NCBI RefSeq assembly: GCF_036721295.1
Contig: NZ_DAIMLK010000014.1
DNA from: Sphingorhabdus sp.
Lineage (GTDB): Bacteria; Pseudomonadota; Alphaproteobacteria; Sphingomonadales; Sphingomonadaceae
Length of the DNA stretch: 64,000 nucleotides
Strand: one strand, 5' to 3'
The notes under the pieces are model-generated. The model did not search any database, was not told where the DNA came from, and saw nothing but the letters and a program-made list of their open reading frames with translations. A program made the translations under genes and the position numbers. The first letter of the stretch is position 1. Each line of letters begins with the position of its first letter. This document shows positions 1 to 64,000 of this stretch, one piece after another.

Positions 1-194
1 CGCGTATCCGGCAGGCTGTGAAGCAAGTATGCGGCACCCCGCGGGGATGGACATTGGCCGAACGCCAAGACCAACAGAGCTGCGAAGCGGCCGCGTATCG
101 TCAGGTTGCGCCAACGCGGGAGCGCATTGTCGCTGCCTATCTGGAAAAGCGTGGCCTTGCTTTCGATAGCCGGGCAAGCGTCGCTACCAACTGA
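1..194 (+). CDS. 3' end of an unidentified CDS that enters from the left edge
   Basis: Frame 3 is open from position 3 to TGA at 192-194 (63 codons, ...ERIVAAYLEKRGLAFDSRASVATN*). A strong intrinsic terminator follows directly. I recognise no family. Confidence 0.3.
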   Translation, partial: RIRQAVKQVCGTPRGWTLAERQDQQSCEAAAYRQVAPTRERIVAAYLEKRGLAFDSRASVATN

Positions 195-209
195 TCACTA
201 CAGACACAT

Positions 210-243
210 AAAACCCCGGCAGGCCGCTGCCGGGGTTTTTTTA
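210..243. terminator. Bidirectional rho-independent terminator
   Basis: Stem CCCCGGCAG (214-222), loop GCCG, stem CTGCCGGGG (227-235). It is flanked by AAAA on the left and a T-run at 236-242. It sits between two convergent gene ends. Confidence 0.7.
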
Positions 244-984
244 TTTACCCGCAAGCCGTTTGACGTCGGCGAGATACTTACGCCCAATACGCATTGCGTG
301 ATCTTCGCCCAGCAGAGCGTGCCAGACCCCGCCACCTTCATGCCGCAGGCCCGTGATGAGGTTGCGGCGCACAATATGGCTGCGGTGAATGCGTTGAAAT
401 TGGTCGGGGTCCAATCTTTGCTCCAGCGCAGAAATCGTCTGGTGCAGCAAATAGCTGCGGCCATTTGTATGCAGCCGCATATAATCCCGCTCGGCCTCAA
501 TCCGTTCAATGTCCATCGCCGCGACCCGAATAAGTTCCGCGCGGTGGGACACCCAAAATTCATGCGCGTAGCGGTTATCCGCCTTTGCCGAAGGGGATGA
601 CAGCCGGGTCTCGGCCTCTGGCGCGCCAGTTGCCCGCGTGATCGCGCGGCCAAGACGTTCGCTCGATACAGGTTTCAACACATAGTCCACAACGTCTAGG
701 TCAAACGCCTCAACCGCGAAATTATCATAAGCTTTGATGAGGATGATGGCGGGCTTTTTAGGCATCAGCCCCAAGGCGCGGGCGGCGTTGATGCCGTCCA
801 TTTTGGGCATGCCAATGTCGAGAAAAATCAGGTCCGGCGTCAATGTCTGGGCGATACGTAGCGCCTCGACACCGTCATTTGCCGTGCCGACGATTTCGAT
901 CATCGGATGATCCGCGCTCAATATTTGTAAACGCTCAATGGCCAGCGGCTCGTCATCAACAATCAACGTCCGCAGTCGCTTCAT
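241..984 (-). CDS. LytR/AlgR-family response regulator (receiver plus LytTR DNA-binding domain)
   Basis: 247 aa. The N-terminus LIVDDEPLAIERL...DLIFLDIGMPKMDG is a typical receiver domain. The C-terminal LytTR-like region reads YMRLHT...FQRIHRSHIV. Its start overlaps the kinase stop by 4 nt. Confidence 0.9.
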   Translation of the reverse strand: MKRLRTLIVDDEPLAIERLQILSADHPMIEIVGTANDGVEALRIAQTLTPDLIFLDIGMPKMDGINAARALGLMPKKPAIILIKAYDNFAVEAFDLDVVDYVLKPVSSERLGRAITRATGAPEAETRLSSPSAKADNRYAHEFWVSHRAELIRVAAMDIERIEAERDYMRLHTNGRSYLLHQTISALEQRLDPDQFQRIHRSHIVRRNLITGLRHEGGGVWHALLGEDHAMRIGRKYLADVKRLAGK

Positions 985-2108
985 GGTTTCAACCTCCGGC
1001 TTAGGGGCAAGCTGAGCTTGGCGACAAAGCCGCCGCCCGCAATGGCTTGCGCATCCAAGCGCGCCGCCGATTTATAGCGTGCCTCTAATCGGTCACGGAC
1101 ATTGGCCAAGCCAATACCGCTTCCGCCAACCTGGTCTGGATCGACCGCCTCGCCATCATCACGAACGCTGAGTATAAGGACATCGCCCTCAGCTTTGGCG
1201 CTGATGGACAGTTCTACAGGACGGGTTGTGCGCGAAACACCATATTTAATCGCGTTTTCAACCAAGGGTTGCAGGATCAATGCGGGCACATGCTGGCCCA
1301 TTAAGGCGTCTGGAATGTCGATTTTGACACGCAGCCTTTTGGGATAGCGCACGCTTTCAATTTCGAGATATAGCCGCTGCAGTTCGACCTCTTCTGCAAG
1401 GGTGACATCTTCCAGTGGATCGGATGACAGGCTTGTCCGATAAAAATTCGACAGATTCTGGATCATCGCTTCGGCCTCTTTGGGCTTTCCAGTCATGACG
1501 AGGCTGGATAGCGAATTCAGCGTATTGAACAAGAAATGCGGATTGACCTGATAGCGCAAGGAACGCAGTTCGGCATCTTGGGCCGCTTGGGCAAAGCGGG
1601 ACGTTTTGCGTTCGGCCTCGCGCACTTCACGGGCATAGCCAATGGCGACGTAGAGCGAGCCCCATGCGATTAGGAAAAAATAATGCGTCACCGAAATATC
1701 GGCAATTTCTTGCCAAAATGACAGGCCCAGTTGCGCTTTTAGATCTTCAACCGAGCGGCCAATGCTTGGGTCTTTAAAAAGGCTAATGGGGTCATACAGG
1801 TTGAAGATATAGAAATTGGCGGATGCCAGAAGCATGGCGCACGGAATGGCTCCAACGAAGGCCAGACTGACCCGAAAGCCAAGGGAGCGGCGGTCGGCCA
1901 GGCGCAAACCGACATAGAGCAGCCACGTCACCAGCACGCCGACCAACGCCACGATCAAGCGACGTTCGAACAAGACAGCTTGCGCAGGAAAGTCGAGCAA
2001 TGCGGCGCGCAGCGACAAGATCAGCGCATAAAAAGCCCAAAAGCCCGTTATCGTCAGCAACGCCATCTGATGGCCAATGAGCGGATGCGGGGATTTAGCT
2101 CTCTCCAT
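981..2108 (-). CDS. Sensor histidine kinase, LytS/YehU type
   Basis: 375 aa with a multi-TM N-terminus. It carries the His-kinase motif QVNPHFLFNTLNSLSSL and an HATPase_c region (LVENAIKYG, GIGLANVRDRL). Confidence 0.85.
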   Translation of the reverse strand: MERAKSPHPLIGHQMALLTITGFWAFYALILSLRAALLDFPAQAVLFERRLIVALVGVLVTWLLYVGLRLADRRSLGFRVSLAFVGAIPCAMLLASANFYIFNLYDPISLFKDPSIGRSVEDLKAQLGLSFWQEIADISVTHYFFLIAWGSLYVAIGYAREVREAERKTSRFAQAAQDAELRSLRYQVNPHFLFNTLNSLSSLVMTGKPKEAEAMIQNLSNFYRTSLSSDPLEDVTLAEEVELQRLYLEIESVRYPKRLRVKIDIPDALMGQHVPALILQPLVENAIKYGVSRTTRPVELSISAKAEGDVLILSVRDDGEAVDPDQVGGSGIGLANVRDRLEARYKSAARLDAQAIAGGGFVAKLSLPLSRRLKP

Positions 2109-2199
2109 ATCCTTTCATACCGCATTTTGCGTAGCTTGCACCATGTGCATCGTTTCTCGTCGAACGCTTCGCCAAGTTCGTCGAATGTTTATCTTTGGC

Positions 2200-2904
2200 T
2201 TAGGCTTCTTTACGCCGATAGCGGAAATACCAGACTTCATGCCCAAGGCGGCGTGCCTTTGCCTCATAGCGGGTTTCCGGCCAGCCGCCGGGGCGGTTCT
2301 GAAAATCGGACGCGCTGTTGCACAGCCAGCCAAATTGTTGGCGGTGGCGTTGCATGATCATCAGCGCGTGGCGGACGTAGATCGGATGGTCGGTGCCAAA
2401 GCGGAATTCGCCGCCCGGTTTTAACTTTGCCGCGATCAAATCCACCGGCCCGTCATTCATCATCCGGCGCTTTACATGCCGCGCCTTTGGCCATGGGTCG
2501 GGATGCAGCAGATAGACAAAGGAGAGCGACCCGTCGGGCACGCGGCGCAACATTTTCAACGCGTCGCCCATATGCAGACGGACATTGTGCAGGCCGCCCT
2601 CGCGGATATGCGATAGCGCTTGTGCGACGCCGTTCAGAAATGGCTCGCAGCCAATAAAGCCGTGATCGGGCAAAAGGTCGGCACGGAAGGCCAAATGCTC
2701 GCCGCCGCCAAAGCCGATTTCGAAATGCATCGCGCGGTCGTCGCCGAACAGCTCTTGGCTACTTAGCGGCCCTTCGTCGGGCACGGAAATCTGTGGCAGA
2801 AGATTATCGACCAAGTCATTCTGCTCGGAGCGCAGCTTTTTGCCCTTTGAACGGCCATAGAGGCGGTTCAGTGTCGTTGGATCACCGATTTTGTTCGCAG
2901 TCAT
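2200..2904 (-). CDS. trmB: tRNA (guanine-N7)-methyltransferase
   Basis: The listed ORF is 2200..3036. I chose the internal ATG at 2904 (MTANK...) because the longer form overlaps metK. It has a TrmB-like core (EIGFGGGEHL, HPDPWPK). Confidence 0.85.
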   Translation of the reverse strand: MTANKIGDPTTLNRLYGRSKGKKLRSEQNDLVDNLLPQISVPDEGPLSSQELFGDDRAMHFEIGFGGGEHLAFRADLLPDHGFIGCEPFLNGVAQALSHIREGGLHNVRLHMGDALKMLRRVPDGSLSFVYLLHPDPWPKARHVKRRMMNDGPVDLIAAKLKPGGEFRFGTDHPIYVRHALMIMQRHRQQFGWLCNSASDFQNRPGGWPETRYEAKARRLGHEVWYFRYRRKEA

Positions 2905-2906
2905 GC

Positions 2907-2936
2907 GGGTGGCGGCTAAACTTTCGGCCGCCACCC
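2907..2936 (-). other. Perfect 10-bp GC hairpin in the metK-trmB spacer
   Basis: GGGTGGCGGC (2907-2916) and GCCGCCACCC (2927-2936) are exact reverse complements. No U-tract follows on the coding strand. Confidence 0.5.
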
Positions 2937-2947
2937 TGCAAGTTGAA

Positions 2948-4156
2948 TTACGCCAGCGCTGCTTTGAGGTCCTCGACCAGGTCGGTGCGTTCCCATGGGA
3001 AGAAGTCACCTTCGGGCTTGCGCCCGAAATGGCCATAAGCGGCGGTCTTGCGGTATATTGGCTTGTTCAGGCCCAGATGCGTGCGGATGCCGCGCGGCGT
3101 GAGGCCGCCCAGTTTTGCGATGCCCATGATCGCCGCTTCAATCTGATCATCGCCGACCGTGCCGGTGCGGTGCGTATCGACATACAGCGACAAAGGCTTC
3201 GACACGCCAATGGCATAAGCAAGCTGAATAGTGCAGCGTGTGGCAAGGCCAGCGGCAACGATATTCTTCGCCAAATAGCGCGTGATATAAGCGGCAGAAC
3301 GGTCAACCTTCGTCGGGTCCTTACCCGAGAATGCGCCGCCGCCATGCGGGGCTGCGCCGCCATAAGTGTCGACAATGATCTTGCGGCCGGTCAGGCCCGC
3401 GTCGCCATCAGGCCCGCCGATTTCGAAGCTGCCCGTTGGGTTGATGTGATACACGGTGTCGGTCAGCAGGCTTGCCGGCAACAGGTCAGCAATAACGCCC
3501 TTCACATAATTGTGCAGCTCGGCTTCTTTCGCACCTTGGTCATAACCCGGCGCGTGCTGCGTGGACACGACGATAGCGGTCGCGGCCTCTGGCTTGCCTT
3601 CGCTGTTATAGCGCAAGGTCACTTGGCTTTTGGCATCGGGCTCAAGGAAAGGCGCGGCGCCCGAATGACGGTCTGCGGCCATGCGCTCCAGGATTTTGTG
3701 GCTGTAATCAAGCGTCGCGGGCATTAGGTCCGGCGTTTCAGTCGAGGCATAACCAAACATGATGCCTTGGTCGCCAGCGCCTTCGTCCTTATCGCCCGAG
3801 GCGTCTACGCCCTGCGCGATGTGCGCAGACTGGCCGTGCAGGTTGTTTTCGAAACGCAGGGTTTCCCAATGGAAGCCGTCTTGCGCGTAACCGATTTCCT
3901 TGACGGTGCGGCGGACGGTGGCTTCGATTTCTTCTTTGGCACCTGGGGCCCATTGGCCATTTTCATACACGCCTTTGCAGCGAATCTCGCCGGCGAGCAC
4001 AACCAATTGCGTCGTGGTCAAGGTTTCGCACGCAATGCGCGCTTCGGGGTCTTTGGATAAAAACAAATCAACGATGGCGTCGGAAATCTGGTCCGAAACC
4101 TTGTCAGGATGTCCTTCGGACACGGATTCGGACGTGAAGAGGTAATTTGAGCGCAT
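2948..4156 (-). CDS. metK: S-adenosylmethionine synthetase
   Basis: 402 aa with hallmark motifs [24 protein letters not shown] and [19 protein letters not shown]. Confidence 0.97.
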
Positions 4157-4185
4157 GGTTTTTCCAGTCTATTGCTGTGTCTGCG

Positions 4186-4203
4186 TATAAAGAATTCTTT
4201 ATA
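4186..4203. promoter_or_regulatory. 18-bp perfect AT-rich palindrome upstream of metK (candidate operator or -10 region)
   Basis: TATAAAGAATTCTTTATA lies 30-47 nt upstream of the metK ATG, inside the 60-nt lnt-metK spacer. Confidence 0.3.
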
Positions 4204-4216
4204 TCGTGATGCGCCC

Positions 4217-5914
4217 TTAGCGAGAAGCACGACGGTGAGCAAGCGGTAACAATGCCAACAGGATTAGCAGCCCAGCAAAAGCCAGCGGAATGATGTTCCC
4301 AAATCGTGCGAACAGGGTCGGTGCTTTGGCGCGCGGCAAAAACGCATCGATGCGGCCATCCGCGCCCAAGGGCAGGCTGTGCAGTATTCGGCCATCGGCG
4401 TCGATTATCGCGCTTATCCCCGTGGGCGTGGACCGGATGACAGGCAAGCCTTCCTCAATGGCGCGTAGCCGCGCCTGCGCCAAATGCTGCGGCGGGCCAA
4501 TGGGACCAAACCATGCGTCGTTGGACGGGTTGAAGATGAAATCGGGCCGGTTTTTGCGGTCCACCGTCTGGCCAGAGAAAATCATTTCATAACAAATTTG
4601 CATGCCAATTTTTACAGGCTTGCCGTCAACGGTCACGGTCATCGTCCGCGCGCCTGGGCCGGGCCAGAAATCGAGGCTGCCCGGCACCAATCGCGCCAGC
4701 CCAATTGGCTTTAGCAACCAAGGCAAAGGCAGATATTCACCATAAGGCACCAAATGCGCTTTGTCATAATGGCCAAGGATACGACCAAAGGCGTCCATGG
4801 CGGAGACGCTGTTGCGCGCGGCCACCAATGCACGTTTTTCAAAAATAAGGCGGTTGGCACCCGTCACCAGCACATCATTATCGGCCATCAAAGTGGTGAG
4901 CCGCGCGCGCGCGCCAGCGGCGCTTTCCCCCGGCTGTCCGTAATAATAACGATAGGGATATCCGTCCTCGAGATAGTCCGGAATAGCGGCCTCCGGCCAA
5001 AGAATCAGGCGCGGCGCTTGGGTGGGCAAGGGGCGGCTGTGCATCGCCAGCTTGGCGAAATTCAGCGCGTCATAGCCGGGCGCATATTTGTCGGCTTGCG
5101 AGATATTCGGTTGCACGACGGTAACGGCGACTTGCGGCTGGTTTTCGGGGCTGCTGCTGAAAAATCCGCCCCATAATGAAACACGGGCGATTATCGCTAT
5201 TGCTGCTAATGCGAAGAGCAACAATCCGCCGACGAAATAACCTGTCCATCCACCTTTACTGCGTTCGGTGCTCGATGCGCGCGTCCATAAGGATGCGAAT
5301 TGGTAAACGCCGCCGACGGCTAAAATGATGACGCCCGAAATGCCATATGTGCCTATGGCGCTTGCGGGCTGCGCCACATAGGGGATGGAGAGCGCGATTA
5401 CGCTCAACGGGTTCCAGACATAGCCGGTGAACACCCAACTGCGTAGCCATTCGGTTAGGATCCAAAGGCCCGCAAAGGCCAAGATGAGCGGGAATGTTTG
5501 TACAGAAGCTTCCGCAGCGTCACCTTCGCTGGCGCGAGAATGACCACCAATTTTCGTCGAGAAGTGGCGCAACCAATAAGCGCCACCGGCCGCCAAGGCC
5601 GGATACACCGCCAAATAGAGCGCCAGCGCCACTACCGCGATATAACCCAGCCAAATCGGCATCGCTGCCTGAAAGGTGAATGCGACCGCAATCCATTGAT
5701 TGCCAAAGGTGAAATGCCCGACCCCGAAAAGCCAACCAATCGCAAAAGCGCTTTTTGTATTTTGGGCATACGCGATAAGGTGGATCAGCAATGCAAAGCA
5801 AGCGAGCGTTAATGGCCAAAGGCCCCAAGGTTCAAAGCCGTAGGCCGACAGCGCGCCTGCGCCGATAGCGGCCCAGCGCGGAAACCGATGAAGCAGGGCG
5901 GAGATTTTCTGCAC
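4217..5914 (-). CDS. lnt: Apolipoprotein N-acyltransferase
   Basis: 565 aa. It has a polytopic N-terminal half and a C-terminal CN-hydrolase domain with the catalytic-Cys context QICYEMIF. Confidence 0.9.
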   Translation of the reverse strand: MQKISALLHRFPRWAAIGAGALSAYGFEPWGLWPLTLACFALLIHLIAYAQNTKSAFAIGWLFGVGHFTFGNQWIAVAFTFQAAMPIWLGYIAVVALALYLAVYPALAAGGAYWLRHFSTKIGGHSRASEGDAAEASVQTFPLILAFAGLWILTEWLRSWVFTGYVWNPLSVIALSIPYVAQPASAIGTYGISGVIILAVGGVYQFASLWTRASSTERSKGGWTGYFVGGLLLFALAAIAIIARVSLWGGFFSSSPENQPQVAVTVVQPNISQADKYAPGYDALNFAKLAMHSRPLPTQAPRLILWPEAAIPDYLEDGYPYRYYYGQPGESAAGARARLTTLMADNDVLVTGANRLIFEKRALVAARNSVSAMDAFGRILGHYDKAHLVPYGEYLPLPWLLKPIGLARLVPGSLDFWPGPGARTMTVTVDGKPVKIGMQICYEMIFSGQTVDRKNRPDFIFNPSNDAWFGPIGPPQHLAQARLRAIEEGLPVIRSTPTGISAIIDADGRILHSLPLGADGRIDAFLPRAKAPTLFARFGNIIPLAFAGLLILLALLPLAHRRASR

Positions 5915-6004
5915 GCCCCGGCTTTGCCGTCGATATGTGACAAATGCAATCGAGCAAAAATTGTCCTTGCTTGCGGTTCATGGTTTGCCTGCTAATTCAG
6001 GGTT

Positions 6005-6382
6005 ATGCTATTTTTCGCCATCGCGCTTGCCGCCGCCACCAACCCTTCCGCGCTTACCGATGCCCATCAAGGCGACATCTTTTGTGTCGCCGTGCTCGCG
6101 ACCTTGGCTGAGAAACAGCGGACGGGTGCGGCGCCAGCCGATGCGCCTGACGTGCGGCAATCGGGCAAAAGATGGGCCGGCATCGTCGGCAATCGCATCA
6201 CCACACAAAGCGGGCAACCGCGCGAATTGGTCGCGGTCGCGATGGCCGAAGCGGCGAAAGCGGAATTTCAGCGGCCAAGTGATCTTGCCCGGATCAACGC
6301 TTGCGCCGTGCAAATGACGGCGGAGCTTGCTAATGCCGACAGCATCGACAAACCTTTACCCAAGCCGGTGACATCAAAATGA
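6005..6382 (+). CDS. Hypothetical small secreted or periplasmic protein
   Basis: 125 aa with a hydrophobic N-terminus ([11 protein letters not shown]). Its stop overlaps the next gene's ATG (ATGA). No family recognised. Confidence 0.4.
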
Positions 6383-6798
6383 GCTTACGTCCGTTCCATT
6401 TGGCCTTTCCCGTCCACGACCTTGCCGAAGCGCGGCATTTTTACGGCTTTGTCATGGGCTGCGCCGAAGGCCGCTCATCGGACCAATGGATCGATTTCAA
6501 CTTTTTCGGGCATCAGCTTGTCGCGCATTTGGACCCATCGGCGCGCAGCATATCAACACATAATCCTGTCGATGGGCATGATGTCCCTGTCCCGCATTTC
6601 GGCGTTGTTTTGGACATGGACCAATTGGAGGCATTGGCCGAACGCGTGCAGGCGGCGGGCATCCGGTTTGGCATCGAACCCCATATCCGGTTCAAGGGCC
6701 AAGTGGGCGAACAAGCCACGATGTTCTTTTATGACCCAAGCGGCAATGCGTTGGAGTTCAAGGCCTTTGCCGACGACGCGCAGTTGTTTGCGCGCTGA
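6379..6798 (+). CDS. VOC (glyoxalase/bleomycin-resistance/dioxygenase) family protein
   Basis: 139 aa. The N-terminus [17 protein letters not shown] is typical of the VOC fold. Confidence 0.8.
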
Positions 6799-6836
6799 CG
6801 CTTGCATTTTGCCGCTTTAGGCCACAGCGCAACGTC

Positions 6837-7988
6837 ATGGACCTTCAAAATTTCGACATTGACCAATTTCTGCGGGAATATTGGCAGAAAAAGCCGTTGC
6901 TGATCCGCAATGCGTTTCGCGACTGGCAAAACCCGCTGGAGCCGAACGAGCTCGCCGGACTGGCGTGTGAAGAGGAAATTGAATCGCGGCTGATTTGCCA
7001 AACCGATGCGGGTTGGGAGATGGAGCAAGGTCCGCTGGCCGAAGAACGGCTCTCTGGCCTTCATGAAAGCCATTGGACCTTGTTGGTGCAAGCCGTCGAC
7101 CATCATGTGCCCGCGGTTGCCGACCTGATCGCGCCGTTCCGTTTCATACCCAATTGGCGCATTGACGATGTGATGGTCAGCCTTGCCGCCGACCAAGGCG
7201 GGGTGGGACCGCATTTCGACCAATATGATGTTTTCCTCATCCAAGGGCTTGGCCGCCGCCGTTGGCAGATTGGCGGGCACTGCGACGCCGATACTTTGTT
7301 GTTGGAGCATGCGGATTTGAAACTGCTCAGTCAGTTTGAGGCGACCGAGGAATGGGTGCTTGAACCCGGCGACATCCTTTATGTCCCGCCGGGCATATCG
7401 CATAATGGCGTGGCGGTGGGTTCGGATTGCATGACCTATTCGGTTGGGTTCCGCGCGCCATCGCGCGCCGACCTTTTGGGCCATTATGTCGACGATGTTC
7501 TGGACGGCATTCCCGATGACGAACTCTACCGCGACCCGGATTTAACGGCCCAGGTCAATGCAGGCGAGATTTTGCCTGAGGCGCTGGCCCGATTGCAGCA
7601 GATGATGCTCGAATCTCTGTCTGACCCCGCCCATTTCGCCCGCTGGTTCGGCACCTTCAACAGCACGCCCAAATATCCCGAAATGGACTGGCGACCCGAA
7701 GTGCCCGTTATGCCGGAGGAACTGCGCGCGGCGATCACCGCGCAAATGCCGCTGTCGCGCAATCCGGCGAGCCGCTTGGCGTTTATCGCCACAGGCGCGG
7801 ACGCGCTCATGCTGTTCGCCGATGGTGTCTGTTTCGACTGCAGTGGCGAAACGGCGGCGTTGGCGAAAAAGCTCTGCGCAGACGACAGCGTGGTTCTCGA
7901 CGTCGAACTGGCGGGCAGCGCGGCGGCCATCGATCTCCTCACGCAGCTGTGCAACAATGGCTGCATCGCGTTCGACAGCGAGGATTGA
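6837..7988 (+). CDS. roxA: Cupin-4/JmjC ribosomal oxygenase (50S protein L16 arginine hydroxylase-like)
   Basis: 383 aa, collinear with my recollection of E. coli YcfD. Matching blocks are FLREYWQKKPLLIR, PNELAGLA, WTLLVQAVDH, GGVGPHFDQYDVFLIQG and GDILYVPPG. Confidence 0.85.
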   Translation: MDLQNFDIDQFLREYWQKKPLLIRNAFRDWQNPLEPNELAGLACEEEIESRLICQTDAGWEMEQGPLAEERLSGLHESHWTLLVQAVDHHVPAVADLIAPFRFIPNWRIDDVMVSLAADQGGVGPHFDQYDVFLIQGLGRRRWQIGGHCDADTLLLEHADLKLLSQFEATEEWVLEPGDILYVPPGISHNGVAVGSDCMTYSVGFRAPSRADLLGHYVDDVLDGIPDDELYRDPDLTAQVNAGEILPEALARLQQMMLESLSDPAHFARWFGTFNSTPKYPEMDWRPEVPVMPEELRAAITAQMPLSRNPASRLAFIATGADALMLFADGVCFDCSGETAALAKKLCADDSVVLDVELAGSAAAIDLLTQLCNNGCIAFDSED

Positions 7989-8169
7989 TCTGCGCACGCG
8001 GTTAAGCATCTGCGCGAAGAAAGCGCGTTATCTTTCGGAGGCAGATGCGCTATCCGCGATTGCAAAGGCGACAATCACGCTGCGGCATTATGCGTGCGAC
8101 CGCTGTGGGCAATTTCATCTGACCAGCCGGACCAAGGGCAAGCGCATCGCGCGCCCTTCGAGTGATTGA
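7957..8169 (+). CDS. Possible small basic Cys/His protein (70 aa)
   Basis: The in-frame ATG at 7957 overlaps the roxA 3' end by 32 nt. The C-terminal part RYLSEADALSAI...LRHYACDRCGQFHLTS resembles small zinc-knuckle-like proteins. No clear SD is present, and the only start after the roxA stop would be CTG at 7990. Confidence 0.3.
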   Translation: MAASRSTARIDLRTRLSICAKKARYLSEADALSAIAKATITLRHYACDRCGQFHLTSRTKGKRIARPSSD

Positions 8170-8179
8170 GGGCTTTGGC

Positions 8180-8731
8180 TTAGACTTCGACTTCGCGCCA
8201 AGTGCCCGGTGCAAGGCCATCCATCGTCCATTCGCCAATCGCGCGCCGGACGAGGCGCAAGGTGGGATGCCCGACCGCGGCGGTCATGCGCCGGACCTGA
8301 CGGTTGCGGCCTTCGCGAATGGTGAGCATGATCCAGCTATCGGGCACTGACAACCGCACGCGGATTGGCGGGTCGCGCGGCCAGAGCATGGGGTCGGCAA
8401 TCCGCTCGGCTTCGCACGGCAGGGTCAAGCCATCCTTCAACGAAACGCCGCGCCGTAACTGCGCGAGCGCATCGTCGGTCACATCGCCCTCCACCTGCAC
8501 CAGATAGCTTTTCGCCATTTTATATTTCGGGTCCGATATCCGCGCTTGCAACCGGCCATCATCGGTCAGCAGCATCAACCCCTCACTGTCCATATCGAGC
8601 CGCCCAGCAGGATAGACGCCGGGCACATCGACGAACTGCGACAAAGTCGGCCGCGGCGAGCCCTCCGTCCCCTTGTCGGTAAAGTGCGGCAAGACGCCAT
8701 AAGGTTTGTTGAACAGGATGATGCGGGACAT
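8180..8731 (-). CDS. rluE: 23S rRNA pseudouridine synthase E-like (RsuA/RluE family)
   Basis: 183 aa with motifs [33 protein letters not shown] and [12 protein letters not shown]. Confidence 0.9.
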
Positions 8732-8821
8732 GGAGGTGCTGTAGCGAAAGCGCGGGCGATGCGAAATGATGTTGTAGGTGGGGAAGGAACTTTCATTATA
8801 ACCAAATAGGCTAAAAATATA

Positions 8822-8850
8822 TTGACATCGTAACCATAAAAGGTTAGTTT
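8822..8850 (+). promoter_or_regulatory. Sigma70-like promoter candidate with an embedded palindrome
   Basis: TTGACA (8822-8827), a 17-nt spacer, then TAGTTT (8845-8850). The spacer contains TAACC-ATAAAA-GGTTA (8831-8846). The surrounding stretch is AT-rich. Confidence 0.35.
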
Positions 8851-8906
8851 ATGTCATAGTCGAAAATTGCGAGTCGCGTCGGGGCTCGCTTTCATCATCA
8901 CCTTTG

Positions 8907-8935
8907 GGGTCGAAGCGCAATCTTCGGCCCTTTTT
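8907..8935 (+). terminator. Leader hairpin plus U-tract upstream of the TerS-like gene (attenuator-like)
   Basis: GGGTCGAAG / CTTCGGCCC form 9 bp (one G-U) with a 6-nt loop, followed by TTTTT at 8931-8935. It ends 10 nt before the AGGAGG RBS. No upstream + strand gene exists for it to terminate. Confidence 0.5.
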
Positions 8936-8957
8936 CTTTGCGCTCAGGAGGGCTTTT

Positions 8958-9473
8958 ATGGCCATCAATACACCACCCGTGCCGGATGCGCGGTTGAATA
9001 TGAAAATCCGTAGCCTTTTTCTGGACCATTTGGCGCAGACGGCGAATGTGGCGGCGTCGGCGCGCGCGGCTGGGGTGACGAGCAGTGCAGTCTATGCCGA
9101 ACGGCGGCGCACGCCGGCTTTTCGCGACGCATGGGCGCTGGCTCTGGCGGAGGGCTATGCCCGGTTGGAGACCGATTTGCTGGCCGAGGCGCTGCAGACG
9201 CCAAGCGGACGCACCGGCGATGGCACGTTAAAGGCGCGGGCGCAAAAACATCGGTTGGCGATTGCCTTGCTCAGCACGCATCGTGCCGCGGTCAAGGGTG
9301 GCGCGCCTGTTGCGCCTGCGTCCAAGACCGCCCATCCCGATTTGGCGACGTTAAAGGCGCAATTGGTCCTGAAGCTGACGCACATGCGGCAACGCGCCCA
9401 AGACAATGCCGCGGCGCGGCCTGCACCCGAAACCGAACCCGAAATTGAGGGCGCACCACATGCCGATGCCTAA
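8958..9473 (+). CDS. Phage/GTA small-terminase-like HTH protein
   Basis: 171 aa starting at the ATG preceded by AGGAGG (8946-8951). FLDHLAQTANVAASARAAGVTSSAVYAERRRTPAFRDAWALALAEGYARLE matches the HTH N-terminus I associate with alphaproteobacterial GTA/phage TerS proteins. Confidence 0.6.
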   Translation: MAINTPPVPDARLNMKIRSLFLDHLAQTANVAASARAAGVTSSAVYAERRRTPAFRDAWALALAEGYARLETDLLAEALQTPSGRTGDGTLKARAQKHRLAIALLSTHRAAVKGGAPVAPASKTAHPDLATLKAQLVLKLTHMRQRAQDNAAARPAPETEPEIEGAPHADA

Positions 9474-9621
9474 CGCGCAGGCGTTGCTCGCCCTACCGTA
9501 TGAACAGATGGTTGAGGTCATCCGCCGCTGGACCCGGAAAAACATCGCCGACACACAGTGCTGGAATTTTTGGGCGCGCGATGATCAGGCGGAACCTTTG
9601 GAGGATTTATGTCCGCATTAG
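9460..9621 (+). pseudogene. Truncated N-terminal stub of a GTA/phage large terminase (53 codons)
   Basis: MPMPNAQALLALPYEQMVEVIRRWTRKNIADTQCWNFWARDDQAEP... carries the W-x-FWAR-x-x-Q-x-x-P motif that precedes the Walker A box in GTA-type TerL. The frame stops (TAG 9619-9621) before any ATPase motif. Its start overlaps the TerS-like stop. Confidence 0.5.
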
Positions 9622-10058
9622 AAACTGGGCGCCATCGCCTGCCGCTTTTGGCAGTGTCGCAGGCGCAGAAAGAAATCACACATAATGAAGCGCTCGTGAT
9701 GATTGATGCGCTGCTGCACATGGCGGTTGAAGCAGCCTTGACGGCGCCACCTGTGGTCACCGATAATGATATCGGTAAATCTTGGATTATTCATGGAGCA
9801 CCAACGGGGGTTTGGGCGAACAAAGCTGGGCAGGTCGCCTACTGGATTGGTGGCAGTTGGCGTTTTGTTTTGCCCCATGAAGGCATGCGGGTCTGGAACA
9901 AATCCACACGAAGACATAGCCTGTTCATATCGGGCCAATGGACCACCGCGCCCTCGGTGCCAAATCCAACCGGCGGCACTGCCGTCGACAGCGAGGCGCG
10001 CATGGCACTTGTGGCAATTTTACAATATTTCAGGTTGATAGGCATACTGGCAACATGA
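9609..10058 (+). CDS. DUF2793-like protein (GTA/phage-associated small protein)
   Basis: 149 aa with RBS GGAGGA (9600-9605). The N-terminal signature LPLLAVSQAQKEITHNEALVMIDALL, plus GMRVW and VDSEAR...IL, are typical of this alphaproteobacterial family as I recall it. Confidence 0.7.
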   Translation: MSALETGRHRLPLLAVSQAQKEITHNEALVMIDALLHMAVEAALTAPPVVTDNDIGKSWIIHGAPTGVWANKAGQVAYWIGGSWRFVLPHEGMRVWNKSTRRHSLFISGQWTTAPSVPNPTGGTAVDSEARMALVAILQYFRLIGILAT

Positions 10059-10154
10059 TCCCAGAACGCTGAAAAACGACACAAATATTATGATAAATCG
10101 GCGGAAATGGCGACATTTTAGCAACAGTATAGAGACATAGCGGCTTGCATCGAT

Positions 10155-10179
10155 GGAACAGAATTGGTAGACCTGCGTT
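10155..10179 (+). promoter_or_regulatory. EcfG (general stress response sigma)-type promoter candidate
   Basis: GGAAC (10155-10159), a 16-nt spacer, then CGTT (10176-10179). This is an exact match to the GGAAC-N16/17-CGTT consensus and lies about 40 nt upstream of the OmpA-like start. Confidence 0.4.
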
Positions 10180-10218
10180 CTCGAATTTCCGTTCCTAAGA
10201 TAAATAAGGGGAAAGTTG

Positions 10219-11340
10219 ATGCGTAAGTTAGCCATAAGTTTGGCGCTCGCTTCTACTGCTCTGGCGTCACCGGCTTTGGCCCGCGATAACCAGTGGTATG
10301 TCGGAGTTGATGGCGGTGCCATGATAGTAGAAGACCTCGCTTTGGATATTGCTGGCCTGAATGATGCGGCAACAGTAGATCCAGACAAGGGTTATGATTT
10401 CGGCGGCGTAGTGGGCTATGATTTTGGCGGTTTCCGTCTTGAATCAGAAGTCTCGTATCGTAAGGCTGATGTGACTGGCTTCACCAGCCAAGCTCCCCAG
10501 ATCACCAGCGGCGCAGGTACGACCTTGGCCCGTGGCGGCACATATGCCGTAGCTGGTAACGCAAATGCATTGAGCTTCATGGTCAATGGCTTGCTCGATT
10601 TCGGTGACGATGACGGCCTTCAGGGCTTTGTTGGCGGCGGCGTTGGTGTCGCACGCGTAGACATGCAGACCGTTTTGGCTGCCCCTGCATTCCTCGATGA
10701 TTCGGACACGGGTTTTGCATGGCAGGCACTCGCTGGCGTTCGCGCGCCATTGAGCGACAATTGGGATATCGGCCTGAAATATCGTTTCTTTAACGCCAAC
10801 AAGGTCAGCCTGGTCGATCGCCTTGGCCGTGCAGTGGACTCACGCTTCCGTTCGCACAGCGTGATGGGCAGCCTGGTTTACAACTTCGGCGGCGCACCTG
10901 CGCCTGTTGAAGTTGTTGCACCACCGCCACCACCTCCATATGTGGCGCCACCCCCACCACCGCCACCACCGCCGCCACCTGCGCCGGTTTGCAACATGGG
11001 TCCGTATATCGTGTTCTTCGATTGGGATAATTCGAACCTGCGTCCAGACGCGGCTTCGGTTCTCGACAATGCCGTTGCGCAATATGCGAACTGTGGCAGC
11101 GCGAAGGTGATGCTTGCAGGTCACGCCGATAAATCGGGTACTGCAAAGTATAACGTTGGCCTCTCGCAGCGTCGTAACGACACCGTTCGTACGTACCTTG
11201 AGTCCAAGGGCGTAACAGCTGGCGCGATTGCCACTGAAGCGTTCGGTGAAACTGCGCCATTGGTACAAACTGCAGATGGTGAGCGTGAACCACAAAACCG
11301 TCGTGTAGAAGTTACCTACGGTCCAGGTTCGGGAATGTAA
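10219..11340 (+). CDS. OmpA-family outer-membrane protein (beta-barrel, poly-Pro linker, OmpA_C peptidoglycan-binding domain)
   Basis: It has a signal peptide (ALASTALASPALA) and a Gly/aromatic-rich barrel region. The linker reads PPPPPPYVAPPPPPPPPPPPAP. The C-terminal OmpA domain carries GHADKSGTAKYNVGLSQRR...NRRVEV. I preferred the ATG at 10219 over the TTG at 10216. Confidence 0.9.
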   Translation: MRKLAISLALASTALASPALARDNQWYVGVDGGAMIVEDLALDIAGLNDAATVDPDKGYDFGGVVGYDFGGFRLESEVSYRKADVTGFTSQAPQITSGAGTTLARGGTYAVAGNANALSFMVNGLLDFGDDDGLQGFVGGGVGVARVDMQTVLAAPAFLDDSDTGFAWQALAGVRAPLSDNWDIGLKYRFFNANKVSLVDRLGRAVDSRFRSHSVMGSLVYNFGGAPAPVEVVAPPPPPPYVAPPPPPPPPPPPAPVCNMGPYIVFFDWDNSNLRPDAASVLDNAVAQYANCGSAKVMLAGHADKSGTAKYNVGLSQRRNDTVRTYLESKGVTAGAIATEAFGETAPLVQTADGEREPQNRRVEVTYGPGSGM

Positions 11341-11368
11341 TTCCCAATCTGATTTCAGGTTAAAAGAA

Positions 11369-11397
11369 AGGCTGGTCGAAAGACCGGCCTTTTTTTT
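11369..11397. terminator. Rho-independent terminator between convergent ompA-like and glnD genes
   Basis: AGGCTGGTC-GAAA-GACCGGCCT (9 bp, one G-U) is followed by T7, with an A-rich stretch on the left. Confidence 0.7.
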
Positions 11398-11435
11398 GCT
11401 CTACATGCGTGATCCCGCTCATGGCAGTGCCGAAT

Positions 11436-14198
11436 TTAGGCCGCAGCCTTTGCTTTGACGCGTGCCTTCACTGCTGCTGCTTCCAAAAGCCGAGCTTCCA
11501 GTGCTTTTAGCTTATTCTTGTTTTCGATTTTGCCGCCGAATAAATCCGTCACATAAAATGTGTCGACCGCGCGTTCCTCGTAAGTTGCGATATGCGCGCT
11601 GTGCAATGTCACTTTGGATTCAAACAGCGCGAGCGCCAAATTGTTGAGCAAGGCGGGACGATCCAGCGCATTTACCTCAATCACTGTAAACCGGTTGGAA
11701 GCTTGATTATCAATCAAGACAGATGGCGCGATTTTGAATGCATCGGCCCGGCGCAGCGCTTTCGGTTTTGCATCCAGTTGAGTCATCAAACGTGCGCGGT
11801 TGGTGAGCGCCTCTTCAATGATACGCTTGAGGCGGTTTAACTGGCTTTGTTCCTGAAAAGGACGGCCCAGCGGATCCTGAATAAGGAAATTGTCAACCGC
11901 CATGCCGTCACTGCTGGTGTGAATCCGCGCATCGATGATGTTCCCGCCCGCCAAATGAATCGCGCCAGCTATCCGGTAAAACAGCCCGGGATGGTCGGCG
12001 GCAAAAACCGTCACGAGCGTCGCGCCTCGATCGGGATAGAAACACGCATCAATGGCAAGTTCCGTGCCCGCATTGGAAAGAAGGTGCCGAGCGTTCCGCT
12101 CAATGATGTCATCGGGCTCCGCGATCCAATAGGCGTCGGGAAGCTTTTTGGCAAAAGTAGAGAATGTATCTGCGGGTAAGCGCAACGCTGACCCCAGCAT
12201 CGCTTTTTTCGAGGCAATTCGCTCGTCCCGACCGCGTTGCTTATGTCCCAAACGCAGCACTTCTTCGGTCGCTTCAAACAGGTCCGACAAAAGTTGTCGT
12301 TTCCAGCTATTCCAAACACCCGGCCCAACGGCGCGGATGTCCACGACGGTCAAGACCAATAACAGCTTCAACCGCTCAGGTGACTGGACGGCTTGGGCAA
12401 AATCCAAGATAGTCTTGAAATCCGCCAAGTCCCGCTTGAACGCAGTGGCCGACATCAAAAGATGGTAACGGACGAGCCAAGCGACGGTTTCGGTCTCGGC
12501 TGGTGAGAGACCAAGCCGTGGGCATAAGGTTTCGGCAACCTCCGCACCTAACACGCTATGGTCACCCCCACGTCCCTTCGCAATATCGTGGAGCAAGGTA
12601 GCCACAAACAAGACCCGCTTGCTGACAATCTGTTGCACAATAGCCGTAGACAGCGGGTGATCCTGCTTTAGCATGCCCCGATTGATATCGGCGAGCAATC
12701 CAATCGCGCGGATCGAATGTTCATCGACCGTGTAATGATGGTACATGTCGAACTGCATTTGCGCGACGACACGTCGGAAATCGGGAATAAATCGGCCAAA
12801 AACGGTGGATTCATTCATCCAGCGCAGCACGGTTTCCGGGTCGCGTGGCGACGTCAATATATCCAAGAACAAGGCATTGGCTCTGGGGTCGCGTTGTACC
12901 ATTTTGTCGACCAACCGGGCATCCCTTTGAGCTGCGCGCATCGCCAGCGGGTGAATTTCCAATTCATGCAGATCTGCCAAATGAAATATCTCGAGCAAAC
13001 GCACGGGGTCTTGCGCAAAAAAATTTTCATCCGGCAGCGCCAAGCGACCACGATCCAGTTGAAAGCCGTTTAGCTTTCGCGGTTTTCGACTAAAGCTGGG
13101 CAAGAAGCGACGACCCTTTTTGGCCATAGCTTCGTCCAAATGCGCAAGGAAAAGCCCGGTCACATCGCCAACCGTTTTGGCGTTCAAAAAGTAAAATTGC
13201 ATGAACCGTTCAACTGCCGAGCGTCCGGGGCGATCGGCAAATTGCATAAGCTCCGCAACCTCACGTTGCAGATCAAAAGTCAGGCGCTCTTCCGCACGCC
13301 CCGTGATATTGTGCATATGACAACGCACGGCCCACAAGAAATTTTCGGCTTTCCTAAACCTATTATATTCATCGACTGTTAGCAGGCCAACGTCGACAAG
13401 TTCCGACGCGGTGGACACTTTATGGATATATTTTCCAATCCAATAGAGGGTGTGGAGGTCGCGAAGCCCGCCCTTGCCATCCTTGATATTCGGCTCGACT
13501 ACATATCGGCTGTCCCCCATGCGCCGGTGCCGATCATCGCGCTCCATCATCTTTAGACGAACAAAGTCAGATGCTGTGTTGCCGACGACTTCATTCCAGA
13601 AACGCAGCGAAGCCTCTTCGTAAACGCCCCTGTCGCCCCAAACAAACCGGCTTTCCAACAAAGCGGTGCGAATGGTCAGATCCTCTTGCGCCATCTTGAC
13701 GGTTTCATCGAGGGACCTACTCGATTGGCCAACCTTCAACCCAAGATCCCACAGCAAATAGAGGATCGCTTCAACGACCTGCTCTGTCCATGAGCTGCGC
13801 TTAAATGGTGTTACGAAGGCGATATCCACGTCGCTGTGCGGGGCCATTTCGCCGCGGCCATATCCACCGACCGCCAGAACCGCGATTCTTTCGGATGCGG
13901 AACGGTTGGCAGCGGGATAAGCATGGACGGTGACATAATCGTAAATGAGCCGGACGATTTGATCGACGAGAAATGCTTGCTCCGCCGACGCACGATAGCC
14001 TTGCGACGGCGCGGCATTTAGGCGTCGTTGAATTTCTGCCCGACCGTTGGCCAGAGCTGCTTGCAATATCTCGACAACGCGTAGACGGCGTGCGGGGGCC
14101 TCGCATACGCGCACGATACCCTCGATTTGTTCGGTAAGCGCGCTCCGGTCGATAATGTCGCGCTGCTTGAATATCCGTTCTGCTGCTGATGCCATCAC
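11436..14198 (-). CDS. glnD: [Protein-PII] uridylyltransferase / uridylyl-removing enzyme
   Basis: 920 aa with a nucleotidyltransferase region (AVGGYGRGEMAPHSDVD), an HD domain (LLHDIAKGRGGDHS) and two C-terminal ACT-like repeats. Confidence 0.95.
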   Translation of the reverse strand: MMASAAERIFKQRDIIDRSALTEQIEGIVRVCEAPARRLRVVEILQAALANGRAEIQRRLNAAPSQGYRASAEQAFLVDQIVRLIYDYVTVHAYPAANRSASERIAVLAVGGYGRGEMAPHSDVDIAFVTPFKRSSWTEQVVEAILYLLWDLGLKVGQSSRSLDETVKMAQEDLTIRTALLESRFVWGDRGVYEEASLRFWNEVVGNTASDFVRLKMMERDDRHRRMGDSRYVVEPNIKDGKGGLRDLHTLYWIGKYIHKVSTASELVDVGLLTVDEYNRFRKAENFLWAVRCHMHNITGRAEERLTFDLQREVAELMQFADRPGRSAVERFMQFYFLNAKTVGDVTGLFLAHLDEAMAKKGRRFLPSFSRKPRKLNGFQLDRGRLALPDENFFAQDPVRLLEIFHLADLHELEIHPLAMRAAQRDARLVDKMVQRDPRANALFLDILTSPRDPETVLRWMNESTVFGRFIPDFRRVVAQMQFDMYHHYTVDEHSIRAIGLLADINRGMLKQDHPLSTAIVQQIVSKRVLFVATLLHDIAKGRGGDHSVLGAEVAETLCPRLGLSPAETETVAWLVRYHLLMSATAFKRDLADFKTILDFAQAVQSPERLKLLLVLTVVDIRAVGPGVWNSWKRQLLSDLFEATEEVLRLGHKQRGRDERIASKKAMLGSALRLPADTFSTFAKKLPDAYWIAEPDDIIERNARHLLSNAGTELAIDACFYPDRGATLVTVFAADHPGLFYRIAGAIHLAGGNIIDARIHTSSDGMAVDNFLIQDPLGRPFQEQSQLNRLKRIIEEALTNRARLMTQLDAKPKALRRADAFKIAPSVLIDNQASNRFTVIEVNALDRPALLNNLALALFESKVTLHSAHIATYEERAVDTFYVTDLFGGKIENKNKLKALEARLLEAAAVKARVKAKAAA

Positions 14199-14232
14199 GC
14201 GACCTTAGTCGCGATCCAGCATCATGTCTGCA

Positions 14233-15930
14233 TCAAGCAGATATTTTGGCATTATATTCGCGTCGTAGCGTTACCCGGTCGATTTTCTGCGTCCCTAGAC
14301 GGGGGAGTGGTTCGGCCACTTGCCAGAAATGCACAGGAATCTTGTATGGTGCAAGACGCGGGGCCAAAAACGCTTTCAGCTCATCTTCGGTGAGCGTGAC
14401 GCCATCCTTTGTGTAATAAACAATGCCGGGTACCTCGCCATATTTGTCATCAGCGATACCAAATACAGACAACTCGACAATTGCGTCATGTTCATAGGCC
14501 GCCGCTTCAACCTCGGGGCAACTGATATTCTCTCCGCCTCGGATGATGATGTCTTTCTTGCGATCGACGATGAATAAATAGCCGTCTTCGTCGAGATAAC
14601 CGATATCGCCGGTCCGGAAAAATCCATCGGCGGTGAAGGCATCGCGCGTGGCCTCTTCATTATTCCAATAGCCATTGAAATTGGCAATCGTCCGAATGCC
14701 CACTTCACCGCGTTCACCCTGCGGCAAGACATTGCCGTCATCGTCCAGCATTTGGACTTCGACGAGTGGCTTGGTCGCAGGACCAGTGCTGGTTGGCTTT
14801 TCCAGATAATTGTCGGTGAAGTTTCCGCAACCAACGCCGTTGGTTTCCGTCAGGCCGTAGCCCAATAATGGATAGCCCCAGCTCATTTCCTTGCGGATTT
14901 TTTTAACATGCTCGACAGGGCGCGGTGCGCCACCGGCGGCAAATGCGGTGCAACTTGTTAAATCATATTTGTGGCGGGCCGGGTGCGTCGCAAGTTCGAT
15001 GCTCATCAACGGAACGCCAACGAAATAAGTGATGCGTTCTTTTTCAATAATCCGCATCGCCTCTTCGGCGTCCCATTTGGGCATCAAAACAAGCTTGCGG
15101 CCAATGGCGAAGCTTTGGAGCACCAAAGGTATCGAAGCGGTGACATGGAACAATGGCACATTGACGAGCGCGGAGGGCTGCGCCGGCATCGTTTGCCCAC
15201 TGGCGGACATAAGCTCAAAGAAGACAAGCGTTTGACCCACATAGCTCATGGCGCCTTGGACGACAGCGCGGTGGTCTGACACCGCACCCTTTGACTGTCC
15301 GGTTGAACCAGAAGTGTATAATATCGTCGCATTATCGAGCGGGTCTAGCGTTGGTAGCGCTGTTGCTGCGCCGCCACCCAGTGCGGTCATTACCGATAAG
15401 CCATCCAAAGGCAGGGAATCATGGTTGATGATGAGTAGTTCGCAACCGCCTAGATCTTGTTCGGCCATTCGGGCGGCACGCTGTTCATCGGCGAGAACAA
15501 AGCGGCAGCCGACCATGCGAATGCCTTCAGCTAGCTCCCCGCCTTGCCACCAGCCATTGAGCAAAGTGGCAACACCGCCGGCCATCACAATTGCCATATA
15601 GGCAATGATCCAATTTGCCGAATTGCGCGCAGCAATGCCAACGCGTTCACCTTTTTGCAGCTTATGGCCTTCGACAAGGCCGCCTGCCAAGGCGCGCGCC
15701 GCACCATAAGTTTGTGCGAAACTTAAGCGGATGTCGCCATCTACCAAAAATTCCTTTTCGGCGTGGGTCGCGCAGAAAAATGCGAAATAGTCGGCCATGT
15801 TGCCTGGCGCTTTGGCGAAAACGGGCATTTGGATACCGTTTTTGTTGGCATATGTAATGGCCAAGGGGCCATCATTGGCCATGAGCCGTTCAATGGTGGC
15901 ATCGATTGCAAGGTCCAACTGTGACGGCAT
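14233..15930 (-). CDS. AMP-dependent synthetase/ligase (acyl-CoA synthetase family)
   Basis: 565 aa with adenylate-forming motifs ILYTSGSTGQSKG, GYGLTET, TGDIGYLDEDGYLFIVDRKKD and a terminal Lys context. Confidence 0.85.
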   Translation of the reverse strand: MPSQLDLAIDATIERLMANDGPLAITYANKNGIQMPVFAKAPGNMADYFAFFCATHAEKEFLVDGDIRLSFAQTYGAARALAGGLVEGHKLQKGERVGIAARNSANWIIAYMAIVMAGGVATLLNGWWQGGELAEGIRMVGCRFVLADEQRAARMAEQDLGGCELLIINHDSLPLDGLSVMTALGGGAATALPTLDPLDNATILYTSGSTGQSKGAVSDHRAVVQGAMSYVGQTLVFFELMSASGQTMPAQPSALVNVPLFHVTASIPLVLQSFAIGRKLVLMPKWDAEEAMRIIEKERITYFVGVPLMSIELATHPARHKYDLTSCTAFAAGGAPRPVEHVKKIRKEMSWGYPLLGYGLTETNGVGCGNFTDNYLEKPTSTGPATKPLVEVQMLDDDGNVLPQGERGEVGIRTIANFNGYWNNEEATRDAFTADGFFRTGDIGYLDEDGYLFIVDRKKDIIIRGGENISCPEVEAAAYEHDAIVELSVFGIADDKYGEVPGIVYYTKDGVTLTEDELKAFLAPRLAPYKIPVHFWQVAEPLPRLGTQKIDRVTLRREYNAKISA

Positions 15931-16005
15931 GTGATTCTCTCCTAAACTCTTTGTGAGTCTTCTATTTGGCTCTATAGGAATGTCAAAATATCCTGAGGAA
16001 ATATT

Positions 16006-16848
16006 GTGTCATTCGAGATTATTTCAACTGCTGCTGGCTATATTCAATTTACCGACCTTGGCGTGGGTCCGGTTGCGCTCGATTTGGGCTTCTTCCAAAT
16101 CCGCTGGTATTCGCTTGGATATTTGGTCGGCATTTTACTGGGCTATTGGATGTTGCTGAAATTGCTTGTCCGTCCGGGCGCGCCAATGTCACGCGAGCAA
16201 GCCGATGACATAATCCTCTACGCCACCTTGGGCATCATTTTGGGCGGGCGCATTGGATATATTTTATTCTACCAGCCATCCATTTTGCAAAACCCCATGG
16301 ACGTATTCAAACTGTGGGAAGGCGGGATGGCCTTCCATGGCGGCGCGATTGGTATCATATTTTCGATTTGGCTTTTGGCGCGTAAGCACAAGATATCTTT
16401 CTTGCGGGTCTGCGATTATGTCGCCTGCGTCGTGCCCTTTGGCTTATTCCTCGTGCGCCTCGCGAACTTCGTGAATGATGAACTTTGGGGCCGCGTAACT
16501 GACGTGCCATGGGCGATTGTTTTTCCCAATGGCGGGGATTTGCCACGCCACCCAAGCCAACTTTATGAAGCGGTGTTTGAAGGCTTGTTAATGGCAGCAA
16601 TATTGTGGCCATTATTCTGGAAAACCAATGCGCGATATTGGCCCGGATTCCTAACGGGTATGGCCGCAATCATTTACGGCACAGCACGGTTCTCCATCGA
16701 GTTTGTCAGGGAGCCAGACCAGCAACTGCAATGGCTGGTGGAAACAAGCGGCTTGAGCATGGGGCAGTGGCTCACCCTGCCGATGATATTGGTCGGACTG
16801 TTTTTGATATTCACCGCAGGTGCCCGCAGGCAGCGCGCTGAGTCCTAA
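16006..16848 (+). CDS. lgt: Prolipoprotein diacylglyceryl transferase
   Basis: 280 aa, polytopic, with Lgt motifs GGRIGY, GGMAFHGG and RHPSQLYEA. Confidence 0.93.
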   Translation: MSFEIISTAAGYIQFTDLGVGPVALDLGFFQIRWYSLGYLVGILLGYWMLLKLLVRPGAPMSREQADDIILYATLGIILGGRIGYILFYQPSILQNPMDVFKLWEGGMAFHGGAIGIIFSIWLLARKHKISFLRVCDYVACVVPFGLFLVRLANFVNDELWGRVTDVPWAIVFPNGGDLPRHPSQLYEAVFEGLLMAAILWPLFWKTNARYWPGFLTGMAAIIYGTARFSIEFVREPDQQLQWLVETSGLSMGQWLTLPMILVGLFLIFTAGARRQRAES

Positions 16849-16850
16849 CA

Positions 16851-17909
16851 GTGTCGTCTGACAGTGAGGAAGTCGCAGTCCGACTGAGGCAACAGATAGA
16901 GGCTTCAGGACCCATCAGCGTCGCCGAATATATGCGCGTGGCAAACACCGCATATTATGGGCGCGCTGACCCGCTGGGCGTAGAAGGGGATTTCATCACT
17001 GCGCCTGAAATCAGCCAGATGTTTGGCGAGATGGTCGGCATTTGGTTGAGCGACTTATGGTTGCGCCATCGCCCTGCTCGCTGCCATTATGTGGAGCTTG
17101 GCCCTGGCCGTGGAACTTTGGCAGCAGACGCGCTGCGTACAACGCAGCGTTTTGGGTGGGAGCCTTCTGTCCATTTTTTTGAAAACAGCCCTGCATTACG
17201 CGCCAAGCAGTTGCGGGCAGTGCCGGACGCCATATTCCATGACAATCTGGAAAGCCTCCCGACCGATGCGCCTTTGTTCATTGTGGCAAACGAGTTTTTT
17301 GACGCACTGCCGGTTCGGCAGATGGTTGCGACACAAGCCGGCTGGCGAGAAAGGGTCGTTGCTCGGAACAGTGAGGCGGGCTTTGCCGCAATGCCCGGCG
17401 CTACGGCGGCCGATGACCTTATCCCCGAACAATTTCGTTCTGCTGCCATGGGTAGTATTTACGAAATCTGTCCGGATGCATCTTCGATCGTGCAGCAGCT
17501 TTCGGCGAGGCTTGCAAAGCAAGGCGGGGTTTTGTTGGTCATCGACTATGGCTATATCTACCCTGCGTTGGGCGACACTGTGCAAGCGGTCGAGAACCAC
17601 AGATATGCCGACCCCTTCCATAATCCGGGCCAGATTGATTTAACCGCTCATGTCGACTTTTATGAATTGTCGAATTGCGCGAAAAACGCTGGTCTTTTGG
17701 TGGCTGGGCCCAACGACCAAGGCGCATGGCTTTCGGGTCTTGGGATTGACCGGCGCGCGCAAATTTTGGCGGCGTCCAATCCCAACAAGTCTGCAGAGAT
17801 CACCGCTGCGCGTCATCGACTGGTGGATCCCGACGCCATGGGGGCCTTATTCAAGGTCTTGGCTGCTTATGCCCAAGATTGGCCGCAGCCGGAGGGGTTC
17901 GGCCTTTAG
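16851..17909 (+). CDS. Class I SAM-dependent methyltransferase, DUF185/NDUFAF7 (MidA)-like
   Basis: 352 aa with a GTG start. It shows FITAPEISQMFGE and ELGPGRGTL, which are typical of the family. Confidence 0.8.
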   Translation: MSSDSEEVAVRLRQQIEASGPISVAEYMRVANTAYYGRADPLGVEGDFITAPEISQMFGEMVGIWLSDLWLRHRPARCHYVELGPGRGTLAADALRTTQRFGWEPSVHFFENSPALRAKQLRAVPDAIFHDNLESLPTDAPLFIVANEFFDALPVRQMVATQAGWRERVVARNSEAGFAAMPGATAADDLIPEQFRSAAMGSIYEICPDASSIVQQLSARLAKQGGVLLVIDYGYIYPALGDTVQAVENHRYADPFHNPGQIDLTAHVDFYELSNCAKNAGLLVAGPNDQGAWLSGLGIDRRAQILAASNPNKSAEITAARHRLVDPDAMGALFKVLAAYAQDWPQPEGFGL

Positions 17910-18502
17910 CCAGCCCAGTCGGCGATCTGCCCCGCAACATCATTCGCGGCGGCATTTAAAGCCGCGCCTGCCGGCGCGGGCGCAATCGTGGTTATGGGAC
18001 GGCGCGCCTCAAACCGGCGTTTTTCGGTTACGCTGCCGCGGATGATTTTGACCACGTCATAGACCACCACGGCCTCGCTCGTTTCGGCATCAATACCGAA
18101 TTCTAGCAGGCTTCCTGATATATAGCGCACTGCCTTGCCGCCTGCGTCCACTTCATTGAGGACAAGATTGCCGCTCTTGGCGGATACAGTTTCGGTTACC
18201 AACATCTGCATCAAGCGGGCGGGCTTATCCGCCCAAAATGCGTCCTTCAGATAGGCAATGCTGCTCGCGTCAATCTGAACCGGCACGCGATTGGTATCCA
18301 GCTTGCGCGGGACTTTTGGTATCTGGATAACTAAGGCGTCTGCCGCAGTTGCTGTTCGGGCAGTTCCGGCAGCTACGACATTGTCGGCCGTCAGGACCAA
18401 CATGGACGCTGGCGCCTTGCCGCCGAAGCTGACGCACGCGCCAAGGGCCACTATGAGAGATAATGCACATACGCGTGGGCCGGAAATTCTGCTGAACATC
18501 AT
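17906..18502 (-). CDS. ABC-type transport auxiliary lipoprotein (DUF330-like)
   Basis: 198 aa with a lipobox-like LGAC. It is the last gene of the Mla/Mce-type operon and has a 4-nt overlap with the upstream gene. Confidence 0.7.
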   Translation of the reverse strand: MMFSRISGPRVCALSLIVALGACVSFGGKAPASMLVLTADNVVAAGTARTATAADALVIQIPKVPRKLDTNRVPVQIDASSIAYLKDAFWADKPARLMQMLVTETVSAKSGNLVLNEVDAGGKAVRYISGSLLEFGIDAETSEAVVVYDVVKIIRGSVTEKRRFEARRPITTIAPAPAGAALNAAANDVAGQIADWAG

Positions 18503-19479
18503 TTTGGGTTCCTGCTGCCGGGTTTATAATCGGGTAAGGCGGGGGTGCCGACGACGCTGCCGATGCCGCCTTGGTCCACTTTTTCGGTTACGGATTTTAA
18601 CGATACTGACAAGTCTCTCAAGTCGCGCGCCAGTTGGGTGACTTCGGGCAAAGTCTGCGTATTCAGCGTTTCAATGGCTGGGTTTGCATTGTTCAGGGTT
18701 GTTTCCAACGCGGCCAGACTGCCATTTGCGGACCGCAGCGTTTTGCGCAATTCATCCAGCATCGGGCGGCCTTGGCTGTCCAGTAGCTTATTTGTAGTCC
18801 CAGCCACTTTAGTGATTTCATCCGCGGCCAGGCCTGCCTTTTGCAGGGTAATGCGGGATTCCTGTATGGCCGCACGCAAGTCGGGTCCTTGCGTTGCCAA
18901 TGATCCTGAAAGGCTTTCCACATTATCCAAAATTTGTTCGATGGACTGTTGATTCTTGTCAGACAATATGTTGATCAGCCGTTCGGTCAAAGTCGACAAC
19001 CGCTCCAAAAGCAAAGGCGCGTTGTTGAGCAGTTCACCCAAAGCGCCGGGCTTTGTTGGAATGACGGGTACGCCGGTTGGACATGCGCTCTGCGGATTCA
19101 CCTTAGGGCAAGCCAGTGCAGGCGCGTCTTTGACCGCGCCATCTAGCTGAATTTCCGAGACGCCGGTGAAGCCGACGCCGTTGATTGTGGCGGTCGTACC
19201 CAAAAGTATGGGTACCGTATCCTTGATGCTGATGCGCACCCGAACGAACTCAGGATCGGGCTCCCATAATTCGATGCTCTCTATCTCGCCTACCGGAACA
19301 CCGGAGAAGGACACGCCCGAGCCCTTGGCCAAGCCATTGACCGATTGCTGAAAGAATATGTCATATTCTTTCTTGTCGCCATCGCTGGTCCGCGAAAGCC
19401 AAACGGTAAAGGCGGCCAGCAGCGTCAGAAGGAGAAGCGTGACAGCACCCACCATCACATAATTGGATTTGGTTTCCAT
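18499..19479 (-). CDS. MlaD/Mce-family substrate-binding protein
   Basis: 326 aa with an N-terminal TM anchor, an MCE domain (GLAKGSGVSFSGVPVGEI) and a long helical C-terminus. Confidence 0.85.
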   Translation of the reverse strand: METKSNYVMVGAVTLLLLTLLAAFTVWLSRTSDGDKKEYDIFFQQSVNGLAKGSGVSFSGVPVGEIESIELWEPDPEFVRVRISIKDTVPILLGTTATINGVGFTGVSEIQLDGAVKDAPALACPKVNPQSACPTGVPVIPTKPGALGELLNNAPLLLERLSTLTERLINILSDKNQQSIEQILDNVESLSGSLATQGPDLRAAIQESRITLQKAGLAADEITKVAGTTNKLLDSQGRPMLDELRKTLRSANGSLAALETTLNNANPAIETLNTQTLPEVTQLARDLRDLSVSLKSVTEKVDQGGIGSVVGTPALPDYKPGSRNPK

Positions 19480-19488
19480 ATTACTGCC

Positions 19489-20310
19489 TTATGACCTTCC
19501 TAGCTGCTGCGTTTTTGAATCTGCGGATTTGTCTTGGTCGCTGTGACCGCGCCGTGCCGCGCGACCGCGCGGGCCGCTGAAATATTCGTTGATCCACGGA
19601 TGATCGATGGCCAGCAATTCTTCAATCGCACCAATGGCTATAACTTTCTGATCGGCCAAAACGGCCACGCGGTCACAAATGGCATAGAGCGTATCAAGGT
19701 CATGCGTAATCAAAAAGACAGTAAGTCCAAGCGTCTCTTTCAAATCGCGTGTTAAATTGTCGAATTTGGCAGCCCCGATGGGATCAAGCCCGGCGGTTGG
19801 TTCATCTAGAAACAACAATTCCGGATCCATCGCCAATGCCCGCGCCACACCCGCACGCTTGCGCATGCCGCCCGATAGCTCAGATGGATATTTGTGCGCG
19901 GCTTCTGGCGGTAGGCCGCTTAAGAAGATTTTATAGCGCGCGATTTCATCGAGCAATTCTTTGCTAAAGTCCGGATAAAATTCGCGCAACGGCACCTGCA
20001 CATTTTCGGCGACCGTTAAGGTCGAAAACAATGCGCCGCCCTGAAACAAGACGCCCCAGCGTCGCCGGACGTCGGAGGCCTCGTCTTCTTCCTTGCCGAT
20101 CATGCCTTCGTCAAAGACCCGAATTTCGCCTGAATCTGGTTGTTGCAAGCCGATGATTGACCGCATGAGTACGGATTTACCTGTGCCCGAGCCGCCAACG
20201 ACGCCCAATATCTCGCCACGGCGGACTTCGATGTTGAGATCTTGATGGATGACCTGGTCGCCAAAGCTGTTGCACAGGCCCGTCACGGAAATGATGTTGG
20301 GTGCGTTCAT
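19489..20310 (-). CDS. ABC transporter ATP-binding protein (MlaF-like)
   Basis: 273 aa with Walker A GGSGTGKS, signature LSGGMRKR and Walker B LLFLDEP. Confidence 0.9.
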   Translation of the reverse strand: MNAPNIISVTGLCNSFGDQVIHQDLNIEVRRGEILGVVGGSGTGKSVLMRSIIGLQQPDSGEIRVFDEGMIGKEEDEASDVRRRWGVLFQGGALFSTLTVAENVQVPLREFYPDFSKELLDEIARYKIFLSGLPPEAAHKYPSELSGGMRKRAGVARALAMDPELLFLDEPTAGLDPIGAAKFDNLTRDLKETLGLTVFLITHDLDTLYAICDRVAVLADQKVIAIGAIEELLAIDHPWINEYFSGPRGRAARRGHSDQDKSADSKTQQLGRS

Positions 20311-20313
20311 CGC

Positions 20314-21429
20314 TTAATCCCAACCAATTTCGCTGAAGAACACGGCGAAAAATGCGTCGAGGACGATCACGAGGAAAATGGCCTGCACCACAGCGGCGGT
20401 TGTTCTTAACCCGACTTGTTCGGCATTGCCTTTTACTTGCATTCCCTGAAAACAGCCCGCCATTGCAATAATGGCGCCGAACACAGGTGCCTTGATCATG
20501 CCCACCCAAAAGTCGGTCATAGGCGTTACTTCGCGCAGTCGCTGCACGAATGTCGCCGGCGGGATATCTAAAACAATCCAGCATAATAACCCGCCGCCAA
20601 TGATCGACATTAACGATGCGAAAATACCCAGCAATGGCATCATGACCACGGCGGCAATCACGCGGGGCACGACCAACGCTTCGACAGGGACAACGCCGAT
20701 CGTGCGCATGGCGTCAATTTCTTCGGTGATCTTCATTGTCCCGATCTGCGCAGCAAAGGCAGATCCGGAACGGCCTGCGACCATGATTGCGGTCATCAAT
20801 ATACCCAGTTCACGAAACGTAAGTCGCCCTATCAGGTTGATCGTAAATACCTCCGCGCCAAATTGCCGCAATTGCACCGCGCCTTGTTGCGCAATGACAA
20901 TGCCGATGAGGAAGCTCATCAGGCCAACAATGCCCAAGGCGCGGACACCGACCATATCGAAATGTTGAACAACCGCGTGCCAGCGAAAGCGGCGCGGATT
21001 CATTAGCAAACTGAAAAACGCTTTGACCACTTGTCCGACGAAACCAAGGAATTGCAAAAAAGTCGTTATGCTCACGACAACACTGCCGCCAACTTCGCCC
21101 AAAAAGTGATACAATGACGAAATAGGTGGTCTGGCTGCGACTTCGGCCTGATCGACACCGCTAACGGCATCAATCAAGCGGCTGGCATCGTTTGCGCCAC
21201 CGGTGATTTGCGCATTGTGTTCTTTAGCGGTCCGATGGACGAGCCATGCGCCGACTGTGTCGATATGGGTGACCCCGGAAATGTCGATTTCAGAAACAGG
21301 GGCGCTAATGCCGCGCAAATTGCCGTCTACATTGCCAATCGACGCAATGGTGAAGTCACCGGACAGCCGGAGAATTTGCCCGCTGGGCAGATCTTCAACA
21401 GTGAAATCGGCAGAGTTACCCATGGCCAT
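20314..21429 (-). CDS. MlaE-family ABC permease with an N-terminal STAS-like domain
   Basis: 371 aa. It has a soluble N-terminal region of about 100 aa followed by an MlaE-type polytopic domain. Confidence 0.88.
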   Translation of the reverse strand: MAMGNSADFTVEDLPSGQILRLSGDFTIASIGNVDGNLRGISAPVSEIDISGVTHIDTVGAWLVHRTAKEHNAQITGGANDASRLIDAVSGVDQAEVAARPPISSLYHFLGEVGGSVVVSITTFLQFLGFVGQVVKAFFSLLMNPRRFRWHAVVQHFDMVGVRALGIVGLMSFLIGIVIAQQGAVQLRQFGAEVFTINLIGRLTFRELGILMTAIMVAGRSGSAFAAQIGTMKITEEIDAMRTIGVVPVEALVVPRVIAAVVMMPLLGIFASLMSIIGGGLLCWIVLDIPPATFVQRLREVTPMTDFWVGMIKAPVFGAIIAMAGCFQGMQVKGNAEQVGLRTTAAVVQAIFLVIVLDAFFAVFFSEIGWD

Positions 21430-21498
21430 ATAATTGGCCTATTATGGGGACTATCACAAGCCTGTAGACTTATTGGGTAAAGTTATGCCTTTAAGAAC

Positions 21499-22200
21499 AT
21501 GATGACCAAATCCAAAATGACCCTGCTGGCCATATATGATATGGATAAGACCGTGACGCGGCGGGCGACCTATAATGGGTTTCTTCTGCATATGGCGCTT
21601 AACAAGTCACCTTGGCGATTGTTACTTGCACCGTTTTTGCCGGTTGGTTTGGCTTTATATGCGCTGAAGATCTGGGATCGGTCGCGGCTTAAGCAGTTTT
21701 CACAAATTCTGCTGATCGGCAGGCGGGTGCCAAAAGCGCATTTTGCCAAATATTTGGAAAGCCATGCCGACCTGGTCGTTGGCAAAAACGTATATCCGCA
21801 ATTGCTGGCGCGCGTGGCAGAGGAGAAGGCGGCGGGCTATCGTCATGTCATGGCGACGGCTTCTTATCGCTTATATGTAGAGGCGATTGCTAAAAGGCTG
21901 GGCTTTGATGATGTTATTGCGACCGACCTATCGACCGACAGCAGCGGCCATGTGCTGGCGCGGATTGACGGGCATAATTGCTATGATGCGGCAAAGCTGG
22001 AGCTAGTGAAGCGGTGGATGGAACGACACGACCTTGACCGCGCCACTTGCCACATCAGAGCCTATTCGGACCATGTCTCCGATGCGCCATTGCTGGGTTA
22101 TGCCGACGAACCCTTCGCCACCAACCCGCATGGCCCGCTTGCGCGATTGGCGGCGACGAAGGGCTGGCCCATCCTCGACTGGCGCGTCGCTGAAACTTGA
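21499..22200 (+). CDS. HAD-IB family hydrolase/phosphatase
   Basis: 233 aa with the DxD motif (IYDMDKTV) and a C-terminal YSDHVSD motif. A hydrophobic segment follows the first motif. Confidence 0.7.
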   Translation: MMTKSKMTLLAIYDMDKTVTRRATYNGFLLHMALNKSPWRLLLAPFLPVGLALYALKIWDRSRLKQFSQILLIGRRVPKAHFAKYLESHADLVVGKNVYPQLLARVAEEKAAGYRHVMATASYRLYVEAIAKRLGFDDVIATDLSTDSSGHVLARIDGHNCYDAAKLELVKRWMERHDLDRATCHIRAYSDHVSDAPLLGYADEPFATNPHGPLARLAATKGWPILDWRVAET

Positions 22201-22208
22201 TCCTAAAC

Positions 22209-23618
22209 TTATAGCACCCGCAGCGCACTAACCAGCCAGACCGCCCCCACAATCAGCGGAATTCCCGCAAGGTCGAGAAAAAATCCGGCCTTCACCATTT
22301 TGGGCACGGCTATATGCCCGCTGGCCCATGCAATGGCATTTGGCCCCGTGCCTGACGGCATCATAAAGCCCCAGCTTGCGGCCATGGATGCCGCCATCGC
22401 CATCAACCAAGGATCAGCGCCCGTTGCGGCCACAAGGCCAGCCACAACAGGCAGCACGCCACTGGCGGTCGCGACATTGCTGGCAAATTCGGTGATCAAA
22501 ATGACCAAAGCGGTTAGCGCAAGTGCGATGATGACGGGATGCACCACCGATAATGGCTCTAATGCCTCTCCAAGCCACGCAGCGAGCCCGGACTGGGTGA
22601 TGCCAGCCGCGAGTGCCAAACCACCCCCGAACATCATGATAACACCCCATGGGGCTCTGTCCGCTTCCTGCCATGTCAGCAAGGGACGACCCGTGCCATC
22701 AGGGATCAGGAACAAAAGCAAAGACCCTGCAATCGCAATGCTGCCGTCGGTAATGCCGCCCTTGGGCAGTAGCGGTTCCAACAAAGGTTGCCCAATCCAT
22801 AGGCCGATGACCAACAGAAATATTGGAATGAGCCGTTTTTCCGCCACGGACATGGGCTGTGCCTTGCCAATCGAGGCGCGCGCAGCATCCACGTCAAAAC
22901 TTCCAGCAGTGACATTCTGCACCCGCATCAGGATGAACGCGCATAAAGGCACGCCGATAATCACGACGGGCAGGCCGTAGAGCATCCATGTCAGAAAGCT
23001 GATTTGGATACCCAATTGCTTTTCCACGAGCGCCGCTGCAATCGCATTGGTTGGCGATCCGACAAGCGTCCCAAGCCCGCCAATCGACGCGGCAAAGGCT
23101 ACGCCCATGATAAGCGCGCCTGCCAGCCCGTCGGTTTCTCCGGGCTTGGTTCCGCCAGCCGCCAGCACCGCAATCGCGATCGGCACCATGATCAGCGCGA
23201 TGGACGTGTTGGACATCACCATGCTGAGCAAGGCGGTTGAACCCATGAACGCAATCATGAGGCCCGTGACGCTATGCCCCGACCGCGCAAGAATCGCGAG
23301 TGCGACGCGGCGGTGCATGCCCGTGCGCTCAATCGTGAGCGCCAAAAACGCGCCGCCCAAAATGAGGAACAGGATCGGCGAGTAATATTCCTTCGCGACA
23401 TCCTGCGCGGTCATAATGTTCATTAAAGGCAGCGCCAGAAACGGCAGCAATGCGGTCACCGTCAACGGCAAGGCTTGCGTCATCCACCACATCGCCATCA
23501 AGATGGTGAGCGCGGCAACATGCCATGCAGTTGGTTCCATACCTGTTGGTGCAGGCAGCGCGAGCATGACGGCAAAGACAACAAGTCCGCCCCAAAAGCC
23601 GATTCTTTCCGCCGTCAT
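22209..23618 (-). CDS. SLC13/DASS-family anion:sodium symporter
   Basis: Polytopic. I chose the internal ATG at 23618 (MTAERIG...) because it forms an ATGA overlap with the pgeF stop; the listed ORF extends to 23675. Confidence 0.85.
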   Translation of the reverse strand: MTAERIGFWGGLVVFAVMLALPAPTGMEPTAWHVAALTILMAMWWMTQALPLTVTALLPFLALPLMNIMTAQDVAKEYYSPILFLILGGAFLALTIERTGMHRRVALAILARSGHSVTGLMIAFMGSTALLSMVMSNTSIALIMVPIAIAVLAAGGTKPGETDGLAGALIMGVAFAASIGGLGTLVGSPTNAIAAALVEKQLGIQISFLTWMLYGLPVVIIGVPLCAFILMRVQNVTAGSFDVDAARASIGKAQPMSVAEKRLIPIFLLVIGLWIGQPLLEPLLPKGGITDGSIAIAGSLLLFLIPDGTGRPLLTWQEADRAPWGVIMMFGGGLALAAGITQSGLAAWLGEALEPLSVVHPVIIALALTALVILITEFASNVATASGVLPVVAGLVAATGADPWLMAMAASMAASWGFMMPSGTGPNAIAWASGHIAVPKMVKAGFFLDLAGIPLIVGAVWLVSALRVL

Positions 23619-24388
23619 GGGCGCAGCCCAACCAGCGAGAGTTGGCGGCCATATCCGGGTTCGCCCATATGGCAACTGCGCCGGTAACTGAAGAAGCGAT
23701 CCGGCTGGCTATAGGTGTCTTCGCCCAGACATGCGACTGTCCGGATACCCGCCGCCGCCAGTCGCGCCACGACATAGCCTTCAATGTCGAATTGATAATG
23801 GCCGACTTTGCCATCGGCGAAGAAGCGTTCGTTTTGCGCGGCGTGTTCGACGAATTTGCGGAAAAAGCCTTCATCCACTTCATAGCTTTTCTGCGCAATA
23901 CAGGGGCCAATGGCGCAGCTTATGCGGCCCGCCTGCGCGCCGAGTTTTTCCATCGCGCTGATGGTGTTTTCCAGCACGCCGCTTATGGCGCCTTTCCAAC
24001 CGGCATGTGCCGCGCCGATGACGCCTGCCTTGGTATCTGCAAACAAAACAGGCACGCAATCGGCGGTCACAATCCCCAAAAGCACATTGGGTTGGTCGGT
24101 CACCATAGCGTCGCCGCGTGGTGGATCATCTTGCGAAATGGTATTGTTGACCTGCACAACATCGGCAGAATGAAACTGATGGACGCGGGCAAGCATTGCG
24201 CCGGGCAGAACCGATTGCACGCCGAGTAGGCGATTTTCAATGACGGATTCCCGGGCATCTTCAGAACCCAACCCGACGTTTAGCCCGGCATAGATTCCCG
24301 TCGATACCCCGCCCTTTCGTCCAAGAAAACCATGCGCGACTTTGTCCAGCACGCCTGATTGGATTACCTCAACTGCCATGCCTTGCAT
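23615..24388 (-). CDS. pgeF: Peptidoglycan editing factor / laccase-domain protein (YfiH family)
   Basis: 257 aa with motifs HSADVV, GDAMVT, TADCVPVLF and HAGWKG. Confidence 0.85.
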   Translation of the reverse strand: MQGMAVEVIQSGVLDKVAHGFLGRKGGVSTGIYAGLNVGLGSEDARESVIENRLLGVQSVLPGAMLARVHQFHSADVVQVNNTISQDDPPRGDAMVTDQPNVLLGIVTADCVPVLFADTKAGVIGAAHAGWKGAISGVLENTISAMEKLGAQAGRISCAIGPCIAQKSYEVDEGFFRKFVEHAAQNERFFADGKVGHYQFDIEGYVVARLAAAGIRTVACLGEDTYSQPDRFFSYRRSCHMGEPGYGRQLSLVGLRP

Positions 24389-24457
24389 GTCCTCCCTTCG
24401 CCTCTATTCGCAACTGCCGCGCTTGACGGCAAGCCATTAGATTGCGAACCAGCCTAT

Positions 24458-25318
24458 ATGCAGAGACATATGCTTATATTTGGAATGGGCTACACCGCCA
24501 CCCGCCTTGCCGACAGTTTGCGCGCCGATGGTTGGTTGGTCACGGGTACAAAGCGGATGAGCGGTGGCGATGCCATTGCCTTTGATGATGAAGTCGCGGT
24601 CCTGACCGCGCTGGAGACCGCGACGCATATATTGTCGAGCGTACCGCCCATGAGCGAGGGCGGCGATCCGGTGCTTTTGAAATATGGTGCGGCGATTGCC
24701 GCGCGCGAGCCTGCATGGATTGGCTATCTGTCCTCCACCGGCGTCTATGGCGATACCGGCGGCGCATGGGTTGATGAAAGTGCGCCAATAGGCAGCGGGC
24801 GGCGCACCGCGCGGGCCGAAGCTGACCTTGCATGGCAGGCATTGCGCGACGATGTCCGTATTTTCCGCCTGCCCGGCATTTACGGCCCGGGCCGATCGGC
24901 GCTGGAGCGGGTGGCAGAAGGCAAGGCGCATCGCATCGACATGCCCGACCAGATTTTCAGCCGCGTCCATGTTGACGACATTGTCGCTGCGGTCATTGCC
25001 GCCTTTGATGGTCCCGCGGGCGTTTATAATATTGCCGATGACATGCCCGCGCCGCAAAATGATGTCATCACTTATGCGTGCGACCTGCTGCGCCGCGATT
25101 GGCCACCCCTGCAGTCCATCGCAGAGGCTGGCCTATCGCCCATGGCGCGTGGATTTTATGCTGAAAACCGCCGCGTCGCGAATATAAAGGCGAAGCGCCT
25201 TTTAAACTGGGCGCCGCAATATCCCAATTACCGGTTGGGCTTAGGCGCCTGCATCGCGACGACCAAACCGAGCATCGCCAACCCGCCACCTGCCAGCGCC
25301 AGCATTGACCAGACATAG
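24458..25318 (+). CDS. SDR-family NAD(P)-dependent oxidoreductase/epimerase
   Basis: It has a Rossmann N-terminus (MLIFGMGYTA). The start could be 24458 or 24470. The 3' tail overlaps the convergent EamA gene by 91 nt. Confidence 0.75.
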   Translation: MQRHMLIFGMGYTATRLADSLRADGWLVTGTKRMSGGDAIAFDDEVAVLTALETATHILSSVPPMSEGGDPVLLKYGAAIAAREPAWIGYLSSTGVYGDTGGAWVDESAPIGSGRRTARAEADLAWQALRDDVRIFRLPGIYGPGRSALERVAEGKAHRIDMPDQIFSRVHVDDIVAAVIAAFDGPAGVYNIADDMPAPQNDVITYACDLLRRDWPPLQSIAEAGLSPMARGFYAENRRVANIKAKRLLNWAPQYPNYRLGLGACIATTKPSIANPPPASASIDQT

Positions 25319-26160
25319 CCTTCGAATATCGTCGACAGGATCATCGCGACCACGGGAATGACAATGCCCGTATAGGCCGCCTTGCCGGGACCAATATCGC
25401 GGATCAGGCGGAAGTATAGTGGAAAGGTGACGACCGTTCCAATGATGCTGAGATACAGAACGCCGCCAATATAGCCGGGTCGCATGTCGATAACGGGCGG
25501 ACCCGCCGTGATGAAGGCATATATGCTATTGCCAATGCTGCCCCACAACATCGACCATGCCAATATCGTGATCGTTGGAAAACGCGCAATCTTTGGTGTG
25601 ACTTGCAGGACGTTGGACACAGACGCCGTCGCCACCGCACATAAGACTAAAGATAGGCCAAGCAACACATCCGCCCCGCCCACAGGTGCAGCCCGATATT
25701 CCTGCAACATCAACAGCCCGACGCCGACGCTGGCAATGACGGAGCCCAATTTGAACGCCCCGCTTATGGGCCGCCCCAACCAATATTTTGCCAACAATGC
25801 ATTCGGCACAATCAACAAAGCGAACACCACCGCGACAAGGCCCGATGTCACATAATGTTCGGCCGTGTACACAAAGTTGAAATTCATCCCGAATTGCAAC
25901 AGGCCCAGCAGCATCGTCCAACCTACCATCGGCCGGTCAATTTTCAGCGATTGCCGCATCACCAGCGCAAGGATGAACATGCCGATTGCCGCCACGATGA
26001 AACGATAGGTCACCGACCATGTTGCGGGCACGCTGCCCAATTGGTCGCGGATCACCAGCCAGGTCGAACCCCAGATCAACGACGTCACCATGAAGGGTAT
26101 CCATACCCGTGGCGTCAGAAAACCGGGTTCTTCGGCGTGTCCTTCTCCGACGACGCTCAT
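25228..26160 (-). CDS. EamA/DMT-family transporter
   Basis: About 10 TM segments. I chose the internal ATG at 26160 (MSVVGEG...), which gives an ATGA overlap with the ltaE stop. Confidence 0.8.
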   Translation of the reverse strand: MSVVGEGHAEEPGFLTPRVWIPFMVTSLIWGSTWLVIRDQLGSVPATWSVTYRFIVAAIGMFILALVMRQSLKIDRPMVGWTMLLGLLQFGMNFNFVYTAEHYVTSGLVAVVFALLIVPNALLAKYWLGRPISGAFKLGSVIASVGVGLLMLQEYRAAPVGGADVLLGLSLVLCAVATASVSNVLQVTPKIARFPTITILAWSMLWGSIGNSIYAFITAGPPVIDMRPGYIGGVLYLSIIGTVVTFPLYFRLIRDIGPGKAAYTGIVIPVVAMILSTIFEGYVWSMLALAGGGLAMLGLVVAMQAPKPNR

Positions 26161-27173
26161 AAGGCCTGTATCGCGCGGGCCAGCGGCGCTACGTCGGATT
26201 CTGTATGCTGCCAACTGGTCACCAGCCGCGCCGCGCCCCAGACATTGTCAACCACGCCCCAGTCATAAAAGTCGAAGCCCTGCGCCCGTAACGCTGCCGC
26301 TTCGGCCGGCGTGAGGCGTAGGAACAGCTCATTGGCTTGCACAGGGTATAACAAGCGTTCACCCGCGGCCTGCGCAAGGACCATCGCCGCCGCATTGGCG
26401 GACCGTGCATTGTGCAGCCATAGATCATCCTTCAACATGGCGAGCAATTGCACCGCAAGGAACCGGCCCTTCGACTGCAAATGCCCCGCGCGTTTGCGGC
26501 GATAGCGTGCAGCATCAGCCAGAGCAGGGTCAAAATAGACCAAGGCCTCTGCGCCCATGCCGCCATTTTTGACAAAGCCGAAGCTTAAAATATCGACGCC
26601 TGCATTGACCGTGATATCGGCGGGCGCGCAGCCCAGATGCGCCACTGCATTGGCAAATCGCGCGCCGTCCATATGCAGGCCAAGCCCGCGTTCGCGGCAC
26701 AGGGCACCCAACGCCGCGACCTCAGCTTGGGTGTAGACCATGCCATATTCGGTCGCGTTGGTAATCGACACAGCGGCGGCCTGCACCTGATGCACATCCT
26801 TGCGAATGGCGTCGAGCGTGGCCGTGACGGTCGCGGGCGTTATCTTCGCGCCGTCGCCATCGACCAAAATCAATTTCGCGCCAGCGGTGTAGAAACCCGG
26901 CGCGCCGCATTCATCAACCTCAATATGCGCCTCACGGTGGCAAATAACGCCCTGATGCGGCTGCACCATGGAGGCAAGCGCAAGGCAATTCGCGCTGGTG
27001 CCCGTCGCCACCCATAAACCCGCGGCATCGCGGCCAAAAAGTTCGGAAAACGCCGCATCCAACCGCGCGCTATATTGGTCACCGTCATAAGCGGTATCGA
27101 TATGGTTGGCATCGGCCATGGCTTGCATGACAGCAGGATGCACCGGGGCGGCATTGTCAGAAAAGAAACGCAT
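26157..27173 (-). CDS. ltaE: Low-specificity L-threonine aldolase (beta-eliminating lyase family)
   Basis: I preferred the ATG at 27173 (MRFFSDNAAPVHP...) over the TTG at 27209. It is a PLP-fold protein. Confidence 0.85.
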   Translation of the reverse strand: MRFFSDNAAPVHPAVMQAMADANHIDTAYDGDQYSARLDAAFSELFGRDAAGLWVATGTSANCLALASMVQPHQGVICHREAHIEVDECGAPGFYTAGAKLILVDGDGAKITPATVTATLDAIRKDVHQVQAAAVSITNATEYGMVYTQAEVAALGALCRERGLGLHMDGARFANAVAHLGCAPADITVNAGVDILSFGFVKNGGMGAEALVYFDPALADAARYRRKRAGHLQSKGRFLAVQLLAMLKDDLWLHNARSANAAAMVLAQAAGERLLYPVQANELFLRLTPAEAAALRAQGFDFYDWGVVDNVWGAARLVTSWQHTESDVAPLARAIQAL

Positions 27174-27249
27174 GGGCAGCGCATGGCGGGAAACCCCGTG
27201 CGGCGTCAAGGGGGTAAGGGGAAGGGGGGATGATGAATATCACCCCATC

Positions 27250-27335
27250 CGTCACCCCAGCGCAGGCTGAGGCCAATCGCGCCTGCCGGTCTGGCCAGAC
27301 ACAGGTGATGGGCACCAGCCTGCGCTGGGGCGACG
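27250..27335. repeat. REP-like composite inverted repeat
   Basis: CGTCACCCCAGCGCAGGCTG (27250-27269) matches the reverse complement of 27316-27335 at 19/20 positions. The arms flank a 46-nt spacer that contains the perfect palindrome GTCTGGCCAGAC (27289-27300). The same 17-mer recurs at 41417-41433. Confidence 0.6.
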
Positions 27336-27447
27336 GGGGTTGTTGCGGACGCCGCTGACAATAGCCCCCCGCATAACCTAGGATAACATCTAGGTTGTTG
27401 CGCGGCGCTTTAGGCAGTAGCAGCGAGGCAATTAGGGGTTATCCAGA

Positions 27448-29061
27448 ATGTTGCGACGTAAAGCAGTTGTCATTGGTGCAGGTATTGGCGGCATAGCATG
27501 CGCCATGCGGTTACAAAGCCTTGGCTTTGACACCGAAATCGTCGAGGCATTGGATGCCCCCGGCGGCCGTGCCTATGTCCGCAAGGCCGACGGCTTTGTC
27601 TTTGATATGGGGCCGACGGTTTTGACCGTGCCGCATTTCATTGAGGAATTGTTTAGCCTGCAGCAAGACCATGCCATGTTGGGAGAGCCAGACTTTCCAG
27701 CCCATGTCTTGGACGAAGATAACCGCGTGCGCGAAGGCATTTCGGGCGGCCCGAATACCAGCAAATATGTCGAGATAATCCCGATACTTCCCTTTTACCG
27801 CATCTATTTTGATGACGGCACATACTTTGATTATGACGGCGATCCTGTTAGCACGCGGACGCAGATCCAACGTTTGGCGCCCGAGGATCTTGCCGGATAT
27901 GAAGCCTTTCACGAACAAGCCCGCGCGATATTTCAGCGCGGCTTTTTGACATTGGGCTATACCTATTTCGGTAGCCTTGGGTCGATGCTGCGGGTGGTGC
28001 CTGATCTGCTGAAGCTGGGCGCGGTGCGGTCGCTGTTCGGTATGGTGAGCAAATATTTTAAATCCGACAAAATGCGTCAGGTGTTCAGTTTCGAACCCCT
28101 TCTGGTCGGCGGCAACCCAATGAAGGTGCCGGCGATTTATGCAATGATCCATTTTGTCGAAAAGACCTGGGGCATTCATTATGCCAAGGGCGGCACGGGC
28201 GCGTTGGTGGCTGGCTTAGTCAAAAAGTTTGAAGATATGGGCGGCCGATTGCGGCTGAATGCACCGGTGCAGCGCATATTAGTGGAAAATGGCGTTGCCA
28301 AGGGCGTCGAGCTCGCAAGCGGTGAGACAATAAATGCCGATGTTGTGGTATCGAACGCCGATTACGCAACGACTTATCTCAAGCTGGTTGATAAGGCGCA
28401 TCGGCGCATTAACCGCGATGCATTGGTGAAATTCCGTAAGCAATCCATGTCGTTGATGGTGATTTATTTCGGCTATGAATGCCGCGACAATGACCCCGAT
28501 TTGCGCCACCATAACATCATATTGGGGCCGCGCTACGAAGCGTTGCTCGATGAGATTTTCGAGCAGAAAGTGATGAGCCCTGACTTCTCGCAGTATCTGC
28601 ATATTCCGACGCTGACCGATCCAGCCATGGCGCCTGCGGGGCATCATGCGGCGTATACGCTTATTCCCGTGCCCAATAACGCCAGCGGCATCGATTGGGA
28701 TGTCGAAGGGCCAAAACTGAGCGCGCGGGTGCTGACCTTCTTGGAAGAGCGCGGCTATATCCCCGATCTTGCAGCGCGGTTGAAACATATGAGTTTCATC
28801 ACGCCGGATTATTTTGCCGAAACCTTGGGGTCTTATCTGGGCAATGGTTTTGGCGTCGAACCTGTCCTGACCCAGACCGCTTTCTTCCGCCCGCACAATA
28901 AATCGGAAGATGTGCACAATCTCTATCTGGTCGGCCAAGGGACGCAGCCCGGCGGCGGGACGCCATCAGTTATGATGTCCGCCAAAATGACCGCACGCGA
29001 GATCGCGCGGGACTATGGCGTGGATGCATCCATCGTCAATGGCGTGCCAAGTCAGCGGTAA
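27448..29061 (+). CDS. Phytoene desaturase-family FAD oxidoreductase (CrtI-like)
   Basis: 537 aa with the dinucleotide fold [16 protein letters not shown]...DAPGGRA and the C-terminal motif [22 protein letters not shown]. No other carotenoid genes are adjacent. Confidence 0.8.
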
Positions 29062-29139
29062 AATAGGCGATACCACATATCCGAAGCTGCGGGGGGATTA
29101 TTACCCGCAGAAAATAATCGAAAACCGGGCAAAAGATTC

Positions 29140-29214
29140 TGGTGCTGCTGGGGAGGATTGAACTCCCGACCTCGTCATTACCAATGACGCGCTCTACCAC
29201 TGAGCTACAGCAGC
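29140..29214 (-). tRNA. tRNA-Thr (anticodon GGU)
   Basis: The reverse complement folds as a cloverleaf of 75 nt. Acceptor is GCTGCTG/CAGCAGC and the D arm is GCTC-AGTGGTA-GAGC. The anticodon stem is CGTCA/TGACG with loop TTGGTAA. The T arm is GGGAG-TTCAATC-CTCCC and the CCA end is encoded. Confidence 0.95.
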
Positions 29215-29323
29215 AATACCGAAGGTGCGGCCCTATGCGAAGGCTAGGGCTTAATGTCAAGCGGCTTGCGCGCTGGCTTGCCATTTGGCATCGCGCGGGC
29301 AGGGCGATAGCGCGTGCAGGAGA

Positions 29324-29488
29324 ATGGCATTGGCAAAAGATGCAGAGGACAAAGAGCGGATCAAGGCAGAGCGGCTGCGCGAAGCACTGCGCGCCAATTT
29401 GCGCCGACGCAAGGCAAAGCCACCGGTTGCCGCAGCCGAAGATAATGGAGCAGCGCCTTTGACGGAAAAAATCCGTCCCAAGGCATGA
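29324..29488 (+). CDS. Small highly basic hypothetical protein
   Basis: MALAKDAEDKERIKAERLREALRANLRRRKAK... resembles small conserved alphaproteobacterial proteins. The start is uncertain: the ATG at 29324 is only 1 nt from a GGAG, while the TTG at 29330 is better spaced. Confidence 0.4.
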   Translation: MALAKDAEDKERIKAERLREALRANLRRRKAKPPVAAAEDNGAAPLTEKIRPKA

Positions 29489-29533
29489 CTATCGGCGTTG
29501 CACGTCGCGAAAGAGTCGTGAATAGGCTAGGGT

Positions 29534-30571
29534 ATGTTCTACCAGTTCGCACGCCCCCTTTTGTTCAAGGCTGATGCCGAGACCGCACATAATCTATCGC
29601 TGACTGCGCTAAAGCTCCTGCCGATTCCGTCGCTTGGTTCGGATTGTCCTTCACTTGCCCAGATATTTGCGGGCTTGCGCTTTGCTAATCCCGTTGGCCT
29701 TGCGCCCGGTTATGACAAAAACGCAGAGGTTCCGGTCGAAATCCTAAATTTGGGTTTTGGCTTTACCGAGGTGGGGACGCTGACGCCGTTACCGCAAGCG
29801 GGTAACCCAAAGCCGCGGCTATTTCGTTTGGTTGAAGATGCAGCCGTGATCAACCGCATGGGTTTTAACAATGCAGGGCAGCAAGCGGCCATCAGCCTGT
29901 TGCGGAACATTCCCGAACAGGCACGAACAGGCCCAATTGGTATCAACATTGGTGCCAATAAGGACAGTGCTGACCGTGTGGCGGATTATGTCGTCGGTGT
30001 GCGCAATATGGAAGCGCTGGCCGATTATTTAACCGTCAACATCAGTTCGCCCAATACGCCTGGCCTTCGCGCTTTGCAGGACAAGGCCGCGTTGGACGAT
30101 TTGCTAGCGCAGGTGATGGCCGCGCGGACTCGGGACACGCCTGTATTCTTGAAAGTTGCCCCTGATCTTCAGCCTGCGGACATTGATGATATTGTGGTTG
30201 TTGCCATGGCACGAGGCATTGCGGCGTTAATAGTGTCGAATACGACCATATCGCGCCCGACGCTGCTATCGGGCCATGCGGGAGAAGCAGGCGGGCTGTC
30301 GGGCGCGCCCTTGCGCGATATGGCGCAGCAGCGCATAATCGACTTCCGCAAGGCAAGCGGCGGGCAGATGCCGCTGATTGGCGTAGGCGGCATTGCGTCG
30401 GCGCAGGACGCCTATGCCCGTCTCCGCGCCGGGGCGTCTTTGGTGCAAGCTTATAGCGCTTTGGTATATCAAGGGCCGGGTTTAGCGCGCAGGATTAACA
30501 AGCAGCTTGCACGCCTTTTGCAGGCCGATGGCTTTACCAACATAACCGAGGCTATCGGGGTCGACGGATAA
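29534..30571 (+). CDS. pyrD: Dihydroorotate dehydrogenase (quinone), class 2
   Basis: 345 aa with motifs GFNNAG and NISSPNTPGLR and a membrane-associated N-terminus. Confidence 0.95.
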   Translation: MFYQFARPLLFKADAETAHNLSLTALKLLPIPSLGSDCPSLAQIFAGLRFANPVGLAPGYDKNAEVPVEILNLGFGFTEVGTLTPLPQAGNPKPRLFRLVEDAAVINRMGFNNAGQQAAISLLRNIPEQARTGPIGINIGANKDSADRVADYVVGVRNMEALADYLTVNISSPNTPGLRALQDKAALDDLLAQVMAARTRDTPVFLKVAPDLQPADIDDIVVVAMARGIAALIVSNTTISRPTLLSGHAGEAGGLSGAPLRDMAQQRIIDFRKASGGQMPLIGVGGIASAQDAYARLRAGASLVQAYSALVYQGPGLARRINKQLARLLQADGFTNITEAIGVDG

Positions 30572-30615
30572 ATCTGCGCTTGGCTTTATCTGTGTAAGGC
30601 GGCTAAGTTACCGAC

Positions 30616-32361
30616 ATGAAAAAATCATTGCTCGCGTTTACCGCATCCGCCGTCCTTTTCACGCAAGCGGCAACAGCCCAAAATGTTGGTGTCACGTCTT
30701 CTGCGGATCCTCGCGTCACCGAAGCGGGGATGGAGATGCTACGACAAGGTGGCTCTGCGGCTGATGCGGCGATGGCGATGATGCTTGCCCTGACCGTGGT
30801 CGAGCCACAATCGAGCGGTATCGGCGGCGGTGGTTTCTTATTGTATCAAGATAGCGCGAAGGGCGTGTTGACGACAATCAACGGACGCGAAACCGCGCCA
30901 GCGGCGGCAAAGGCGGACCGGTTTGTTGGACCCGACGGCAAACCACTTGGCTTTCTCGCGGCGTTTCAGGGTGGGCATTCGGTTGGCGTGCCGGGCAATA
31001 TACAGCTGATGGCGCAAGCGCACGCCAAATGGGGCAAGCTGCCATGGACGACTGTATTTAAGCCTGCGATCCGCCTTTCGGACAAGGGCTTCATCGTTAA
31101 CAAAACGCTTGAATCACGATTGCAGGGTATAGAAAGGCTGTGGCCGAATTTCGATGAAGCGCGGGCGATTTACTGGCGTGATGGCAAGCCAGTAAAGGCA
31201 GGCATGACGTTGAAAAATCCGCAACTTGCCGCGACGTTGAAGCTGCTGGCGAAAAAGGGCCCGGAGGCGTTTTATACAGGGACCATCGCAAGCCAGATTG
31301 TGCAGGCTGTCACCACCAGCAAGCTCAGCCCCGGTGACATGACGATGACTGATCTCGCGCAATATCGTGCTAAAGAGCAGCAGGCTGTGTGTGCGCCCTA
31401 TCGGGTCTATATCGTGTGCGGCATGGCGCCGCCTTCGTCGGGCGCAACCACCGTGCTTCAAATTTTGGGCACGTTGCAGCGTTTTGATTTAGCTGCAACG
31501 GGCAAGGATAGCCCCAAAAGCTGGTATCTGATTGGCCAAGCGATGCAGTTGGCTTATGCGGACCGCGAAAAATATCTGGCGGATGATGCCTTTGTCGATG
31601 TGCCGGTCGCGGGGCTCTTAAACCCTGCATATATTCAGGAACGCTCGGCGCTAATTGATCCGGAAAAGGCGCGTAGCGACTATCCCGCCGGCAAACCACC
31701 CGGTGCCACGCCGCGTACAGCCGCGATTTCGAGCGAAGTTGCGGGCACGACGCATTTCACGGCAGTCGACGCAAATGGCAATATCGCCAATATGACGTCA
31801 ACAATTGAAGGTCCGTTTGGCAGCCAACTCATCGCAGGCGGGTTCTTTTTGAACAATGAACTCACAGACTTTACCTTTGCCCCTGAAAAGGACGGCGCAC
31901 CTGTGGCAAATCGCGTTGCTGGCGGAAAGAGGCCTTTGTCTTCGATGTCGCCGACGATGGTTTTTGATCGCGATGGCCGGGCGGTGCTGACGCTTGGTTC
32001 GGCCGGTGGTAAGCGGATCATCATGCATGTGACCAAAACGTTGATTGGCGTGATTGATTTCGGCTTGCCGCTTGATCAAGCGATAGCGCTGCCAAATATT
32101 TATTTTGCAGGTGGCCAGTTGGCATTGGAACAAGACACGGCGCTAGCCGCAATGGCGGAGCAGATTTCTGCATTCGGGCAGAAGGCCATTGTGTCTGACC
32201 TTGGGTCGAAGGTGAATGGCGCGCAATATCTCAACGGCGCTTGGACAGGGGCCGCAGATCCACGGAGCGAGGGAACATCGGCGATCATAAATGCAAAGGG
32301 TCAGGTCACGATCATTCGGCCCCCGGCCGCCGCGGAAGTGCCATTGCCCAGCGTCGGATAA
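30616..32361 (+). CDS. ggt: Gamma-glutamyltransferase
   Basis: 581 aa with a signal peptide. The autoprocessing/nucleophile context is GTTHFTAVD, and it carries the C-terminal GGKRI motif (GSAGGKRII). Confidence 0.93.
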   Translation: MKKSLLAFTASAVLFTQAATAQNVGVTSSADPRVTEAGMEMLRQGGSAADAAMAMMLALTVVEPQSSGIGGGGFLLYQDSAKGVLTTINGRETAPAAAKADRFVGPDGKPLGFLAAFQGGHSVGVPGNIQLMAQAHAKWGKLPWTTVFKPAIRLSDKGFIVNKTLESRLQGIERLWPNFDEARAIYWRDGKPVKAGMTLKNPQLAATLKLLAKKGPEAFYTGTIASQIVQAVTTSKLSPGDMTMTDLAQYRAKEQQAVCAPYRVYIVCGMAPPSSGATTVLQILGTLQRFDLAATGKDSPKSWYLIGQAMQLAYADREKYLADDAFVDVPVAGLLNPAYIQERSALIDPEKARSDYPAGKPPGATPRTAAISSEVAGTTHFTAVDANGNIANMTSTIEGPFGSQLIAGGFFLNNELTDFTFAPEKDGAPVANRVAGGKRPLSSMSPTMVFDRDGRAVLTLGSAGGKRIIMHVTKTLIGVIDFGLPLDQAIALPNIYFAGGQLALEQDTALAAMAEQISAFGQKAIVSDLGSKVNGAQYLNGAWTGAADPRSEGTSAIINAKGQVTIIRPPAAAEVPLPSVG

Positions 32362-32455
32362 AAGACGCGCATTGCACCCGATTGCGAGTGACGCTACCCC
32401 AAATAGGATGACAAAACAGGCCGAGGCATGGCTGGAAATTTGCAGGAGAGCATAA

Positions 32456-34267
32456 ATGGCTGCTGAACAGTTTGACGACTTTGACAGCTTCCCCAATCTT
32501 GTAACAATGTTTTTCGCGCGTGCGCGTCACCGCGGGAATGCGCCATTTTTATGGGCCAAGCATGACGGGGCCTGGCATTCGATCAGCTGGTCGGACGCTG
32601 CCCGCCAAGTGGCGGGCTTTGCAAAATCGCTGCGCCAACTGGGGCTGCAAAAGGGCGACCGGGTCATGCTGGTGTCGGAAAACCGGCCCGAATGGTGCAT
32701 CGCCGATTTGGGTATCATGGCGGCAGGTTGCGTTACCGTGCCGACCTATGTCACCAACACCGAACGTGACCATCAGCATATCTTGGACAATAGCGACGCG
32801 CGCGCCGTGATCGTATCGACGGCCAAGCTTGCCAAGACATTGACGCCAGCAGCGCTGCGGTCGTCGCAGGCGGAATTCATCATTGCCATTGACCCCCAGC
32901 CAGCGATGCAAAAGGGCCAGTTATCGATGCATCACTGGGCCGATATGGTCAAAGGCACGGATGCTGATGTGCGCACCAGCGAAGCGGCAATGGCGAGTGT
33001 TACCCGCGACGATTTGGCGTGTATCATCTACACCAGTGGCACTGGCGGGGCACCCCGCGGCGTGATGCAGCATCATGGCGCGATTTTGCATAACGCCGAC
33101 GGCGCGGCGGCCGTTCTGCGGGAAGATTTCGGCTTGGACGAAGAAGAAGTTTTCTTGTCGTTCCTGCCTTTGTCGCACGCCTATGAACATAGCGGTGGGC
33201 AATTCCTGTCGATCGGCGTGGGCGCGCAAATCTATTATGCCGAAGGGCTGGAGAAGCTAGCCTCTAACATCGAAGAAACGCGGCCAACTGTCATGGTGGT
33301 GGTCCCGCGTCTTTTTGAAGTGCTGCGCCAACGAATGATCAAGACCGTCGAAAAGCAGGGCAAGCTGCCAAATTATCTGCTCGACAAAGCGCTGACCATC
33401 GGAGAGCGCGATTATTCAGGGCGCAAGCGTCTCGTCGATGCGCCAATGCGATTGATTTTGTCGCGCACGATCAAGCCAAAAATCCGTGCGCGCTTTGGCG
33501 GCCGGATGAAGGCGATGGTATCGGGTGGCGCGCCGCTGAACCCTGATATTGGGGTGTTCTTCCAATCCTTGGGGATTACGCTGCTGCAAGGCTATGGCCA
33601 AACCGAGTCCGGCCCCGTCATCAGCTGCAACCGGCCCAGCGCCGGGGTCAAAATGGACACTGTTGGTCCGCCGTTGAAAAACACGGAGGTCAAAATTGCC
33701 GAGGATGGCGAGATATTGGTGCGCGGACCTTTGGTGATGAAGGGATATTGGCGCAACAAGGCCGAAACCGACCGCGTGCTCATAGATGGTTGGCTGCATA
33801 CGGGCGACATCGGCCATATTGATGACGCTGGCCGCATTGCCATTACCGACCGCAAAAAAGACCTGATCGTCAACGATAAGGGCGAAAACATCGCGCCGCA
33901 AAAGATCGAGGGCATGCTCACGCTTCAGCCCGAGATATTGCAGGCGATGGTGTCAGGCGACAAAAGGCCTTATATCGTAGGTCTCATCGTGCCAGATCCC
34001 GAATGGGCGTTGGAATGGGCGCAGGCGCAGGACATGAAATATGACTTTGCCGAGCTGCAAGCTAATCCAGAATTCCGCGCCGCTGTGCGCGCGGCGGTGG
34101 ATCGCGTAAATGCGGATGTATCGGTTACCGAAAAAGTGCGGCAGTTCGAATTTGCCGATGAGCCGTTTTCAATCGAAAATGGCGAGATGACGCCAAGCAT
34201 GAAAATTCGCCGGCATGTCATTCGTGAACGTTACGCCGTGCGGGTCAACGGCATGTACAAGGATTAA
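32456..34267 (+). CDS. Long-chain fatty acid--CoA ligase (AMP-forming)
   Basis: 603 aa with motifs IIYTSGTGGAPRGV, GYGQTES, TGDIGHIDDAGRIAITDRKKD and KIRR. Confidence 0.88.
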   Translation: MAAEQFDDFDSFPNLVTMFFARARHRGNAPFLWAKHDGAWHSISWSDAARQVAGFAKSLRQLGLQKGDRVMLVSENRPEWCIADLGIMAAGCVTVPTYVTNTERDHQHILDNSDARAVIVSTAKLAKTLTPAALRSSQAEFIIAIDPQPAMQKGQLSMHHWADMVKGTDADVRTSEAAMASVTRDDLACIIYTSGTGGAPRGVMQHHGAILHNADGAAAVLREDFGLDEEEVFLSFLPLSHAYEHSGGQFLSIGVGAQIYYAEGLEKLASNIEETRPTVMVVVPRLFEVLRQRMIKTVEKQGKLPNYLLDKALTIGERDYSGRKRLVDAPMRLILSRTIKPKIRARFGGRMKAMVSGGAPLNPDIGVFFQSLGITLLQGYGQTESGPVISCNRPSAGVKMDTVGPPLKNTEVKIAEDGEILVRGPLVMKGYWRNKAETDRVLIDGWLHTGDIGHIDDAGRIAITDRKKDLIVNDKGENIAPQKIEGMLTLQPEILQAMVSGDKRPYIVGLIVPDPEWALEWAQAQDMKYDFAELQANPEFRAAVRAAVDRVNADVSVTEKVRQFEFADEPFSIENGEMTPSMKIRRHVIRERYAVRVNGMYKD

Positions 34268-34308
34268 GCCATCTTCCTAAACAAGCCGCTGTTATGTGAA
34301 CATGGGCG

Positions 34309-35049
34309 CTAAGCGTTTTGCGCCCATAGCAGAAATTCGACATTGCCTTGCGGTCCGGTAATTGGGCTGGTGGTTAAGCCGCGCACCGACCAATTTTGGC
34401 TGACCAGCCATTCTTTTACCTCGTCACAGACACGGCTATGCACGTCTGCGTCCCGGACAACGCCGCCTTTGCCCACTTCTTCGCGGCCTGCTTCAAATTG
34501 TGGCTTAATGAGCGCGATAAGCTGCGCCTTGCTTTTGGCGAAGGATAGGGGCCGCTCAAGCACCTTGGCCAAGCCAATGAAGCTGGCGTCGCAGACGATG
34601 AGATCGACCGGCTCCGTTATATGGACGTCGGTCAAGGTGCGCGCGCTTGTCTGTTCATGGACAATGACGCGCGGGTCCTGGCGTAGTTTCCAAGCCAGTT
34701 GGTTTGTGCCGCTGTCGACGGCGTAGACCCGAGCTGCGCCATTGGTCAGCAGCACATCTGTAAAGCCGCCCGTGGATGATCCCACATCGATGGCAATATT
34801 GTCGGTGACATCAATGGCGAAAGCCTCAAGCGCATGTGCAAGCTTTATGCCGCCGCGCGATACCCAAGGATGGTCGCTGCCCCGCACGCTGATCTCGGTA
34901 TCTTCGGCGATTTGCTGTCCGGGCTTTTGTGCCTTGGCGTCGCCAATAAAGACAACGCCCGCCATAACCAGCGCCTGGGCGCGGGTTTTGCTTTCGGCAA
35001 GGCCGCGATCAACGATGATTTGATCTAATCGTGTTTTTTTGGTCGCCAT
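34309..35049 (-). CDS. tlyA: TlyA-family rRNA (cytidine-2'-O)-methyltransferase
   Basis: It has an S4-like N-terminus (RLDQIIVDRGLAESKTRAQALV) and an FtsJ-type methyltransferase (DVGSSTGGFTD). I chose the internal ATG at 35049. Confidence 0.85.
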   Translation of the reverse strand: MATKKTRLDQIIVDRGLAESKTRAQALVMAGVVFIGDAKAQKPGQQIAEDTEISVRGSDHPWVSRGGIKLAHALEAFAIDVTDNIAIDVGSSTGGFTDVLLTNGAARVYAVDSGTNQLAWKLRQDPRVIVHEQTSARTLTDVHITEPVDLIVCDASFIGLAKVLERPLSFAKSKAQLIALIKPQFEAGREEVGKGGVVRDADVHSRVCDEVKEWLVSQNWSVRGLTTSPITGPQGNVEFLLWAQNA

Positions 35050-35098
35050 GCCGCAACGCGCTAGCGGAGCGTGGACGATTTGGCCATAAGACAAAGCG

Positions 35099-35626
35099 AT
35101 GCAAACTCGTTACCTCACCCTCTTCGCCGTTCTCGGCCTCGCCGCATGCGTTGCGCCGCCGCCTTCCCCCGCGCCAAAGATTGTTTCCGCGCCGCCGCCT
35201 GTGGCTGCTGCGCCGCCGCCGCCGCGATTGACGGGGGATTGGAATGACTGGCACTTCACGCCCGGCAATTGGACTTACCGCCGCGATGGCCGCAGTTCGG
35301 TTGCGCAGTTCGGGGCGCCGGGACGCAACGCGGCCATCAACTTTCGCTGCGATGCAGAGAACCGCCGCGTCACATTATCGCGTGAAGCATCGGCACTGAG
35401 TGCGCGCATGGTTATCCGAACCTCCTCTATGACAAAAACAGTGGCGGCGACGGCAAGCGACGCAAAACCGGGCTATCTGGCGGCCGACATCGCAGCCACC
35501 GATCCCATTTTGGATGCCATGGCCTTTAGCCGTGGCCGCGTGTTGGTTGAAATGGAAGGGCAGCAACCCGTCATCCTGCCGTCATGGGCCGAAATCACGC
35601 GTATAGTTGAAGATTGTAGAGGGTAA
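35099..35626 (+). CDS. Hypothetical lipoprotein
   Basis: 175 aa with the lipobox LGLAAC followed by a Pro/Ala-rich linker. No family recognised. Confidence 0.6.
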   Translation: MQTRYLTLFAVLGLAACVAPPPSPAPKIVSAPPPVAAAPPPPRLTGDWNDWHFTPGNWTYRRDGRSSVAQFGAPGRNAAINFRCDAENRRVTLSREASALSARMVIRTSSMTKTVAATASDAKPGYLAADIAATDPILDAMAFSRGRVLVEMEGQQPVILPSWAEITRIVEDCRG

Positions 35627-35786
35627 TCAAAGCGCGATTTATTGCAGCGCAGACCTATAATTTTAGCCAGAAAAAAACTTATTACAAGACTTGTTTGTGA
35701 TCGCCGTTTGATTCACCTTCACTACTGCGGAGGGCAGATAAATGTTTGATGCAAGCAAATTCTATTCAACGAAAGGAGGTGATCCG

Positions 35787-35843
35787 ATGTCTCATGGTTC
35801 AGTTAAGAGGTCGGACAATTCCGTTCGGGAGATCGGCCGCTGA
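35787..35843 (+). CDS. Candidate 18-codon micro-ORF (MSHGSVKRSDNSVREIGR) behind an exceptionally long Shine-Dalgarno
   Basis: GAAAGGAGGTGATCC (35771-35785) is a 15-nt complement of the canonical 16S rRNA 3' tail. The ATG lies 7 nt after the GGAGG core and the stop is TGA at 35841-35843. No homology recognised. Confidence 0.3.
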   Translation: MSHGSVKRSDNSVREIGR

Positions 35844-35917
35844 GCAAATCAGCGATGCCGCTCACGGCATGAAAGCAACTTCCGGCAGCGGGTGTCCGAC
35901 CGCTGACCCATGTTTAA

Positions 35918-35948
35918 GGGCCGCTGGTTCGCTCCAGTGGCCCTTTTT
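35918..35948 (+). terminator. Strong rho-independent terminator ending the 35.77-35.95 kb small transcript
   Basis: GGGCCGCTGG / CCAGTGGCCC form 10 bp (one G-U) with loop TTCGCT, followed by TTTTT at 35944-35948. Confidence 0.75.
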
Positions 35949-36061
35949 CTGTTGTCCATACGCATCCGCTTTTTGCCATGCCGATGTTTTTTGTCGAACA
36001 TTGGTGGCATTTCCTGCTGAAATGATTACATTCTCTATAAGGTTTTTGAGGATGTCGAAAA

Positions 36062-37936
36062 ATGCAGTTTATGCGCGTGAGCTGGAAAATTTTGGTAGGT
36101 GTGAAGGACCTGTTGGTGCTGGTGTTTCTGGCGCTTTTCTTCGTGGCCATTTTCGCGCTACTGAATGCAAATCCAAACCCGGCAATGGTCCGCGATGGTG
36201 CATTGCTGCTCAAGCTTGACGGCGTAGTGGCCGAACAGCCGACCGACATCGACCCGCTGATGGCGCTGACCTCGTCGGCGTCCCCTGTCGGCGAAATCCG
36301 TCAACGCGACATCATTCGCGCGTTGAAGCTTGCCCAAAGCGACGAGCGCATAAAAGTTGTTGTATTGGACATGGAACGCTTCATGGGCGGCGGGCAAGCA
36401 AGCCTTACCGCAATTGGGGATAGCATTGATGCGGTCAAAAAGGCGGGCAAGCCCGTTTATGCCTTTGCAACCGCATATACCGATGACAGCTATCAATTGG
36501 CTGCCCACGCAACGCAGATCTGGATGGACCCGCTTGGCGGTGCATTATTGGCAGGTCCAGGGGGATCGCAGCCTTATTATAAGGGATTGCTCGACCAATT
36601 GGGGGTAAAGGCCAATATCTACCGCGTAGGCACGTTCAAAAGTGCCGTCGAACCCTTTATGCGGTCTGACCAGTCGCCTGAATCGAAAATGGCGATCAAA
36701 GGTGTGTATGATGAGGTGTGGGGCCAATGGAAAGTTGACGTCACCAAGGCCCGCCCGCAAGCGCAGTTGGATCAATTGCTGACCAATCCCGCTGATGCGG
36801 TTGAGGGCGCAAAGGGCGATCTTGGCCAGTTGGCGCTATCGACAAAATTGGTCGATAAACTGGGTGACAAAATTGCCTTTGGAAAGTTCATCGCCAGCAA
36901 AGTGGGCGCGGATGAAAAGAAGACGACTGGCGGCTTTGCGCATACGCATATGGATGCGTTGCTCGCCAGTTACGGCCCGCCATCGGCTGGAGCGCAAATC
37001 GGCGTTGTGACAGTCGCAGGAACCATTGTTGATGGTAAGGGCGGCCCCGGCTCAGCGGCTGGCGATACCATATCCGCGCTGATTTATGAGGCGCTGGATA
37101 CTAAGGATTTGAAGGCGCTTGTCGTGCGTGTGGATTCGCCCGGTGGATCCGTAACAGCATCGGAAAAAATCCGCCTCGCAATTGCCGCGGCTAAGGCCAA
37201 GGATATTCCGGTTATCGTGTCCATGGCCAATTTGGCGGCTAGCGGTGGCTATTGGGTTTCACTGCCCGCCGATGTGATAATTGCTGACCCGTCGACGATC
37301 ACGGGCTCCATCGGTATCTTCGGGGTCATCCCAAGCGCCGAGGCGGGCCTTGCGAAAATCGGCGTGAATGCGGACGGGGTCAAGACGACGCCATTGTCGG
37401 GTGAACCAGATTTCCTGAACGGATTTAGCCCTGAATTTGACCGTGTGGCGCAAAGTGCGATTGAAAATGGGTATCGCCAGTTTCTGACCCGAGTGGCTAC
37501 AGCGCGCAAAAAGACACCCGAGCAAGTGGACGCCGTGGCACAAGGGCGTGTGTGGGCCGGCGGCACCGCGCGTAAGCTTGGCTTGGTCGACCGGTCTGGC
37601 AATATGAACGATGCTCTGGCGGAGGCGGCAAAGCGGGCGGGGCTAAAACCGGATGGTTGGCATGCGGTATACATCGAACCGCCTACCAGCTTTGCCGGCA
37701 CGCTGCTTCAAGGCTTGATGCCAAAGCAGGCACAATCGAATGCACCGATGGATATATTTGCCCATGCCGCATGGCAGCAAAGCTTGTTCATGCAACGCGT
37801 CGCGGCTGACCTCGCGTTGTTGACCGGCGCAAAGGGCATTCAGGCCAGATGTTTGGAATGCGGGGACTTCGCGCCGCCTGCGCCTGCCGCAGAGGAAAAA
37901 ACGTGGCTGTCGGTTCTACTGAACGCCTTCAGCTAA
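36062..37936 (+). CDS. sppA: Signal peptide peptidase SppA, 67K type
   Basis: 624 aa with an N-terminal TM segment and two tandem S49 peptidase domains (ASGGYWVS context in the second). Confidence 0.9.
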   Translation: MQFMRVSWKILVGVKDLLVLVFLALFFVAIFALLNANPNPAMVRDGALLLKLDGVVAEQPTDIDPLMALTSSASPVGEIRQRDIIRALKLAQSDERIKVVVLDMERFMGGGQASLTAIGDSIDAVKKAGKPVYAFATAYTDDSYQLAAHATQIWMDPLGGALLAGPGGSQPYYKGLLDQLGVKANIYRVGTFKSAVEPFMRSDQSPESKMAIKGVYDEVWGQWKVDVTKARPQAQLDQLLTNPADAVEGAKGDLGQLALSTKLVDKLGDKIAFGKFIASKVGADEKKTTGGFAHTHMDALLASYGPPSAGAQIGVVTVAGTIVDGKGGPGSAAGDTISALIYEALDTKDLKALVVRVDSPGGSVTASEKIRLAIAAAKAKDIPVIVSMANLAASGGYWVSLPADVIIADPSTITGSIGIFGVIPSAEAGLAKIGVNADGVKTTPLSGEPDFLNGFSPEFDRVAQSAIENGYRQFLTRVATARKKTPEQVDAVAQGRVWAGGTARKLGLVDRSGNMNDALAEAAKRAGLKPDGWHAVYIEPPTSFAGTLLQGLMPKQAQSNAPMDIFAHAAWQQSLFMQRVAADLALLTGAKGIQARCLECGDFAPPAPAAEEKTWLSVLLNAFS

Positions 37937-37950
37937 ACGGGCATTGAGGG

Positions 37951-38262
37951 CTAAGCCTTCACCGCGCAGATTAGTCCCGAGGACGTTGTAACACCCAATA
38001 TTTCTGGGTCCTGCAACGCACGTGTACGCGTTAGAAATTCCTCGACGGTCACGTTGCGTATATCCTGCCCGCGCAGTTTCTTCAGACCGCTCAACTTATT
38101 CAGTTGAATCAGCGAAAGGCGGTCGACCATGCGATCGGCCATACACGCGGCAACCGGTTGCGAAAGCCCCGCATCCATCAATGCCGTGCGGACGCGGGTT
38201 TCGGGGGTGGCGCAAGCCGAAAGCGCCAGTGATGTTATACCAACCAGCGCAATACGCTTCAT
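37951..38262 (-). CDS. Hypothetical small lipoprotein
   Basis: 103 aa with the lipobox LALSAC. It has a 4-nt overlap with the ppa stop, which suggests co-transcription. Confidence 0.55.
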   Translation of the reverse strand: MKRIALVGITSLALSACATPETRVRTALMDAGLSQPVAACMADRMVDRLSLIQLNKLSGLKKLRGQDIRNVTVEEFLTRTRALQDPEILGVTTSSGLICAVKA

Positions 38263-38795
38263 ACACCTTTTTCCTTTGCACGTTCAACGCATTCAATAAT
38301 AATGCGTTTTGCATCCGTTTCATCACCCCAGCCATTCAGCTTGGCCCATTTTCCGGGCTCCAAATCTTTATAGTGGGTGAAAAAATGCTCGATCTGTTGC
38401 AGGACGATAGGTGGCATGTCCTTATAGGTCACGACGTCGGAATAATAAGGGAAGGTTGCGTTCACTGGCACGCAGAGCAATTTTTCGTCGCCGCCCTTGT
38501 CGTCTTCCATCATCAACACGCCAATCGGACGGCATTTGACAACCGCGCCGGCGATAATGGGGGAGCGGGCTACGACCAAAGCGTCCAAGGGATCACCATC
38601 TTCACCCAAGGTGTGCGGCACAAAGCCATAATTGGCTGGATAGCGCATTGGCGTGTGTAAGAAACGGTCTACGAATAAAGCGCCAGATGCCTTGTCGAAT
38701 TCATATTTCACAGGCTCGCCGCCAATGGGGACTTCGATCAGGACGTTGAGGTTTTCGGGTACATTGTCGCCCGCAGGGATGAGGTCAATACGCAT
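38259..38795 (-). CDS. ppa: Inorganic pyrophosphatase (family I)
   Basis: 178 aa with motifs EIPIGGEPVKYEFDK and DGDPLDALV. Confidence 0.95.
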   Translation of the reverse strand: MRIDLIPAGDNVPENLNVLIEVPIGGEPVKYEFDKASGALFVDRFLHTPMRYPANYGFVPHTLGEDGDPLDALVVARSPIIAGAVVKCRPIGVLMMEDDKGGDEKLLCVPVNATFPYYSDVVTYKDMPPIVLQQIEHFFTHYKDLEPGKWAKLNGWGDETDAKRIIIECVERAKEKGV

Positions 38796-39095
38796 GGGAG
38801 AATGCTTTCAGTTTGATATGAGTTGGTCTGTCGTAGGCTGACCAGACAATCAATCGCGGTTTTGCCTTGGCCTGTGACTTCAAGGTGCGGATAGCGCAAA
38901 CCACGCGAATAGGCGATGTCTATTTGTGTAAAGCACTTGATGCGCTCTACCGGCAAACGAACCGGCGTTTTGTAATCCTTTGCCGCGCGTCTGCGCGACA
39001 ATATGTGTGGGTTCATGGGTGCAGATGTGGCGAAAGCGCGGCGCTGCGTCCAGCCCTATTCCACTCACAGCAATTAGCCGCTAGGGCGCTTCATT

Positions 39096-40331
39096 ATGGC
39101 AAAGATACAGACACCCCAAGCCGTGCGCGGCACGCAAGACATGTTCGGTGAGACCGAGGAACGCTTTGCGCATGTCGTCGCAACCTTCGAACGTGTGCGC
39201 AGGCTTTATGGATTTAAGGGCCTGCAACTGCCGGTGATTGAGCCCACAGCGGTGTTTTCACGTAGCCTGGGTGAGGCGACCGATGTCGTATCGAAAGAAA
39301 TGTATACGTTTGAAGACCGCGGCGGCGATTCCATCACGCTGCGGCCCGAATTCACCGCTGGCATTGCGCGTGCTTATTTGACCAATGGCTGGCAGCAATT
39401 TGCGCCGATGAAGGTTTCCGTGCACGGGCCATTGTTCCGCTATGAGCGCCCGCAAAAGGGCCGCTATCGTCAGTTTCACCAGATTGACGCCGAAATCATT
39501 GGCGCAGCGGAACCAGCGGCAGATGTAGAATTGCTCGTCATGGCGGACCAATTGCTGAAAGAGCTTGGCATAGATGACGGCGTGACGTTGCAGCTCAATA
39601 CGCTGGGTGACACGCCCAGCCGTGATGCATGGCGCGCGGCGTTGGTTGGCTATTTCAATGACCATAAAGACGCATTGTCGGAGGATAGCCTCGCACGGCT
39701 GGAGAAAAATCCGCTGCGTATCTTGGACAGTAAAGACCCCAAGGACCGCCCCATTGCCGACGCGGCGCCCGTGATTGATGATTATCTATCAGTCGAAGCG
39801 CAGGATTTCTTCGGCGCGGTCACTGCAGGCCTTGATGCTGCAGGCGTGGCATGGACCCGCAACGCGGCTTTGGTGCGTGGCCTCGATTATTACCGCCATA
39901 CGGCGTTTGAATTTGTGACCGACCGGCTCGGCGCGCAAGGCACTGTATTGGGTGGCGGGCGTTATGACGGCTTGATCGAGAATTTGGGTGGCCCCGCGAC
40001 GCCAGCAGTCGGCTGGGCTGCGGGTATTGAACGGTTGGCGATGTTATTGGAACATGTATCGCAGGACAAATTTGATGCCGTCATAGTTGTTGAGAATGAT
40101 GAACGCTTAAGTGATGCTATTCGTTTGGCGCGTAAACTGCGCGCTGCCCAGTTCGCCACTGAAATTGCGGCGACAGGTTCGCCGCGCAAGCGCTTTGACA
40201 AGGCTGCTAAATTGCCGTCGCACACGTTGATCTCTTTATCTGTGGCTGACGGCGCCCCGTCGATGCGCATTCGCGGCGAAGGCAGTGATATAGCGGCGCG
40301 TGTGGAAGCTTTTATTGTGGGCGCAAATTGA
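39096..40331 (+). CDS. hisS: Histidine--tRNA ligase
   Basis: 411 aa with RGTQDMFG, class II motifs ([28 protein letters not shown]) and a GGGRYDGL context. Confidence 0.93.
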
Positions 40332-41404
40332 AAATCTCTCCGCACCGCATTGCGCAGATTGAGTCGCGCTTTTCCGAGCTTGAGGCACGCATGGCTTCGG
40401 GGCAGTTGGAGGGCGACGCTTTTGTGGCCGCCTCGCGCGAATATTCCGAACTGGAGCCTGTGGCCAAGGCCGCAGCTGAAGTCCGGCGCTTGCGCACGGA
40501 AATCGAAACGCTTGGGGCTATGGCGCAGGATAACTCCGACCCTGATTTGCATGCGATGGCGGTCGAGGAACTGGATGTTGTCACGCATCAGTTGTCGGAC
40601 GCGGAAACCTCGCTCGCCATTTCCTTGCTACCCCGCGACTCTGCGGATGACCGGCCAGCCATGCTCGAAATTCGTGCGGGTACGGGCGGTGACGAAGCGG
40701 CTTTGTTCGCTGGCGACCTCTATCGCATGTATGAACGCTATGCCGCCGGGCAGGGATGGAAGATTGAACCGATTTCGGTTAGCGCCTCCGACGTGGGCGG
40801 CTATAAAGAAGTGGTCGTCGCGATCAAAGGCACGGGCGTGTTTGCCAAGCTGAAATATGAAAGCGGCGTCCACCGTGTGCAGCGTGTGCCCGTAACGGAA
40901 AGCGGCGGGCGGATCCACACCAGCGCGGCAACGGTGGCGGTCCTGCCGGAGCCGACGGAAGTGGATATCCAGATCGAGGCGCGCGACCTGAAAATCGATG
41001 TGTATCGTGCGTCGGGTGCAGGCGGGCAGCACGTCAACACCACGGACTCAGCCGTGCGCATTACGCACTTGCCCACGGGTATTGTAGTGACATGTCAGGA
41101 CGGACGCAGCCAACACAAGAACAAGGAACAGGCCATGCAGGTCTTGCGTGCCCGCATGTATGAAAAAGAGCGTGAGGAGGCCCAAGGCGCCGAGGCCGAA
41201 GCCCGCAAGGCGATGGTTGGCTCCGGCGACCGTTCCGAACGCATCCGCACCTATAACTTTCCCCAAGGCCGCGTGACCGACCACCGGATCAACCTGACGC
41301 TGCATAAGCTGCCCGAGATTTTGGAAGGCGGCGGCTTGGGCGAACTGGTTGACGCGTTGATTGCCGAGGATCAGGCCGAGCGTATGGCCGGGTTGGGGGA
41401 GTGA
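40328..41404 (+). CDS. prfA: Peptide chain release factor 1
   Basis: 358 aa with a TTG start that overlaps the hisS stop. It has the PVT tripeptide context (RVPVTES) and the GGQ motif ([15 protein letters not shown]). Confidence 0.96.
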
Positions 41405-41416
41405 CCACCCAACTGC

Positions 41417-41566
41417 CGTCGCCCCAGCGCAGGATGGAGCAACGGTGGGTTGGGGAGTGGGTTTTACCTCCCTATCGTCACCCTGAACTTGTTTCAGGGT
41501 CCATTTCGCCTCTGCACCCTTCGGTTGATGTGGCACGATGGATGCTGAAACAAGTTCAGCATGACG
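41417..41566. repeat. Cluster of REP-like hairpin repeats between convergent prfA and the monooxygenase gene
   Basis: 41417-41433 (CGTCGCCCCAGCGCAGG) is a third copy of the 27.25-kb repeat. 41476-41504 (CGTCACCCTGAACTTGTTTCAGGGTCCAT) matches the reverse complement of 41538-41566 at 25/29 positions. Each copy is an 8-bp hairpin. Confidence 0.65.
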
Positions 41567-41583
41567 TAGAGAAATAAAGCCGA

Positions 41584-42651
41584 CTAAACCGCCAACCGTC
41601 CATGTTCCAGTTTCGGCAGAACATAGCGTGCGAACATGTCGCATTCATTGATGTGCGGATAGCCCGATAGAATGAAAGCCTCGATACCCACGTCGCGATA
41701 GGCGTTGATTTTGGCGAGCACTTGGTCGGGGTCGCCAACGATGGCAGCGCCGCAGCCGGAGCGGGCGCGGCCAATGCCGGTCCACAGATTATCTTCTAAA
41801 TAGCCATCATTTGCTTCGGCTTGCGCGCGCAATTCGGCCTGATGCGCAACGCCGAAGGTTTGGGTGTCGAGCGATTTGTTGCGGATTGCCTCACCCTGAT
41901 CGGCATCAAGCTTGGACAGCAAACGGTTGGCATAAGCGCGGGCCTCTGCCTCGCTGTCGCGGACGATGACATGCGCGCGGAAACCATATTTCAGTGTGCG
42001 ACCGAACTTGGCTGCGCGGGCGGTCATGTCTTCGACCAGGTCCTTGGCACCCTGCACCGTTTCGGGCCACATGAGATAGACGTCACAACCTTCGGCAGCG
42101 GCGTTCTTTGCGGCTGGCGACAGGCCACCAAAATAAAGCGGCGGGCATTTGCCGCTGACCGTTTTCATGCGCGGCGGGTCGATGTCGATCTTGTAATGCT
42201 CGCCATCGATCGACAGATGTTCGCCGTTCAGCAAAGTCTTCAATATGTGCATCGCCTCAACGGTGCGGCGGTAGCGGGGGTCGGAATCCATCTTGTGGCC
42301 GGGCAAATCCGACGAGATGATGTTGACGTTCAGCCGTCCACCCGAAATCTGGTCCAGCGTCGCGATCTGCCGTGCCAGTTGGGGAGGCCAGCTTTCGCCG
42401 ATACGCACAGCCATGAGCAATTTTATCCGCGTGGTTAGCACCGCAATCGCACTGGCAAAGGCGGTGGTATCAAGACCAAGGGTATAGCCCGATGGCAGCA
42501 AGATATTGTCAAACCCGCCTTTTTCAGCGGCCAAAACGATATTGCGGCAATGTTCCCAGCTGGAGGCCAAATTGGCGTCAGGCACGCCCAGAAATTCATA
42601 GTCGTCATCGCACAACGCGGAGAACCAGCTGACTTCAACAGGTTTGCTCAT
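41584..42651 (-). CDS. SsuD-like LLM-class flavin-dependent monooxygenase (candidate sulfoquinovose monooxygenase, SmoC-like)
   Basis: 355 aa from the ATG at 42651, which forms an ATGA overlap with the AKR stop. It is collinear with E. coli SsuD as I recall it: VSWFSAL...YEFLG, PPLYFGGLS, HVIVRDSEAEA, NLWTGIGRARSGCGAAIVGDPDQV and ILSGYPH. Confidence 0.8.
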   Translation of the reverse strand: MSKPVEVSWFSALCDDDYEFLGVPDANLASSWEHCRNIVLAAEKGGFDNILLPSGYTLGLDTTAFASAIAVLTTRIKLLMAVRIGESWPPQLARQIATLDQISGGRLNVNIISSDLPGHKMDSDPRYRRTVEAMHILKTLLNGEHLSIDGEHYKIDIDPPRMKTVSGKCPPLYFGGLSPAAKNAAAEGCDVYLMWPETVQGAKDLVEDMTARAAKFGRTLKYGFRAHVIVRDSEAEARAYANRLLSKLDADQGEAIRNKSLDTQTFGVAHQAELRAQAEANDGYLEDNLWTGIGRARSGCGAAIVGDPDQVLAKINAYRDVGIEAFILSGYPHINECDMFARYVLPKLEHGRLAV

Positions 42652-43550
42652 GGCAGTGGCACTCCTCTTGCCGCGACCAATACGCTGTAATAATCCGCGC
42701 GGGTCCATTGAATTTTGAAGGCATCGGCGGCTTCGGCAATCCGCGCTGGGTTTTGCGAGCCCACAATCGGGATCGGTCGGGCGGGGTGCGCCATGATCCA
42801 GCTATAGGCCGCCGCCGTGCGCGAAACGCCATGCGCCGATGCAACTGCCGAAAGGGCCGCCGCGACATTTTCTTCGCGCGTATTACTTGGTTCACCAATG
42901 CGTCCGCCGCCCAATGGCGACCATGCCATCACGGCCAAGTCCATCGCCATCGCTTGATCCAGTTCGCCATTTTCGACGGTGTCGATCCGCAAGGGCGACA
43001 GTTCGGGTTGTGTCGAGACGATGGGAACCGGGCTAAATTGCGCCAGCGTTGCAATCTGCGCTTGCGTAAAGTTGGACACGCCGAATGCGCGAATTTTGCC
43101 AGCTTTATGTGCGTTTTCGATAGTGCGGGCGATTTCCTGCGGGTGCGTCAACACGTCTGGCCGGTGAATTTGCCATAGGTCGATGCGGTCGGTGCGCAAA
43201 CGGGTCAGGCTGTCATCAATGGCTTTGGTCAGATATTCTGCGCTGCTGTCATAAGGGGTTGGCGGGGTGATGCCGCCCTTTGTCGCCAGCACCATGCGGT
43301 CGCGATACTCAGGGGCTTGCGCAAATATTTGGCCAAGCAGTTCTTCTGCCTTGCCAAAACCTTGCTCACCAAAACCGTAAATATCGGCGGTGTCAAACAG
43401 GGTGATGCCAGCATCAAACGCGGCATCAATGGCGGCGCGCGCTGCAGACAATTCAAGACCAGCAAAGCGCCACATGCCCCATGCGAGCGACGAGATTTCT
43501 ATGCCACTTTTGCCCAATGGACGGGTGCGTGATGGGGAAGAAAGGGTCAT
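42648..43550 (-). CDS. Aldo/keto reductase (candidate 6-oxo-glucose reductase, SmoB-like)
   Basis: 300 aa with AKR motifs LAWGMWRF, FDTADIYG and GVSNF. It has ATGA overlaps on both sides. Confidence 0.8.
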   Translation of the reverse strand: MTLSSPSRTRPLGKSGIEISSLAWGMWRFAGLELSAARAAIDAAFDAGITLFDTADIYGFGEQGFGKAEELLGQIFAQAPEYRDRMVLATKGGITPPTPYDSSAEYLTKAIDDSLTRLRTDRIDLWQIHRPDVLTHPQEIARTIENAHKAGKIRAFGVSNFTQAQIATLAQFSPVPIVSTQPELSPLRIDTVENGELDQAMAMDLAVMAWSPLGGGRIGEPSNTREENVAAALSAVASAHGVSRTAAAYSWIMAHPARPIPIVGSQNPARIAEAADAFKIQWTRADYYSVLVAARGVPLP

Positions 43551-44578
43551 GATTTTTTGCTCTTTTTTGCAGAAGGGAAATAAGGTGGGGCGACGGATTC
43601 GCGGCTGATAAGTTCGTGGGGCAGGCGGCGATGTTCAATCCCGCCTTCGCCAAACAAAAGGTCGGCGGCGGTCGAGGCAAGGTCGCGAACCGGCTGACGC
43701 ACGGTGGTCAAGGGCGGCCAAACAACGCGGGCCAGCGTGGTATCGTCAAAGCCGGCAACCGAAAGCTGCTCGGGGATTTGAATACCGCGCCGATGTGCGA
43801 CCGCAAGCACGCCCGATGCCATGTCGTCGTTTGATGCGAAAATCGCGGTGGGAGGATGCTTCAGCGACAGGAATTGTTCCGTTGCCGCTACGCCGCTTTC
43901 GAAATCAAACCGTCCCTCGGTAATCAGGTCAGAATCAACCGATATGCCGACGCGTCCTAAGGCGCGTTCGTAACCCGCTTGTCGTTCGGTACTCGCCTTA
44001 TGATTTGGGTGGCCCTTGATAAAGCCGATCCGCCGATGGCCGATGTTGATCAGCTTCGTCGTCATGTCGTCGGCAGCCTGCATGTCATCCATGAAGACGG
44101 AGCTGGTCAGTGCATGGTTGGTGCCAGGCGAGATGCGCACAAAGGGAATGTTGAGTGCCTCAAGTGCGTTGAGCACAGGCACGCAATCGGTGACGGGGGA
44201 GGAGAGTATCGCCCCATCGACATGCGTTTGCCGGACCATGCCGCGCACCTGTTCACCTACGTCTGGGTCGGCAACATCCACCGGCTGCGCGATTAAGCGC
44301 ATGCCTTCTTGATGGCAACGGTCCCAGCATCCTTGCATGATTTGGTGCATATAATAAGGGCTGTGATTGTCGTAGATGAGGGCAATCTGTCCTGACTTGT
44401 TGCCCGCAAGAATGCGCGCGGCAATACTTGGGCTAAAGCCAAGTTCCGACATGGCGGCGTCCACCTTGGCCTTAGTCGCCGCGCTCACATAAGGATGGTC
44501 GTTGAGCACGCGGCTAACGGTTTTAACCGCCACACCAGCCAGCTTTGCGACATCGCGTATGTTGGCGCGTGGGTTCAT
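43547..44578 (-). CDS. LacI-family transcriptional regulator
   Basis: 343 aa with an HTH N-terminus (IRDVAKLAGVAVKTVSRVLN) and a periplasmic-binding-protein-like sugar-binding core. Confidence 0.9.
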   Translation of the reverse strand: MNPRANIRDVAKLAGVAVKTVSRVLNDHPYVSAATKAKVDAAMSELGFSPSIAARILAGNKSGQIALIYDNHSPYYMHQIMQGCWDRCHQEGMRLIAQPVDVADPDVGEQVRGMVRQTHVDGAILSSPVTDCVPVLNALEALNIPFVRISPGTNHALTSSVFMDDMQAADDMTTKLINIGHRRIGFIKGHPNHKASTERQAGYERALGRVGISVDSDLITEGRFDFESGVAATEQFLSLKHPPTAIFASNDDMASGVLAVAHRRGIQIPEQLSVAGFDDTTLARVVWPPLTTVRQPVRDLASTAADLLFGEGGIEHRRLPHELISRESVAPPYFPSAKKSKKS

Positions 44579-46587
44579 GCAGAAAAAGCCGCGCGGATGG
44601 CCGCGAATAGGTCCGCATATGCGCTGTCGGCGCGGGTAAAGACAGGTGGCTGACCGTTCGGCGCAGCGATGTCATGCGTGCCTTTGCCATAGGCCTTGCC
44701 CGACCAGAGATGGACCCAGTCGCCATCGGGTATCACTACAGGGCGGCTCTCTTGGCCTTGCTCAACCACCGGTGCGACGATCATGTCAGCACCATAAAGA
44801 TATTGGTCCTGAATGTCGAAATATGCGGGGTCATCATAATGCAGGAATAAGGGCCGTTGCAGCGGCAGGCCAGTTGCCAATGCTTCGTCGCACAATGCGC
44901 GGACATAAGGCGCAAGCTGCGCATGGACTTGGCTCATCCGCGCAAAATGGCTCAGGATTTCGGGGCTGCTGTCGAGTTGCAAATTGTCCGCGGGGCGGTT
45001 GCCCTCATGGCTGCGCATCACGGGCGCAAAGGCAGCAAGGTCGATCCAGCGGTGCATAAGCTCCGCCGTCCGCACGACGCCGTGCAGGCTGGTATAGCCG
45101 CCCAAGTCGCTATGATGATAGGCGTTGCCCAACAGGCCCGATGACAAAGCGGCCGTTATCACCGTGTTGATGCCATCATGGCGCGTGAAATCCACACTTT
45201 GGTCGCCCGCCCATAATAAGGGGCAATGCGCCTGAACGCCCGAAAAACCTGCGCGCATGAAGAAGGTGGCGTCATGGGTCTTGCCGCGTGACGCGATCGC
45301 ATCTGCGTTTACCTTCGCCCATAAAACGGGCCAGCGATTATGCGCCTCCATCGGGTCAGAGCCGTCGAACAAGCGCACATCGGTTGGCAGATACTCGCCA
45401 AAATCGGCCATCCATCCTGACAGCCCGAAATCGAGCATTTCTTGGCCGATGATACGGTCGGCAAACCAATTGGCGGCGTCAGGATTGGTGAAATCCACGA
45501 CGCCAGCGTCAAATTCGCCGAAGTCGACGGCATAGACGTCGTCGCTGTCTTGCCGCAGCGCCAGATAATTATTGGCCAGCGCCTCTTGATAGAGTGCGCC
45601 ATCCACCGCCAGATAGGGGTTCACATAGCCCAAAAAGCGGATGCCCCGTTTGGCGAGCGAAGCTATCTGTGCAGGAAGATCAGGATAGCGCGCCGCGTTC
45701 CATTTCCAGTCCCAGAACAAGCGTTTGCCAAAACTGGTTTGGCGGATGCCTACCCAATCTTCGCACCACAGCCCCGAAAGGGCCGCGCCAGAGGCGGCAA
45801 TGGTCTCGAAGCGATCAAATGTATCCACGCCATCTTTCAGGCCGACAATCGCACCGGAAATGGCCCAGTCGGGCAAAGGCGGCTGGCGGCCGAAACGGTC
45901 GGATAATCTGGTCATCAGATCGGGTAGCGATGGCGCTTCAAACAATTCTAAATCGACATTGGCCGACCAGCATTCGATGCCCACCCGGCCCGCTTCAGAC
46001 AGGTCGAGTACCGAATAAGTCGTTGTTTCGAGGTGTACTGCATAACGCGCACTGCTTACCCATGTTGGCTGCGGATAATTGGTGGTCCAATAATCACCGC
46101 CCGCCATGCCATCTGCATCCATGGTCTGGGTAAGCGCGGTCGATTTATCGCGGCCAACCCCAGGCTCCGACGTCCAGAATGGAAAGCGTCGTCCGTTCAG
46201 CCGCAAATAGGACATTTGCTCCCCGCCGCCCCAAAAGGCTTCGGGCGTTGCGCACTGCATATCTACCCAAAGCCGGTTGACGGCTGGATCGCTGCAGCGA
46301 AATGTGAGGATGGTTTGCTGCGCCTTTTCCTCAAGCACCAGCGTTGCGACAATGTCGGGTCGCTTTGCGTTCCAAAGGCGGATACAACCGTCAACTTGGG
46401 CGGCGCAGTCCAGCTTCAATCGTGTTTCAACGATGTCGTCGATGCGAAAATTGCCACGAACCATTTCCAAATCAGGCGAGCCAACGCCAATGCTGATAGC
46501 AGGCGCACCCGCGCGATGTGACAGCATGCAGTTGTTATCGCGCAGTAGGTCAAAGCCGTCTGTTTGCATGATGACTTTAAATGGCAA
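44575..46587 (-). CDS. yihQ: GH31 sulfoquinovosidase (YihQ/SmoI family)
   Basis: 670 aa with a TTG start preceded by GAGAGGGA (alternative ATG at 46569). It is block-by-block collinear with my recollection of E. coli YihQ. Matching blocks are GNFRIDD, GGGEQMSYLRLNGRRFPFWTSEPGVGRDK, AGGDYWTTNYPQPTW, GRQPPLPDW and WCEDWVGIRQTSFGKRLFWDWKWN (the R-x-x-W sulfonate pocket). Further blocks are GWMADFGEYLPTD (nucleophile Asp), LWAGDQSVDF (acid/base), HHSDLGGYT and MRSHEGNRP. Confidence 0.85.
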   Translation of the reverse strand: MPFKVIMQTDGFDLLRDNNCMLSHRAGAPAISIGVGSPDLEMVRGNFRIDDIVETRLKLDCAAQVDGCIRLWNAKRPDIVATLVLEEKAQQTILTFRCSDPAVNRLWVDMQCATPEAFWGGGEQMSYLRLNGRRFPFWTSEPGVGRDKSTALTQTMDADGMAGGDYWTTNYPQPTWVSSARYAVHLETTTYSVLDLSEAGRVGIECWSANVDLELFEAPSLPDLMTRLSDRFGRQPPLPDWAISGAIVGLKDGVDTFDRFETIAASGAALSGLWCEDWVGIRQTSFGKRLFWDWKWNAARYPDLPAQIASLAKRGIRFLGYVNPYLAVDGALYQEALANNYLALRQDSDDVYAVDFGEFDAGVVDFTNPDAANWFADRIIGQEMLDFGLSGWMADFGEYLPTDVRLFDGSDPMEAHNRWPVLWAKVNADAIASRGKTHDATFFMRAGFSGVQAHCPLLWAGDQSVDFTRHDGINTVITAALSSGLLGNAYHHSDLGGYTSLHGVVRTAELMHRWIDLAAFAPVMRSHEGNRPADNLQLDSSPEILSHFARMSQVHAQLAPYVRALCDEALATGLPLQRPLFLHYDDPAYFDIQDQYLYGADMIVAPVVEQGQESRPVVIPDGDWVHLWSGKAYGKGTHDIAAPNGQPPVFTRADSAYADLFAAIRAAFSA

Positions 46588-46801
46588 CTTTCATCCCTCT
46601 CGCCGTTTCGAACCGGTTACTATGACAACATTGCAACAGTCCCGACTTAAAAATCGTCGTCATATGACACCGCTAGACATATTGAGTCAATCTGGTAACA
46701 ACCCCGCCATTGCTAAGGTATGTCCCCACATAGCTTTTATTGCTTGAGTAAACTCAAGTGATTTGGTTGAGAAGCGGACGGCCATTTTTAGGGAGGTACA
46801 T

Positions 46802-49195
46802 ATGATGTTCAGTTCTGAATTTAAGAAATCGTCTTTCGTCCGCGCTTCATTGTTCGCAAGCGCCGCAATCATGGCAGGTGTCAGCCTGCCTGCGGTGGCG
46901 CAGACCGCTCCTGCAGAAGATGATTCTGCCAATGCAGAAATCATCGTAACCGCGCAGAAGCGTGAAGAGCGTTTGCAGGATATTCCGCTCGCCGTATCCG
47001 TTGTTGGCGGAGAGGCTGTGGCCAATAATGGCGGCATCACGCTTGAAAATGCCCAGTATCTTGTTCCAAGCTTAAACTTCCGCAAGGCGGGTACGTCACT
47101 GAACCAGGCATTGTTCCTGCGCGGCGTTGGCACCATCAACTTCTCGATTGCTGCTGAACCATCGGTCGCTGCTGTTCTCGACGGTGTCGTCTTGAGCCGC
47201 GCTGGTGAAGGCTTCACGGATTTGTTCGACGTTGAGCGTATCGAAGTTTTGCGCGGACCGCAGGGCACATTGTTCGGAAAGAACGCGTCCGCTGGTGTCG
47301 TAAGCATCGTGACGAAGCGTCCGACGGCTGAATATGGCGCGACGGTTGAAGGTTCATTTTTCACGAAATCCGAATATCGCGGTCGTGCGACGGTTAACTT
47401 GCCGCTTGGCGCCCATGTGCGTTCGCGCTTCACCGGATTTTACGGAAGCTATGACGGCAACGTTAACAATCTGACCACTGGCAAAAAGGTCAATGGCTAT
47501 GAACATTATAGTGTTCGTGGAGCTATTGAAGCCGACGTTAGCGAAAAAGTAATGCTGACGCTGCGCGCCGATTACCGCAAAGCCGATGATGATTGCTGTG
47601 CCGAAATTATTGGCAACACGCCAACCAATGCTGCCGCTCTCGCGCTGGTTGGAACTGGCTTCGATCGTTCGGATTCACGCAACATTCGGCAAAACCTCGT
47701 CACCGCGACGAAGGAAGAAAGCTGGGGCATCGCGCTGCAAGCAGACGTTGAATTGGGCGATCATAGTCTGACTTCGATCACCAGCTATCGTGGTTGGGAC
47801 AATACTGAAATCCGCGATGGTGACTGGCTCGACCGGCCCTATGTTGGTTTGAACCAATTGCACGATAATGGCCCGCAAACATCGAACACCTTTAGCCAAG
47901 AAGTTCGGATTGCTTCGCCGACCGGCGAATTCCTCGAATATGTTGTTGGGGCATATTATTCGAAGGCGGAGTCGGACCGTACATTTACGCGCAATGTGAT
48001 TACATGTTCAGCATCAACGCTTGCTGCGGTTGTGCCGGGCCTCACACCTTGTTCAACGGCTGCAGGGGCGTCGACGATCACAACCCCTGCCGGAACGGCT
48101 GACTTTGGTTCGACATTCAAAAACATGTCGGTATTTGGTCAGGCGACGTTCAACCTATCGGACAGCCTGCGTTTGATTGGTGGCTTGCGCTACACAGATG
48201 ACGAATTGGATGTAAACCATGTCCGCCGGACCTCGCTCGCAGGTCCAGGTGTGCAACCAAATTTTGACGCGGGCGTTTACAATAATGGTCTTGTGGCAAC
48301 AGCCCCGGCAACAGGCTTTGTCGCAGGCGCGTCGAACGGTGTTCCTTTCACCACAAGCACGAGCAACACTAACGTTTCGGGTAAGGCAGCCGTTCAGGCG
48401 GACCTCACGGAAAACAATATGGCTTATGCAAGCTATACCCGTGGTTATAAAGGCCCAGCCTACAATATATTCTACAACCTAACGACGCCGGGCGCTGGTG
48501 TTATCGCACCAGAAACGGTCAACGCGTATGAAGTGGGTTTGAAAAATACGTTCCTTGACGGCGACCTGATTGTTAACCTCGCGGCATATTATGCCAAGTA
48601 TAACAATTATCAGGCAAACAGCCCCGATTTCGTGGCCGGTGTGCGTACCACACGCCTGACAAATGCTGGTTCGGTCTCCACCAAGGGTTTCGAACTGGAC
48701 TTTGTCGCCACCCCTTTGCGTAACTTTACCCTTTCGGGCGGCGTTGCTTACAACAAGGCGCAGGTTGAGAATTTCCGTTTGCCACCGGGTGCCGATGCAT
48801 CACAATTGGTTGCCAAGGGCACGCCGCTCGCGAATGCTCCAAAATGGAAAATGGCGTTTGGTGCGCAATATGATATCGAAACGTCGGGTTTTGCGAATAT
48901 CGAATTGGGAAGCCAGATCGCAATGCAGTCAGACCAGATTTACGAAGCAAGTGCGAACCCGGCCGTTCGCCTTGGTTCGACGGTAGATGGCTACGCGATT
49001 GTCGACTTGTCGGCAGCTCTGGTTGATCCCAATGATGGCTGGCGTCTGGCGTTTCAGGTTAAGAATCTGTTCGATAAAAGCTTTGCATCCTCGATTGTAT
49101 CGGGTGGCCCTGGCGGTGCATATCGCTACATCATCCCCCGCGAGGCGGACCGTTATTTTGGCGTAACAGCGAAGATCAATTTCGGCGCGAAATAA
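46802..49195 (+). CDS. TonB-dependent receptor
   Basis: 797 aa from the ATG at 46802, with RBS GGGAGG at 46791-46796. It has a signal peptide (AGVSLPAVAQ), the plug motif IIVTAQKREERLQDIPLAVSVV, and a long beta-barrel ending in an aromatic-rich C-terminus. Confidence 0.9.
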   Translation: MMFSSEFKKSSFVRASLFASAAIMAGVSLPAVAQTAPAEDDSANAEIIVTAQKREERLQDIPLAVSVVGGEAVANNGGITLENAQYLVPSLNFRKAGTSLNQALFLRGVGTINFSIAAEPSVAAVLDGVVLSRAGEGFTDLFDVERIEVLRGPQGTLFGKNASAGVVSIVTKRPTAEYGATVEGSFFTKSEYRGRATVNLPLGAHVRSRFTGFYGSYDGNVNNLTTGKKVNGYEHYSVRGAIEADVSEKVMLTLRADYRKADDDCCAEIIGNTPTNAAALALVGTGFDRSDSRNIRQNLVTATKEESWGIALQADVELGDHSLTSITSYRGWDNTEIRDGDWLDRPYVGLNQLHDNGPQTSNTFSQEVRIASPTGEFLEYVVGAYYSKAESDRTFTRNVITCSASTLAAVVPGLTPCSTAAGASTITTPAGTADFGSTFKNMSVFGQATFNLSDSLRLIGGLRYTDDELDVNHVRRTSLAGPGVQPNFDAGVYNNGLVATAPATGFVAGASNGVPFTTSTSNTNVSGKAAVQADLTENNMAYASYTRGYKGPAYNIFYNLTTPGAGVIAPETVNAYEVGLKNTFLDGDLIVNLAAYYAKYNNYQANSPDFVAGVRTTRLTNAGSVSTKGFELDFVATPLRNFTLSGGVAYNKAQVENFRLPPGADASQLVAKGTPLANAPKWKMAFGAQYDIETSGFANIELGSQIAMQSDQIYEASANPAVRLGSTVDGYAIVDLSAALVDPNDGWRLAFQVKNLFDKSFASSIVSGGPGGAYRYIIPREADRYFGVTAKINFGAK

Positions 49196-49221
49196 GCTCA
49201 ACTGTAAACTTTAAAATCAAA

Positions 49222-49257
49222 AGGCTGGAATCCATATCGGGTCCCGGCCTTTTTTTG
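49222..49257 (+). terminator. Probable rho-independent terminator after the TonB-dependent receptor gene
   Basis: AGGCTGG ... CCGGCCT form 7 bp (one G-U) with a 15-nt loop, followed by T7 at 49251-49257. Confidence 0.55.
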
Positions 49258-49394
49258 GCTAAAGCTTTGCGCCACTCAAGCACGGACGGGTGGTGTAAGA
49301 CCATGAGCAGCCGGCCCGTTCGTGCCCGTTTCCAGAAATTTGATAACCCGGTCGCCGTGCCATATGTGCGCCACCCCTTTCTCTTTTGTACGTT

Positions 49395-50327
49395 ATGCGC
49401 CATATCGCCGTTATGGAATGGCCCGACACGATTAAAGCAGGCGAAACTGAACAGCATGAGCCGCTTGTGCGGCGCGTTCTGGCGCCTAATGCCTCGCCTT
49501 ATACCTATACGGGCACGCAGACGTGGATCGTCGGCAAAAAAACAGACGTTGCTATCATCGACCCTGGCCCTGTGGGAAGCGGGCAAAGCGTTGGTGACCC
49601 CGCAGACATTCATGGCGAAGGCCATGTAGAGGCGATCTTGCGCGCAGTGGGCGATGCAAAAGTCACCGCGATCCTGTGCACGCATACCCACCGCGATCAT
49701 TCGCCCGCAGCCGCGCCATTGAAAGTCGCAACAGGCGCGCAGATTATTGGCTGCGCGCCTTTGGTGCTGCGCGATGATGGCCCGCGCGCCGACAGCGCCT
49801 TTGATCCCGATTATCACCCAGATCGCATCCTGAAGGACGCACATGCCATTTCAGGCGATGGTTGGACGTTGGAGGCCGTGGCGACGCCGGGACACACGAG
49901 TAACCATCTCTGCTTTGCATTGCGTGAAAGCGGGGCGTTGTTCACTGGCGACCATGTGATGAAATGGTCGACAAGCGTTGTCAGTCCGCCCGATGGCGAT
50001 ATGAGCGATTATCTGGCGAGCTTGCAGAAATTATATGAACGGGACGACCGCGTCTATTATCCGGCACATGGCCCAGCGGTAAACAATCCGCGCCAGCTTG
50101 TGCGCGGGATGATTGGCCATCGCCGGCAACGTGAACGCCAGATCGTGACCTTGCTGGAGGGCGGCGAGGGGTACATTCCCAATATGGTGGCCGTTATGTA
50201 TAAAGGCCTTGATCCGCGCCTGATCGGCGCTGCTGGGCGCTCGGTTCTTGCGCATCTCATTGATTTGCAAAATCAGGGGCGTGTGGCGGCACAAGGTGAT
50301 GGCTGGCATCTTATAGTACAAGCTTGA
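49395..50327 (+). CDS. MBL-fold metallo-hydrolase (LACTB2-like)
   Basis: I chose the ATG at 49395. It has the metal motif HTHRDHS and later GDH / PGHT contexts, plus a C-terminal winged-helix-like tail. Confidence 0.8.
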   Translation: MRHIAVMEWPDTIKAGETEQHEPLVRRVLAPNASPYTYTGTQTWIVGKKTDVAIIDPGPVGSGQSVGDPADIHGEGHVEAILRAVGDAKVTAILCTHTHRDHSPAAAPLKVATGAQIIGCAPLVLRDDGPRADSAFDPDYHPDRILKDAHAISGDGWTLEAVATPGHTSNHLCFALRESGALFTGDHVMKWSTSVVSPPDGDMSDYLASLQKLYERDDRVYYPAHGPAVNNPRQLVRGMIGHRRQRERQIVTLLEGGEGYIPNMVAVMYKGLDPRLIGAAGRSVLAHLIDLQNQGRVAAQGDGWHLIVQA

Positions 50328-50394
50328 AAGCCGCTTATAGGGGTGGTATTGATGAGCGCGTGTAGTCAAGTCTCTATTTGGAGGAAGGCGTCGC

Positions 50395-51159
50395 ATGGCT
50401 ACTTTGGGTGGGGCACAATCGCGCGCAAGTGACGCCGATAATTTTTTCCGCATACTTGCGATAATCATGGCCTTCACGGTCGTTGCGGGTTTTTCAGTTC
50501 AGTATCTCGCCGGACGATCCAGCTTTGGTGCGCGAACGCTTGTGCATGTGCATGGGCTTGCCTTCATGGCCTGGGTCGGCCTGTTTGTCGCGCAGGCGTG
50601 GCTGGCAACGCATGGGCCGATTTCGCTGCACCGGCGCTTGGGCTGGATATTGGTCCTTGTGCTGCTGGGCAGCGTCATCACCATTGACGTTATTCAGCGT
50701 GGGACGACGCCATTTTTCTTTCAACCGCAGAATTTCCTGATTGCCAACCCGTTCTCCGCGATCATGTTTGCGGCGCTTGCATGGACCGCTATCCGCCTTC
50801 GTCGGCACACTGACTGGCATATGCGCCTGCACATTTGTGCGATGACGACCATCATTGGGCCTGCATTTGGCCGGTTGTTGCCGATGCCCTTGCTCATACC
50901 CTACGCATTTGAGATGGCCGGGATTGTTAGCCTTGTTTTTCCGGTTGCCGGAATTGTCCATGATCTGCGCAAGTATGGCCACGTGCATCCTGCATGGTAT
51001 TGGGGCATCGCGGCGGTTCTGTCGGTAATTCCGGTGTCGCACATTGTTGCGAATTCGGCGTTGGGTGACGCGATCTATGCTGCGGTCACGGCGGGACATC
51101 CCGGTGCAGACGTTCCCGGCATGGAATTTGCCCCGCCACTGACAATCCCTTCAAGCTAG
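50395..51159 (+). CDS. Hypothetical integral membrane protein (about 6 TM)
   Basis: 254 aa with alternating hydrophobic segments. No family recognised. Confidence 0.55.
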   Translation: MATLGGAQSRASDADNFFRILAIIMAFTVVAGFSVQYLAGRSSFGARTLVHVHGLAFMAWVGLFVAQAWLATHGPISLHRRLGWILVLVLLGSVITIDVIQRGTTPFFFQPQNFLIANPFSAIMFAALAWTAIRLRRHTDWHMRLHICAMTTIIGPAFGRLLPMPLLIPYAFEMAGIVSLVFPVAGIVHDLRKYGHVHPAWYWGIAAVLSVIPVSHIVANSALGDAIYAAVTAGHPGADVPGMEFAPPLTIPSS

Positions 51160-51242
51160 CCTTGTTTCGTGCGTCTAAATCGACCACATAGGCGTTCATT
51201 TCAGCTGCCGGAATAGGTTCGGCATGGCAAAGGTATATCGGT

Positions 51243-52235
51243 ATGAACGCCCCAACGCCCGGCGAAAATTTGCAAGGCCTTGATCTGCTTGCAGAAATCA
51301 CACGGCTAAAAAAAGAACGAAATGCCGTCATTCTCGCGCATTATTATCAAAAGCCCGAGATTCAGGACTTGGCGGACTTTGTGGGCGATAGTCTTGAGTT
51401 GAGCAAGCGCGCGGCAGAGACCGACGCCGACGTCATTGCCTTTTGCGGCGTAAAATTCATGGCGGAAACCGCAAAGATTTTAAGTCCGCAAAAAACCGTC
51501 ATACTGCCGGACATGGCCGCTGGCTGTTCATTGGAAGATGCCTGCCCGCCCGGTAAGTTCAAGGCGTTTCGTGCGGCCCATCCTGACCATATCGCGTTGA
51601 CTTACATCAACTGTTCTGCCGAGGTGAAGGCGCTTTCGGATATCATCGTCACCAGTAGCAGCGCCGAAACGATCCTGAGCCAAATTCCGCCAGACCAGAA
51701 AATCATTTTTGGTCCTGACCGGCATTTGGGCGGCTATCTTGCCCGCAAGTTCAACCGTGAGATGCTGTTGTGGCCGGGTGTATGCATTGTGCATGAGGCA
51801 TTTTCGGAAACCGAACTGCTGAAGCTGAAGGCCCAATATCCGGGCGTTCCTGTTGCCGCGCACCCTGAATGTCCGCCGCATATCATCGACCATTCTGATT
51901 ATGTCGGCAGCACAAGCGGCATCTTGCAATATGCGCAGACGATGGAGGGGGATGTTTTGATCGTCGCCACGGAGCCGCACATTATACATCAGATGGAAAA
52001 GGCGGAACCAAGCAAGACGTTCATCGGCGCACCGGGTGCAGACGGCAACTGTGCGTGCAATATCTGCCCTTATATGGCGCTCAATACGATGGAGAAACTT
52101 TATCTTGCGCTGCGCGATTTGACTCCGCAGATCGAGCTTGATGAAACCGTTCGATTAGGCGCAAAAAAGAGCCTTGATCGGATGCTAGAGATGGCAAGCG
52201 GAACAGTCGGTAAGGGCGATCTCGGTAGGGCGTGA
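51243..52235 (+). CDS. nadA: Quinolinate synthase
   Basis: 330 aa with motifs ILAHYYQ and FCGVKFMAET and conserved Cys positions for the 4Fe-4S cluster (CSL..., CIVHE, CPYM). Confidence 0.95.
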   Translation: MNAPTPGENLQGLDLLAEITRLKKERNAVILAHYYQKPEIQDLADFVGDSLELSKRAAETDADVIAFCGVKFMAETAKILSPQKTVILPDMAAGCSLEDACPPGKFKAFRAAHPDHIALTYINCSAEVKALSDIIVTSSSAETILSQIPPDQKIIFGPDRHLGGYLARKFNREMLLWPGVCIVHEAFSETELLKLKAQYPGVPVAAHPECPPHIIDHSDYVGSTSGILQYAQTMEGDVLIVATEPHIIHQMEKAEPSKTFIGAPGADGNCACNICPYMALNTMEKLYLALRDLTPQIELDETVRLGAKKSLDRMLEMASGTVGKGDLGRA

Positions 52236-52305
52236 TAGGCTGATGACGAGGTGTATCAAATATATACTCGCCTTCACCGTTATATCGATATAATACAGCC
52301 CAGCT

Positions 52306-54411
52306 ATGCTTTTCCGGCGATCTTCTTCTGATAAAAATACGGATGTCGACAGTCGCCTTGCCGCTTTCGATGATAATCACGCACAGCGTTTTCCCGATGA
52401 CCCGCAACCATGGAATGATGCCGCTTCGGCACCAACTAAGCGCCTGTTTTTAGGCAAGACGCGCTGGTGGTGGTTCCGACGAACGGTCGCAGGCCTTATT
52501 GCGATGTTCGTGCTCCTATTGCTTTGGCTAGCGGTCACTGCACCATTATCAAAATCGCTTCAGCCGATTGCGCCGCCGCGAATTACATTGCTTGCGTCCG
52601 ACGGCACGCCCATCGCGCGCAACGGGGCAATCGTTGATAGACCCGTCGACGTCACCCAATTACCCCCGCATGTGGTGCAGGCTTTTTTGTCGATCGAGGA
52701 TCGGCGTTTTTATTCGCATTGGGGCATTGATCCGCGCGGCCTCGCGCGGGCTGCATGGTCGAACGCTTTTGGCAGCGGGATTACCCAAGGCGGCAGTACG
52801 ATTACGCAGCAGCTTGCCAAATTCACCTTTCTGACGCCCGAACGTAGCCTTACCCGCAAGGCACGTGAAATGCTCATTGCCTTCTGGCTTGAGGGACGCC
52901 TTACGAAGGATGAAATCCTCGGACGTTATCTGTCGAACGTGTATTTTGGTGACAATGTTTACGGCCTGCGCGCAGCATCGCTGCATTATTTTTATCGCCA
53001 GCCCGAGCGTTTAACGCTGAGCCAATCGGTCATGCTAGCTGGACTGGTGCAAGCGCCATCCCGTCTGGCCCCGACCAAGAACCCGGAACGCGCTGCGAAG
53101 CGCGCCAAGCTTGTTCTCAGGGCCATGGTAGCGAATAAGGCGATTACGCAAGCCAAAGCAGATGCTACACCTGTTGCGCGGCTCGACGTGCGTGTCCGCG
53201 AGACATTACCGACGGGTACATATTTTGCCGACTGGGCCATTCCGCAGGCGCGACTGCTGACCGAAAGCGGATATTCCGACGTACGGATAACCACAACCTT
53301 AGACGCGCGCTTGCAGAATATTGCCCGCAAGGTTGTCGCCCGCGCGGGCGTTGGTAACGCGCAAATCGCGTTGGTGGCGATGCGTCCAAATGGTGAGGTC
53401 GTCGCCATGGTGGGTGGCAAAAGCTACAAGCAATCCGCCTTTAACCGTGCAACCCAGGCCAAAAGGCAGCCCGGATCGACATTCAAACTGTTTGTGTATC
53501 TGGCGGCCCTTCGTTCGGGCATGACGCCGCAGTCGATGATTGCCGATACCCCCATTAACGAGGGCAGTTATCGCCCGAAAAACTCGGGCTTGCGTTACCG
53601 GGGCGATATCACATTGGAGCAAGCCTTTGCCCAATCGAGCAACGTCGCTGCGGTGCGGCTGTATCAAAAAGTAGACGGCAAAGAGGTGGAGCAAGCAGCG
53701 CAAGACCTCGGTATCCGCAGTCCCCTCACTTTGGATCCAAGCCTTGCGCTGGGCAGTTCAGGCGTCACTTTGTTAGAGTTGACAGCGGCTTATGCGGGCG
53801 TGTCGGGCAACCAATGGCCGGTTGAACCGCACGCTTTTAAACAAGAGGAACAAGGCTGGATTGAGTGGTTGTTCTCCGGACCGCGTTCTTTCAGTGGACG
53901 CATGCACCGGATGTTGCTGGATCTATTGGGGGCATCGGTGAAGCAAGGCACAGGACGGGCCGCGCGGCTTTCGATACCGGCTTATGGAAAAACCGGTACC
54001 AGTCAGGATAATCGCGATGCCTTATTTGTCGGCTTTGCGGCCAATCTCGTGGTCGGGGTTTGGATCGGCAATGACGACAACAGCCCGCTAAGGGGTATTA
54101 ACGGCGGCGGCTTGCCAGCCCGGATCTGGCGGGATTTTATGTCGCAGTCTATCCGCAATGCAGCGCCGGTTAACCGACCAAAAACCCCTGAGGCACCAGA
54201 TCCTGAAGGTCCGATTGAACCGCTTGATCTGCTGGAGTTGCAGGAATTGCCAATCGACATAGGTAATTCGGAAATACGCGTCGATCAGGGGCAGGGCGTG
54301 ACCGTGAACACAGACGTGAATGGCGTTCCGTTTGAAGTTACACTTGATCGCGATGGCGCCAGTATTCAGCCTGCCCCATCTGGAGAACGCCCGGCACCGG
54401 ATCCGCGCTGA
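52306..54411 (+). CDS. Class A penicillin-binding protein (glycosyltransferase GT51 plus transpeptidase)
   Basis: 701 aa with a cytoplasmic N-tail and TM segment. GT51 motifs are EDRRFYSHWGIDP and GGSTITQQL. Transpeptidase motifs are STFK, SSN and KTGT. It has a Pro-rich C-terminal extension. Confidence 0.85.
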   Translation: MLFRRSSSDKNTDVDSRLAAFDDNHAQRFPDDPQPWNDAASAPTKRLFLGKTRWWWFRRTVAGLIAMFVLLLLWLAVTAPLSKSLQPIAPPRITLLASDGTPIARNGAIVDRPVDVTQLPPHVVQAFLSIEDRRFYSHWGIDPRGLARAAWSNAFGSGITQGGSTITQQLAKFTFLTPERSLTRKAREMLIAFWLEGRLTKDEILGRYLSNVYFGDNVYGLRAASLHYFYRQPERLTLSQSVMLAGLVQAPSRLAPTKNPERAAKRAKLVLRAMVANKAITQAKADATPVARLDVRVRETLPTGTYFADWAIPQARLLTESGYSDVRITTTLDARLQNIARKVVARAGVGNAQIALVAMRPNGEVVAMVGGKSYKQSAFNRATQAKRQPGSTFKLFVYLAALRSGMTPQSMIADTPINEGSYRPKNSGLRYRGDITLEQAFAQSSNVAAVRLYQKVDGKEVEQAAQDLGIRSPLTLDPSLALGSSGVTLLELTAAYAGVSGNQWPVEPHAFKQEEQGWIEWLFSGPRSFSGRMHRMLLDLLGASVKQGTGRAARLSIPAYGKTGTSQDNRDALFVGFAANLVVGVWIGNDDNSPLRGINGGGLPARIWRDFMSQSIRNAAPVNRPKTPEAPDPEGPIEPLDLLELQELPIDIGNSEIRVDQGQGVTVNTDVNGVPFEVTLDRDGASIQPAPSGERPAPDPR

Positions 54412-55970
54412 TGCCCATGTTTATAACTAAACTCATGCGATATTTTGCGGCGTTGTGCCTATTTCTGTCTCCTGTATTGGTTTCACCTGCACTTGCCGAT
54501 GCAAGTGACATCAGCGCCGCCTCGCGTAGCGTTGTGCGGGTCATCGTTTACAGTTCTGCCGAAGGACAGCAGAGCATCGTTAGCATTGGCTCTGGCGTGG
54601 TTGTTGCACGGGATAAAGTCATCACCAATGCCCATGTTGTTGAAATGGCCAGCGTTGATGACAGCGTGCAGATCGTCATCGTCCCCTCTGATGGCAAGCA
54701 AAGCTATCGCGCAAGAGTTTCGGCCAGCCTGCCGGGTAAAGACCTTGCCTTATTACAACTTACGTCTGGTGCGCTTGTCCCTGCAAGTATCTTCGCCGGA
54801 GTGCCAGAGGATGGCGCAGACGTCTTTGCCATTGGCTATCCCGCGAGCGTCGATGCGGCATTGGAGCAGAGTGAAGCCGATGTGCTTCGTCCGCAGCAAC
54901 CCGTCAAAACGCGGGGAACGGTTTCCTCCGGACGGACGTCGAAATCGGTAGAATCGCTTTTGCATACGGCGCCTATTGCACCGGGCAATAGCGGCGGGCC
55001 GATTGTGGATGCTTGCGGGCGGGTGCTAGGCATCAACAGTTTCGGGTCCGTTCCTACGGATGGCGGCGCGGAATTTTACTTCGCGATATCGGCGCGCGAA
55101 TTGTCGGCATTTCTTGCCAATCGCGGTGTCGCGTTCCGTTCTGTGCGGGGCGATTGCCGGTCGGTCGCCGAATTGACGCGCGCCGAGGCCGAGCTTGAGG
55201 CGTCCACACGCGCCAAGATAGAGCAAGAGGCGCGTGTTGCCTCCGAACTGCAACGCAGCCGCGAAGGCAAAGTACGCAGCGATGCCGAACATGCCGTCAT
55301 TGGTGAGCGGGAAAACCATCTTGCACTGGCCGGGCTGTTGTTGGTGTTAAGTGCCGTCGCCGGCGGCGCTGCTTGGCAGTTTTCCGAACGCGAACAGCGG
55401 GATCAATTTAAGGCCGCAATCGCCGCCGGCGCTGTGCTCTTGGTAATGGCGGTGGGAATTTTTGCGGCTCGCCCATCGTTCGAGGAAGTCGATGATCGTG
55501 TTCGTGCTGCATTGACCGCCGATGCGCCAGACGATGTCGTTGCCAAAAAGCGCCCCGTTACTGCCGAACCGCAGGCAAAGATTTGCGTGCTACAGCCCCA
55601 ACGCAGCCGGGTCACTATGTCCGACACAGCGGACGTTGAATTTACGTGGCAGTCCGATGGATGCATCAATGGACGCACACAATATGTCGAAAGCGGCGGC
55701 CGATGGGTGCGTAGCTTTGTGCCCAATAATGACGCGCAGATTTCGGTCATCAGCTACGCGCCGGAGACCGAAATTTACCGCATCGAACGTTTCTTGCCGG
55801 GCAATGATGCCATGGAATCCGCCCGTGCGGCACGGCAACTTTATGACGTCAAAACCTGCACTGCGGACCCAGGGCAACTGACCAATATCGAAAATATGAA
55901 CAAGACCATATCGGCGCAATTGTCGCCCGCGCCGAACGAGATATTGCTGTTCACATGCTCTGACCGTTGA
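54411..55970 (+). CDS. Trypsin-like (S1) serine protease with coiled-coil, two TM helices and a Cys-containing C-terminal domain
   Basis: 519 aa with a signal peptide. Triad contexts are TNAHVV, KDLALL and GNSGGP. The TM helices are LALAGLLLVLSAVAGGAAW and AGAVLLVMAVGIFAA. The ATG shares one base with the PBP stop (TGATG). Confidence 0.8.
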   Translation: MPMFITKLMRYFAALCLFLSPVLVSPALADASDISAASRSVVRVIVYSSAEGQQSIVSIGSGVVVARDKVITNAHVVEMASVDDSVQIVIVPSDGKQSYRARVSASLPGKDLALLQLTSGALVPASIFAGVPEDGADVFAIGYPASVDAALEQSEADVLRPQQPVKTRGTVSSGRTSKSVESLLHTAPIAPGNSGGPIVDACGRVLGINSFGSVPTDGGAEFYFAISARELSAFLANRGVAFRSVRGDCRSVAELTRAEAELEASTRAKIEQEARVASELQRSREGKVRSDAEHAVIGERENHLALAGLLLVLSAVAGGAAWQFSEREQRDQFKAAIAAGAVLLVMAVGIFAARPSFEEVDDRVRAALTADAPDDVVAKKRPVTAEPQAKICVLQPQRSRVTMSDTADVEFTWQSDGCINGRTQYVESGGRWVRSFVPNNDAQISVISYAPETEIYRIERFLPGNDAMESARAARQLYDVKTCTADPGQLTNIENMNKTISAQLSPAPNEILLFTCSDR

Positions 55971-56012
55971 ATCTTGGATTGTGCGTCGGGACTTAGGGGT
56001 TATGGTGGCGTC

Positions 56013-57467
56013 ATGATCCGTTCGCTGTCGATTTTGTTGTTGCTATTGTCCGCAACACTTGCCGGATGCTCTGAGGGTGTCGACAATGAACGCGTCCGGG
56101 TTGACGTGATTGAAAGCCGCCCCAGGCCTCTAAACATATCCGCAACGCCGTTGCCGTTGGCGTCGGCGTATTTACGCGCGGCAACGGCGCAGGGGTTGGT
56201 GACGTTCGATGAAAAAGGGCGTGTTGCGCCCGGCGTCGCCAATCGCTGGATCGTGACCGAAGACGGCATGAGTTATATTTTCCGTCTCAATAAAGGGCGG
56301 TGGAATGACGGGCGTGAGGTAGAGTCAAGGGAGGTTGCACGTCTTCTAACTGCCCGCATCCGTGAATTACGCAAGGGACGCCTTGGTGCCGAATTGGGTG
56401 TCATTGACCGTGTCGTCGCCATGACGGGTAAGGTGGTGGAAATCAGGTTGAATGCCCCGATGCCTTATCTGTTAGAATTGCTGGCCTTGCCCGAGTTCGG
56501 GTTGCTCAGCAAAGGCGCAGGATCGGGTCCGATGCAGGCCAAAAAATTTGGGCAGGTCATGCAGTTACGGCGCAATGAAACTGATGATGAAGGCGTCCAG
56601 GTCTTGGGCAATGCGATGGTCACATTGCGGCGTGGTGATGCATCCACGGTGATTGCCCGTTATGCATTGGGACAAAGCGACTTTGTCGAAGGCGGACGGT
56701 TTGAGAGCTTTCCTTTGCTCGATGCGGCAAACATTCGCGCTGATCAAATCCAATTTGACGCGGTTCCGGGATTATTCGGTTTGCAGGTTGTCAAGGATGG
56801 TCCATTTCTGTCTGACAGAGCCAATCGAACGGCGATCGCCATGGCTATTGATCGCCCCAAATTGTTGACGGCGTTCGACATTGTGGCGTGGCAGGAAACG
56901 GTCACCTTAGTTCCTGAAAGCTTACCAAATCGTGCGAGCATAGAGCGGCCGATATGGTCAGTGCCGTCTGTGGAAGAACGCAGAACTATGGCGCGGGATA
57001 CTGTTGCCCAGTGGGAAAATGCCAATGGCGCACTTCGGCCATTACGCGTGGCTTTGCCGCGTGGTTATGGCAGCCGGATATTCTTTGCGCGGTTGCGGGC
57101 GGATCTTGCAACAGTCGGCATTGATATTGAGCGTGTGACGATGGACCGACCGCATGACCTGCTGCTCGTTGACCGTACCGCCCAACAATCGAGCCCCATA
57201 TGGTATCTGGATCAGCTATCGTGTAAGTTTGCGCCAATATGCAGCGCGCGGGCGGACGAGATTGTGGCCAAAGCGCGCCGCACAACCGATACCGCGATAC
57301 GCGCGCAGTTATTGGGTGAGGCAGAGGCCGAATTGCAGGCCAGTGTTGCCTTTATCCCCATTGCAAATCCGTTGCGTTGGTCAGTCGTCCGGCCGGGCCT
57401 ATTGGGGCATTTTGCCAATGGTCGTGGGTGGCACCTGTTGCAATATCTTGGACGTGACCCGACATAG
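56013..57467 (+). CDS. Family-5 (peptide/nickel-type) solute-binding-protein-like lipoprotein
   Basis: The ATG at 56013 gives MIRSLSILLLLLSATLAGC (lipobox). Its size and pattern fit the SBP_bac_5 fold. No permease or ATPase genes are nearby. Confidence 0.65.
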   Translation: MIRSLSILLLLLSATLAGCSEGVDNERVRVDVIESRPRPLNISATPLPLASAYLRAATAQGLVTFDEKGRVAPGVANRWIVTEDGMSYIFRLNKGRWNDGREVESREVARLLTARIRELRKGRLGAELGVIDRVVAMTGKVVEIRLNAPMPYLLELLALPEFGLLSKGAGSGPMQAKKFGQVMQLRRNETDDEGVQVLGNAMVTLRRGDASTVIARYALGQSDFVEGGRFESFPLLDAANIRADQIQFDAVPGLFGLQVVKDGPFLSDRANRTAIAMAIDRPKLLTAFDIVAWQETVTLVPESLPNRASIERPIWSVPSVEERRTMARDTVAQWENANGALRPLRVALPRGYGSRIFFARLRADLATVGIDIERVTMDRPHDLLLVDRTAQQSSPIWYLDQLSCKFAPICSARADEIVAKARRTTDTAIRAQLLGEAEAELQASVAFIPIANPLRWSVVRPGLLGHFANGRGWHLLQYLGRDPT

Positions 57468-57486
57468 GCACAAAGGAGTAACTGCA

Positions 57487-57909
57487 GTGCCGATTTCGCA
57501 GGAACAATTTGCGCGTATTGCCAAGGATTTGCCGGGCATGGGTAATGACCCACATGCCGTGCGCGCCCGTGTGGAAGCGCTTGAGAAGATATTGGAGCGT
57601 GCCTTCGTTATTCCAGGTACGAAAATTCCCTTTGGGCTGGATAGTGTGATTGGTCTTGTCCCGGTTTTGGGTGACCTCGTGACTGCGTTTATGGGGGCCT
57701 ATATTGTGTGGGAAGGCCGCAATTTGGGCATGTCCAAATGGCAGCTGATCCGCATGAGCGCGAATATCGGTGTGGATACCGCGATTGGCGCAATCCCCTT
57801 TGTCGGCGATGCTTTCGACCTTGTCTGGCGTTCGAACAGCCGGAATTTAAGGATAATCAAAAAACATCTCGATAAGCATCACCCCGCAACGCGGATTATT
57901 GAGGGTTAA
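57487..57909 (+). CDS. DUF4112-domain membrane protein
   Basis: GTG start 8 nt after AAGGAG (57473-57478). It carries the core FGLDSVIGLVPVLGDLVTAFMGAYIV...IGAIPFVGDAFDLVWRSNSRN. Confidence 0.7.
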   Translation: MPISQEQFARIAKDLPGMGNDPHAVRARVEALEKILERAFVIPGTKIPFGLDSVIGLVPVLGDLVTAFMGAYIVWEGRNLGMSKWQLIRMSANIGVDTAIGAIPFVGDAFDLVWRSNSRNLRIIKKHLDKHHPATRIIEG

Positions 57910-57911
57910 GT

Positions 57912-58643
57912 TTAACGCCCGCGCCAGATTTTGATCTGCGCCGTAGCTGGTGCGCGGCGTGTAAATGTCGGGCACTTTCGGGGTTTGAAATCCCTGCCAA
58001 GGCAAATGCGTACTTCTTGTAACCAGCCTTTGGCATTGGTCTTTACCGTGACGGCATTGGCGGGCAAGCCATCGTTCAGATCAGCTAATCTCTCCGCAAG
58101 AACTTGCGCCGTCAACGGCGTCCCACGCTCGGGTTCGCGGGACAGCCGCGCCATGTCTGGAAATTCAATTGCGTTGAACAGCAAACGCGCGGCGCCTAAA
58201 TACCCTTCCGGCGTATTGGCCATGCAACTGCCATGCTTTGCCCATTGATGCTGCAGCAATTGGGGAGACGGGCTGAGGCAGATATTGTCTGTGACCGTTC
58301 GCCGAGGCAGAACGCCAACCGAGCGGCAATATTGTGGGTAATTGACCCCTTTTGCCTCAGGCCACAGCCCATGTAGGATAAAACCGAAATCTCCAATTTC
58401 ACCCGAACATTGGAACCGTGCCGCAGGGTCACGCGTTCGCCCACGGCAATATTCCGGGCTCCAACTGAGTGCCAGCACATAGCCGTCTATTGCAGTGCGC
58501 CTTATCTGGCCGGACGGCGGCAATTCCAAGGCTGGACGTGGAAGAAATCTTGGGGGCTGACATTGCCATGCTTGCGCCATGGTCGGTGCAGGTTGGAACG
58601 CTGCCACGACACCGAAAAACAAGAAAAACTTAAGCCTGCGCAA
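57912..58643 (-). CDS. Ribonuclease T2-family protein
   Basis: 243 aa with a signal peptide and CAS motifs FILHGLWPE and WAKHGSC. Confidence 0.85.
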   Translation of the reverse strand: MRRLKFFLFFGVVAAFQPAPTMAQAWQCQPPRFLPRPALELPPSGQIRRTAIDGYVLALSWSPEYCRGRTRDPAARFQCSGEIGDFGFILHGLWPEAKGVNYPQYCRSVGVLPRRTVTDNICLSPSPQLLQHQWAKHGSCMANTPEGYLGAARLLFNAIEFPDMARLSREPERGTPLTAQVLAERLADLNDGLPANAVTVKTNAKGWLQEVRICLGRDFKPRKCPTFTRRAPATAQIKIWRGR

Positions 58644-59478
58644 AATCCAGCCCGATGTCGGCAGCCGGGGCGCTTTGGGTCAGGCGGCCAACCGAGATAT
58701 AGGTAACACCGGTTTCCGCCTTGGCGCGGATCGTTTCCAAGGTGACCCCGCCCGAGGCCTCAGTCGGCACACGGTCCGCGATGAGCGCAACCGCTTCGCG
58801 CAACATATCTGCGTCCATATTGTCGAGCAGCAAATGGCTTGCTCCTGCGGCAAGGCCGGGCTCAATCTGGGCGATGCTGTCCACCTCAAGAATGATGCGT
58901 TCAACCCCTGCATTTTTGGCGCGCGCTACAGCTTCCGCTACGCCGCCTGCAACGGCAACATGATTGTCCTTGATCATGGCTGCGTCCCACAATCCCATGC
59001 GGTGGTTCGTAGCGCCACCTAAGCGCGTCGCGTATTTTTCAAGGAGCCGAAGGCCGGGGATCGTTTTTCTCGTGTCCAAAAGCGTGCAACCTGTTCCAGC
59101 GATGGCATCGACATATTGCCGTGTCATTGTTGCAATACCCGAAAGATGCTGCATGGTATTCAACGCCGAGCGTTCTGCGGTGAGCATGGCCCGTGCATGG
59201 CCCCTTAAGCGCATGAGTTCCGTGCCCGCAGGCACTTGCGCGCCCTCCTCGACCAATAAATCTATCTCCATCAACGGGTCGAGCGCTTTAAAAAATGCGA
59301 CTGCGAGTGGCAGGCCAGCCACGGTTATGGCATCGCGGCTGTCCATGATCCCGTCGAAACGGACATCGGCCGGAATGACGCTTTCGGACGTCACATCTCT
59401 GCCCGTCGGACCCAAATCTTCGGCCAGCGTCGCACGGACGAAAGCGTCCATATCAAATGAAGGAATCTGAAAAGGCAT
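58630..59478 (-). CDS. nadC: Nicotinate-nucleotide pyrophosphorylase (carboxylating)
   Basis: 282 aa with motifs LDTRKTIPGLR and MIKDNH and a TIM-barrel C-terminus. Confidence 0.93.
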   Translation of the reverse strand: MPFQIPSFDMDAFVRATLAEDLGPTGRDVTSESVIPADVRFDGIMDSRDAITVAGLPLAVAFFKALDPLMEIDLLVEEGAQVPAGTELMRLRGHARAMLTAERSALNTMQHLSGIATMTRQYVDAIAGTGCTLLDTRKTIPGLRLLEKYATRLGGATNHRMGLWDAAMIKDNHVAVAGGVAEAVARAKNAGVERIILEVDSIAQIEPGLAAGASHLLLDNMDADMLREAVALIADRVPTEASGGVTLETIRAKAETGVTYISVGRLTQSAPAADIGLDFAQA

Positions 59479-59575
59479 ATTGCTGATATCCGGCCTGAAA
59501 ATGATTGGCGACTATGACCCAAATATAGGTAAGTTCGCTATCGCCAACAATAACTGAAAACCTTTTATCGAGGGG

Positions 59576-60211
59576 TCAATAGCCCATGAGGCTCATGACT
59601 TCCCTGCGGCTCGATTGATCGTCTAGGAAACAGCCAATGAGCTTTGATGTAACCATGCCAACGCCGTGCACCTTCACGCCGCGTCCGGTCATGCAACCAT
59701 GCTGCGCCTCAATGACAACCGCAACGCCTTCTGGCTTCAAATTTTCCCAAATGCAGTTCGCAACTTCTGCCGTCAGGCGTTCCTGCACTTGAAGGCGCTG
59801 AGCAAAGCCGTGCAAGACACGCGCAAGTTTCGAAATGCCTACAACCTTGTCGGTTGGCATATACGCAATCGACGCCTTGCCGATGATGGGGGCCATGTGA
59901 TGCTCACAATGCGACTGGAATGGGATATCCTTGAGCAACACGAGCTCATGATATCCGCCGACTTCCTGAAAGGTGCGCGATAAATGCGCTGCGGGATCTT
60001 CGGTATAGCCAGCGCAATATTCGCGCCAAGCGCGGCCAACGCGCGCTGGCGTATCGAGCAGGCCTTCGCGTTCCGGATTATCGCCTGACCAGCGGATGAG
60101 TGTGCGAATGGCGTCTTGAACGTCTTCAGGAACAACGATTTTGCCGTTCTCACCGATTTCGTCTTCATAATGGATATGGGCGATGGGAAATACCTTCTCG
60201 GGCTTGTTCAT
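59576..60211 (-). CDS. folE: GTP cyclohydrolase I
   Basis: It has the motif FQSHCEHHMAPIIG. I preferred the ATG at 60211 (GGAG 7 nt upstream) over the GTG at 60232. Confidence 0.93.
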   Translation of the reverse strand: MNKPEKVFPIAHIHYEDEIGENGKIVVPEDVQDAIRTLIRWSGDNPEREGLLDTPARVGRAWREYCAGYTEDPAAHLSRTFQEVGGYHELVLLKDIPFQSHCEHHMAPIIGKASIAYMPTDKVVGISKLARVLHGFAQRLQVQERLTAEVANCIWENLKPEGVAVVIEAQHGCMTGRGVKVHGVGMVTSKLIGCFLDDQSSRREVMSLMGY

Positions 60212-60366
60212 CTCTAGGCTCCGGCAGGCCACGTGCCTGCATCTTCGCGACTAGAGATATGTCCACCCGTTATTGAACACTATACGGACAATAGCCCATG
60301 GGGGCCGTATCGCAATACATCACGATAAAGCCATCGAAGCCGAAATAACATTTGGTTGCCGAAAAA

Positions 60367-61020
60367 TCAGCCAATCGCCTGACCGGTTTTGGCCCAATCG
60401 GCCAAAAAGCCCTCAATGCCCTTGTCGGTCAGGATATGCTTGAACAGGCCTTTGATAACCGACGGCGGCGCAGTCATCACGTCAGCACCAATTTTAGCGG
60501 CTTCAAGGACATGGACACCGTGACGGACGCTGGCGACGAGGATTTCGGTGTCAAAAGCGTAATTGTCGTAGATCAGACGAATGTCGCTGATAAGCTGCAT
60601 ACCATCAAAGCCATTGTCGTCATGGCGACCAACGAATGGCGATACGAATGTTGCGCCAGCCTTTGCGGCCAACAGCGCCTGATTGGCAGAGAAACATAAG
60701 GTCACATTAACCAATGTGCCTTCAGAGGTAAGTGCCTTGCAGGTCTTTAGACCGTCGATGGTCAATGGTACCTTGATGCAGACATTGTCGGCAATCTTCC
60801 GCAGAATTTCGGCTTCCTTCATCATCGTCGCATGATCAAGCGCAACGACTTCTGCGGATACTGGGCCATCGGTCAGGGCGCATATTTCGCGCGTGACTTC
60901 AATGAAATCCCGGCCGGATTTTGCAATCAACGATGGGTTGGTGGTCACGCCGTCAAGCAAACCCGTCGCTGCCAAATCCTTAATGTCGGCAATGTCAGCG
61001 GTATCGGCAAAAAATTTCAT
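60367..61020 (-). CDS. tal: Transaldolase / fructose-6-phosphate aldolase (short TalC/Fsa type)
   Basis: 217 aa from the internal ATG at 61020. It starts [14 protein letters not shown] and carries GVTTNPSL. Confidence 0.9.
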
Positions 61021-61167
61021 AGAACTATTTCCTGATTGGAGATTCGGTTTCATTTCTTTTGGCAAAATATCTGCCAAAACAACAGACTTATTGGAAACAG
61101 ATCAGCGATGGTGTGGGATCATCATCCAGATGGTGACGTTCGCCGTATCATTGCCTATACGCGCGTG

Positions 61168-63345
61168 ATGAGCTTGCCCAATAACCGCGTCCGTATTGTC
61201 TTGTTGACACAAGCAATTGGTCCGCTCGATTATCGGCTGCCCGATGATATGGTCGCAGAACCGGGCAGTGTGGTGATGGTGCCGCTTGGCCCGCGCAAAT
61301 TGCCGGGCGTCATTTGGGATGACGATGTTTTCGGCGATGAAGCGGTTGATGCCAGCAAGTTGCGCGCGGTGCTTGAACTGGTGGAGTGTCCGCCACTGGG
61401 TCGGGGCTTGCGTCGCCTGATAAACTGGGTCGCGGATTATTATCTCACGAGCCATGCGGCGGTCTTGCGCATAGTATTGTCGTCTTCGGCTGCGTTTACG
61501 GCGACGGGAACCATTATCGAATATCGCCGCACAGGTTTCGAGCCTGCGCGGTTGACACCGCAACGCGCCGCTGCCCTCGATGCGCTAGAGGGCGCGCAAG
61601 GTCTTGTGCGCGAACTCGCCACAGAAGCTGGGGTCAGCGACGCCGTCATTCGCGGGCTCATCAAAGCAGGGGCGTTTGAACCGGTTACCATCAGCGTCGA
61701 TCCGCCGTTGCCTGAACCGCTTGCGGACTTTGCCACGCCCAAATTGAACGATGCGCAGCAACTGGCCGCAAACAGCATGGTCAATGCAGTGCGCGCGAGT
61801 GGCTTTGATACCTTCGTGCTGGATGGCGTCACGGGATCAGGCAAAACCGAAACCTATTTTGAGGCGGTGGCTGAGGCGATACGGCTGGGCAAGCAGGTTC
61901 TTGTTCTACTTCCGGAAATCGCGCTGACCGCGCCGTTCCTTGCCCGCTTCGAAGCCCGCTTTGGCGTCGAGCCAGCGGTCTGGCACAGCAACCTTCGCTC
62001 CACACAGCGCCGCCGTGTCTGGCGTGCGGTCGCCGATGGCAGCGCGAAGGTGTTGGTGGGCGCGCGCTCTGCGCTTTTCCTGCCCTTTGCCAATTTGCGG
62101 CTAATTATCGTCGATGAAGCGCATGAGACCAGCTTTAAACAGGAAGATGGCGTGCGCTATCATGCTCGCGACGTTGCCGTCATGCGTGGCCATTTTGAAG
62201 GATTCCCGGTGGTGTTGGCATCGGCAACACCAGCGTTGGAATCGCGGCATATGGTGGCCATTGGCCGCTATAAGGGTCTTGAAATTCCGTCGCGTTTTGG
62301 CGCGGCCAAGATGCCGGAGATCAAGGCGATTGACCTCACGCTTGACGCGCCGGACGCACAGCATTGGATTGCGCCTACCTTGCTCAAGGCGCTGGCAGAA
62401 CGCGTCGAGCGTGGAGAACAGAGCCTTTTATTCCTCAACCGGCGTGGCTATGCGCCTTTGACCTTGTGCCGGACCTGTGGCCACCGGTTCCAATGCCCGA
62501 ACTGCACAAGCTGGATGGTAGAACACCGCCTCGTTCGGCGGCTTGCCTGCCACCATTGCGGCCATGTCATGCCGCCGCCGGAGGAATGTCCGGAATGCGG
62601 CGAAAGCGATACTCTGGTTGCCTGCGGTCCCGGTGTTGAACGTATCAGTGACGAGGTGAACCGCCTGCTGCCCCATGCGCGGACCATCGTTGCGACATCG
62701 GACACCTTATGGTCGCCAGAAAAAGCTGCGGAGTTTGTGTCGCGTGTCGAGAACAAGGCGGTGGACATCATCATCGGTACGCAATTGGTGACGAAGGGCT
62801 ATCATTTTCCCGAACTGACTTTGGTCGGGGTGATCGACGCCGATCTGGGGCTTGAGGGCGGGGATTTGCGGGCCGCCGAACGCACCTTCCAACAAATTGC
62901 GCAGGCTGCTGGCCGGGCAGGACGCGGTGAAAAGCCGGGCGAGGTCTTTATCCAGACACGTAACCCCAATCATCCCGTCATTGCCGCTTTGGTCGCTGGT
63001 GACCGCGATGCATTTTATGATGCTGAGACCGATCAACGCAAATCTGCCGGTGCGCCGCCGTTCGGACGTTTCGCAGCCATCATTATTTCGTCGGAAGATG
63101 AACGCGAAGCCATTGAGGCCGCGCGCGCCGTGGGCGGCTCCGCGCCGCAGGTGGACGGCATGCATGTTTATGGACCTGCGCCAGCGCCCCTCGCCATGCT
63201 GCGTGGCCGCTATCGACAGCGCCTTTTAGTGCATGCACAGCGCTCCGTCGAGGTGCAGACTATCATCCGTGAATGGCTTGGCGGCCTGCAATTTCCACGT
63301 GGTGTGCGGGTTGGAATCGACGTCGATCCTTACAGTTTCCTGTAA
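61168..63345 (+). CDS. priA: Primosomal protein N' (replication restart helicase)
   Basis: The start was chosen at 61168 (MSLPNN...). It has Walker A GVTGSGKTE, a DEAH-type box IIVDEAHE, and a Cys-rich zinc region CRTCGHRFQCPNC...CHHCGH...CPECG. Confidence 0.9.
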   Translation: MSLPNNRVRIVLLTQAIGPLDYRLPDDMVAEPGSVVMVPLGPRKLPGVIWDDDVFGDEAVDASKLRAVLELVECPPLGRGLRRLINWVADYYLTSHAAVLRIVLSSSAAFTATGTIIEYRRTGFEPARLTPQRAAALDALEGAQGLVRELATEAGVSDAVIRGLIKAGAFEPVTISVDPPLPEPLADFATPKLNDAQQLAANSMVNAVRASGFDTFVLDGVTGSGKTETYFEAVAEAIRLGKQVLVLLPEIALTAPFLARFEARFGVEPAVWHSNLRSTQRRRVWRAVADGSAKVLVGARSALFLPFANLRLIIVDEAHETSFKQEDGVRYHARDVAVMRGHFEGFPVVLASATPALESRHMVAIGRYKGLEIPSRFGAAKMPEIKAIDLTLDAPDAQHWIAPTLLKALAERVERGEQSLLFLNRRGYAPLTLCRTCGHRFQCPNCTSWMVEHRLVRRLACHHCGHVMPPPEECPECGESDTLVACGPGVERISDEVNRLLPHARTIVATSDTLWSPEKAAEFVSRVENKAVDIIIGTQLVTKGYHFPELTLVGVIDADLGLEGGDLRAAERTFQQIAQAAGRAGRGEKPGEVFIQTRNPNHPVIAALVAGDRDAFYDAETDQRKSAGAPPFGRFAAIIISSEDEREAIEAARAVGGSAPQVDGMHVYGPAPAPLAMLRGRYRQRLLVHAQRSVEVQTIIREWLGGLQFPRGVRVGIDVDPYSFL

Positions 63346-63428
63346 TATGGCGTTCGAAACTTAAATAGCGGATTTACCCGCAGCTTCTAATGTTGCATCG
63401 AGCCCTTAAAATATTGGGGGAGGACGAG

Positions 63429-64000
63429 ATGCATAAAATTTTATGGGCGGTGTTATTGAGCACTGCATCGGCAACAAGCGCATTTGCGCAAGACGCAAAG
63501 CCAGCATCTGATGCGACCGTTGCCGCGCAACGCAGCGTTGCGGCGCAGCTTCCCGCCGAAGATGGTCGTGACCTCGATTTTGCCGACAGGGGCTTTATTG
63601 GCACTTTGTCCGACCCCATCATCACCAACAAGGATGGCAAGCCTGTCTGGAACCTCGGCGCTTATGACTGGATGGTCGACGGCCAATCACCCGATACGGT
63701 GAACCCAAGCCTGTGGCGGCATATGGGCCTGTTGCGTAAACATGGGCTCTATGCGTTGTCGGATAATGTCTGGCAAGTGCGTGGCTTTGATGTGTCGAAT
63801 ATGACGGTCATAAAAGGCCAAACGGGTTGGATCATCATCGACCCGCTGACCAGCCGGGATACAGCAGCAGCGGCGCTGAAGCTGGTGAATGAGAAGCTGG
63901 GCGTACGGCCAGTGACTGCGGTAATTTACAGCCATAGCCATGGCGACCATTTTGGCGGCGTGCGCGGAATAATCAATGAGGCCGACGTAAAAGCAGGCAA
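63429..64000 (+). CDS. Alkyl/aryl-sulfatase-like MBL-fold protein (SdsA1/YjcS type), 5' part only
   Basis: This gene is not in the ORF track because it runs off the window. The ATG at 63429 follows GGAGGA (63419-63424) and the frame stays open to the end. My translation gives a signal peptide (MHKILWAVLLSTASATSAFA), then VNPSLWRH, GFDVSNMTVIKGQTGWIIIDPL and YSHSHGDHFGG. Confidence 0.8.
   Translation, partial: MHKILWAVLLSTASATSAFAQDAKPASDATVAAQRSVAAQLPAEDGRDLDFADRGFIGTLSDPIITNKDGKPVWNLGAYDWMVDGQSPDTVNPSLWRHMGLLRKHGLYALSDNVWQVRGFDVSNMTVIKGQTGWIIIDPLTSRDTAAAALKLVNEKLGVRPVTAVIYSHSHGDHFGGVRGIINEADVKAG

Follow-up and report, generated by a model that had tools for sequence, protein, structure and literature searches.

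Four co-directional ORFs on the minus strand of the window (the whole 64-kb stretch of DNA analysed here) encode a GH31 enzyme, a LacI-family protein, an aldo-keto reductase (AKR) and a luciferase-like monooxygenase (LLM), raising the question of whether their host Sphingorhabdus, a freshwater bacterium, carries a compact pathway for sulfoquinovose (SQ). An earlier note had read the three enzymes as the oxidative sulfo-ASMO set SmoI, SmoC and SmoB, and the best solved-structure matches of all three are indeed sulfo-SMO enzymes. Judged from sequence comparison, the operon is very probably the Sphingomonadales version of the sulfo-SMO (sulfo-ASMO) pathway.

Gene layout and enzyme assignments

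The ORF coordinates and the sequence agree with the layout described in that note, with ATGA start/stop overlaps at all three junctions (44578-44575, 43550-43547 and 42651-42648). Pfam domains assign the products to GH31, LacI with a periplasmic-binding fold, Aldo_ket_red and Bac_luciferase, and each of the peptide motifs quoted earlier was recovered in the translations of GH31 (SFGKRLFWDWKWN, SGWMADFGEYLP, LLWAGDQ, YHHSDLGGYT) or LLM (CPPLYFGG, AHVIVRDSE, NLWTGIG, VGDPDQV, SGYPH).

Table 1. Features of the operon and its flanks, in window coordinates
Feature	Position	Strand	Size, location or basis
Long hairpin directly 3' of the LLM stop	41465..41576	-	in the convergent LLM-prfA spacer
FMNH2-dependent sulfoquinovose monooxygenase (SmoC/SquD clade LLM), predicted	41584..42651	-	355 aa; PDB scores, residues
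Aldo-keto reductase, proposed 6-oxo-glucose (6-dehydroglucose) reductase (SquF/SmoB function)	42648..43550	-	300 aa; PDB, residues, synteny
LacI-family regulator inside operon, presumed autoregulated repressor	43547..44578	-	343 aa; Pfam LacI HTH + Peripla_BP_3/1
GH31 sulfoquinovosidase (YihQ/SmoI type)	44575..46587	-	670 aa; PDB, NCBIfam, residue matches
Second conserved block ACTGTTGCAATGTTGTCATAGT, imperfect palindrome	46619..46640	-	32-53 nt upstream of GH31 start
Conserved motif TGTCTAGCGGTGTCATA, candidate operator of LacI	46663..46679	-	divergent promoter region; cross-locus alignment
TonB-dependent outer-membrane receptor, divergent, proposed SQ/SQ-glycerol uptake	46763..49195	+	Pfam Plug + TonB_dep_Rec_b-barrel

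The GH31 gene starts with TTG, with GAGAGGGA just before it, and its product is predicted to be cytoplasmic because a signal peptide was not found in the protein. Its best match in the PDB search was the A. tumefaciens SQase SmoI (5OHY/5OHS/7OFX, E 2.8e-251), with E. coli YihQ (5AED) at E 8e-182, and it passed the NCBIfam YihQ equivalog model NF007746 with 862.5 bits (cut-off 553). From the alignment and general knowledge of the GH31 family, we take D395, which corresponds to A. tumefaciens D388, to be the nucleophile. In the same PDB-match alignment, the sulfonate triad R289/W292/Y498 maps to R283/W286/Y491, the acid/base D462 to D455, and the aglycone contacts E141 and R445 to E135 and R438, all named as functional residues of the A. 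tumefaciens SQase (PMC8795539). The sulfoquinovosidase assignment is thus borne out by the SmoI match, the equivalog model and a complete set of sulfonate-binding, catalytic and aglycone-contacting residues.

The LLM ORF is longest when read from 42708; its start was placed at the ATG at 42651 because the resulting 355 aa is the length of nearly all close LLM homologues and because the AKR end and the LLM start coincide at this position in more than 20 related loci. In the PDB search the LLM scored 367.8 bits with RoSmoC (7OLF) and 361.5 with AtSmoC (7OH2), versus 214.8 with MsuD and 191.9 with SsuD (E values 7e-109 for SmoC and 2e-55 for SsuD), and it is 52% identical to both SmoCs. By bit score (362-368 for SmoC, 192-215 for SsuD/MsuD), what had been described as an SsuD-type homologue of SmoC function is thus about 150 bits closer to SmoC, and it falls below the NCBIfam SsuD equivalog cut-off (258.5 vs 518.2). 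LLM residues Y127, S178, W195, R225, H227, Y331 and H333 align with the RoSmoC recognition residues Y136, S189, W206, R236, H238, Y341 and H343 (PMC8795539). SsuDE and MsuDE alkanesulfonate monooxygenases share with the LLM its fold, its FMNH2/O2 mechanism and the sulfonate-binding residues of SmoC, so that conservation of these residues does not prove SQ specificity, the structural basis of which is not known for SmoC (PMC8795539).

SmoB was the best PDB match of the AKR (7BBZ/7BBY, E 1e-44), but YdhF was almost equal (4e-43). SmoB and the AKR are not close orthologues: identity is 36% with SmoB, 35% with YdhF and 58-65% with other sphingomonad AKRs, and SmoB itself, at 46% identity to E. coli YdhF, is nearer to YdhF than to the window AKR. 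The AKR aligns with the catalytic Asp and Lys of the family and with SmoB Tyr76, His151, Arg152 and Trp232; the glucose-contacting SmoB Lys120 and its 9-residue loop are absent from it in the alignment. On these comparisons the AKR belongs to a lineage separate from SmoB. A role for this lineage as 6-oxo-glucose reductase is suggested mainly by its tight, conserved coupling to the LLM, which it adjoins in 59 loci.

Conservation and comparison with known systems

In the cluster comparison set (80 best loci), the divergent TonB-dependent receptor (TBDR) followed by SQase-LacI-AKR-LLM was found in 39 loci from about 10 Sphingomonadales genera, which argues that the arrangement did not arise by chance. 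The compact architecture, which the earlier note had thought different enough to deserve a look, is therefore the standard Sphingomonadales layout and is not new, the same gene complement being published, according to reviews, for N. aromaticivorans. In 12 loci a Gfo/Idh/MocA gene takes the place of GH31 at the same position, its best PDB matches being GH188 NAD-dependent sulfoquinovosidases (8QC2, 8QC3; E 6e-119). The exchange of one SQase for an unrelated one ahead of a constant LacI-AKR-LLM module is a strong argument that this module works on SQ. Other relatives carry accessory genes that agree with catabolism of SQ-glycerol and with a step that depends on FMN: GlpD and GlpK downstream in the N. 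pentaromativorans pLA3 cluster, an SsuE-like FMN reductase with DHBP synthase in clusters L041, L060, L062 and L066, and also MFS transporters and PF03601 exporters. The chromosomal position of the operon, next to prfA-hisS, is shared by 21 Sphingorhabdus-type loci holding the whole arrangement at 83-98% protein identity, indicating purifying selection. S. profundilacus IMCC26285 and S. contaminans KCTC 32445 are among the Sphingorhabdus strains that have it.

The N. aromaticivorans DSM 12444 sulfo-ASMO cluster (Liu et al. 2021, ACS Catal.) comprises a GH31 SQase/YihQ, SquD and SquF, with no SsuE flavin reductase, and its SquD and SquF have been biochemically characterised (PMC9594981; bioRxiv 10.1101/2023.03.31.535182), SquF being reported to reduce 6-dehydroglucose (PMC9594981). 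The Novosphingobium monooxygenase route mentioned in the earlier note is therefore real (Liu et al. 2021, summarised by PMC9594981 and PMC12890257), and Novosphingobium took up 13C-SQ into biomass in stable-isotope probing (PMC13372026). The two clusters belong to the same bacterial order and share the enzyme set (GH31 SQase, SQ monooxygenase, AKR) and the lack of an SsuE reductase. Since six other Novosphingobium loci present the identical order, TBDR divergent from GH31-LacI-AKR-LLM, the window AKR and LLM are probably orthologous to SquF and SquD. The operon differs from those of Novosphingobium in genus, in its position from prfA-hisS to TBDR/nadA, in protein sequence (~58-74% identity) and in the absence of glpD/glpK (N. 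pentaromativorans) and of FMN reductase and DHBP synthase (some MAGs).

A. tumefaciens C58 smoABCDEFGHI (Sharma et al. 2022, PMC8795539) shares the SmoI, SmoC and SmoB chemistry (SmoI match E 3e-251; SmoC 52% identical, recognition residues kept), but has nine genes against four overlapping ones here, where SmoA flavin reductase, the SmoEFGH ABC importer and the SmoF binding protein are missing, a TonB-dependent receptor is present instead, and the AKR is of the other lineage. Roseobacter-clade sulfo-SMO clusters (e.g. Ruegeria sp. TM1040 megaplasmid) have in common the LLM-AKR core (LLM 52% identical) and an adjoining SQase gene; their SQase, however, is GH188 rather than GH31, they encode a GntR regulator, flavin reductase and TRAP transporter, and their AKR, with 65% identity to SmoB against 35% to the window AKR, is of the SmoB type. 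In the Alteromonas macleodii ATCC 27126 sulfo-SDO cluster, a TonB-dependent receptor is likewise linked to SQ desulfonation and induced 107-fold on SQ, whereas C-S cleavage relies on an Fe/alpha-ketoglutarate dioxygenase instead of a flavin monooxygenase (PMC12780224).

Flanking genes and candidate regulatory elements

A divergent TonB receptor occupies the same position in 53 related loci. Its true start here is probably the ATG near 46802, ahead of the signal peptide MMFSSEFKK...AVAQ, and SQ or SQ-glycerol is its putative substrate. The LacI-family regulator reached none of the cut-offs of the named NCBIfam equivalogs, and 45 related loci keep its gene flanked by those of the SQase and the AKR.

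The motif TGTCTAGCGGTGTCATA, conserved in the form TGTC(A/T)AGCGGTGTCATA, occurs once in the window and is invariant across 12 aligned Sphingorhabdus-type intergenic regions. Loci named Novosphingobium, Sphingobium, Sphingopyxis, Sphingomonas, Porphyrobacter and Tsuneonella, and an Erythrobacteraceae MAG, also carry it 5' of the SQase gene. In 5 loci an MFS gene has a second copy upstream, and in 13 metagenome contigs a variant lies in the gap separating MFS from PF03601-GlpD. Contigs of similar G+C bear this motif-marked unit elsewhere, and in related contigs it would supply the importer and exporter absent from the operon. The motif is a candidate LacI binding site; its weak palindromy is uncommon among LacI operators. 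The second block (invariant columns ACTGT.GCA....TG..ATAG in the intergenic alignment), a candidate second operator or 5'-UTR element, keeps its position in the Sphingorhabdus-type loci; a Sphingobium locus (L034) has one copy upstream of GH31, and the other matches fall elsewhere. Consensus promoter and terminator scans remained at chance level.

The hairpin contains an inverted 15-mer, CTGAACTTGTTTCAG, at 41483-41497 and 41545-41559 (chance expectation 0.03 matches), and its RNA fold reaches -61.2 kcal/mol (z-score -8.2). The LLM-prfA spacer differs in length among relatives, from 3 bp in locus L003 to ~180 bp here, and the hairpin is probably a terminator or a MITE-like insertion.

Proposed pathway and alternatives

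We infer the enzymatic activities, and the sources of FMNH2 and inner-membrane transport, as follows. The divergently encoded TonB-dependent receptor would bring SQ-glycerol or free SQ across the outer membrane, and a transporter whose gene lies elsewhere would bring it across the inner membrane. Cytoplasmic GH31 would hydrolyse the SQ glycoside to SQ, the SmoC/SquD-type LLM would break the C-S bond with FMNH2 and O2, yielding sulfite and 6-oxo-glucose, and the AKR would reduce the latter to glucose with NAD(P)H. As has been suggested for N. aromaticivorans, FMNH2 may come from a flavin reductase whose gene lies outside the operon, and the LacI-family protein would repress both divergent promoters, probably via TGTCTAGCGGTGTCATA, until a sulfosugar ligand is present.

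Activity on a related but different substrate, such as another 6-sulfo-hexoside, or an AKR job other than 6-oxo-glucose reduction (a YdhF-like function, or detoxification of the aldehyde by conversion to some other product), is unlikely. The equidistance of the AKR from SmoB and the uncharacterised YdhF, the missing Lys120 loop and the unexplained specificity of SmoC leave room for it, but the SQ-specific triad and SQ-glycerol contacts of GH31, the GH188 SQases at its position, the GlpD and GlpK neighbours in relatives and the activity of SquF in a cluster of the same gene complement all point to SQ. A non-functional or incomplete remnant in a streamlined genome is still less probable: flavin reductase, inner-membrane sugar/sulfonate importer and sulfite exporter were indeed not found within the 64-kb window, yet none of the four ORFs is disrupted and the catalytic residues are kept, the operon is conserved in the 21 Sphingorhabdus-type loci, the motif-marked MFS and PF03601-GlpD unit exists in contigs of similar G+C, and the characterised N. 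aromaticivorans cluster likewise does without a flavin reductase. A generic sulfur-scavenging SsuD beside an ordinary alpha-glucosidase, regulator and reductase, as the public annotations of close homologues ('alkanesulfonate monooxygenase', 'alpha-glucosidase', 'aldo/keto reductase') and the SsuD model as top NCBIfam match of the LLM would have it, is very improbable given that the LLM reaches half of the SsuD cut-off and scores far higher on SmoC, that no ssuABC or ssuE was found near the operon, that the regulator is a sugar-type LacI in a carbon-catabolism context and not of the sulfur-starvation type, that GH31 qualifies as a YihQ equivalog and has the sulfonate triad, and that the translationally coupled arrangement is kept across genera.

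Sulfoquinovose is a plant and algal sulfosugar; read as a sulfo-SMO pathway, the operon would free it from its glycerol glycoside, remove the sulfonate as sulfite and turn the rest into glucose.

Operon structure and chromosomal setting

The proposed sulfoquinovose (SQ) operon had been described from the sequence alone as four co-directional minus-strand genes joined by ATGA start/stop overlaps, and this description was confirmed. ORF and Pfam annotation delineate a GH31 glycosidase, a LacI-family regulator, an aldo-keto reductase (AKR) and a luciferase-like monooxygenase (LLM), each with a Pfam family match. Read directly in the sequence, every junction consists of an ATGA overlap (44578-44575, 43550-43547 and 42651-42648), and all the peptide motifs quoted in the earlier note were found in the translations. 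The start of the LLM gene was placed at ATG 42651 because the overlap sits at that junction; the longest ORF, of 374 aa, was ruled out by this overlap and by the 355-aa length of close homologues. On one side the operon adjoins prfA and hisS, which are convergent with it, and on the other it is followed by a divergent TonB-dependent receptor gene (TBDR), an MBL-fold protein, an ORF without assignment and nadA.

The position next to prfA-hisS is kept in 21 Sphingorhabdus-type loci displaying the whole arrangement, and the four operon proteins are 83-98% identical in the closest fifteen of them. This constancy of position and degree of identity point to vertical inheritance under selection. In a scan with the LLM, restricted to one genome per species, at least 590 genomes encode a relative, the nearest being freshwater Sphingorhabdus MAGs (94-96% identity), several of them from lake time series.

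A near-perfect long hairpin (fold -61 kcal/mol, z -8.2) lies after the LLM stop codon and may end the convergent transcripts. Its presence varies among close relatives, and the LLM-prfA spacer spans about 180 bp in the window, compared with 3 bp in L003, a close relative, which suggests either a MITE-like insertion or a bidirectional terminator. The TBDR is 39-43% identical to its counterparts in some very close relatives and 89-96% in others (loci L005, L007, L008, L011, L014, L018 and L025), despite operon proteins that are 83-96% identical in these same loci; two receptor families are exchanged for one another next to an operon that is otherwise conserved. Rfam and tRNA scans of the window returned nothing except one tRNA-Thr, and promoter and terminator scans of 41300-46900 gave counts at shuffle level.

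Coordinates of the operon and of other features in the window
Feature	Coordinates	Strand	Remarks
GH31 glycosidase	44575-46587	-	670 aa
LacI-family regulator	43547-44578	-	
AKR	42648-43550	-	
LLM	start ATG 42651	-	355 aa
TBDR	46763-49195	+	divergent from operon
Block A	46679-46663	-	motif TGTCTAGCGGTGTCATA; invariant in 12-locus alignment
Hairpin	41465-41576		between convergent LLM and prfA; arms around CTGAACTTGTTTCAG at 41483-41497 and 41545-41559
DASS/SLC13-type transporter	22209-23675	-	Na_sulph_symp/CitMHS; 18 kb from operon
tRNA-Thr	29140-29214		
ORFs of 175-254 aa	50395-51159; 38022-38660; 35099-35626	+	coding-like GC3, no Pfam match
ORF of 175-254 aa	24437-25057	-	coding-like GC3, no Pfam match

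Assignment of the three enzymes

The GH31 enzyme was taken in the earlier note for a sulfoquinovosidase (SQase), and the evidence upholds this assignment. Its best matches among solved structures are Agrobacterium tumefaciens SmoI (5OHY/5OHS/7OFX, E 2.8e-251) and Escherichia coli YihQ (E 8e-182), with ordinary alpha-xylosidases and alpha-glucosidases at E 1e-40 or worse in the PDB search, and with 862.5 bits it exceeds the 553-bit cut-off of NCBI's YihQ equivalog model. An alignment to the A. tumefaciens enzyme, numbered by reference to the D455N mutant chain (5OHS/7OFX) and to residues that PMC8795539 names, revealed that the Arg-Trp-Tyr sulfonate triad (R289/W292/Y498), the nucleophile D395, the acid/base D462 and the SQ-glycerol aglycone contacts E141 and R445 are all kept. 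Since the protein carries no signal peptide, hydrolysis is predicted to be cytoplasmic. An SQase gene within the cluster was used as a criterion for SQ monooxygenase (sulfo-SMO, also sulfo-ASMO) clusters by Sharma et al. 2022 (PMC8795539), and the operon contains one, as judged by the equivalog model, the triad and the catalytic Asp residues.

The claim that the last gene encodes a SmoC-type monooxygenase homologous to SsuD is likewise borne out. The LLM is 52% identical to both RoSmoC and AtSmoC, its PDB bit scores for these proteins (368 and 362, respectively) are far above those for MsuD (215) and SsuD (192), and it scores about half the cut-off of the equivalog model for SsuD sensu stricto (TIGR03565; 258.5 versus 518.2 bits). 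These results place it in the SmoC/SquD clade, as far as sequence comparison can tell. The FMN-phosphate residues Y127 and S178 and the sulfonate constellation W195, R225, H227, Y331 and H333 are kept. Because the same residues are common to SsuD and MsuD, their conservation supports the mechanism and not SQ specificity.

The earlier note had equated the enzyme set with SmoI, SmoC and SmoB; best matches and residues sustain the first two equivalences, and the AKR is not a close orthologue of SmoB. SmoB is the top structural match of the AKR (E 1e-44), with E. coli YdhF practically tied (4e-43), and the AKR is 36% identical to SmoB and 35% to YdhF. SmoB shares 46% identity with YdhF and 65% with the AKR of the Ruegeria sulfo-SMO cluster, and the sphingomonad AKRs are 58-65% identical among themselves in pairwise comparison. 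Because SmoB is nearer to YdhF than to the AKR of the window, the sphingomonad AKRs are best regarded as a separate lineage. They keep the catalytic Asp/Tyr/Lys/His tetrad, Arg152 and Trp232, and the glucose contacts Tyr76, His151 and Arg152 of SmoB are conserved in the window AKR, but a nine-residue loop carrying the glucose-contacting Lys120 of SmoB is deleted in all sphingomonad AKRs examined. If a SmoB-type enzyme is defined by close relationship together with Tyr76, Lys120, His151 and Arg152, the AKR therefore falls outside that type. As the candidate 6-oxo-glucose reductase (SmoB/SquF role) of the cluster, it is tied to the LLM by translational coupling, and the two genes are adjacent in 59 loci. 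The AKR is the weakest link of the pathway assignment, its substrate being the main residual uncertainty. That the characterised SquF of Novosphingobium aromaticivorans belongs to the loop-less lineage is suggested by the synteny of six other Novosphingobium loci. As this divergent lineage shows, surveys using SmoB-like seeds at approximately 50% identity would miss the sphingomonad reductase.

Related loci and the pathway assignment

A TBDR divergent from GH31-LacI-AKR-LLM was found in 39 of the 80 best loci, the record titles of which name Sphingorhabdus, Sphingopyxis, Sphingosinicella, Sphingobium, Sphingomonas, Novosphingobium, Porphyrobacter, Tsuneonella and an Erythrobacteraceae MAG. The same arrangement occurs on plasmid pLA3 of N. 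pentaromativorans US6-1 (L081), with glpD and glpK after the LLM gene; upstream of this cluster lie a gene for a sulfotransferase and another TonB receptor (437-2155 and 10099-13139 of L081, for the upstream and downstream parts). The LLM gene resides on large, mostly non-mobilizable plasmids or chromids in several strains of Novosphingobium, Sphingomonas and Sphingobium. In 12 loci (L023, L028, L033, L039, L043, L045, L048, L053, L061, L065, L067 and L077), the GH31 position before LacI-AKR-LLM is taken by a Gfo/Idh/MocA gene on the opposite strand, whose best PDB matches are the GH188 NAD-dependent sulfoquinovosidases 8QC2 and 8QC3 (E 6e-119; SqgA-like). The alternation of two unrelated sulfoquinovosidases before the same three genes is strong contextual evidence that the LacI-AKR-LLM module processes SQ. 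GH188-containing sulfo-SMO clusters have been published, one of them in a Sphingomonas (PMC10755693).

Relatives may additionally carry an MFS transporter (21 loci), a PF03601 'putative sulfate exporter' family protein (8 loci), GlpD (6 loci) or an SsuE-like FMN reductase with DHBP synthase (4 loci). The last pair, an NADPH-dependent FMN reductase and a riboflavin biosynthesis enzyme, follows the LLM gene in some Novosphingobium and Porphyrobacter (L041, 4267-5432; also L060, L062 and L066), which suggests that reduced flavin and flavin precursor are provided locally. A search of the window by tblastn with relatives of the MFS, GH188, PF03601, FMN reductase and GlpD proteins gave no match, and Pfam annotation of all other large ORFs in the window revealed no flavin reductase, whether a dedicated NAD(P)H:FMN reductase (SmoA/SsuE) or another, and no plausible sulfosugar importer. 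Because all four optional modules are absent from the 64 kb, the Sphingorhabdus operon represents the minimal form. The window also encodes a DASS/SLC13-type transporter, which nothing ties to the sulfosugar or sulfate traffic of the operon. On plasmid pWSM4643_1 of Rhizobium sp. WSM4643 (L082; NZ_CP104041.1, 69457-88512), an LLM 68% identical to that of the window, with a LacI gene, adjoins genes for an ABC sugar transporter and a set (lactonase, IlvD-type dehydratase and aldolase) resembling a sulfo-ED pathway, with no AKR or GH31 gene within 9 kb; this may be a hybrid or a different sulfosugar route.

Taken with the enzyme matches, the sulfoquinovosidase swap and the published systems, the reading of the operon as an SQ desulfurisation operon is supported, and it is very probably the Sphingomonadales form of the sulfo-SMO pathway. 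To our knowledge, this is one of two oxygenolytic routes, the other being sulfo-SDO, that mineralise SQ completely in one organism. The chemistry and enzyme set were established for A. tumefaciens by Sharma et al. 2022 (PMC8795539) and, as later publications describe it, for N. aromaticivorans by Liu et al. 2021 (PMC9594981; PMC12890257; bioRxiv 10.1101/2023.03.31.535182). As described there, the N. aromaticivorans cluster comprises a GH31 SQase, SquD and SquF and, like the operon studied here, lacks a dedicated flavin reductase (SsuE), which the literature accordingly treats as optional (PMC9594981). N. aromaticivorans DSM 12444 is not among the best 80 loci, and its plasmids lack the cluster. 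The compact architecture that the earlier note had singled out is hence not special, given its presence in 39 of the 80 best loci and the N. aromaticivorans gene complement as published.

A candidate operator and a possible dispersed regulon

Alignment of the divergent intergenic region from 12 Sphingorhabdus-type loci yielded two invariant blocks, one of which, block A, is weakly palindromic (TATGnC-N7-GnCATA) and occurs once in the window; the other is at 46619-46640. An inverted-repeat search of this region found nothing, and the motif emerged solely from aligning orthologous regions. In many other genera the SQase gene is preceded by block A in the form TGTC(A/T)AGCGGTGTCATA, and in five loci the MFS gene has a second copy ahead of it that differs at the sixth base. 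Block A is a candidate operator of the LacI-family regulator, possibly overlapped by a TTGACT-N17-TCATAT promoter read by eye.

The variant with the altered sixth base was used to scan metagenomes, giving at least 120 matching stretches, of which 80 loci were listed. In 13 of these 80 (L102, 254-4169; L099, L105, L108, L115, L121, L123, L125, L131, L144, L148, L154 and L162), a promoter region containing TGTC(T/C)(T/G)GCGGTGTCATA precedes an MFS gene, a gene of the PF03601 exporter family or the two together; the remaining 67, without a related gene, were treated as chance matches. In most of the 13, MFS and PF03601 diverge from the motif and GlpD follows PF03601. Six of the eight contigs of this type that were checked have a window-like G+C of 0.55-0.57, and in L102 the unit adjoins the suf operon. 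Reading the motif as a LacI-family operator, we infer that a second regulon unit, of the kind seen in those contigs, would lie elsewhere in the genome and supply inner-membrane import, sulfite/sulfate export and glycerol-3-phosphate oxidation.

A broader model can be offered tentatively, as one we consider somewhat doubtful. Sphingomonadales sulfo-SMO would be a dispersed LacI regulon, composed of the minimal operon with its divergent TBDR and a separate unit in which MFS diverges from PF03601 exporter and GlpD, both marked by the unusual, weakly palindromic TGTCnnGCGGTGTCATA operator; an independently recruited AKR lineage would act as 6-oxo-glucose reductase, through contacts unlike those of SmoB, and sulfoquinovosides would enter by TonB-dependent uptake. 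An SQ-induced TonB receptor is known in Alteromonas (PMC12780224). With the conserved candidate operator as a guide, the remaining regulon members (importer, exporter and glycerol use) could be sought in a simple way.

Since the literature already covers both the pathway and the compact sphingomonad layout, the operon teaches little new biochemistry and matters chiefly in ecological and practical terms. Incremental points that may be worth pursuing are the divergent AKR lineage, the conserved candidate operator with its possible dispersed regulon, TonB-dependent uptake and the occurrence of the pathway in genuinely freshwater Sphingorhabdus. Public metagenomes contain many close homologues, which are annotated merely as 'alkanesulfonate monooxygenase' or 'alpha-glucosidase'. 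Freshwater SQ degraders are still poorly defined according to a 2026 review (PMC13436972), which states that a guild of lake-adapted complete SQ mineralisers is yet to be identified, and 13C-SQ has labelled Novosphingobium in the field (PMC13372026). Through the operon, the pathway belongs to the conserved chromosome of Sphingorhabdus lineages from fresh water that lake metagenomes have yielded repeatedly, and the host of the operon is predicted to release sulfite and to grow on SQ with complete use of its carbon. Should the dispersed regulon prove true, the Sphingorhabdus abundant in fresh water would be truly lake-adapted organisms that mineralise SQ completely.

Follow-up and report, generated by a model that had tools for sequence, protein, structure and literature searches.

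A TonB-dependent receptor that shares a control region with a sulfoquinovosidase operon in Sphingorhabdus sp. is a probable outer-membrane component of sulfoquinovose glycoside uptake

The sulfosugar sulfoquinovose (SQ) is abundant in algae and plants, with a production of about 10 billion tonnes a year (quoted in PMC12780224), and its breakdown is a major link between the sulfur and carbon cycles. Studies of SQ catabolism have centred on the cytoplasmic enzymes and studies of its uptake on ABC, TRAP and MFS importers, and the passage of SQ through the outer membrane of Gram-negative degraders has barely been addressed. In the smo cluster of Agrobacterium tumefaciens (SmoA-I), uptake is by the ABC importer SmoEFGH, and SQ-glycerol is converted via SQ to sulfite and 6-dehydroglucose, and then to glucose. 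We know of no outer-membrane component in that cluster. High-affinity scavenging of small sugars by TonB-dependent transporters is established in alphaproteobacteria and Xanthomonas, the examples being MalA (maltodextrin), SuxA (sucrose) and NagA (GlcNAc). For SQ itself, the sulfo-SDO cluster of Alteromonas macleodii ATCC 27126 includes a receptor, MASE_18030, whose abundance was 107-fold higher on SQ; on SQ-glycerol, too, the proteins of the cluster rise (PMC12780224; Nat Commun 2025). The single sentence given to the receptor in that paper describes it as ‘potentially facilitating SQ uptake’, without transport data. In the sphingomonads, a sulfo-ASMO cluster has been described for Novosphingobium aromaticivorans DSM 12444 (Liu et al. 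2021, cited in PMC9594981); like the present locus, it combines a YihQ, an alkanesulfonate-type monooxygenase and a reductase. The searchable literature, to which the original paper does not belong, holds no mention of a TonB-dependent receptor for the DSM 12444 cluster. In two Novosphingobium MAG loci, the same arrangement of yihQ, lacI, aldo-keto reductase and luciferase-like monooxygenase genes with a TonB-dependent receptor and an MFS gene was found.

The window analyzed here is a stretch of 64,000 nucleotides of contig NZ_DAIMLK010000014.1 (assembly GCF_036721295.1) from Sphingorhabdus sp. An earlier note on this DNA had described a gene for a TonB-dependent receptor of 797 amino acid residues that diverges from a sulfoquinovosidase gene across a common control region of 214 nt, and the open reading frames and Pfam agree. 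The receptor gene (46802–49195, + strand, stop codon included) and a yihQ-lacI-smoB-smoC operon point away from each other on the two sides of this control region (46588–46801), which was aligned with those of two close relatives. The yihQ gene (44575–46587, − strand) encodes a sulfoquinovosidase (SQase) of the YihQ/SmoI type (GH31; NCBIfam PRK10426, 862 bits). Among solved proteins, this enzyme is closest to the A. tumefaciens SQase (PDB 5OHS/7OFX, 837 bits), and the alignment gave the same RLFW, GGY and catalytic Asp motifs as in the solved SQases. The gene starts with TTG at 46587, with the Shine-Dalgarno sequence GAGAGGGA, and its product is cytoplasmic, without a signal peptide. A LacI-family regulator (43547–44578, − strand; Pfam LacI and Peripla_BP_3), the presumed repressor at the operator, follows, and it is syntenic in relatives (63–92% identity). 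The luciferase-like monooxygenase gene (41584–42708, − strand) was assigned as a SmoC-like SQ monooxygenase from its matches to PDB 7OLF/7OH2 (368 and 362 bits vs about 190–215 bits for SsuD); homology begins near residue 23, and translation probably starts from the ATG at 42651. The aldo-keto reductase (42648–43550, − strand; Pfam PF00248) would be a SmoB-like 6-dehydroglucose reductase; its top PDB match is 7BBZ/7BBY (156 bits), YdhF is near at 151 bits, and this is the weakest of the three enzyme assignments. An SQase with the sulfonate-binding and catalytic residues, a SmoC-type monooxygenase and a SmoB-type reductase are all present, as in a sulfo-SMO pathway. The cluster is flanked by hisS-prfA on the left and by an MBL-fold gene and nadA on the right.

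SmoI, SmoC and SmoB of A. tumefaciens are the closest solved relatives of the neighboring enzymes, and the chemistry would be the same as in the smo cluster. Unlike that cluster, neither the ABC importer with its SQ-glycerol binding protein (SmoEFGH) nor the SmoA flavin reductase was found in or near the operon, and uptake here is apparently by the TonB-dependent receptor and an MFS protein, with a LacI-type regulator. A Pfam scan of the genes at 36–60 kb of the window found no ABC or MFS importer beside the cluster, in agreement with the earlier note; the nearest transport-like gene encodes an orphan SBP_bac_5 protein 7 kb off. When the cluster-linked FMN reductase of a relative was used as a query, nothing matched in the host genome, and the flavin reductase candidates obtained there by family searches are all unlinked to the cluster.

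The open frame of the receptor spans 46763–49195 on the + strand according to the open reading frame listing and its translation, and the ATG at 46802 has the Shine-Dalgarno sequence AGGGAGG on its 5′ side (46791–46797). A signal peptide of residues 1–34 (46802–46903), called by eye from the translation, ends in AVAQ and is followed by TAPAEDD; the A-x-A-Q cleavage context is common to relatives. The TonB box EIIVTAQ (residues 46–52; 46937–46957) was located in the translation and in a 24-sequence alignment, where V49, T50, A51 and K53 vary little or not at all. The Plug domain occupies about residues 58–166 (46973–47299; Pfam PF07715, 55.4 bits vs a cut-off of 23.9), and the beta-barrel region (47300–49192) was assigned from Pfam PF00593 (142 bits), the strand pattern of the model and conserved positions. 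As shown by the AlphaFold2 model (pLDDT 79.7, pTM 0.80), plug and barrel strands are present and residues 1–54 are disordered. Foldseek placed the model on FyuA, FptA and FhuA, with E 3e-48 and TM 0.71/0.89 for FyuA. Two TonB_C genes above the cut-off in the host genome would supply a TonB for energizing the receptor. With plug and barrel, signal peptide and TonB box, and a genomic TonB all found, the gene is, as judged from sequence and predicted structure, that of a complete, genuine TonB-dependent outer-membrane receptor.

The type of receptor was also considered. The host genome has 28 plug-domain genes in 2.35 Mb, and the paralogs of the receptor are at most about 30% identical to it over their length. 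All NCBIfam equivalog models scored far under their cut-offs. The receptor is not of the SusC/RagA type (TIGR04056, 58 bits vs a cut-off of 368), and no SusD-like gene was found beside it by Pfam among the genes at 36–60 kb of the window. It is likewise not of the siderophore-receptor type (TIGR01783, 162 bits vs a cut-off of 223.5); it has no FecIR-type extension, and there are no iron-related neighbors. By description, the locus resembles those of MalA, SuxA and NagA, in that a non-SusC receptor goes together with a regulator of the LacI type, a glycosidase in the cytoplasm and an MFS protein; unlike in those systems, the substrate here would be an anionic sulfonated glycoside. A DDDCC motif (residues 262–266) and a C402/C417 pair in the barrel are kept across the SQ-linked clade, and the residues conserved specifically in that clade include, by alignment, K95, R338, H354, D355, R397, R775 and R780.

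Within the control region, a 21-bp operator-like inverted repeat, ATATGACA-CCGCT-AGACATAT (46662–46682, + strand), was identified from 21 yihQ-receptor intergenic regions and a genome-wide PWM search. Seventeen of its 21 positions are invariant across these regions, which are otherwise unalignable. The element is upstream of both genes, at a distance of 74 nt from the start of yihQ and 119 nt from the ATG of the receptor gene, and its right arm holds a -35-like TAGACA/TTGACA; a sigma-70 consensus scan of the spacer called no canonical promoter. This copy is the best PWM match in the genome (34.5 bits). The second-best (25.9 bits, with ∼0.08 matches expected by chance) lies on contig C10, in a 110-nt spacer between an MFS gene and a YeiH-GlpD pair, and the genome has no further strong copy; the element was also observed in the MFS-YeiH spacers of ten related loci. 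The third-best match falls within mfd on contig C8 and was attributed to chance. The element departs from the classical LacI palindrome, which is centred on CG, and the SqgA-type loci yielded no copy of it. Other repeats of the spacer were considered as the common operator and rejected: the palindromes CCGTTTCGAACCGG/AACCGGTT and CTTGAGTAAACTCAAG are conserved in the closest relatives only, and for the 16-bp palindrome GCTTGACATATC the alignment revealed a conserved block reaching leftwards to ATATGACA. A palindrome search also found CTTGAGT-AA-ACTCAAG in the receptor leader (46743–46758, + strand), which is lineage-specific, being partly kept in one related locus and absent from another related genome.

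The MFS gene on contig C10, divergent from YeiH-GlpD, has an ortholog (69%) that is linked to the cluster in one related locus. An MFS_1 transporter directly adjoins the receptor in 15 related loci, and in relatives the MFS and YeiH-GlpD genes flank the receptor. The earlier note had placed the receptor in the transporter slot instead of an importer. This view was abandoned because an MFS transporter stands beside the receptor in relatives and the C10 MFS gene lies behind the same operator; the receptor would serve as the outer-membrane step and not as a substitute for an importer, and the unlinked MFS protein is the likely inner-membrane step of a pathway that is split over two loci. A split regulon of this kind would explain why such a compact cluster seems to have neither an importer nor a means of handling sulfite.

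Given that its lineage adjoins SQ-degrading genes in many bacteria, the receptor most likely captures SQ. On this genomic evidence, we consider it probable that the receptor captures SQ-glycerol, and probably free SQ, and takes it through the outer membrane into the periplasm, the step with which a split sulfo-SMO regulon would begin. The MFS protein would then import the glycoside from the periplasm into the cytoplasm, where YihQ acts, and the glycerol released would be used by GlpD (with GlpK in relatives). Sulfite would be freed by SmoC, glucose would be made by SmoB and the sulfur anion would be exported by YeiH. The LacI-family protein of the operon is predicted to bind the 21-bp repeat and to repress both divergent promoter pairs, and the arrival of SQ or SQ-glycerol would lift this repression at both loci. 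At about 320 Da, SQ-glycerol could also enter through ordinary porins, so that cells with plenty of it may do without the receptor, which would be important mainly at a low substrate level, as in other oligotrophs rich in TonB-dependent receptors.

The co-occurrence of the receptor with the SQ genes in relatives, which the earlier note had put forward as a check, was strongly positive. When 200 genomes of the family were surveyed for a close receptor homolog and a SmoC homolog, both were found in 48, the receptor only in 1, SmoC only in 5 and neither in 146, so that 48 of the 49 genomes with a close receptor homolog also have SmoC. In 43 of the 53 SmoC-bearing genomes, which represent more than 30 genera, the two genes are no more than 15 kb apart. 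Among the other SmoC-bearing genomes, linkage could not be judged in 4 owing to contig ends; 3 without a close receptor homolog and 3 more with an unlinked receptor count against the association. Together with the conserved operator-like element in the shared region, this co-occurrence upholds the functional tie between the receptor and the SQ genes. In loci without yihQ, a Gfo/Idh/MocA gene (SqgA-like; best PDB matches 8QC2/8QC3, 368 and 363 bits, next family 77) stands beside the receptor instead. Outside the family, SQ-linked receptors were found in Caulobacter sp. HMWF025, Sphingomonas cavernae, a sulfo-SDO cluster of Alteromonas portus and a Pseudomonadales MAG, and of 41 Alteromonas genomes, 18 have both the receptor and SqgH and 23 have neither. 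In a genome of the same genus that has no receptor, yihQ or smoC, an empty site was not visible, as the region is too rearranged.

A tree of 114 receptors with known context (46 SQ-linked, 59 not SQ-linked) was built with FastTree. All 46 SQ-linked receptors form one clade (support 1.0), the 59 receptors that are not SQ-linked fall outside it, and the clade holds no clearly unlinked receptor. The contexts of its members are of three pathway types, namely YihQ with SmoBC, SqgA-like with SmoBC, and SqgH with SqoD. The receptor of the Alteromonas SQ cluster sits in the same clade as that of the window: the A. portus counterpart is 37% identical to it (E 6e-149), and MASE_18030 was equated with the Alteromonas receptor analyzed by synteny rather than by sequence. 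As in A. macleodii, an outer-membrane receptor encoded in an SQ cluster is accompanied by a sulfoquinovosidase of the cytoplasm and a carrier for the inner membrane. The two systems differ in desulfonation (the flavin monooxygenase SmoC here vs the Fe/2-oxoglutarate dioxygenase SqoD), in the SQase (GH31_13 YihQ vs the SqgH clade), in the regulator (LacI vs GntR) and in the inner-membrane partner (an unlinked MFS protein vs an adjacent SSF symporter). The earlier note had regarded an anionic sulfosugar as an unusual substrate class for this receptor family; that claim is weakened by the A. macleodii SQ-cluster receptor (PMC12780224), which has a counterpart in the same clade. A related, SQ-induced Alteromonas receptor is already published, and the present receptor is an extension of that finding and not a first.

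Some clade members have other contexts, which suggests that receptor specificity may exceed SQ; no SQ genes were visible around three of them (two loci and one genome). In a Pseudomonas MAG, the genes next to the receptor encode TauD, a large luciferase-like monooxygenase and ABC permeases, and an SQase is absent. Such a context would suit a broader organosulfonate or sulfur-scavenging transporter, linked to SQ through sulfonate chemistry and not sugar recognition, and a role of TonB-dependent receptors in the use of sulfate esters has reportedly been proposed for Pseudomonas putida (sftP). However, in alphaproteobacteria and Alteromonas an SQase (YihQ, SqgA-like or SqgH) is always among the partners and glycerol genes are often present, which points to a glycoside used as a carbon source, and the regulator is of the sugar type (LacI or GntR) rather than the CysB/Cbl sulfur-starvation type; we regard this broader role as improbable. 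Slightly less probable still is the import of lipid-linked sulfoquinovosyl mono- or diacylglycerol, with deacylation in the periplasm or the cytoplasm. Bulky substrates above the porin limit suit TonB-dependent receptors, such SQases are able to cleave SQDG in vitro (PMC12780224), and receptor-linked sulfolipid use was speculated upon in an early SAR86 paper. Nevertheless, no recurrent lipase or esterase was found in the at least 60 loci examined, YihQ lacks a signal peptide, added SQDG was unusable by R. denitrificans (PMC12780224), and an MFS or SSF sugar-type carrier recurs with GlpD/GlpK, which fits the import of intact SQ-glycerol. That the adjacency is meaningless and the receptor imports an unrelated siderophore, cofactor or neutral sugar is very unlikely: a generic siderophore-receptor subfamily is the top NCBIfam match, the closest solved folds are siderophore receptors and the host genome has many such genes, but that model stays under its cut-off, FecIR-type extension and iron-uptake neighbors are absent, the SQ-linked receptors are monophyletic, the operator is common to both loci, and the linkage and phyletic pattern extend over more than 30 genera and three pathway types.

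Capture of SQ-glycerol, and probably of SQ, is therefore the reading we retain for the receptor of the window. For the lineage as a whole, we lean, with some reserve, towards a single widespread TonB-dependent lineage dedicated to SQ glycosides, which would serve three pathways in Alpha-, Gamma- and probably Betaproteobacteria, provide the missing outer-membrane step as the first TonB-dependent family for an anionic sulfosugar, and move as cassettes in sphingomonads. A receptor lineage that follows SQ clusters through different pathways and classes could be used as a marker for SQ scavengers when freshwater or marine metagenomes are surveyed, and it is a candidate for knockout, binding and structural study of sulfonate recognition. 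It also offers an account of how small-genome oligotrophs such as the present Sphingorhabdus host compete for dilute SQ-glycerol.

In another genome of the same genus, the same slot is filled by a receptor that is only 42% identical to that of the window, and homology between the two regions breaks at the operator end. Two receptor lineages were found in the same slot behind the same operator, and their recruitment to one slot argues that the slot is selected for its function. The two sphingomonad receptor sub-lineages appear to have been exchanged as cassettes at the conserved operator.

The receptor gene lies within an open frame at 46763-49195 (+), with AGGGAGG five bases 5' of the ATG at 46802. 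Translation from this ATG gives a protein of 797 amino acid residues, which begins with a signal peptide (ending in …SLPAVAQ, with TAPAEDD following) and a TonB box (EIIVTAQKR). Plug and TonB-dependent receptor barrel domains were assigned by Pfam. No subfamily or equivalog model of NCBIfam was matched at its cut-off; the siderophore-receptor subfamily scored 162 bits (cut-off 223.5) and SusC/RagA 58 bits (cut-off 368). An AlphaFold2 model, built from a 24-sequence alignment (pLDDT 79.7, pTM 0.80), showed the expected plug and strand pattern. Its Foldseek matches were FyuA, FptA, PiuA, FoxA and FhuA, with 14-18% identity, and sequence similarity to PDB entries was seen at the plug level only. 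The genome (2.35 Mb, 35 contigs, 100% complete) contains 2 TonB genes and 28 plug-domain genes, and the nearest paralogues reach no more than about 30% identity to the receptor along their length.

The four neighbours of the receptor on the minus strand encode a GH31 enzyme, a LacI-family regulator, an aldo-keto reductase and a luciferase-like monooxygenase, and together form an ordinary operon of the sulfo-SMO/ASMO type. The best solved relative of the GH31 protein was the Agrobacterium sulfoquinovosidase SmoI (837 bits); in the alignment, no differences fell within the sulfonate-binding motifs RLFW and GGY or within either catalytic Asp motif. The reductase was closest to SmoB, with YdhF narrowly behind, and the monooxygenase was closest to SmoC (368 bits, versus about 200 for SsuD). 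Taken at its longest ORF (41584-42708, -), the SmoC-like gene would run 61 nt into the reductase gene; because homology to SmoC begins near residue 23, the ATG at 42651 (ATGA overlap) is likelier to be the start. The cluster is flanked by housekeeping genes, with hisS and prfA on the left and an MBL-fold gene and nadA on the right. A Pfam scan of the neighbouring genes in the window found no flavin reductase, sulfite exporter or ABC or MFS importer near the cluster, as the earlier note had stated for the importers.

To relate the receptor to the sulfoquinovose (SQ) pathway, one sample of 200 family genomes was queried with the receptor, YihQ and the SmoC-like protein. Receptor homologues (E <= 1e-100) were found in 49 of the 200 genomes, 48 of which also carried a SmoC homologue, as did just 5 of the 151 without the receptor. 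By coordinates, tallied by hand from the tables, receptor and smoC lay within 15 kb of each other in 43 of 53 smoC-bearing genomes; among the others, four loci were cut by contig ends, three had an unlinked receptor and three had no close receptor homologue. The co-occurrence in relatives that the earlier note had proposed to check was thus observed, in carriers from more than 30 GTDB genera that are related and hence not independent observations. When forty loci were mapped, the homologues fell into clade A (51-74% identity to the window receptor) and clade B (41-44%), both divergent from and adjoining yihQ. Many clade-A receptors come from genomes without yihQ, and in these the position between the receptor and smoB or lacI is taken by a Gfo/Idh/MocA gene. 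Among PDB entries, its product was closest to 8QC2 and 8QC3 (368 and 363 bits; next family, 77), which are NAD-dependent SqgA sulfoquinovosidases. An SqgA-type enzyme has been described as accompanying sulfo-SMO clusters (PMC12780224). Since yihQ is replaced by an SqgA-like gene beside the receptor, the receptor tracks the pathway, whichever sulfoquinovosidase is in use.

The yihQ-receptor spacers of 21 loci showed no overall alignment, yet all contained the element ATATGACA-CCGCT-TGACATAT, an inverted repeat with 8-nt arms and 17 of 21 positions invariant. The window copy, at 46662-46682, is separated from the yihQ start by 74 nt and from the receptor ATG by 119 nt, and it ranked first in a genome-wide position weight matrix scan (34.5 bits). 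The second match, at C10:97111 on another contig (25.9 bits, with a chance expectation of about 0.08 hits), lies in a spacer of roughly 110 nt between an MFS_1 gene (-) and a YeiH (PF03601)-GlpD pair (+); this locus occupies about 95805-99700 of C10 (4773-8736 of its excerpt, L080). The element was present in the same orientation in the MFS-YeiH spacer of ten relative loci. The same families (MFS, YeiH, GlpD, GlpK, FMN reductase and RibB) flank the receptor in relatives, and at one relative's locus (L093) a 69% orthologue of this MFS directly adjoins AKR-LacI-YihQ-TBDR. Given the recurrence of the element, these shared flanking genes and the linked orthologue, the window cluster is, as predicted from sequence, one half of a two-locus regulon, and C10 holds the candidates for the seemingly missing inner-membrane importer and sulfur-anion exporter. 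The LacI-family protein would presumably bind the element. Cross-genome comparison gave no support for other palindromes as operators. The suggestion that the receptor occupies the transporter slot was not sustained, as an MFS importer candidate lies behind the same element. FMN_red or Flavin_Reduct family matches were found in the genome only at C10:188021-188254 and C28:59735-60172 (on a further contig), both unlinked to either SQ locus; these are the flavin reductase candidates for SmoC.

The window and G182, a genome of the same genus, share about 80% DNA identity from prfA through yihQ. Identity stops at 46682, where the operator ends, and restarts at the MBL gene. Between these breakpoints (window 46682-49419; 9104-13875 of L032, the G182 locus), G182 carries a clade-B receptor (42% identical) and a BlaI/BlaR1-like pair. 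These alignments indicate that the receptor gene was replaced in situ. Behind one and the same operator, close relatives thus use two receptor lineages in a single slot, a pattern expected if selection maintains an SQ-related function of the outer membrane there. Clade A is kept throughout at L084 (CALRLP020000001.1, a MAG labelled Maricaulis salignorans), where the receptor is 94% identical, the locus about 83% identical in DNA and the hisS-prfA-smo-TBDR-MBL-nadA order identical. The label or binning of L084 looks wrong, and a Sphingorhabdus-like sphingomonad is indicated instead. The BlaI/BlaR1-like pair (Penicillinase_R and Peptidase_M56) lies between the receptor and the MBL-fold gene at L084 (12453-14657) and L032 (11508-13756) and is absent from window 49196-49385. 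A 254-aa ORF without a Pfam match, between the MBL-fold gene and nadA (50395-51159, +), is absent from the same position in G182 and L084. About 30 nt 5' of the receptor start (46770-46801, AAGCGGnCGGCnATTnnAGGGAGGnAC) are near-identical in the window, L084 and G182 despite the different clades of the downstream receptors. They may form a conserved element of the leader or of translation initiation, or they may mark a second recombination boundary.

A wider search, by pattern scan of genome contigs and then tblastn mapping, found a relative at 74% identity in a Sphingorhabdus MAG and SQ-linked homologues at 37-42% in Caulobacter sp. HMWF025, Sphingomonas cavernae, Sphingomonas sp. PP-CC-1A-547, an alphaproteobacterial MAG, a Pseudomonadales MAG and Alteromonas portus; homologues below about 35% showed no neighbouring SQ genes. 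In a tree of 114 receptors of known context, all 46 SQ-linked sequences fell in one clade (support 1.0), which contained no unlinked receptor, eight sequences of ambiguous context apart. In an earlier tree, to which anonymous library representatives had been added, additional uncharacterised members lay between the two clades A and B.

The A. portus locus (sulfite oxidase, YeiH, TauD-type dioxygenase, AKR, GntR, TauE, GH31, SSF symporter, receptor) is of the sulfo-SDO/SqgH type described for A. macleodii. Among 41 Alteromonas genomes, receptor and SqgH were both present in 18 and both absent in 23. On SQ, the TonB-dependent receptor of the A. macleodii cluster is reported to rise 107-fold in abundance, and a role in uptake was suggested for it (PMC12780224). 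This was the one relevant precedent found in the literature on sulfoquinovose with TonB, outer membrane or uptake, so that an SQ-cluster receptor is already known as a kind, from a single sentence with proteomics behind it. A paper on SAR86 from 2011 raised, as speculation, the use of sulfolipids near such receptor genes, and the accessible reviews and surveys of sphingomonad SQ degraders do not mention the receptor. The present analysis extends this kind to sphingomonads, finds SQ-linked receptors from different pathways to be monophyletic, and describes a two-locus regulon and its operator as well as a cassette-like receptor swap. The published protein, MASE_18030, is taken as the counterpart of the Alteromonas receptor by synteny and genus-wide co-occurrence, not by its own sequence. 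The A. portus order would put the SSF symporter, not the receptor, directly after SqgH; the published tag may be shifted by a single gene, or gene order may differ in A. macleodii.

From the observed anatomy, linkage, phylogeny and motif conservation, we infer the substrate, the regulation and an order of steps. The receptor would bind SQ-glycerol, and probably SQ, released by decaying phototroph membranes, and TonB-ExbBD would energise transit to the periplasm, from which the MFS carrier would import the substrate into the cytoplasm. Cytoplasmic YihQ would free SQ and glycerol, the latter used via GlpD; SmoC, with an unlinked flavin reductase, would release sulfite, SmoB would convert 6-dehydroglucose to glucose, and YeiH would export sulfite or sulfate. 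Three observations favour the glycoside over the lipid form as the receptor substrate: the clusters have no recurrent lipase, the sulfoquinovosidase is a cytoplasmic enzyme, and glycerol genes lie in the same clusters. Because some clade members sit in other or unknown contexts, specificity may extend beyond SQ glycosides. At L094 (8685-16519, a Pseudomonas sp. MAG), a same-clade receptor lies beside LacI, a luciferase-like monooxygenase of ~500 aa, TauD and an ABC permease; this locus has no sulfoquinovosidase and may be a different organosulfonate cluster with the same receptor lineage. In two betaproteobacterial MAGs (L117, 9650-17238, and L098), clade members adjoin an SqgA-like Gfo/Idh/MocA gene (45-46%). 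L117 additionally carries an ABC permease and an SBP_bac_1 binding protein, and is probably an SQ cluster pairing the receptor with an ABC importer.
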